Below, one piece after another: positions 1 through 26,786 of a stretch of DNA of 26,786 bases. Source of the stretch: an uncultured Gammaproteobacteria bacterium (lineage in GTDB: Bacteria > Patescibacteriota > Microgenomatia > UBA1406 > GWC2-37-13). Where the stretch lies: the NCBI GenBank assembly GCA_964557525.1, contig CAZLAJ010000001.1:1-26786 (forward strand), in the 5' to 3' direction. The notes beneath the pieces are model-generated. The model was given only the letters and a program-made list of their open reading frames with translations, searched no databases and was not told the origin of the DNA. A program made the translations under genes and the position numbers. Positions within the stretch are counted from its first letter, which is position 1, and the number at the start of each line of letters is the position of its first letter.

Positions 1-273
1 CTTCTTGATCTTAATGATCCAACGAAAGTAATTAGTAGAGCACAAGAGGCGGTACTTGAGCCTGAAGTGGATTACGAAAACAATGGATTTAAGGCCGGTG
101 TTGTCTATGTAACTGGCGCAGTAGTCAGAGATAACATGATATATGTATACTACGGAGCCTCAGATAGCTATACAAGCGTCGCATATGCTAAACTGAACGA
201 TTTCCTTGGCAACCTCAGGCATGATCAGCAGCCTGTTCTTGTTACAAAAGTTGTAGAAAGACAAACTATATGA
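1..273 (+). CDS. C-terminal fragment of a GH130-like (PH1107-related) glycosidase/phosphorylase; 5' end lies outside the window
   Basis: Frame is open from base 1: LLDLNDPTKVISRAQEAVLEPEVDYENNGFKAGVVYVTGAVVRDNMIYVYYGASDSYTSVA. This matches the last blades of GH130 beta-propellers and both domains of the next gene. Its stop overlaps the next start (ATGA, 270-273). Confidence 0.85.
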   Translation, partial: LLDLNDPTKVISRAQEAVLEPEVDYENNGFKAGVVYVTGAVVRDNMIYVYYGASDSYTSVAYAKLNDFLGNLRHDQQPVLVTKVVERQTI

Positions 274-2198
274 TTGTAAAGCGGTACGAACATAATCCTA
301 TCCTTGAACCAGATTCCTCTCAAGCATGGGAGGCTCATGCAGTATTCAATGGATGTCCCATTATTAAAGACGGTAAAACGTATCTGTTTTATCGGGCAGT
401 ATCCCTCCCTCATTACCATACGAATACCCGATCAAACTTTATGGTCTCAGATATCGGTATCGCAGAAAGCGAGAACGGGTATGATTATACAAATAGGAGA
501 AAATACATCTCTCCTGAACAGGAATGGGAGAAATACGGTTGCGAAGATCCTCGCGTTACTAAACTTGATGATAAGTACTACATTACCTATACGGCACTTG
601 GTTCATGGCCGCCAAACGCGAACACCATTAAGGTAGGAGTTGCGGTGTCGAATGATCTTGCGCATATAGAAAGTAAGCATCTTGTTACACCTTTTAACGC
701 GAAGGCGATGTCTCTGTTCCCAGAGAAGATTAATGGAAAGGTCTGGGCTATATTGTCAGTAGACACTGATAACCCACCCTCCCATATCAGTCTTGCTGAG
801 CTTGATAGAGTGGAGGATCTGTGGTCAGAGTCATATTGGAATGCGTGGTATATCAAAAAGGACGAACATGTATTACGGTTAAAGTACGGACAGAAGGATC
901 ATGTCGAGGCAGGTGCGCCTCCAATAAAGACTGAACATGGGTGGTTAGTCTTTTACTCGCATATTCGCAATTACTTCACTCCGAATCCCGTCTTTGGCGT
1001 AGATGCAGTGCTGTTGGATCTGAATGATCCAAGGAAAATTATCGGGCAGACTGATGTTCCCCTTCTCGTACCGGATGAATACTACGAAAAGTACGGGACT
1101 GTACCAAACGTCGTCTTCCCGACGGGCGCGCTTCTGAAAGACCCGCATACAGTTACCCTGTTTTATGGAAGTGCGGATACCACCTGCAGTGTTGCAGATA
1201 TAGATCTGCCGCTCTTGATTGATAAGTTCATTAAAAAACAGATCTCATTTACCAAACTGAAACGTTTTGAAGGGAATCCGATAATCTCTCCAATTAAAGA
1301 AAATGGATGGGAGGCGCAGTGCACTTTTAATCCGGGAGCAATTGTATTGAATGGTAAGGTGCACATAGTGTATCGCGCAATGTCAGATGACAACACTTCT
1401 GTTTTTGGATATGCAACCAGCGCTGATGGTATGCATATCGATTATCGCGCAGCTGCCCCTATATACACACCGCGAACGTCATTTGAACAGAAATTGGTTC
1501 CTGGAGGAAACTCCGGAGTAGAGGATCCACGGCTGACTCAGATTGGGGATAAGATATATATCTTGTACACCGCATTCGATGGTAAGAATTTGTGGCGCAT
1601 TGCGATGTCTCATATACGGGTAGATGACTTTGTCGCTCAAAATTGGAACTGGTCTGATCCGGTTATCATCTCTTCACCTGATACGGACGATAAGGATGCG
1701 GCTCTCTTTCCAGACACATTTAATGGTAAATATTGTATCGTTCACAGAAGTGGGGATGATGCTGATATTTCGTTTATTGAAAGCCTTGATTTTAATGGTA
1801 ATTCATGGCTGGAAGAGGTGAGGTGGCTGCGGCCACGGAAAGGTTGGTGGGACTCAAGAAGAGTTGGAATAGCAAGTCCGCCGATCAAAACAGATGAAGG
1901 GTGGCTGGTGTTGTATCATGGAATCTCCGATGAAGATGGAGGGTACAGGGTTGGTGCGATACTAGCTGATCTCACGGATCCAACGCGGATTATAAGTAGA
2001 ACAGACTATCCCATATTTGAAGCAGAGGAGCCGTATGAAAAAGAGGGGATTGTTCCCAATGTTGTCTTTCCTTGTGGTGCTGTTGTGTTAGGAGAAGATC
2101 TGTTTGTATACTATGGGGGAGCTGATAAGGTAGTGGGCGTTGCATCTGTTAATATGAAGGAGCTGATGAATGTTCTACAGATGTGCAAGTTGGAATAA
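270..2198 (+). CDS. Tandem two-domain GH130-like glycoside hydrolase/phosphorylase (642 aa)
   Basis: Two homologous ~310-aa repeats. Each has NPI(L/I)xP..FN(G/P), EDPR, K(A/D)xxLFPxxxNG, (A/S)PPIKTxxGWLVxY(S/H), VPNVVFPxGA and YYG/FYG-(G/S)AD motifs. Confidence 0.88.
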   Translation: MIVKRYEHNPILEPDSSQAWEAHAVFNGCPIIKDGKTYLFYRAVSLPHYHTNTRSNFMVSDIGIAESENGYDYTNRRKYISPEQEWEKYGCEDPRVTKLDDKYYITYTALGSWPPNANTIKVGVAVSNDLAHIESKHLVTPFNAKAMSLFPEKINGKVWAILSVDTDNPPSHISLAELDRVEDLWSESYWNAWYIKKDEHVLRLKYGQKDHVEAGAPPIKTEHGWLVFYSHIRNYFTPNPVFGVDAVLLDLNDPRKIIGQTDVPLLVPDEYYEKYGTVPNVVFPTGALLKDPHTVTLFYGSADTTCSVADIDLPLLIDKFIKKQISFTKLKRFEGNPIISPIKENGWEAQCTFNPGAIVLNGKVHIVYRAMSDDNTSVFGYATSADGMHIDYRAAAPIYTPRTSFEQKLVPGGNSGVEDPRLTQIGDKIYILYTAFDGKNLWRIAMSHIRVDDFVAQNWNWSDPVIISSPDTDDKDAALFPDTFNGKYCIVHRSGDDADISFIESLDFNGNSWLEEVRWLRPRKGWWDSRRVGIASPPIKTDEGWLVLYHGISDEDGGYRVGAILADLTDPTRIISRTDYPIFEAEEPYEKEGIVPNVVFPCGAVVLGEDLFVYYGGADKVVGVASVNMKELMNVLQMCKLE

Positions 2199-2226
2199 AT
2201 TAAGGTTATTTTCAGTAAATAGATTG

Positions 2227-2232
2227 TATACT
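2227..2232 (+). promoter_or_regulatory. Candidate -10 element for the cytochrome b5 gene
   Basis: TATACT lies 9 nt before ATG 2242. No Shine-Dalgarno sequence and no clear -35. Confidence 0.4.
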
Positions 2233-2241
2233 TAAACCATT

Positions 2242-2739
2242 ATGAAAATTCAAAAAGAAGTTATAATCGGACTGATTCTTGTTCTTATTGTTGCTGGTTT
2301 CATTGGTTATTCTATATTGGGAAGTAGAGAAAATAAAGCTGGCGGATCTGCGCAAACTAACACGAAGCAAACAGGGCAAACAGGTGTGAATTCTTCACCA
2401 TCAAATACACCCAACAGTAAAACGCTGACTATGGCTGAGGTAGCAAAACATGGTACGCCATCAGACTGTTGGATAGTTATTTCTAATAAGGTATATAACG
2501 TGACAAACTTTGAAGATTCCCATCCGGGTGGAAAGCAAGCGATCATAAGCTCATGCGGAGCAGATGCAACAGAAAAGTTTATGACAAAAGGTGGGAAGGG
2601 TAGTCATTCCCCGAAAGCACAACAAGCCCTGCAATCTTTCTACATCGGTAACGTAAATGGTGTTCAAGTAAGTCCGGCAGTTACTGGCAAGATTCCATCT
2701 GCTGGTGAAGCTGAAGGAGAGGCAAATGAAGAACGCTAA
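2242..2739 (+). CDS. Membrane-anchored cytochrome b5-like heme-binding protein
   Basis: N-terminal hydrophobic helix and S/T/N/Q-rich linker, then TMAEVAKH..DCWIVISNKVYNVTNF..HPGG..I..CGADAT..F...HS. Both axial His positions (HPGG and GSHS) are present. Confidence 0.9.
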   Translation: MKIQKEVIIGLILVLIVAGFIGYSILGSRENKAGGSAQTNTKQTGQTGVNSSPSNTPNSKTLTMAEVAKHGTPSDCWIVISNKVYNVTNFEDSHPGGKQAIISSCGADATEKFMTKGGKGSHSPKAQQALQSFYIGNVNGVQVSPAVTGKIPSAGEAEGEANEER

Positions 2740-3013
2740 TCTCTATCTCTGGTCTAAGAAAATTCATAGGATATTCATGTTCCTCACGATCCTGCTTATC
2801 TTTTTAATGGCTGGAACAGGCACGGCTCTTAAATACCCAACATATGCGGTAAAAATACCATTCGTCGATATCGATAGATTCCGGATGCTGCACAATAATA
2901 TGAGCCCATTTTTTAGTATTTCACTCTTTGTTATGATGTTGACCGGGGTATATATGTACGTATTTCCACTTCTTCGGTCAAAGCAAAGCACGCCGAAAAC
3001 ACCAATTAATTGA
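2726..3013 (+). CDS. Small two-TM membrane protein, PepSY-associated-TM-like, with His in two amphipathic/TM segments (95 aa)
   Basis: ATG 2726 is preceded by AAGGAG and overlaps the cytochrome b5 3' end by 14 nt. Contains LWSKKIHR..LMAGTG and FRMLHN..MMLTGVYMY, the RxxHxW..TG pattern typical of PepSY_TM helices. Confidence 0.65.
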   Translation: MKNANLYLWSKKIHRIFMFLTILLIFLMAGTGTALKYPTYAVKIPFVDIDRFRMLHNNMSPFFSISLFVMMLTGVYMYVFPLLRSKQSTPKTPIN

Positions 3014-3039
3014 TTTTTTGATATGAGTTGGTATAATAT
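3010..3039 (+). promoter_or_regulatory. Sigma70-type promoter for the RRM gene
   Basis: TTGATT (3010-3015), 18 nt, TATAAT (3034-3039). An SD-like AAAGGGGG lies upstream of ATG 3120. Confidence 0.55.
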
Positions 3040-3119
3040 AGATATCTACTTAGATGGAATTTGCTGCGAGTATGACAGAAATACTTCTAGTGGGAATATA
3101 TGAAAGGGGGTGAGAATAC

Positions 3120-3428
3120 ATGGATAACAAAAAATTATTCGTCGGGAATCTTCCTTGGTCTGTAACTTCAGACACACTTCGTGAGCTCTTTGGTGAGTTC
3201 GGTGAGGTTGTTGATGCTGTCGTTATAACTGACAGAATGTCAGGTAGATCAAAAGGATTCGGTTTCGTTACCTTCGCAACTGAAGAGCAAGCTGCAGCAG
3301 CAGTCGAAGCTCGCCACAATTATGCTGTTGAGGGTAGAAACATCGTCGTGAACGTTGCACGTCCACGCGAGGAATCCTCAAACAGAGGTGGTGGTTATAA
3401 CAGAAATAGAGGTCAACGAAATTTCTAA
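3120..3428 (+). CDS. RRM (RNP-1) RNA-binding protein with Gly/Arg-rich tail
   Basis: RNP2 KLFVGNLPW, RNP1 SKGFGFVTF, end motif GRNIVVNVARPREE, tail RGGGYNRNRG. Confidence 0.95.
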   Translation: MDNKKLFVGNLPWSVTSDTLRELFGEFGEVVDAVVITDRMSGRSKGFGFVTFATEEQAAAAVEARHNYAVEGRNIVVNVARPREESSNRGGGYNRNRGQRNF

Positions 3429-3442
3429 TAACCTTGTAACTT

Positions 3443-3489
3443 AACACTATCGAGTACTAACACATGTTGGAAAAGATAGTGTTTTTTTT
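3443..3489 (+). terminator. Intrinsic terminator downstream of the RRM gene
   Basis: AACACTATC (3443-3451) pairs with GATAGTGTT (3475-3483), with an inner CTAAC/GTTGG stem, and runs into a T8 tract. Confidence 0.65.
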
Positions 3490-3619
3490 GGTACAAATCG
3501 TTCTTATAAACATGCGGATGTATAAAAAATAACTAGAAAGTTATTTAGTGACATGCTATATTCTTTAAAAGAACAAGACACATCTTTAGTATTCATAGTT
3601 AATGATTATATAAACTAGT

Positions 3620-4078
3620 ATGCCCGTGCCATCCGATCCTGAGAAAGCAAAGTATATGTTTATGGAGGATATGAAATTTCTTCAGAAAGTTATTATCTTT
3701 CATCCCTATAAAAATATATTTTTAGCATTACATAGATCACAACATGATTCTCAACGGCCGAATGATTGGGATCTGCCTGGTGGTAATGTAACGTTTGGAG
3801 AAAACCATGAGGCTGCTCTTACTCGTGAAGTAAAAGAGGAGACGCAATTATCTATCCATTCGCTTCGTCCGGCGCAGGTTGTTACGAATTTTGATGCAAA
3901 TAAGGGTCTCTACTACCTGTTTATCGGCTACACAGCTATAGCCGAGAATGATTCAGTTACAATAGACCCACAAGAACATTCGGAATATCGCTGGGTCAGC
4001 AACGAAGAGTTTTTTGCATTAACTGACACGGTATTTTTGAGAGAGTTGGTTGACGATGTGTATGCAGCTGGGCATTAA
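3620..4078 (+). CDS. Nudix hydrolase (MutT-like superfamily)
   Basis: Nudix box PGGNVTFGENHEAALTREVKEETQL and C-terminal EHSEYRWV. The start could be one of the downstream ATGs. Confidence 0.9.
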   Translation: MPVPSDPEKAKYMFMEDMKFLQKVIIFHPYKNIFLALHRSQHDSQRPNDWDLPGGNVTFGENHEAALTREVKEETQLSIHSLRPAQVVTNFDANKGLYYLFIGYTAIAENDSVTIDPQEHSEYRWVSNEEFFALTDTVFLRELVDDVYAAGH

Positions 4079-4227
4079 ACTTTCCAGAGCATTATCATGA
4101 TCAACAAGACTCCGAATACTCCAATAAGGACCATCGTGCCGACAAGAAGCGGATGGTGTGCGACGAACACTTCTGGAGTCTCTGTCTTTTTGACTCGAGC
4201 TTTTGTTTTTTTTCGTGCTTTTGCCAT
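4075..4227 (-). CDS. Small basic single-pass membrane protein (50 aa), absent from the ORF track
   Basis: Hand translation: MAKARKKTKARVKKTETPEVFVAHHPLLVGTMVLIGVFGVLLIMIMLWKV*. It has its own promoter, and its stop shares the TTAA at 4075-4078 with the Nudix stop. Confidence 0.7.
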   Translation of the reverse strand: MAKARKKTKARVKKTETPEVFVAHHPLLVGTMVLIGVFGVLLIMIMLWKV

Positions 4228-4248
4228 AGGAATTGTGTAATTATTTTG

Positions 4249-4277
4249 AGTATAGGGATAATATTACGCAAGTGCAA
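4249..4277 (-). promoter_or_regulatory. Sigma70-type promoter for the 50-aa membrane protein
   Basis: Minus strand: TTGCAC (4277-4272), 17 nt, TATACT (4254-4249). Confidence 0.65.
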
Positions 4278-4278
4278 G

Positions 4279-4284
4279 TATAAT
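4279..4284 (+). promoter_or_regulatory. Candidate -10 for the small-gene/mutY/nth unit
   Basis: Perfect TATAAT 17 nt upstream of ATG 4302, directly next to the -35 of the divergent promoter. No good -35 of its own. Confidence 0.45.
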
Positions 4285-4301
4285 AAGTGGTGTAATGTAT
4301 T

Positions 4302-4469
4302 ATGGGAACCATAAATGCAGAGTGGCATAAAGCAAATCGGATGCCGAAAAACGCCACCCATGAGGAACGTGTCCGTTGGCATAGCGAACACGCTAAACAC
4401 TGTACATGTCGTATGCCTCCCCCAAATTTACAGAAAGAGATTGAGGAGTATCGAAGGCGACAGGGTTGA
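4302..4469 (+). CDS. Small His/Cys-rich hypothetical protein (55 aa), absent from the ORF track
   Basis: Hand translation: MGTINAEWHKANRMPKNATHEERVRWHSEHAKHCTCRMPPPNLQKEIEEYRRRQG*. It fills the gap between promoter and mutY. From memory it resembles a recurring small hypothetical family with WH..MP..AT..R..WH.EHA..CxCR; no search was run. Confidence 0.75.
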   Translation: MGTINAEWHKANRMPKNATHEERVRWHSEHAKHCTCRMPPPNLQKEIEEYRRRQG

Positions 4470-4489
4470 ATAATCTCCATATTAATTCT

Positions 4490-5304
4490 ATGCAGACAGA
4501 TATACAGAGATTTCAGAGCATAGTGTATGCGTATTATCATCAGAATAAACGAGATCTTCCTTGGCGACATACTCAAGATCCATATCATATCTTTGTCTCA
4601 GAAGTTATGCTGCAACAGACACAGGTTTCGCGTGTGCTTACTAAATATCCGCTTTTTTTGGAACGGTTTCCTACACTCAAGACTCTTTCACAAAGCAACC
4701 TCACCGATGTGCTGAGCGTCTGGCAGGGGATGGGGTATAGCCGTCGAGCATTGTATCTAAAACAGTCAGCACAGCGTATGGTGGACTCCTATGACGCAAC
4801 GGTTCCAAACGATCCCGTGCTTCTTGACAGTTTACCTGGCATTGGATACGCAACAGCTTGTTCTATCTGTGTGTATGCCTTTAATAGGGCATTGCCGTTT
4901 ATTGAGACAAATGTGAGAAGAGTGTTTATTCATCACTTTTTTCAGGATACAACAGGCATAGACGACCGAAAGATTATGCCGCTTGTCGAACATCCTTGAA
5001 CTATAACGACCCAAGAGAATGGTACTATGCGCTTATGGACTATGGAACCCACCTTGCTCGTACCATTAAAAACCCTAATAGAAAGAGCAAACATTATTCT
5101 ATTCAATCACGTTTTGAGGGCTCTGATAGACAGGTAAGAGGGCAGCTTCTCTCACTGTGTCTGTCAAATGAACAGGGTATTGCGACTAAGACAATATATT
5201 CTCAACTTCCTTTTTCTCCTTCTCAAATTGACATCAATCTGGAACAATTGACGAAAGAAGGATTTTTATTTTTTGATGGTGAGCGGTATACTATTGCAAC
5301 ATAA
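4490..5304 (+). pseudogene. mutY: A/G-specific adenine glycosylase MutY (clusterless type), interrupted by a one-base frameshift near 4990-4996
   Basis: The first frame (ATG 4490, or TTG 4466, to 4999) has LPWR..DPYHIFVSEVMLQQTQVSRV, WQGMGYSRRA, HhH LPGIGYATA and IETNVRRV. The second frame (4996-5304) continues with PREWYYALMDYG..SRFEGSDRQVRG. One extra base at GAA-CA-TCC joins them as VE(Q/T)SLNYNDPREW. Confidence 0.85.
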
Positions 5305-5319
5305 ATTAGTTAATTTTCT

Positions 5320-5958
5320 ATGAACGAGCATGAAAAAAGAAAACAACGGGCTGAAATTATAGTTCGTGAGCTAAAAAAGCTGTTTCCGCACACAAAGACC
5401 GTACTCCATTATTCCACTCCGTGGGAGTTGTTATTTGCCGTGATGCTCTCCGCTCAGACGACAGATAAACTGGTTAATTCGATAACGGAAAAATTATTTA
5501 TTAAGTACCCTTCAGTAGAATCGTATGCACATGCTACACAAGCGGAGTTAGAGCAGGATATACATTCGGTTAATTTTTATAGAAATAAGGCAAAGAATAT
5601 CATTGCTACAGCTACTATTCTCCTTGATCAGTATCAGGGTCGTGTGCCCGATACAATGGAGGCCTTAACATCGCTTCCTGGCGTAGCTCGTAAGACTGCA
5701 AATGTAATTTTATCTACGATATATAACAAAGCAGAAGGGGTAGTTGTAGATACGCATGTAAAAAGACTCTCTAAACTATACGGACTTACAGATGAGGAGG
5801 ACCCGGTAAAGATTGAACGTGATCTCATGTCTCTTCTTCCCTTATCTGAATGGAAAGAGTTTAGTTTCCGCATGATTGATTACGGACGAGCATACTGCCC
5901 CGCCCGACCACACGACCACGAGAAGTGCCCGTTGGTTATAGCACTTCAAGTAGTATAG
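5320..5958 (+). CDS. nth: Endonuclease III (HhH-GPD DNA glycosylase/AP lyase) with degenerate Fe-S motif
   Basis: PWELLFAVMLSAQTTD, FYRNKAKNI, HhH LPGVARKTANV (catalytic Lys) and VVDTHVKRL (catalytic Asp). C-terminus reads YCPARPHDHEKCPL. Confidence 0.93.
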   Translation: MNEHEKRKQRAEIIVRELKKLFPHTKTVLHYSTPWELLFAVMLSAQTTDKLVNSITEKLFIKYPSVESYAHATQAELEQDIHSVNFYRNKAKNIIATATILLDQYQGRVPDTMEALTSLPGVARKTANVILSTIYNKAEGVVVDTHVKRLSKLYGLTDEEDPVKIERDLMSLLPLSEWKEFSFRMIDYGRAYCPARPHDHEKCPLVIALQVV

Positions 5959-7208
5959 GCAACATCTGTGTATTCAAGCTCCCGAATACGTCCAAAAGCA
6001 ATGCGGTCGAGTATAGTATCCTCCATATCCATAATGAGTGCTGGGGCTATAACATACTCTCCATACCTGTCGTTTATTCGATCCATTGCATCTGACACTT
6101 TGCGTAGTTTACGATTATCATCAAAGAGGCACATTTGAGAAGATGCGCTATTGCTGATAAGATCAAAACAAGTGACGTTGAGTTGAGATACTACCTTAGG
6201 TTGAGGTTGCCGGTTAAAGAGCAACCATGCTTTTCTATATAGTTCCTGAGTAGTATAAAGGTGGGCAGAAAACTTTTTGCCCATATGCCAGTAGCTTCTG
6301 TCTGCATACCCTACTCCAATATGTATTCCTTGTGCTGAGTAGTCTCCTTTTCGAAGGCGTCTTCCCATTTTTTCACAGAGCTTCATTAGTAATCTTGAAA
6401 GTAGGATGGGATTATTGGTCTTTCTGCCAAGAGCATACTGTTGACTGATGCTCTTCTGTTCAAATTCCCGATCGTCAACCTCCCAACCGCGCAGCCTCAT
6501 ATACCAATGTCTGCCCACCACGCTCTTAAATACCTGTTTGGCAAGATAGTCAGACGAGGCAGCATAAAACTGCATAGGTGTATAGATATTGTAGTAGTTG
6601 AGACGTGCTTGGTATCTGACGTTTATTCCATGGAAATCTATTAAATCAAGCGTTGTATATATTTGTTCCAGATTGGTGTGATCAATAGTGGTAAGCCCAT
6701 CAGGCTTTTTATATGACGCAGCCAGTTTTGCTAGAAAACGGTTAGGACCGATACCAATGCTACATGGTACATAGGCGCCGATCTGTTCTTTCATCTCGTT
6801 TTTAATCAGTTTTCCCACCCTTTCCAGATCGGGATAGAGGTGAATGACGGAGCTAAAGTCAAGAACTGCCTCATCAATTGATTTAGGTGTCACTTTTGGT
6901 GAGTATTGTTGAAAGATACTTCTGAAACGAATATGTACATCTCGATATTTAGGAGCATCTGGAGTGAGTACTGTAACTTTCGGGTACACCTCCCGAGCTT
7001 GAGCAACCGTCATACCCATCTTAATCCCTATCTTCTTTGCTTCAATCGAGGGAGAGAGGATGAAGGCTTTGGGGGTTGCGTAGGCGGCAACAACTACCGG
7101 CCGATTCCTGAGGAGCGGGTTTGCCTGTTGTTCAATCGAAGCAAAGCACGAGTTAAGGTCAATATGCATAATGAGGGGTTTGGCGGTATTAAGAGGCAGA
7201 TGCTTCAT
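5946..7208 (-). CDS. dinB: Y-family DNA polymerase (DinB/UmuC-like) with beta-clamp and RecA-NT-like C-terminal motifs
   Basis: HIDLNSCFASIE, SIEAK..GIKMGM, SIDEA, KFLAKLA-like RFLAKLAA and KPDG. Tail has QMCLF and MDRINDRYGEYVIAPA. ATG 7208 is preferred over the ORF-track start at 7220. Confidence 0.9.
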   Translation of the reverse strand: MKHLPLNTAKPLIMHIDLNSCFASIEQQANPLLRNRPVVVAAYATPKAFILSPSIEAKKIGIKMGMTVAQAREVYPKVTVLTPDAPKYRDVHIRFRSIFQQYSPKVTPKSIDEAVLDFSSVIHLYPDLERVGKLIKNEMKEQIGAYVPCSIGIGPNRFLAKLAASYKKPDGLTTIDHTNLEQIYTTLDLIDFHGINVRYQARLNYYNIYTPMQFYAASSDYLAKQVFKSVVGRHWYMRLRGWEVDDREFEQKSISQQYALGRKTNNPILLSRLLMKLCEKMGRRLRKGDYSAQGIHIGVGYADRSYWHMGKKFSAHLYTTQELYRKAWLLFNRQPQPKVVSQLNVTCFDLISNSASSQMCLFDDNRKLRKVSDAMDRINDRYGEYVIAPALIMDMEDTILDRIAFGRIRELEYTDVAYTT

Positions 7209-7443
7209 AGACTTCTTCAAGAATCCAGTCTAAAGTGTCTGTATCGAGGCGTAATTTAAAGCAGAGAGTGTCGGTTGCCACGGTGAAGATATGCATGAGT
7301 GTCTTACCAATGCGCACCTTGTGATGGTAGCCAAACTGGGTGATGAAGTATTCCCGTCCTTTCCATTGGAGCTTTTTAGGAGTAAGAGCGTGACGTTGGG
7401 CATCGTAGAGAGATATAACACTGATGGGCGCATCAATTTTCAT
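7189..7443 (-). CDS. Small beta-rich accessory protein in the lexA-polymerase cassette (ImuB-C/DUF6504-like, tentative)
   Basis: 84 aa with PKKLQWKGREYFI..F.V.....F.L.LD....W.L, which resembles the PxxFxWxGxxYxV pattern. It sits between lexA and the polymerase and overlaps the latter. Confidence 0.7.
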   Translation of the reverse strand: MKIDAPISVISLYDAQRHALTPKKLQWKGREYFITQFGYHHKVRIGKTLMHIFTVATDTLCFKLRLDTDTLDWILEEVYEASAS

Positions 7444-7464
7444 AGCAGATGCAAATAAATAGTA

Positions 7465-8034
7465 TTAATAGTATTTGCGTATAACGCTCACCACAACTCC
7501 TCCGTTAATGAGTGTTTCTTGTGGGAAAATGGGTTGGTATTTAGGGTTTGCAGCTTTAAGGTATACGCTGTTTCCTTCTTTATAGTAATGCTTCAATGTC
7601 CATTCATTGTCAATTAAGGCTGCAATAATATCACCATTTTTAGGCATTCTTTTTTTATCGATTACCACCAAATCTCCCTCATTGATGCCGGCGCCGATCA
7701 TGCTGTCTCCAGAAACTCTCAATAGGTAAGAGTATCCAGGTGTAGTAACCAGGTACTGATCGAGCGAGACGCTTTCATATTCATGCCCTTCAGCTGATGT
7801 GGGGTACCCTGCCTTAATAGATCCAAGAAGCGGTAAGCTAAAAAAGTTATTTGATGGGGCAAGTTTGCTGTCTTGAGTTTGTTCTACAATGCCTTGGTCA
7901 ACCCATTTATATACAAGGTAGGAGACTGCGCTTGGGGAATGATAGCCAAATAACTGCTGCATTTTTTTGTAAGTAGGCAGGCGCTTGTAGCGGAGGTAGT
8001 AGTTCTGGACCTTGGTGAGGTTCTCGTATTCCAT
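7465..8034 (-). CDS. lexA: LexA repressor (winged-HTH plus S24 autopeptidase)
   Basis: N-terminal LPTYKKMQQLFGYHSPSAV HTH, Ala-Gly cleavage site IKAGYP, catalytic Ser in VSGDSM and catalytic Lys in WTLKHY. Confidence 0.9.
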   Translation of the reverse strand: MEYENLTKVQNYYLRYKRLPTYKKMQQLFGYHSPSAVSYLVYKWVDQGIVEQTQDSKLAPSNNFFSLPLLGSIKAGYPTSAEGHEYESVSLDQYLVTTPGYSYLLRVSGDSMIGAGINEGDLVVIDKKRMPKNGDIIAALIDNEWTLKHYYKEGNSVYLKAANPKYQPIFPQETLINGGVVVSVIRKYY

Positions 8035-8061
8035 AGTTGTTAAAAACTCATTAATACTTTT

Positions 8062-8091
8062 ATTGTAGTAAACGATCGTTCACCTTGTCAA
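8062..8091 (-). promoter_or_regulatory. Sigma70 promoter of the lexA cassette
   Basis: Minus strand: TTGACA (8091-8086), 18 nt, TACAAT (8067-8062). Confidence 0.8.
8068..8083. promoter_or_regulatory. Candidate LexA operator (SOS box)
   Basis: GTAAACGATCGTTCAC is a near-perfect 16-bp palindrome. It reads GAAC-N4-GTTT on the minus strand and occupies the -35/-10 spacer of the lexA promoter. Confidence 0.7.
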
Positions 8092-8107
8092 GTTCATATT
8101 GTGATGG

Positions 8108-8116
8108 TGGTATAAT
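8108..8116 (+). promoter_or_regulatory. Extended -10 promoter for mscS (near-leaderless)
   Basis: TGgTATAAT, 8 nt before ATG 8125. Confidence 0.6.
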
Positions 8117-8124
8117 AATAAGAG

Positions 8125-8646
8125 ATGAATATTGATTTGAGAGACATTATCGTTATGAGGCTCTTTTTTACTGGAGCTCTCTTAATCGCGACGTATATCT
8201 TCGTTCAACTTGCCAATAGAGCCATCGACCTTCTCATAATTGGCGTCCGAAAAAGCGTTGGAAGCGAGAGGGTTGTGGTAAGAACTCGGACAATCCGTAA
8301 TCTTTTAAAGGGGTTGGTCGCAGTGGTTATTTATGTAATCAGCATTATTATTATTTTAGAAAAATGGGGGGTTAATACGGCACCCATCTTAACAGGGGCC
8401 GGTTTAATAGGGCTTGCTTTTTCATTTGGTTCTCAATCCATTATTAAAGATGTGATAAGCGGTGTATTTATCGTATTGGATGATATATATAACGTGGGGG
8501 ATAGGGTAAAGATTGGTTCAGAAACAGGGAATGTAGAAAAAATTACTCTGCGTATGACTATCTTAAAAGATGAGAAGGATAATGTAGTATATATTCCTAA
8601 TTCTCAGGTTAATGCGGTCGTGCGCTTAAGCGGAGGCAAGAAGTAA
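8125..8646 (+). CDS. mscS: Short MscS-family mechanosensitive channel (173 aa)
   Basis: TM helices, GAGLIGLAFSFGSQSIIKDVISG pore helix and middle beta domain VGDRVKIG..G.VEKITLRMT..D...VYIPNS. Confidence 0.85.
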   Translation: MNIDLRDIIVMRLFFTGALLIATYIFVQLANRAIDLLIIGVRKSVGSERVVVRTRTIRNLLKGLVAVVIYVISIIIILEKWGVNTAPILTGAGLIGLAFSFGSQSIIKDVISGVFIVLDDIYNVGDRVKIGSETGNVEKITLRMTILKDEKDNVVYIPNSQVNAVVRLSGGKK

Positions 8647-8649
8647 CGC

Positions 8650-9309
8650 TTACTGGTACCATTCTTCGCGGGCAGTGAGCTCTCCCTTTTCGAATATAAG
8701 GTATTGCCCAAGTCCATACTGAATCATTCCTGAGTTTATGAACTGATTCTGAAGATCCATCTCTGCAAGGTGGGTGTGTCCACAGACATAGATCTCATCT
8801 TGTTTTAATTCTTTTTTTAGCTTTTTTTTAATACGTTTGTTACATGGTTGCAAAATTGCCTGCATAGCTTTTTTTCCCAGTCGTTGTACGACTATTTTTT
8901 GCACGGTACTCCCTACTAACTCTTCAAATTTTACATATGAAGTTAATTTCGATCGTTTCTCATCCCAAAAAGGACACAGTCTATTTCCGTGCTCGATAAT
9001 GTAGGTGTGATTTGTGCCTTTTATTGTGTACTGTTTGACTTGCTCTACAGAGAAGAGATCTGCTCTTTTATCTGAGAGTGAGGGTTTATCATGATTTCCG
9101 TACACATATACCGTCTTTTTTCGTTTTAGTAGAGGAAAGAGTCCTTTCCACGGAGAATTGAGGAAGGTATCAAACGGGTATGCATATCCTTCCCAGAAGT
9201 CGCCATTAATAATGACATTATCAGCGTCACGGATAATTCCTTCAATAAAGCGGTATTTTTTTTCTTGAAATCCGTTGAGATGGGAATCAGAAAATATGAG
9301 CGTCTTCAT
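8650..9309 (-). CDS. Calcineurin-like metallophosphoesterase (LpxH/YfcE-like)
   Basis: SDSH, NGDFWE, GNHD, EHG and GHTH metal-binding motifs in the canonical order. Confidence 0.88.
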   Translation of the reverse strand: MKTLIFSDSHLNGFQEKKYRFIEGIIRDADNVIINGDFWEGYAYPFDTFLNSPWKGLFPLLKRKKTVYVYGNHDKPSLSDKRADLFSVEQVKQYTIKGTNHTYIIEHGNRLCPFWDEKRSKLTSYVKFEELVGSTVQKIVVQRLGKKAMQAILQPCNKRIKKKLKKELKQDEIYVCGHTHLAEMDLQNQFINSGMIQYGLGQYLIFEKGELTAREEWYQ

Positions 9310-9354
9310 AAGCGGTGCAGACGATATTTTACCTCCAACTCCTTAATCCTCGCT

Positions 9355-11451
9355 TTATTTCGCCATCATGGCTTTGACTACATTCTGTGGAACCTCCTCG
9401 TAATGAGACGGTTCAATGTAGGGGACACCTCGTCCTTCAGTTAATGATCTCAAGATGGTAACATACCCTGAAAGTTCGGCAAGCGGAGCATATGCTCGAA
9501 CAATGACTGAGCTTCCTTTCGTTTCAGTGCCGAGGATCTTTCCTCTTTTGCTTGAGATGTCGCCGATGGTGACACCCATAAACTGATCAGGTACGGTAAC
9601 CTCAAGCTTCATGATGGGCTCAAGCAAGGTTAATCCTGCTTTTTTCGCTCCGTCCTGAAGAGCCATTGCGCCAGCAATCTTAAATGCAATATCAGATGAA
9701 TCTACGTCGTGATACGATCCATCGTAGAGAGTTACGGAAAGGTCGGTGAGCGGGAAGCCCATGAGAACACCTTTCTCACACGCTTCAATAACTCCTTTTT
9801 CAACTGATGGGATAAACTCGGATGGGATTGCTCCTCCTTTGATTTTGTTTATAAACTTGAAGCCTTCTCCACGGCTTAAAGGCTCAACATGCACGAGACA
9901 GTGACCATACTGGCCGTGTCCACCGGTCTGTTTAATGTACTTAGCCTCAGCATCCGCAGGTTTCGTAACCGTTTCTTTGAATGCTACCTGTGGTTTTCCA
10001 ACATTAATCTGCATACCCATCTCTCTCTGCATCCGGTCAACCAAGATCTCAAGATGGAGCTCTCCCATTCCGGACATAATAGTCTGTCCGGTTTCATGAT
10101 TAATCTTCACCTTAAAGGTGGGATCTTCTTCAGAAAGTCTCTGTAGAGTAAATGCAAGTTTTTCCTGATCGGCTTTTGTCTTAGGTTCGATTGCGAGCGA
10201 GATGACTGGCTCTGGGAAGGTAATCTGCTCGAGAAGAACTGGATTATTCTCATCAGCGAGCGTATCCCCTGTTTTTGTGTCCTTTGGTCCGACAAGCGCA
10301 ACTATCTCTCCGGCATATGCTTTGTCAATCTCTTCTCTCTGATTTGCATGCATCAGAAGGACGCGGCTAACCCGTTCTTGTTTTCCTTCATTTACGTTAT
10401 ATACATACGATCCAGAGCTTAATACACCGGAGTAAATACGGGTGTAGGTAATCTTACCCATATGTGGATCCAATTGAATCTTAAATGCAAGAGCAGAGAA
10501 TTTCTCGTCTGAGTTCAGCTGGCGGGTTATCTCCTCATTCGTTAGAGGATCGATGCCAGTAATTTCTTTAAGGTCCTGTGGAGAGGGAAGATAGTCAACG
10601 ATTCCATCAAGAACCGGCTGCACACCTTTATTTCTTAACGAGGTTCCGCAGTAGATGGGTACCAGCTTGTACGCGATGGTTGCACGGCGGAGGGCAGCTT
10701 TCAGCTCTTCAATGGTTGGTTCTTCTCCTCCTAAGTATTTATCAAGTAGCTTATCATTTGTTTCTGCAACCTGTTCAACCAGTTTCGCTCTCATCTCTAC
10801 TACCTTTTCTTTCACTTCTTCTGGAAGTTCATCTGTTATTGTGTACTCAGTACCTTTTTCATCTTTATCCCAGATGAATGCCTTCATAGTGAGAAGCTCG
10901 ACGACACCACGGTATTCATTCTCTTTTCCGATAGGATAGGTGAGCACTACAGGTCGTGTGCCGAGACGCTCACGAATCTCTTCGACGGTACCATCAAAGT
11001 TTGCGCCCAGCTTATCCATCTTATTAATGAAGCAGAGTCGGGGAACTTTATACTTATCTGCCTGTCTCCATACGGTTTCTGACTGGCTCTGAACACCTTC
11101 TTCTGCGTCAAATACCACAACTCCCCCGTCAAGTACTCTCAGCGAGCGTTCAACCTCAGCAGTAAAATCAACGTGTCCCGGAGTGTCAATGATGTTTATG
11201 CGGACGCCCTTCCAGAATGTAGTCGTTGCGGCCGATACGATAGTAATACCTCTTTCCCGCTCTTGAACCATCCAGTCCATCTGTGTATTTCCCTCATCAA
11301 TATCACCAAGTTTATATGACCGTCCGGTATAAAAGAGAATACGTTCGGTAGTTGTTGTCTTGCCTGAATCAATATGGGCAATAATACCGACGTTTCGAAT
11401 TTTATCTAACGGAACTAAGCGGTTGGTGGTGATGACGTTCTGAGCGGCCAT
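9355..11451 (-). CDS. fusA: Elongation factor G
   Basis: AHIDSGKTT, ERERGITI, DTPGHVDF, NKMD, GMGELHLE, QTGGHGQYGH; 698 aa. Confidence 0.99.
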   Translation of the reverse strand: MAAQNVITTNRLVPLDKIRNVGIIAHIDSGKTTTTERILFYTGRSYKLGDIDEGNTQMDWMVQERERGITIVSAATTTFWKGVRINIIDTPGHVDFTAEVERSLRVLDGGVVVFDAEEGVQSQSETVWRQADKYKVPRLCFINKMDKLGANFDGTVEEIRERLGTRPVVLTYPIGKENEYRGVVELLTMKAFIWDKDEKGTEYTITDELPEEVKEKVVEMRAKLVEQVAETNDKLLDKYLGGEEPTIEELKAALRRATIAYKLVPIYCGTSLRNKGVQPVLDGIVDYLPSPQDLKEITGIDPLTNEEITRQLNSDEKFSALAFKIQLDPHMGKITYTRIYSGVLSSGSYVYNVNEGKQERVSRVLLMHANQREEIDKAYAGEIVALVGPKDTKTGDTLADENNPVLLEQITFPEPVISLAIEPKTKADQEKLAFTLQRLSEEDPTFKVKINHETGQTIMSGMGELHLEILVDRMQREMGMQINVGKPQVAFKETVTKPADAEAKYIKQTGGHGQYGHCLVHVEPLSRGEGFKFINKIKGGAIPSEFIPSVEKGVIEACEKGVLMGFPLTDLSVTLYDGSYHDVDSSDIAFKIAGAMALQDGAKKAGLTLLEPIMKLEVTVPDQFMGVTIGDISSKRGKILGTETKGSSVIVRAYAPLAELSGYVTILRSLTEGRGVPYIEPSHYEEVPQNVVKAMMAK

Positions 11452-11478
11452 AGGTAATTAATGTTATAACAAGTATGT

Positions 11479-11502
11479 AAAAAAACACGCAGGGTATGCG
11501 TG
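11479..11502 (-). terminator. Candidate intrinsic terminator/attenuator between rpsG and fusA
   Basis: On the mRNA strand: CACGCA-taccc-TGCGTG followed by T7. Confidence 0.5.
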
Positions 11503-11573
11503 ATAAAAACAGGTAACCCGAAACAGGTAACATGTACACTCATACATGTTAGATGTCTCCCGTTATATGAAGT

Positions 11574-12047
11574 TTACCACTTGAGATGGGCGAATGCTTT
11601 ATTCGCTTCTGCGAGTTTCTCAGTTTGGGCCTTCTTGGCAACTGCCTGTCCCTGACCATTGGCTGCTTCTAAAATCTCAGCAATCAGTTTCTTGGTAAAA
11701 GAATCAAATTCTTTATTTGAGCGGGCGCGGGCAGCATCCACAATCCAGTTAAGAGCAAGATATAGCTTACGTTCTTTTCTCACCTCTGTTGGAACAAGGT
11801 AAGATGCGCCTCCTAAACGGCGGGGACGGACTTCATGAATGGGGGCAGCATTTGATACTGCCTGGCGGAGAATTGACATTGCATCTTTTCCGTCTTTTTT
11901 GAGCTCGTTCATCATATCATAGACGACTCGCTCTGCCACTGATTTTTTCCCATCAATCATAACATAGTTGATAAGTTTTGCAACTTCATGACTCGTGTAG
12001 ACAGGGTCATCTGAAACTGTTTGTTTCTTATAAAATCGACGTGGCAT
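11574..12047 (-). CDS. rpsG: 30S ribosomal protein S7
   Basis: MPRR..DPVY..KLINYVMIDGKKSVAE, EVRPRRLGGASYLVP, AEANKAFAH. Confidence 0.98.
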   Translation of the reverse strand: MPRRFYKKQTVSDDPVYTSHEVAKLINYVMIDGKKSVAERVVYDMMNELKKDGKDAMSILRQAVSNAAPIHEVRPRRLGGASYLVPTEVRKERKLYLALNWIVDAARARSNKEFDSFTKKLIAEILEAANGQGQAVAKKAQTEKLAEANKAFAHLKW

Positions 12048-12075
12048 TAATGATACGTTTAGTAATTAGTAATAA

Positions 12076-12501
12076 TTAAGCGGCTGCCTTTGCCTTCGGC
12101 TTTTTGGCTCCGTATTTAGAACGGGAGGTGGTGCGATTAGCTACTCCTGCGGTATCGAACTTACCCCGTACAATATGGTATTTTACACCTGGAAGGTCTT
12201 TTACTCTTCCTCCTCTAACAAGTACGATAGAGTGCTCTGCTAAGTTGTGGCCGATGCCTTGAATGTATGCCGTGACCTCCATCTTATTTGAGAGGCGGAC
12301 ACGTGCAACTTTCCGGAGAGCTGAGTTTGGTTTCTTAGGCGTCATTGTGCGCACCACGGTACATACCCCTCGTTTAATAGGATTAAAGGTCTCAACGTAC
12401 TTCCTCTTTAACGAGTTGTAGCTTGCCTTCAGTGCTGCAGCGCGAGACTTTCGTTCACGCTTCTTCCGTTTGGTTTTGATCAGTTGGTTGATTGTTGGCA
12501 T
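12076..12501 (-). CDS. rpsL: 30S ribosomal protein S12
   Basis: [46 protein letters not shown]. Confidence 0.99.
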
Positions 12502-15500
12502 AAGTGTTCAAGAATCGACCGTAATATGAGCTTATAAGATCCTGGGTTACAGGTATAAGTCTGCCAATTATAACATTTTCTTTTAGTCCTAACAAGTGGT
12601 CTATTTGACCCTTGATTGCGGCGCTGCTCAGAACATCGGTTGTACGTTCAAATGATGCTGATGAGAGCCATGATTCTGTATAGATTGCGGCTCTTGTGAT
12701 GCCGAGGATTGAGACCTTTCCGACAGATGGACGTCCACCCTGGGCTAGAATTTTTTTGTTCTCTTCCTCGAATCTCAGTTGAGAGACAACCTCATCCTTT
12801 ACAAATGATGTATCTCCTTCATCCTCAATAGTTACTTTATCGCTCATCTTTCTGATGATTACTTCAAAGTGTTTATCATGAATGCCGATACCCTGTGACT
12901 CATATACATGTTGTATCTCATCGAGGAGGTACTGTTGCGCTGCGCGTAAACCTCTAATGGTTAAGATGTCACTAACATCAAGGTATCCCTCAGAAAGCGG
13001 CATTCCACTCTTCACCAGATCACCATCTTTTACTTTCAGCTTCTGAGAAGTAGGAATTACATATTCTTGTTCGATTGCTGGCTCATGATCTACACTTGAG
13101 ATCTTTACATGGTAGACATCTTTTTCAGTGTCTTCTTTGACCTCAACTTTTCCATTCATCTCGCTGATAGGTGATACAATCTTAGGTGTTCGTGTTTCAA
13201 ACAACTCTTCGACTCGTGGAAGACCTTGAGTAACGTCTGAGATAACGATACCTCCGAAGTGTCGCACTTTCATGGTCAGCTGAGTGCCTGGCTCTCCGAC
13301 TGACTGAGCGGCCATCACACCGACCGGTACGCCGATCTCAACAGGTTTGCTGGTTGAAAGATCGATACCATAACATTTCTGACAGACGCCATATTTTGCC
13401 TGACAGAAAAGCGGTGAGCGGACTACGGCCGCAGTGACTCCTGCCTCTTTCATTTTGGCAATATTCTCTTCATCCAGAAGATCGTTTGCCTTAAGAATAG
13501 TCTTTTTATTGTGTACAACATCATGTGCGAGGTGTCGTCCTTTAATTCTATCCCAGAACTTCTCACCCCGATTGTGTTCTACGCTTAATTCAAGTCCGTT
13601 CTCTGTTGTACAGTCTTCTTCTCGTACAATCATATCGTGTGCAACATCTACCAGTCTTCTCGTGAGGTAACCTGCGTCAGCCGTCTTTAAGGCTGAGTCG
13701 GTCAGACCCTTTCGTGCACCTCTTGCTGAGATGACATACTCAAAGATGTGAAGACCCTGTCTGTAGTTTGATTTGGTTGGAACTTCAATAATACGTCCTA
13801 ACGGATCAACAACCAGACCTTTAATTGCTGAGATCTGTTTCAACTGTTCACGTGACGCACGTGGACCTTCTGACTTAATGCTCAGCTTAACTGGATTTTC
13901 TTCCTCTAATGCGTTCCATGTTAGATCTGCCAGTTTTTCTGTTGTATTTATCCATAGGGTATTTGAGTATCGTTTCTTTTCTTCGAGCGTCAGAAGACCT
14001 TGCTGGTAATTCTGTTCTACTTTTTGAATCTCTTCTTCAGTTTCTTGAATGATCTTATCTTTTTCATCGATCATTGCGCAGTCGAAGATGGAGAAAGAAA
14101 GTCCTCCAGCTACGGTTGCCGACCAGAAACCGAGTTCTTTGATAAGATCGATAAGTTCTCCGGTTTTAACTGAGTCGTTGAGAAGGTTCATCGCCTTCAT
14201 GACGAGTGCTTTAATGCCTGATGCTTTCACATCAGCATTGATGAAGCGCAGCTCTTCCGGCAGCACATTGTTGAACATGATTCTTCCAACAGAAGTTCTT
14301 ATGATATTACCGCTGATGCGTACCATCAAAGGCTCTCTCAGTCCAACCCGTCCGAAATGGTAGCTGTTTATCGCATCATTTCGAGTTGCGAAAACCTTCA
14401 GATTCTCATCCTTAACATTCGTATATTTTGCATCTATTGTCGTAAGGTAGTAGATACCAAGCGCCATCTCTTTATTAGGCACAGAGATGGGTGATCCATC
14501 TGCAGGTTTTAAGAGGTTGTGATATGGCATCATTCGGGATTCTACCTCTTGAATTGCGTTTTTGGATAATGGTACAAACACACCCATTGCATCTCCATCA
14601 AAGTCTGCATTGTAACCGGTAGTTACCGTAGGATGCAGCTTAATTGCATATGAGTCTGTCAAAACTGGGTAGAACGCAAGAACAGACAGTTTGTGCAGGG
14701 TTGGTGCACGGTTAAGAAGAATCGGATGATTCTTTGTAATCTGTTCTAGTATGTCATAGACAACCGGCTCTTTTTTCTCCAGGAAGTTCTTTGCGCTCTT
14801 GATATTTGGCGCAAGACCTCGAACGATAATCTCATGCAGTAAGAATGGTTTGAAAAGTTCAATAGCCATCTCTTTTGGAATACCTGCCTGATTAATCTTT
14901 AATTCCGGTCCTACAATAATGGTAGAACGTCCTGAGTAATCCACACGTTTTCCAAGAAGATTCTGTCTGAATCGTCCCTGTTTACCCCGGAGAATATCAG
15001 AAAGTGATTTTTGTACCTTTGAGGCGCCAGTCTGTGTTCGTGAGCGGCCTCGTGATTTCTGAAGATCGATAAGAGAGTCAACCGCCTCTTGAAGCATTCT
15101 CTTTTCGTTTCGGAGAATGATTTCAGGAGCTCCAAGGTCGATCAACTGTTTCAGTCTGTTATTTCGGTTAATGACTCTGCGGTAAAAATCATTCAGGTCT
15201 GATGTGGCAAACTTTCCTCCAGGAAGCTGCACCACCGGACGAAGATCAGGTGGGATAACAGGGAGAACCGTTAAGACCATCCACTTAGGCTGAATATTTG
15301 CTTTTAAGAATGACTCAAGTATTCTCACCTTCTTCAGCAGTTTATTTCTTCTCTCGCCCTTAACCTCACTTAAGAGCTTTAAGGCTTCATCATACTGTTG
15401 CTGGACATTAAAGGAGCTGAGGATCTCAAACACTGCTTCGGAACCCATGCTCACCTTAACAAACTCATCAAGAGCTTTTTCTCTTAAGAACAGATAGTCG

Positions 15501-16243
15501 TCTTCTTCAAGAACATCCATTGGGCGAAGAGCACGTACTGTTTTTACCAATCGGTCGTAGAACGCAGTTCGCTGATTGCGTTGTTCATTCATGCGGTCAG
15601 CAAGAAGCTTTAGTTGTTCGCGCTCTTTAAGGTCAATCTCACTCTTGGTGATTTCTTGCTGTTCTTTATTGGTGATCTTTTTTGAGACTGCGCCTTTTTG
15701 TTTTTGAAACTCATCGTCAACCTTCTGTTTATCTTTGATATGCTGATCTTCAAGTTGCTGTAGTTCGTCATTTTTGATCTTCTCTAGTTTGGTTGCGGTC
15801 TCTTTTTGTCCTTCTTTGTTTACATCCATTACTAAATACAGAGCGTAATAGATGATCCTCTCAAGAGATTGAGGAGGAATATCTAAAATGGCGCTCAATA
15901 TGGATGAGGTACCTTTAAAGTACCATATATGTGCGATAGGGGAGGCAAGCTTAATATGACCCATGCGTTCACGGCGCACAGCTGATGTGGTGATCTCAAC
16001 ACCGCAGCGGTCACAGACAATTCCCTTATATCTCATTCTCTTATACTTGCCGCAGTAACATTCATAATCTTTGGTTGGACCAAAAATCTTTTCATCAAAT
16101 AATCCGTCTTTTTCAGCGCGGAAGGTGCGATAATTTATCGTCTCTGGTTTTGTTACCTCTCCTTTTGACCAGCTTAAAATATCCTCGAGGGAGGCGAGAC
16201 GTATGCGAAGTCCATGAAAATCTACAATTTGTGCATCCTCCAT
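12455..16243 (-). CDS. rpoC: DNA-directed RNA polymerase subunit beta'
   Basis: [20 protein letters not shown] zinc site, [62 protein letters not shown]. Confidence 0.99.
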
Positions 16244-16245
16244 AG

Positions 16246-19200
16246 TTATTTGATGTAATCAATTGCTAATCCGAGAGCGTTTAACTCTTTTACAAGAACA
16301 TGGAATGATTCCGGAACACTTGATTGCGGAATATCAATTCCCTTAATGATTGATTCAAATGCCTTTGTTCTTCCCCGAACGTCATCTGACTTGATGGTGA
16401 GAAGTTCTTGAAGGGTGTATGGTACGCGGTGTGATTCGAGCGCCCAGACCTCCATTTCTCCAAATCTTTGTCCTCCCATTTGCGACTTACCACCGAGTGG
16501 CTGCTGAGTAACAAGTGAGTATGGACCGACTGAACGTGCATGGAACTTATCCTCAACCATGTGAATAAGCTTGAGGATGTATCCAACTCCAACAAGTACC
16601 TCTTCCTCATAGGCTTTTCCTGTGCTTCCGTCATACAGCTTTGATTTTCCTGTTACGGGAAGTCCCAGCCTCTTATATTCATTAATCATGTACTCTTCCT
16701 TGAACTTCTCGAAGACAGGTATTGATATTCTGCTGTTATTTACCTTTGCGATACGTCCGAGCATGGTTTCAAAAAGCTGTCCCAGATTCATACGGGAAAG
16801 AATGGTGAGTGGAGAGATGACCACATCTACTGGGGTACCATCTTCAAGATATGGCATATCCCACTCTGGAAGTATTCGTGAAATGACTCCCTTATTCCCA
16901 TGTCTTCCTGCTAATTTATCTCCTACATTAATTTTTCTCAACTGAGCAGTGTTGACAATAATACGTTTGAGAATGCTCGGTTCGAGTTCATTGGGATCTT
17001 TCTTAGCATCGATAGTCTCAACATTAACAACCGTTCCCCGTTTCCCATACGGTATACGAAGAGATGTGTCTTTAACATCTTTTGCTTTTTCTCCAAAGAT
17101 AGCCCGCAGAAGTCTCTCCTCTGCTGTCAGTTCTTTCTCGCCCTTTGGAGCAACCTTACCAACGAGAATATCTCCACCCTTGACCTCTGTTCCAATAAGA
17201 ATCATTCCTTCTTTATCAAGGTGTTGAAGGACATCTTCTCTCACGTTTGGAATATCTCCCGTGAGCTCTTCAGGTCCAAGTTTTGTATCAACCACATCGG
17301 CGATAAACTCTTCTGATGTGATAGAGGTTAGCAAATCTTCTTTCAGTACTCGTTCTGAAATGACAAAACCATCCTCATACCCAAGACCGTTGAGCGAGGT
17401 ATAGGCGACAACGAGATTCTGTCCGAGTGCCAGGTTTCCGTTATCAGTACAGGGACCATCGATTAATAGTTCTCCCTTTTTAATTTTCTGGTTTGGCTCT
17501 ACGCGTGGTTTCTGATCAAACATAACATCTTTGTTAGTTCGTACGAATCTTTCAAGCTCATATACATGTTCTTTACCACTCTTGCCTTTGTATACTATCT
17601 TCTGTCCATCTACGTGTGTAACTGTTCCATCCTCTTCGGCATAAAGGCTGCGGTTTAATGATGAGGCAACCTTCTTTTCCATTCCTGTTCCAATGACCGG
17701 AGCAGTCGCGCGGACAAGAGGCACTGCCTGACATTGCATGTGTGATCCCATGAGTGCCCGGCTTGCATCATCATTCTGGAGGAATGGGATGAGTGCAGCA
17801 GATGCGCCTATAACCTGGCGAGAGCTCACATCAATTAAATCTAGTTTGTCTGTTGTCACCTCGACGATGTCTCCATCATGTCGGGCAATAACATATGTAT
17901 CAGTTATATATCCCTTTTCATCAATGGTGACGCTTGTTGAGGTGATATGGTACTGTTCCTCATCATCTGCCTGCAGGTAAACAATCTCGTCTGAGATGCG
18001 TACCTTAGTTTTATTTCCAGCCTTTTCTTTTACTGGTTTGCGGTAAGGCGACTCAAGAAACCCGTATTCGTTCACTCTTGAGGTCAGAGCCATGTATGTC
18101 ACCACACCAATGTTTGGACCTTCTGGGGATCTAATCGGATCAATTCTTCCGTACTGGGAAGATGAGATATCTCTGATAGAGAATGACGCTCTCTCTTTTT
18201 CAATACCTCCGGGACCACCAACGGTGATGCGTCGGAGATTATCAAGTTCTGATAATGGATTAGTCTGATCAACGATCGTAGAAAGTTGGCTGGTTCGGTA
18301 GAACGAGTTAATTGCAACAATGAGAGGTTTAGAGTTTACAATTTGAGACGGATTAACGCTCACCTCGTTTGCAACTAAGCTCATTCTTTCTTTAATCTCC
18401 CTCTCAACCCGTACCATTCCTACCCGAATGCCGTACATGTTGATAAGCTCGCCAACTGTTCGGAGTCTGCGGTTTCCCAGATGGTCAATATCGTCAAATG
18501 AACCCTCACCTGCGGTAAGGTTTACAAGATATTTAATAGTGGCCATAATGTCGTCGAGACTCAGAAGGAAGTTTTCTCGAGAGATAGGATGGTTTACATT
18601 CAGTTTTTTATTTACCTTATACCTTCCAACCGGTGCTAGTGAGTAGCGGCGGTGGTTAAAGAATAGGTTGTTTAATGTTTCATATGCGTTTTCCAAAACG
18701 AGAGGTTCTCCTGGTTTCACCTTTCTGTAGATCTCAAGAACTGCTTCATCCTTGTTTTTGGTGTGGTCTTTTTTAAGGGTTGGGGCAATGTATTTGTCAA
18801 CAACAGTCTTACTGACATCGTTAAACTGTGAAAGTATCTGTGCATTGTTATGCCCTTGGAAAGATCTGATGAATGCAGTCGCCAAGAACTTTCTCTTTTT
18901 ATTTACCTTCATCTCAATGAGGTTGTTTTTGTTGATGGTGATATCAATCCAAGCACCAATATATGGGCGGATCTCTGCATTATAGAGTGTAAGTCCGGTT
19001 GTTTTATCAACCTCAGCGGTAAAGTAAACGCCTGGAGATCTGGAGATCTGGCTGATAACTGCTCTTTCAATGCCATTTATGATAAACGTTCCCCGGCTTG
19101 TCATCTTTGGCAGGTTGAAGAAGTAGACGTCCTGTTTTTTTTCTGTACCTGTCTTTTTGTTTAATAGTCTTAATGAAAGATAGATCGGCACATCATAGGT

Positions 19201-19461
19201 AAGTTTTTTCTGTTGGCAAAGTTCTATGGAGTACCGTGGCTCTCCAAAGTAAATATCATCGAAGTAAAGAGTAAATTTCTTACCGGTATAGTCGTCAATG
19301 GGGAAGAATTCATTGAGCGTGTCTTTTAGATCCTTATTGAGGAAAGTCTCCCAAGAATCTTTTTGTACTTTTATGAGGTCGAAGTTTTCGAGTATTTGGT
19401 CATCTGGTCCGAGTAAAATTTGTGACTGAGGGGCAATGTTAGATTTGTCTGATTTAGCCAT
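16246..19461 (-). CDS. rpoB: DNA-directed RNA polymerase subunit beta (1071 aa from ATG 19461)
   Basis: GTFIINGIER, DIDHLGNRR, PEGPNIG, GDKLAGRHGNKG, GGQRFGEMEVWALE. The ORF-track start at 19536 lies inside the promoter spacer and is rejected. Confidence 0.99.
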   Translation of the reverse strand: MAKSDKSNIAPQSQILLGPDDQILENFDLIKVQKDSWETFLNKDLKDTLNEFFPIDDYTGKKFTLYFDDIYFGEPRYSIELCQQKKLTYDVPIYLSLRLLNKKTGTEKKQDVYFFNLPKMTSRGTFIINGIERAVISQISRSPGVYFTAEVDKTTGLTLYNAEIRPYIGAWIDITINKNNLIEMKVNKKRKFLATAFIRSFQGHNNAQILSQFNDVSKTVVDKYIAPTLKKDHTKNKDEAVLEIYRKVKPGEPLVLENAYETLNNLFFNHRRYSLAPVGRYKVNKKLNVNHPISRENFLLSLDDIMATIKYLVNLTAGEGSFDDIDHLGNRRLRTVGELINMYGIRVGMVRVEREIKERMSLVANEVSVNPSQIVNSKPLIVAINSFYRTSQLSTIVDQTNPLSELDNLRRITVGGPGGIEKERASFSIRDISSSQYGRIDPIRSPEGPNIGVVTYMALTSRVNEYGFLESPYRKPVKEKAGNKTKVRISDEIVYLQADDEEQYHITSTSVTIDEKGYITDTYVIARHDGDIVEVTTDKLDLIDVSSRQVIGASAALIPFLQNDDASRALMGSHMQCQAVPLVRATAPVIGTGMEKKVASSLNRSLYAEEDGTVTHVDGQKIVYKGKSGKEHVYELERFVRTNKDVMFDQKPRVEPNQKIKKGELLIDGPCTDNGNLALGQNLVVAYTSLNGLGYEDGFVISERVLKEDLLTSITSEEFIADVVDTKLGPEELTGDIPNVREDVLQHLDKEGMILIGTEVKGGDILVGKVAPKGEKELTAEERLLRAIFGEKAKDVKDTSLRIPYGKRGTVVNVETIDAKKDPNELEPSILKRIIVNTAQLRKINVGDKLAGRHGNKGVISRILPEWDMPYLEDGTPVDVVISPLTILSRMNLGQLFETMLGRIAKVNNSRISIPVFEKFKEEYMINEYKRLGLPVTGKSKLYDGSTGKAYEEEVLVGVGYILKLIHMVEDKFHARSVGPYSLVTQQPLGGKSQMGGQRFGEMEVWALESHRVPYTLQELLTIKSDDVRGRTKAFESIIKGIDIPQSSVPESFHVLVKELNALGLAIDYIK

Positions 19462-19527
19462 TAGGTAGATGGATAAAAAATGTTTATAAAGAAAAAGATC
19501 CCTCCCGAACAAGGGTAAAACTAGAAT

Positions 19528-19556
19528 ACTATACACGCGTCCTCTTTATTTGTCAA
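19528..19556 (-). promoter_or_regulatory. Sigma70 promoter of the rpoB-rpoC-rpsL-rpsG operon
   Basis: Minus strand: TTGACA (19556-19551), 17 nt, TATAGT (19533-19528). Confidence 0.8.
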
Positions 19557-19565
19557 GAGTATTTG

Positions 19566-19898
19566 CTACTTTATGATGAATTTTTTAGCAGAATGTTTCG
19601 TTTGGGTGGAAAGTCCGTCTATCTTTTGGAGGATAGTATCAATAGTGTGGCTTGATTTCTTTTCTGGTACATCGTTTTGTTTGCCTTCCGATCCTGCAAT
19701 GTTCTTCAGCTCGCGTTCTATCCCTTCTTTCAGATGTGGGAGGTGACCTTCAAAATCACTTAGTATAGCGTGAAGTTTATGTGTTATATTCGTGCTATTT
19801 TTAGGATTAAGGGCATAAGAACTGATTGCAGCTGCTGCGGTCCCCATAAAAAAGCCAAACCAAAACTGACCCCATTTATCTTTTTCATCGTTTTCCAT
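19566..19898 (-). CDS. YtxH-domain-like protein
   Basis: FWFGFFMGTAAAAISSYALNP-type N-terminal helix followed by a charged helical region. It lies downstream of a DUF948/YtxG-like gene, as in ytxG-ytxH pairs. Confidence 0.65.
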   Translation of the reverse strand: MENDEKDKWGQFWFGFFMGTAAAAISSYALNPKNSTNITHKLHAILSDFEGHLPHLKEGIERELKNIAGSEGKQNDVPEKKSSHTIDTILQKIDGLSTQTKHSAKKFIIK

Positions 19899-20145
19899 TT
19901 TTTTGAGAGTGGACGAACTCGATAATCCGGGAAAGTGTCTTGAAGCCGGTGAAGAAGCCGGAAAACTCTTCCATTCCCTGCTCTGCAGCTGTACTCATTT
20001 GTTCGAGATTATCGATCACTGCATTTGTTTTAATTAGTGTTTTCCTCAGTTCCTTCAGCACAAAAATGAGCTGTATTCCAACAATCGTAAGGAGCACAGT
20101 GGTAATACTAATGACCACAGTAAGAAGCAGTTGAGTTGTATCCAT
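19885..20145 (-). CDS. DUF948/YtxG-like single-TM protein with helical tail (86 aa)
   Basis: MDTTQLLLTVVISITTVLLTIVGIQLIFVLKELRKTLIKTNAVIDNLE. The start at 20145 is supported by the promoter directly upstream. Confidence 0.7.
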   Translation of the reverse strand: MDTTQLLLTVVISITTVLLTIVGIQLIFVLKELRKTLIKTNAVIDNLEQMSTAAEQGMEEFSGFFTGFKTLSRIIEFVHSQKNGKR

Positions 20146-20151
20146 GTATAC

Positions 20152-20180
20152 ATTCTGCAAGCGGATGCACAAAATGTCAA
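20152..20180 (-). promoter_or_regulatory. Sigma70 promoter (leaderless) for the DUF948-like gene
   Basis: TTGACA (20180-20175), 17 nt, CAGAAT (20157-20152), then 6 nt to ATG. Confidence 0.55.
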
Positions 20181-20226
20181 TGGGGGATATACTCTGAGCT
20201 TGTAGGGGTGCCGTTATGCTTTCTTG

Positions 20227-20997
20227 TTATTTTGAGTTGAGATTAAACTCTTCCATGAGCTTGCTTAAAAACGGCGAACCGTTTTTCTTAGCCCAGTAGA
20301 GATTGGCCAGAAGAAGGGTATCGAATGTTCCCGCATCTAACCAGTATCCTTCAAGCTCAGCCCAGCTCAGCTTGCCATCTTTGATATAGCAGTTGAGAAG
20401 GTCAGGAACCTCAAGTTGGCCTCGGTCTGAAGGTTTAATATGTGGTATGTAGTCCCATGCCGTACCGTCGAATATATACAATCCAACTGAGGCATAGTTT
20501 GAAGGAGGATCTTTAGGTTTCTCGATAATTTCATCAATCTTAGTGGGGTCTTCGCTGTTAAATCTCGGAACACCAAATCGCTGTGGATCAGGTACTTTTT
20601 TAAGGAATGTCACAGCACCTTCCTTGAAGTTGGCGACAGCGCTTGATATATCTGCGTCTGTTGTATTGTCTCCCAGTATTACCGTTATTGGCTCTCTGTC
20701 TGCATAGTCTTTGGCAACCGCAAGCGCATCGACAATACCACCGTTTGGCTTGTCTTGATAGGCGTATTCGACATGGTCAATACCAAAATCTTTTCCATTC
20801 TTTAATACTGGTATGAAGTGACCGGCGTGAGGTCCGGAAACAACGATTAATATCTCTTTTATTCCTGCTTTTACCAATGTTTGGATGGGGTAGTAGATCA
20901 TTGGCTTGTCATAGACAGGAAGGAGATGTTTATTTGTCGCAAACGTAAGGGGGTAGAGACGAGTCGCAAGTCCGCCAGCAAGGATGACGCCTTTCAT
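20227..20997 (-). CDS. rmlA: Sugar-1-phosphate nucleotidyltransferase, short RmlA/SpsI-like (glucose-1-phosphate thymidylyltransferase family)
   Basis: KGVILAGGLATRLYPLT..NKHLLPVYDKPMIYYP, ILGDN, IEKP, SDRGQLEV, WLDAGTFD. No rmlBCD genes nearby, so the substrate is uncertain. Confidence 0.8.
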   Translation of the reverse strand: MKGVILAGGLATRLYPLTFATNKHLLPVYDKPMIYYPIQTLVKAGIKEILIVVSGPHAGHFIPVLKNGKDFGIDHVEYAYQDKPNGGIVDALAVAKDYADREPITVILGDNTTDADISSAVANFKEGAVTFLKKVPDPQRFGVPRFNSEDPTKIDEIIEKPKDPPSNYASVGLYIFDGTAWDYIPHIKPSDRGQLEVPDLLNCYIKDGKLSWAELEGYWLDAGTFDTLLLANLYWAKKNGSPFLSKLMEEFNLNSK

Positions 20998-21032
20998 ATA
21001 TGTTTAAAAATTGATATGAGCGGTAGTTCCGC

Positions 21033-21317
21033 TTATCTTGGAAAAATAATGAGTTTTAAAAGAAAAATGATGGTAAAACCAATCAGCACATATTCTATCA
21101 CAGTTTTCAGACTCAGGCTCTTATTTTTCTTATGATGCAATATGCCCCATATGATATATATGCCGGTAAATGCAACAAGTACCGCATACTGGAGTGTTGG
21201 CATGCCTTGAAACAGAAACATAGTAATCACAAAGAGACTACCCGCAGTAAGGAGAATGATATAGTCCGTTTTATACTCTCTATACTCTTTTTGTATGTGT
21301 TTGAAAAGGTGGTTCAT
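21033..21317 (-). CDS. Small three-TM hypothetical membrane protein
   Basis: 94 aa with three hydrophobic segments (YIIWGILHH..EY pattern). ATGA-coupled to the CAP gene. Confidence 0.75.
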   Translation of the reverse strand: MNHLFKHIQKEYREYKTDYIILLTAGSLFVITMFLFQGMPTLQYAVLVAFTGIYIIWGILHHKKNKSLSLKTVIEYVLIGFTIIFLLKLIIFPR

Positions 21318-22249
21318 AGTTTCATTGTAATACCTTTAAGCACTGAACCTTGGGCAATAAAGTACATACCAACGAGGATAAACAGGATGAAGAGCAGGTG
21401 TGCGATATTCTTGCCTGTCACCCTGAAGAGCTTCATCCTGAGAGAGAAATAGAGATCCAAGAGAAGTGCAATACCAAGAATAACGAGAAAGATAACATTG
21501 CCGCTATACATATACGGCTGAACTGTTTTTTTTGGTGTTTGTTCTGATGCATACGCCGGCTTGACCGCAAGTCCGGCCAGCTCGTCATGAGCAGGGGTGG
21601 GTGGTGCAGTGGGAGCGATCGTAGGCGCGGTGATATTATGCTCTTTAGCTTGTATATTTGCTGGTATAGTGACTGCGCTTAACGGTTTTCCGAACATTTG
21701 AACAACAAGAGTAGTCTCTTCGCCGTTAATGCTTCCGTTCATCACAGCATATCCTACATCGGAGTATTCTGGTTTGAGGACATTCTCACGATGAGTAGGA
21801 GAGTTCATCCAGGCATTTACAACCCCGTCACTAAACAAAAAGTTTTTTGCCAGATTCTCTCCTGCATACTCGTACTGGTAACCTGAAGAGAGGATAAAGT
21901 CCCAGGGAGTCTCCCCATTGGGTCCATAGTGTGCCCAGTAATCTTTCGCAAACATATCTCGTGCTTTTGCAGCAGCTGCCTGAGACAGTTTTTCATTATA
22001 TGTTAGATCAGTCAATCCATTTTTTTCTCTTTCCTGATTGGTCAGCTGAAACAGCTTCGAGACGGAAATATCAGTTGCGATTCCCAGCACATTAGTTAAT
22101 GGTCCTGAGAAATTCCTAAACACAACTGTTAAAAGCAGGGCAAATGCAAAGTAGAGAGAAAGCATGTCAGTATGCAGTAGCTTTGAGCGAAAATTGTTTG
22201 ATTCATGCGGGATGAAGAAGTGCCGTATCCAATGATGTAGAGATTTCAT
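21314..22249 (-). CDS. Membrane-anchored CAP/SCP domain protein
   Basis: TNQEREKNGL..L..AAAAKARDM..YWAH, GENLAKNF, WMNSPTHRENVL; N-terminal TM, Pro/Thr linker and two C-terminal TMs. Confidence 0.9.
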   Translation of the reverse strand: MKSLHHWIRHFFIPHESNNFRSKLLHTDMLSLYFAFALLLTVVFRNFSGPLTNVLGIATDISVSKLFQLTNQEREKNGLTDLTYNEKLSQAAAAKARDMFAKDYWAHYGPNGETPWDFILSSGYQYEYAGENLAKNFLFSDGVVNAWMNSPTHRENVLKPEYSDVGYAVMNGSINGEETTLVVQMFGKPLSAVTIPANIQAKEHNITAPTIAPTAPPTPAHDELAGLAVKPAYASEQTPKKTVQPYMYSGNVIFLVILGIALLLDLYFSLRMKLFRVTGKNIAHLLFILFILVGMYFIAQGSVLKGITMKL

Positions 22250-22250
22250 T

Positions 22251-22655
22251 CTAGATGAATAAATATCGCTTTATGCGTTTGAAATTATAGTAGATGAATG
22301 TGAGCATGAGACTCATACCAAGCGTATCGATCATCACATCTCTTGGTCTGCCCTCACGAGTCGGTACAAATGTCTGGTGAATTTCATCTGACGCGGCGTA
22401 GAGAATACCGATAAGAAGTGGTATTGTGAACGACTGCATAAATGGTTTTGTCTTTTGTTTTTTGTAGTTAAAGGCGCGAAACAGAAGAAGGTAGAGAAAT
22501 GCATATTCGATAATATGGAGAGATTTAAAGAAAATAAAACTGATTGTATAGGAGTCGGTTACCGGTACACGGGGTCGAGAGGAGAAATAGAATATTACGG
22601 CCATCCAAATAAAAAGGGGGAACCAGTAACGTACAAACACTCCGAGTTTCTTCAT
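22251..22655 (-). CDS. VanZ-like family membrane protein
   Basis: WMAVIFYFSS, KSLHIIEYAFL, YAASDEIHQTFVPTREGRPRDVMID. ATG 22655 is 6 nt after TGgCATAAT. Confidence 0.88.
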   Translation of the reverse strand: MKKLGVFVRYWFPLFIWMAVIFYFSSRPRVPVTDSYTISFIFFKSLHIIEYAFLYLLLFRAFNYKKQKTKPFMQSFTIPLLIGILYAASDEIHQTFVPTREGRPRDVMIDTLGMSLMLTFIYYNFKRIKRYLFI

Positions 22656-22662
22656 AAAACTA

Positions 22663-23949
22663 TTATGCCACACTCTTTATTTTCAACACAAGTGAGAGGA
22701 GACTAATGAGGGAGAAAGAGAATGATGAAAAAGATAGACTTTTGAGAAGCGCTGTTTGCTGTGGGACATTTTTGTCTCCTGTGTCACTGTCGACTGTTTT
22801 TATGTTAGACACTTTTATCTCATTTACATTAACAGTTTCATCTTGTTGATTTTTTTGATGTGATTCATGTATTTCTGACCAGGCGAGCGGGTCTTCAGAT
22901 GGTATTGTTCCATCCTGTTGTCCATCAAACGCATCCTCCTGAGCTGTCGCTCCGAGTATAAGAGCATCAGGTTGTGGGGTCGATTCAACATATGGTTGAG
23001 AAACGGTGGGTGTTGGCGTCTCGTTAGGTATACATTCGCTATTGACTGCATTTTTTGTTGCCGAGGTCTGACAGTAATCATTTCCATTTTTCTGAAGAGA
23101 CCATGACTGTGATTGACTAATACTACTATATGAGGTTTTTGCGACTTCCTTTCCCTCGGGATTGAGAAGCCTGATCACGTCACCATCGTTGTTAAATAAC
23201 GATACAGAAAGGTCAAATGACAGAAAAGAGAGAGGAGGAATAGTTCCTGACAGTTTTTGTGGTGCGCTGCCGCCGTTTTCTCCATCATCCATACTCCAAC
23301 TATCTACGGAAACTTGAAAAATGTTAGGGTTATATAGTTCTACCCATTCTTTTTCATTTGATAGCGGATATGGGTATATCTCGGAGAGGATGAGGTTTGG
23401 GTAGGGGGTCGGAGTTATCGTAGGTGAGGGGGATGGAGTGTTTGTGGGGGTGAGGGTTGGTAGCGTGCGGATACAGCTTACAGTGGGATTTGTGTTAAAA
23501 AAGCCGATGGATGAAGATGTGGCGGTCCATACATCGCCTCCGTCAGGGAGTCGGGAAGAGGAGAGTCCAATTGTCGGAGCCCTTGAGTAACTGTATGAAT
23601 CTTTGAGGCCCGCAGAAGAGGATGTTGGGGGCATGGTCGAGTCAAAGAGGCGAACTGTATCTGCTGATGTTTTGTTTAGGTTTACATCGCCGCTGTATAC
23701 GTAACAGGCGTTTGGTAAAAGTATAGTGTTAGAAGGAATCGTTGCGTATGTGCTCCCGCCGCTATCATCGAGATACCAGTTTGATATATCGGCCTCTTCA
23801 GAGCCGTCGTTAAGAAGCTCGATTTGCTGCATGCCGGTTTCAATAGTCACTTCGTTTATCTTTATCGCTGCGTACGCTCCTGATGAGAGAAGGAAGATAA
23901 ATAGAAGAGATAGAGACAACACAAAAATGAAATGTATTTTTAAGCCCAT
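22663..23949 (-). CDS. Secreted/surface protein with two lamin-tail domains and Pro/Thr linkers
   Basis: Signal peptide; IKINEV..IELLN..DISNWYLDD and ILSEIYP..EWVELYN..VDSWSMDD repeats; PTLTPTNTPSPSPTITPTP linker; hydrophobic C-terminus. Confidence 0.82.
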   Translation of the reverse strand: MGLKIHFIFVLSLSLLFIFLLSSGAYAAIKINEVTIETGMQQIELLNDGSEEADISNWYLDDSGGSTYATIPSNTILLPNACYVYSGDVNLNKTSADTVRLFDSTMPPTSSSAGLKDSYSYSRAPTIGLSSSRLPDGGDVWTATSSSIGFFNTNPTVSCIRTLPTLTPTNTPSPSPTITPTPYPNLILSEIYPYPLSNEKEWVELYNPNIFQVSVDSWSMDDGENGGSAPQKLSGTIPPLSFLSFDLSVSLFNNDGDVIRLLNPEGKEVAKTSYSSISQSQSWSLQKNGNDYCQTSATKNAVNSECIPNETPTPTVSQPYVESTPQPDALILGATAQEDAFDGQQDGTIPSEDPLAWSEIHESHQKNQQDETVNVNEIKVSNIKTVDSDTGDKNVPQQTALLKSLSFSSFSFSLISLLSLVLKIKSVA

Positions 23950-24006
23950 TACTTCTGACCATACTGAAGTGACCTCAGATATTCAATCGACTATAATCGA
24001 CAGGGT

Positions 24007-24015
24007 TGATATAAT
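24007..24015 (+). promoter_or_regulatory. Extended -10 promoter (leaderless) for the HAD gene
   Basis: TGaTATAAT, 6 nt before ATG 24022. Confidence 0.65.
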
Positions 24016-24021
24016 CTCCAC

Positions 24022-24627
24022 ATGAAAAACAAAGTATCATACATTTATTTTGATATCGGAGGAGTGTTTTTTAATTGGAGAAAGACAGTAGCACAGCTTG
24101 CCAATCACTTAGATGTTGATGAGAAGACGTTTTGGAATGTGTTTGTTGAACTTGATGAAGGGGTGTGTGCGGGACGAATGTCAGCTCAGAATTTGTGGAG
24201 AGAGTATAAAAAGAGATATCCGAATGCAGAAGATATAGATGAATTTCTCGTATGGTGGACTGATCGGTTTGAGCCATATCATGAGACACATAGGCTTGTG
24301 CACGATGTAATAAAGAAGTATCGAGTGGGTCTGATTACGAATATCTATCCAGACGCATATCCACGAATGTTACAGAAGGGGCATGTTCCTGATCTTCCGT
24401 ACGAAGTCGTGGTTGAGTCATGCAAAGTGGGCCCAAATAAACCAGATGATAAGATATTTATTCATGCTGAAGAACAAGCAAATGTTCCCCCTACTGAAAT
24501 ATTTTTCATAGATGATTCTGAAAGGAATATAACTGCGGCTAATGCCAGAGGCTGGCAGGGATTTCTCTTTAATGAAGATGATCCGGCTGCTGCAGCGAAA
24601 GAAATTCGAAGATTATTGGACGTGTAA
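24022..24627 (+). CDS. HAD-superfamily hydrolase (YihX-like phosphatase)
   Basis: Motif I FDIGGV, motif II LITN, motif III KPD, motif IV FIDDSERNITAA..GW. Confidence 0.9.
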   Translation: MKNKVSYIYFDIGGVFFNWRKTVAQLANHLDVDEKTFWNVFVELDEGVCAGRMSAQNLWREYKKRYPNAEDIDEFLVWWTDRFEPYHETHRLVHDVIKKYRVGLITNIYPDAYPRMLQKGHVPDLPYEVVVESCKVGPNKPDDKIFIHAEEQANVPPTEIFFIDDSERNITAANARGWQGFLFNEDDPAAAAKEIRRLLDV

Positions 24628-25767
24628 GTAGTAGCTGATTACTCCATTCCCGTGGTCGATGTATTTAATATTAATTGTCGCTCCGCTACAGGCCTGACTT
24701 GATGAGTAGAGAGTACCGTCTGCTGGTGCGCGGATTACTTCACTGCCTGAGCTCCACATGTCTATACCGGTATGGATTCCTCCGCTATAGCTGTATCTCC
24801 AAGACCATGGAGTCTGACCGAAATGTTGCTCGACTATTACCGGGTCGGTAAGCGGCCAGTCCCAGCTGCCACCCCCTATTGTATCTGTTCCACCAGTCTG
24901 ATGGTCGGTAAGCGTTTTGGAAGAGAGGTAGTTTGCTGGATCTACCCAAGAATTATTAAGTCGTACCTCAAAATGAAGGTGCGCTCCGGTTGAGCAATAG
25001 GGGGCTCCAGAGTTCCCCACAAGCGCAATTGGTTCACCTTTCTTAACAGCACCAACTTTACTACCTGTCAATACCGCCTTCTCGACAGCATTGTATTCTG
25101 CTAACGCTTGAGAAAGAAGCTGTTGATACTTTTTTTCATCATTCTGGGTGTCTGCAAGAAGCAGCTGTTTCTTGCTTTTTTGATCATCAAGCGCAACTTT
25201 CTGCGATTTAAGGGTATCCTCTAGATTTGCCAGTTCAACTTTCTTTTTTTCCCGTAGGGTTTTTTGTTCTTCGAAGTTTAGCTTCGTGGTTTGTACCTGA
25301 ACAAGCAGTTTCTGGTTGTTTTCCTGAGTCGTTTTTGCATACTTCATCTCATTTATCATTTCCGCTGCATTTGCAGTATCAAAGAGAATATCGAAGAAGG
25401 AATAGGCCCTTTTCTTGTAGCCGTCGACTACCCTCCTCAGGAGTAGTTTTGAGAGATAATCCAGAGATTCGTCTAGTCCGTCGATCTTTGCGTCTAAAAG
25501 CTCTATCTCTTTTTGTGTTGAAATGATCTTTTTTTCCGTTTCTTCAATGCGGTAAGCAGTAAGAGAGATCTGAGTATCCATGTACTGAATCTGGGAAGAG
25601 AGAGAGTTTTTCTGACCTCTCAGTTCAGTAAGCTTCTGTTCATACTCTTTAATTCTGTTTGAGAGGTCGCTTTGCGTTTGGTTGGTGTTTTGCGAGTAGG
25701 TGATGGGAGCAAGCGTAATGAATGTGAAGAAAAGGAGGAATACAATAGTAATTTTTTTAGAGGACAT
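24613..25767 (-). CDS. Secreted coiled-coil protein (PcsB/EnvC/CwlO-like N-terminus) with a circularly permuted M23 metallopeptidase domain
   Basis: Signal peptide, ~200-aa heptad coiled coil, then STGAHLHFEV BEFORE HTGID. ATG 25767 is 7 nt after TATAAT. Confidence 0.88.
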   Translation of the reverse strand: MSSKKITIVFLLFFTFITLAPITYSQNTNQTQSDLSNRIKEYEQKLTELRGQKNSLSSQIQYMDTQISLTAYRIEETEKKIISTQKEIELLDAKIDGLDESLDYLSKLLLRRVVDGYKKRAYSFFDILFDTANAAEMINEMKYAKTTQENNQKLLVQVQTTKLNFEEQKTLREKKKVELANLEDTLKSQKVALDDQKSKKQLLLADTQNDEKKYQQLLSQALAEYNAVEKAVLTGSKVGAVKKGEPIALVGNSGAPYCSTGAHLHFEVRLNNSWVDPANYLSSKTLTDHQTGGTDTIGGGSWDWPLTDPVIVEQHFGQTPWSWRYSYSGGIHTGIDMWSSGSEVIRAPADGTLYSSSQACSGATINIKYIDHGNGVISYYLHVQ

Positions 25768-25774
25768 GTGATTC

Positions 25775-25804
25775 ATTATAAGCAGATCTGATGCGATTTT
25801 TCAA
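25775..25804 (-). promoter_or_regulatory. Sigma70 promoter (leaderless) for the M23 gene
   Basis: TTGAAA (25804-25799), 18 nt, TATAAT (25780-25775), then 7 nt to ATG. Confidence 0.6.
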
Positions 25805-25846
25805 TGTTGATTCTCGCGGAGAAGAATAGATCGAATGACCTATAAC

Positions 25847-26740
25847 TTATGCATGATACTTTTCAGTTGCAATGTAGCTTGCGATAAGCGCAATTCCCAG
25901 TCCAAACAGTGAGGCAAATCCAAAACTGAGTGCCATGAATGTTGCATTAAGCGGCCAGACCATAATTGATGTACTACCCACAGTAATTATGAGATCCTGC
26001 ACGCCTCGAAGATATGAGTTGAGAAACGGATTTATGTACAGGAGGAGTCCAAGGATGATTCCGTATGCTGATAATACCGCCGTGAGTCCAAAGAGAAATG
26101 CTTCACTTAAGAATGGCCGTTTGATATAGAACCCACCTGCACCCAAAAGCCGTAAGAGCTCAATTTCATCTCTTTTTATTGCTATTTTAAAGAGGAATGT
26201 TGTCGTGAGAACAATGATCGACATCAGGATGAGGAAGCTAAAGAAAATGATAGTGGTACGCCGCAAGATAGAGGTAAGAGTAAGGAGTCTATCGACGATC
26301 TGCTGTTGAAAGTTCACCTCATCAACACCGGATTTTGTCTTGAGAAATGCCGCAATTTCCGGAAGATATTCAGGTTTTTTCGCATAGATTTCGATAGATG
26401 GAGGAAGAATATCCGCAGATACCATCTCGAGAAGGAGTGGATTATCTTTATTTAGCTGTTTATATACGGTATACGCCTCTGCTTTCGAAACATACTTAAC
26501 ATCAAGTACTTTTCCCGAGTTAACAAGTTCTTCTCTGATTTTGAGAATCTCGCCTTCTGGAGCTTTTGCTTGGAAGTAGGCGGTTACCTGAGGTCTTGTT
26601 TCAACATACCCTAAAAGTCCATATAAGAAAGAGAGGGTAATAAAGAGGACAAGGGACAAAAATACGGTAAAAAATAGTACTAAAAAGGCGGCTAAAGACT
26701 GGTATGGTGTGCGTCTTATTGATATGAGTATGTCTTTCAT
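25847..26740 (-). CDS. ftsX: Cell division permease-like protein FtsX
   Basis: TM1, extracellular loop with VKYVSKAEA..NPLL..LPPSIEI..GVDEV, three further TMs, RDEIELLRLLGAGGFYIKRPFLSEA. SD AAGGAGG upstream. Confidence 0.92.
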   Translation of the reverse strand: MKDILISIRRTPYQSLAAFLVLFFTVFLSLVLFITLSFLYGLLGYVETRPQVTAYFQAKAPEGEILKIREELVNSGKVLDVKYVSKAEAYTVYKQLNKDNPLLLEMVSADILPPSIEIYAKKPEYLPEIAAFLKTKSGVDEVNFQQQIVDRLLTLTSILRRTTIIFFSFLILMSIIVLTTTFLFKIAIKRDEIELLRLLGAGGFYIKRPFLSEAFLFGLTAVLSAYGIILGLLLYINPFLNSYLRGVQDLIITVGSTSIMVWPLNATFMALSFGFASLFGLGIALIASYIATEKYHA

Positions 26741-26786
26741 AGTTCATATCCTCCTTTTCTTACGTCTTTTGCAAGTTTACTATCTC
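26737..26786 (-). CDS. ftsE: 3' end of the upstream gene, probably FtsE ABC ATPase (partial)
   Basis: Open frame DSKLAKDVRKGGYEL* with its stop overlapping the ftsX start (ATGA). It resembles ABC-ATPase/FtsE C-termini. Only 15 codons are visible, so the identity rests mainly on synteny. Confidence 0.55.
   Translation of the reverse strand, partial: DSKLAKDVRKGGYEL

Follow-up and report, generated by a model that had tools for sequence, protein, structure and literature searches.

Few cell-wall hydrolases have been studied as much as the peptidases of the M23/LytM family (lysostaphin, LytM, EnvC), which also serve as enzybiotic scaffolds. In Gram-positive and mycobacterial cells, FtsEX controls coiled-coil proteins that are themselves hydrolases, namely PcsB, with a CHAP domain, and CwlO and RipC, with NlpC/P60 domains. 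The LytM domain of EnvC, by comparison, has the canonical order but is degenerate, lacks the Zn ligands, and is gated by a restraining-arm helix, and EnvC activates amidases. As the FtsEX-bound activator of murein hydrolases, EnvC is represented in the PDB by 6tpi, 8tzl, and 8hd0 (E. coli, V. cholerae, P. aeruginosa). To our knowledge, all solved and reviewed M23 peptidases have the canonical order. Among the coiled-coil LytM partners of FtsEX, EnvC is known best, and its interface lies at the tip of the coiled-coil hairpin, at residues 114-160 (PMC11627006). Among cell-wall peptidases, natural circular permutation has a precedent in NlpC/P60 families (YaeF/poxvirus G6R, LRAT-like; PMC6403190), although their fold and chemistry (papain-like Cys peptidase) are unrelated to those of M23.

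The window analyzed here, a stretch of 26,786 nucleotides, encodes a protein that resembles EnvC, a partner of the FtsX extracellular domain (ECD), in combining a coiled-coil hairpin with an M23/LytM-fold domain, but that retains all catalytic residues and, as far as has been shown, lacks a restraining arm. As in PcsB, CwlO, and RipC, the coiled-coil protein itself would be the hydrolase, although with a Zn-dependent M23 domain where those proteins carry a cysteine peptidase. The two parts of this M23 domain appear in swapped order. No permuted M23 was described in the literature that we searched on M23/LytM, EnvC, lysostaphin, FtsEX, and CPR bacteria, recent reviews included, and the string “permut” is absent from the M23 family review of 2022 (PMC9662197); a preliminary description of this DNA, which had likewise named no characterized example, thus agrees with these searches. 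In our view, the permuted M23 protein is a real topological variant, previously unreported, of an enzyme and a regulatory module that are both known.

Gene and protein architecture

Table 1. Coordinates of the permuted M23 gene, its parts, and the neighboring ftsX gene within the window.
Feature	Coordinates	Strand	Remarks
ORF, coiled coil plus circularly permuted M23 peptidase	24613..25776	-	387 aa; 384 aa if the start is M4
Stop codon of this ORF	24613-24615	-	
Second ATG (M4)	25765-25767	-	start common to all aligned homologues
N-terminal basic and hydrophobic segment, residues 1-28	25693..25776	-	predicted signal peptide or membrane anchor
Coiled-coil domain, residues 35-237	25066..25674	-	AlphaFold model and Foldseek matches
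Hairpin tip, residues 109-162	25291..25452	-	predicted FtsX-binding, from complex prediction
First half of permuted domain, residues 238-286	24919..25065	-	Pfam profile positions 61-96
Cys261 codon	24994-24996	-	first half
HxH (HLH)	24973-24981	-	H266 catalytic, H268 Zn ligand; roles by M23 motif
Linker, residues 287-302, old C-terminus to old N-terminus	24871..24918	-	beta-hairpin in model
Second half of permuted domain, residues 303-387	24616..24870	-	Pfam profile positions 2-54; begins WPL
HTGID	24760-24774	-	H335 and D339 Zn ligands; roles by M23 motif
Cys363 codon	24688-24690	-	second half
Catalytic H385	24622-24624	-	
Candidate promoter TTGAAA-18-TATAAT	25775..25804	-	11/12, consensus match only
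ftsX, permease-like division protein	25847..26740	-	297 aa; Pfam FtsX_ECD 3.9e-16, FtsX 1.8e-08

The features of the gene are collected in Table 1. The -10 box of the candidate promoter overlaps the first ATG of the open reading frame. In the N-terminal segment, the model places a helix at residues 7-21, at a position that is conserved in the homologue alignment (A1), and reading of the sequence of residues 1-28 revealed no lipobox Cys. AlphaFold predicts the coiled coil as a long antiparallel hairpin (helices 59-121 and 137-210) with flanking helices at 35-53 and 214-237, and the model is consistent with an exported protein in which such a coiled coil precedes a C-terminal wall-active domain. 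Foldseek matched the coiled coil to EnvC in FtsEX (8tzl_E, 6tpi_A), RipC (8idc_E), the RipA N-domain (6ewy), and PcsB (4cgk), EnvC 8tzl_E being the best full-length fold match (E 2e-4). The NCBIfam EnvC equivalog NF008644 matched the coiled coil only, with 41.5 bits against a cut-off of 270. The CC_PcsB profile (PF24568) was not reported for the protein itself at E values up to 1, and it was found in relatives (e.g., P0109, 28.3 bits with a cut-off of 27; L107, 37.9 bits).

Order and conservation of the M23 halves

The first half of the domain corresponds to the canonical C-terminal third of M23 and the second half to its canonical N-terminal two-thirds. On the protein, Pfam PF01551 scored 55.9 bits (cut-off 28.7), split into two stretches, and a whole-genome HMM search placed profile positions 61-96 at 24937-25053 and 2-54 at 24613-24777, i.e., as two partial matches reversed on the minus strand, just as the preliminary description had expected of a HMMER search with Peptidase_M23. 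A phmmer alignment to PDB 3slu_A gave the same picture, with query residues 330-386 falling on chain residues 241-295 and query residues 241-283 on 302-341. When the halves were re-ordered in silico, they formed one collinear alignment of 33.0 bits to the canonical M23 protein of the same genome (contig C38), against which the native order broke up into a pair of reversed segments (17.1 and 3.0 bits).

The H(x)nD and HxH motifs, the His of the YxH strand, and the profile score all mark the domain as M23, but the canonical order, with H(x)nD ahead of HxH in one collinear match, is not found. H(x)3D, YxH, and HxH are shared with LytM, lysostaphin, EnpA, Csd3, and ShyA (PF01551; MEROPS M23B). HLH, HTGID, and the C-terminal YLHVQ, which ends the protein 2 residues past H385, all lie where they had previously been placed. 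None of H266, H268, H335, D339, and H385 varies among 70 diverse permuted domains (alignment A2), and H335, D339, H266, and H268 are invariant in alignment A1 as well. The reversed Pfam halves, the collinearity gained by re-ordering, and the invariant residues, together with the compact domain predicted below, confirm at the level of sequence what had been proposed: a real circular permutation of an intact M23 domain with its full catalytic set.

Predicted structure of the permuted domain

The domain modeled on its own gave a single compact AlphaFold domain (pLDDT 95.5, pTM 0.91), and ESM Atlas models of two related clusters matched it with TM 0.96 (1.2 Å over 160 residues) and TM 0.85. Two predictors hence return one compact domain, contrary to the two separate incomplete domains that would have spoken against the permutation. 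In VIA-align searches against the PDB, 18 of the top 20 matches were M23/LytM domains, aligned on the larger half with low Z-scores of 3.2-4.8; this half superposes on the N-terminal ~80 residues of the 18 solved domains with an rmsd of 2.5-3.9 Å. Foldseek with the domain model against the PDB returned no M23 and nothing at E ≤ 0.001, which is expected, although not proof of anything, because a sequential alignment is limited on a permutant. We considered a new fold on the strength of this empty result and rejected it, as VIA-align, the sequence profiles, and the relatives in AFDB and the Atlas indicate M23. For the whole-domain match in 3D and for the geometry of the Zn site, the support comes from the confidence of the predictors, from the invariant residues, and from Cys covariation.

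This covariation links the two halves. Cys pairs across them occur as C261 and C363 in 46 of the 70 diverse domains and, in shifted form, as C260 and C366 in 12, and the Cys count is even in 67 of the 70. The same genome encodes a DsbB-family protein, and in two relatives DsbB lies directly 3′ of the permuted M23 gene. From these sequence patterns, a family-specific C261-C363 disulfide probably staples both halves together.

Distribution and origin

We found 1,642 homologues of the protein, and the permuted order is present in 89 of the 150 best representatives (50% identity). The layout is common to hundreds of Patescibacteria/CPR bacteria, which are ultra-small, and a permuted M23 occurs in at least ~66 of 401 genomes. 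This count is a lower bound because some partial matches to profile positions 65-157 are divergent permuted proteins; reading all such matches as canonical M23 proved wrong for some, with G183 and G067 being divergent permuted forms. The 401 genomes include an unpublished one (G154), on which no individual claim depends. Giant proteins of 1,256 to 2,492 aa likewise terminate in the permuted domain.

The 91 permuted domains all lie to the same side of one branch in the tree (SH-aLRT 86, not starred), and the best tree thus favors, but does not prove, a single origin of the permuted form. The linker spans only ~6 residues in basal family members. For a short-linker, Cys-less permuted type (P0215, P0258, P0270), we had considered an independent origin. 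A first tree with fewer relatives had put P0215 among canonical sequences; with relatives added, this type groups with the permuted domains, and we discarded that idea. Tandem M23 proteins of order NCNC exist (e.g., P0178, P0185, P0225), and we hypothesize that a duplication followed by truncation may have led to the permutation. The tandem proteins were rejected as direct intermediates, since the trees do not group them next to the permuted clade.

The ftsEX neighborhood

The permuted M23 gene is encoded on the strand of ftsX and is separated from it by 70 nt. The ftsX product, whose extracellular domain spans approximately residues 44-158, matched NCBIfam FtsX models at 1e-27 to 7e-38, all under the equivalog cut-offs. 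Upstream of ftsX, 46 nt remain before the contig end, and ftsE sits cut at the end of another contig (C72); the earlier placement downstream of ftsEX therefore holds within the window for ftsX but not for ftsE. In relatives, ftsE and ftsX lie directly upstream of the gene at 67 of 76 informative GTDB loci, and the gene is apart from ftsEX in the other 9; the same arrangement is seen on long contigs, with ftsE-ftsX upstream. In one of the genomes with a divergent permuted form (G067), a CHAP protein fills the ftsEX slot and the permuted gene is located elsewhere.

Other occupants of the slot help to place the permuted protein. In other CPR families, the same coiled coil carries a canonical M23, a CHAP, or a C39-like domain, and the CHAP and C39-like versions of sister CPR lineages include one from the same GTDB family as this genome (G380). 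Downstream of ftsX there are also coiled-coil M23 proteins that have the canonical order and the complete catalytic residues, in other CPR families (e.g., L117, L123) and on a metagenome contig (P0232); as far as we found, they are uncharacterized. Judged by these sequences, the permuted form is not alone in offering FtsEX a catalytically intact M23 partner. The canonical proteins share with it the slot, the signal peptide, the coiled coil, the C-terminal M23 domain, and a length of ~380-410 aa. Their Pfam match, however, covers positions 2-96 in one stretch, whereas the permuted protein shows 61-96 followed by 2-54, joins its coiled coil to a different strand, ends its chain at the catalytic His strand, and has the family-specific Cys pair.

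A complex prediction with two FtsX ECDs and the coiled coil placed the interface at residues 109-123 and 158-162, at the hairpin tip, resembling the EnvC interface. Its ipSAE was 0.38 (best of three controls, 0.00), on a scale whose mark 58 of 80 solved complexes attain, as do 2 of 110 mismatched pairs; as passing scores of ≤0.60 comprise only 7 of the 80 solved complexes and both passing mismatches, this is weak support, and the predictor may owe the score to having learned the solved complexes of FtsX with EnvC, RipC, and PcsB. The linkage to FtsEX asserted in the preliminary description is accordingly backed by synteny, by the coiled-coil fold matches to EnvC, RipC, RipA, and PcsB, and weakly by the complex prediction.

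Discussion

We consider it likely that the protein combines a coiled-coil partner of FtsEX with an active, permuted, Zn-dependent M23 endopeptidase. The host would be a Microgenomates-type (Roizmanbacteria-like) Patescibacterium, and the gene product the extracytoplasmic partner of its FtsEX ABC complex. After export, the EnvC/PcsB-type antiparallel coiled coil would most likely dock by its hairpin tip on two FtsX ECDs, and ATP-driven activation may then act on the Zn-dependent M23 endopeptidase at its far end, which would cut peptidoglycan peptides at the septum. In this enzyme, the old C-terminus (...DPxxYL) would have been joined through the linker to the old N-terminus (WPL...), and the chain broken within the loop that follows the catalytic YxH strand, so that the last coiled-coil helix leads directly into what is canonically the next strand after the catalytic His. 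The halves would fold as one domain with the usual active site, H335, D339, and H268 binding Zn and H385 and H266 being catalytic.

Three other explanations can be weighed against this reading. An artefact, whether misassembly, frameshift, or a tandem-M23 remnant with two non-functional half-domains, is extremely improbable: a truncated NCNC tandem such as those noted above would look alike, but the swapped order and the stop right after YxHxQ recur in more than 1,600 proteins from independent assemblies, which also contradicts the misassembly, or the canonical order in homologues, that had been named as grounds for refutation. The single compact domain from two predictors and the Cys pairs that covary across the halves likewise oppose an artefact, and decay is at odds with the purifying conservation seen at every catalytic residue. 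The protein could instead be a non-catalytic regulator of the LytM type, like EnvC, NlpD, or DipM, that activates another hydrolase; EnvC is both the best-known coiled-coil LytM partner of FtsEX (PMC11627006) and the top full-length fold match. EnvC-type factors have lost their Zn ligands, however, whereas the five catalytic residues are invariant in all 70 diverse members, and the EnvC equivalog score of 41.5 bits against 270 comes from the coiled coil only, which makes a regulator of this type quite unlikely.

The last alternative accepts an active permuted M23 but separates it from FtsEX, for example as a general autolysin or as a lysin against host or neighbor cells, and attributes the adjacency to ftsX to operon history. 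The 9 of 76 relatives with the gene away from ftsEX, the CHAP protein in the slot of G067, the giant proteins that end in the permuted domain, and the weak complex score (ipSAE 0.38) would all fit such an enzyme. Against them stand the distance of 70 nt from the co-oriented ftsX, the ftsE-ftsX-gene order kept in 67 of 76 relatives, a coiled coil of FtsX-binding type whose predicted interface lies at the hairpin tip as in EnvC 114-160, and the slot itself, whose occupant in other CPR families is in every case a coiled-coil hydrolase. We judge an FtsEX-independent enzyme unlikely.

For an FtsEX-controlled permuted hydrolase, the new attachment point of the coiled coil may entail a different activation mechanism. 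The last coiled-coil helix joins the strand beside the catalytic His strand directly, with neither a linker nor a restraining arm, and the free C-terminus lies 2 residues from H385. With such a connection, compression of the coiled coil, driven by FtsEX, might gate the active site directly. That the permutation is not neutral but rewires regulation in this direct manner, and has spread by selection for such coupling, is possible but rather doubtful. If true, it would be a mode of hydrolase control unlike those of EnvC, PcsB, and RipC, and the single origin and spread across several CPR classes, beside canonical forms in the same slot, would reflect selection.

As a conserved natural permutant, the protein indicates that the M23 fold tolerates a new chain topology and offers a ready-made alternative scaffold. 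The permutation also explains why domain tools return only fragmentary M23 matches in these genomes and why Foldseek, a sequential structure search, misses the fold entirely against the PDB. For a large part of the Patescibacteria, the family would define the hydrolase that FtsEX controls, with one coiled-coil adaptor carrying interchangeable catalytic cassettes: permuted M23, canonical M23, CHAP, or C39-like. Since permuted and canonical forms occupy the same operon slot, they provide a natural experiment in which the putative transmission of a signal from FtsEX to a catalytic domain can be compared.

An M23 domain with its halves swapped

P0001, a coiled-coil protein with an M23 peptidase domain encoded downstream of ftsX, matched the Pfam Peptidase_M23 profile with 55.9 bits (cut-off 28.7) in two stretches, of which the best covers residues 242-280 and profile positions 61-96. 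When the whole genome was searched in six frames with the HMM, profile positions 61-96 fell at 24937-25053 and positions 2-54 at 24613-24777. The third of the domain that is canonically C-terminal thus stands ahead of the two-thirds that are canonically N-terminal, giving the reversed partial matches that the preliminary description had expected, and its positions for the HxH and HTGID motifs proved exact. In phmmer searches of PDB sequences, the alignments to 3slu_A, 6muk_A and 5j1l_A cross over in the same way. When the two halves were swapped back by script, for analysis only, they gave one collinear alignment (33.0 bits, target residues 256-356) to the canonical M23 protein on contig C38 of the same genome, whereas the native order split the alignment into two segments (17.1 and 3.0 bits) in reversed order. 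At the old junction, YLHVQ/GSKVG..AVKKGE of P0001 aligned with canonical YGHMQRLDVNPGDAVSQGQ, and thus the chain was opened in the loop after the YxH catalytic strand. The canonical-order protein (357-aa frame, C38:6581-6868, minus strand; locus L001) has HxxxD, YGH and HLH intact, and a second M23 fragment lies at a contig end (C44:8560-8706; L002), so that the permuted enzyme is not the sole M23 of this genome.

Features of the permuted M23 gene, its product and its surroundings
Feature	Position	Strand	Remark
ftsX	25847-26740	-	upstream of permuted M23 gene
P0001 ORF, 387 aa	24613-25776	-	starts 70 nt past ftsX
Promoter-like site TTGAAA-18-TATAAT	25775-25804	-	11/12 to consensus, near ORF start
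Second ATG, M4	25765-25767	-	start common to all homologues aligned
P0001 N-terminus	residues 1-28		basic and hydrophobic
P0001 predicted helix	residues 35-237		~200 residues
P0001 first M23 block	HxH at 24973-24981	-	VKKGEPIALVGNSG..CSTGAHLHFEV..VDPANYL, then Gly/Thr-rich linker
P0001 second M23 block	HTGID at 24760-24774	-	WDWPL...HTGID...IDHGNGVISYYLHVQ, then stop
HAD-family phosphatase gene	24022-24627	+	convergent; 15-nt tail-to-tail overlap with M23 gene 3' end (24613-24627)
Conserved downstream cluster	20227-23949	-	conserved with relatives
Lamin-tail-domain (LTD) surface protein	22663-23949	-	
VanZ	22251-22673	-	
CAP/YkwD-domain protein	21314-22249	-	weak match to divisome-associated lipoprotein DalA model NF052539
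Nucleotidyl transferase	in 20227-23949	-	

The -10 box of the promoter-like site overlaps the first ATG of the ORF, and the true start is probably M4; the transcript is possibly leaderless or has a very short leader, separate from or additional to read-through from ftsEX. The HAD gene looks like an insertion, because in relatives (L005) the LTD gene directly follows the M23 gene. Together with ftsEX, the downstream cluster may form a wider envelope or division gene neighbourhood.

Conservation of the permuted order and its catalytic residues

The swapped order could in principle be an artefact or a decaying remnant, a reading that is ruled out by the number of homologues, their common C-terminus and their invariant catalytic residues. 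A word-index search found 1,642 homologues of P0001, the best 120 of which are 49-97% identical and about 365-423 aa long, all with PF01551. In an alignment of 36 of these homologues, all terminate in ...LH[VI]Q (3 with one residue more), with H266, H268, H335, D339, H385, C261 and C363 invariant. An exhaustive phmmer search with the P0001 domain against 1.84 billion cluster representatives (E <= 0.001) returned 9,059 matches; half-domain HMMs typed the best 150 as 89 permuted (C-half then N-half), 27 canonical and 7 tandem (NCNC), contrary to a misassembly among canonical homologues. Across 70 diverse permuted domains (to 30% identity), the invariant columns (H266, H268, P308, Q317, G320, H335, D339, G354 and H385) include the full M23 complement of three Zn ligands and two catalytic histidines, as defined in the family review (PMC9662197), which extends to the whole set the retention of these residues first noticed in P0001.

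One closed domain in the predicted structures

An AlphaFold2 model of the domain alone (residues 228-387, 70-row alignment) had a mean pLDDT of 95.5, a pTM of 0.91 and zero segments below pLDDT 50. ESM Atlas models from two related clusters (Woesebacteria and Roizmanbacteria) superposed on it with TM 0.96 (1.2 A over 160 residues) and TM 0.85, and in the AlphaFold DB only seven fold clusters, named Peptidase M23 or nameless, matched at E <= 1.4e-3, each over query residues 3-160. Against solved structures, Foldseek gave zero M23 matches. VIA-align, which is independent of Foldseek, placed M23/LytM domains in 18 of its 20 top rows (EnvC LytM 4bh5, StM23 9gy1, SpoIIQ, DipM, Csd3, EnpA, lysostaphin, LECT2 and LytM), covering only model residues ~74-160, the larger half, at an rmsd of 2.5-3.9 A and with Z of 3.2-4.8, by themselves under the reliability range of the tool. 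This combination of a Foldseek miss with half-only matches is what one expects when a circular permutant is aligned sequentially. The AlphaFold check thus yielded the compact single domain proposed earlier, with solved M23 structures matched over the larger half only, and the models suggest that the halves form one closed M23 domain.

Covariation of cysteines likewise suggests that the halves touch. C261, in the first-half loop preceding HxH, and C363, in a hairpin of the second half, occur together in 46 of the 70 permuted domains, and a shifted pair (C260 and C366) occurs in 12, with both pairs in 2; C261 stands alone in only 3, and the number of cysteines is even in 67. A disulfide would staple the two halves together. 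The source genome encodes a DsbB-family protein (C70:2549-2926; 53.4 bits, cut-off 22.1), and in two relatives the gene immediately after the permuted M23 encodes DsbB (L014 5167-5583, L017 5137-5550), which fits an extracytoplasmic disulfide in this domain. In the basal members P0187, P0255, P0215 and P0258, the stretch from ...YL to WP... is spanned by only ~6 residues, so that the old termini must be near neighbours, a prerequisite for a viable permutation; the 16-residue linker of P0001, predicted as a beta-hairpin, is a later insertion.

Linkage to FtsEX

Only 46 nt separate ftsX from the upstream end of the window, and ftsE of the source genome is found on contig C72 (4836-5441), truncated at residue 202 by the contig end: the ftsE-ftsX-M23 operon is broken by the assembly. 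Long contigs of relatives carry prfB, a small ORF, ftsE, ftsX and the permuted M23 gene in order. Among 80 GTDB loci, ftsE-ftsX lies directly upstream on the same strand in 67, while 4 are without upstream flank and 9 without upstream ftsEX; in the 4 of these 9 that were inspected, the M23 gene is flanked by an amine-oxidase-like gene on one side and by dnaA or dsbB on the other. The full-length model of P0001 (pLDDT 80.8) pairs helices 59-121 and 137-210 in a long antiparallel hairpin, and its best Foldseek PDB match was EnvC in the V. cholerae FtsEX complex (8tzl_E, E 2e-4), with further matches to the RipA N-domain (6ewy), EnvC-FtsX (6tpi_A), RipC in FtsEX (8idc_E) and PcsB (4cgk). Gene order and fold thus both uphold the proposed linkage to FtsEX.

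A complex prediction of two FtsX ECDs (residues 44-158) with the coiled coil (residues 30-240) gave more tentative results. It passed a mark that 58 of 80 solved complexes and 2 of 110 mismatched pairs pass, but with an ipSAE of 0.38 (best of three controls, 0.00) it lends weak support: among passes, values <= 0.60 occurred in only 7 of the 80 solved complexes but in both mismatches, and the pass may reflect memory of similar solved complexes. The confident predicted interface joins FtsX 55, 89-113 and 141-143 to coiled-coil residues 109-123 and 158-162, the hairpin tip, matching the FtsX-binding segment 114-160 of EnvC (PMC11627006).

Origin and spread of the permuted form

In an unrooted tree (134 columns) with permuted domains re-ordered to canonical, all 91 permuted domains fell on one side of a branch and 37 canonical and tandem domains on the other, with an SH-aLRT of 86, which is not strong. 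A single origin of the permutation is the best reading of this tree, though not a proven one. Tandem M23 proteins were not sisters of the permuted domains, and a route by duplication and then truncation is therefore a mere hypothesis.

In a phylum-wide sample of 401 genomes, one match covered the two halves in permuted order in at least ~66, a lower bound counted among the matches listed, where divergent members gave half-length matches. Records of relatives are titled Roizmanbacteria, Woesebacteria, Gottesmanbacteria, Daviesbacteria, Microgenomates, WWE3, Paceibacterota and 'Patescibacteria group'. Many of the L008-L087 records (TPA assemblies), which encode close homologues, bear the title 'uncultured Gammaproteobacteria bacterium'; the homologues share 44-65% identity with P0001, a protein of Patescibacteria type, and most keep the ftsE-ftsX-gene order, and these labels look like placeholders or errors.

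The gene after ftsX, surveyed in 28 genomes from 28 GTDB families, encodes permuted M23 in 7 (L099, L102, L103, L104, L106, L107, L109), canonical coiled-coil M23 with intact catalytic residues in 4 (L105, L116, L117, L123), coiled-coil CHAP in 2 (L110, L122), a coiled-coil Peptidase_C39_2-like protein in 2 (L100, L120) and nothing assignable in the remaining families. Even the GTDB family of the source genome is mixed, with permuted M23 in genome G183 and a C39-like domain in G380. On a metagenome contig, too, the gene after ftsX encodes a canonical CC_PcsB protein with intact M23 (P0232). Having a catalytically intact M23 as FtsEX partner is therefore shared with canonical forms, and what sets the permuted form apart is its topology.

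Other arrangements were also seen. In sister genomes, coiled-coil proteins after ftsX with a Peptidase_C39_2-like cysteine-peptidase domain, not M23, occur at L089 2119-3312 (G380), L090, L091 and L120. A short-linker, Cys-less permuted type (P0215, P0258, P0270) lies after ftsEX and before a CtpA-type S41 protease (L094 6618-7802; L095 2803-4047), a neighbour that hints at proteolytic control of the hydrolase; such control is known elsewhere for CtpA and NlpD/MepM-type substrates. Giant proteins, too, carry permuted M23 as their C-terminal or near-terminal domain (P0150, 1,256 aa; P0204, 2,174 aa; P0166/P0274, 894 and 2,492 aa), one of them annotated as endonuclease/exonuclease/phosphatase family, and the domain is thus mobile beyond the FtsEX partner.

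Proposed function and novelty

By analogy, P0001 is most likely exported and docked on FtsX through its coiled coil, where the permuted domain would cut the peptides of septal peptidoglycan, governed by the ATPase cycle of FtsE. Such control is established for PcsB, CwlO and RipC and, by way of the amidases, for EnvC (PMC11627006).

We found no circular permutation of M23 in the literature searched on M23, LytM, EnvC, lysostaphin, FtsEX and CPR: a review of wall hydrolases mentions permutation for NlpC/P60 only (PMC6403190), and 'permut' is absent from the 2022 M23 review (PMC9662197) and the 2024 FtsEX review (PMC11627006), whose partner list comprises only EnvC, PcsB, CwlO, RipC and RipA and is without a C39_2-like partner. 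Neither the curated NCBIfam and Pfam models nor, by phmmer, the PDB chains included the permuted arrangement, in agreement with the earlier statement that no characterised example was known.

The permutation joins the last coiled-coil helix (214-237) directly to strand 239-244, without a linker, and places the C-terminus two residues past the catalytic H385. This may alter the way in which catalysis responds to the signal, and the new activation mechanism suggested earlier is a plausible conjecture. The permuted M23 domain, apparently undescribed, is a real, conserved topological variant of a well-known enzyme in a well-known regulatory module.
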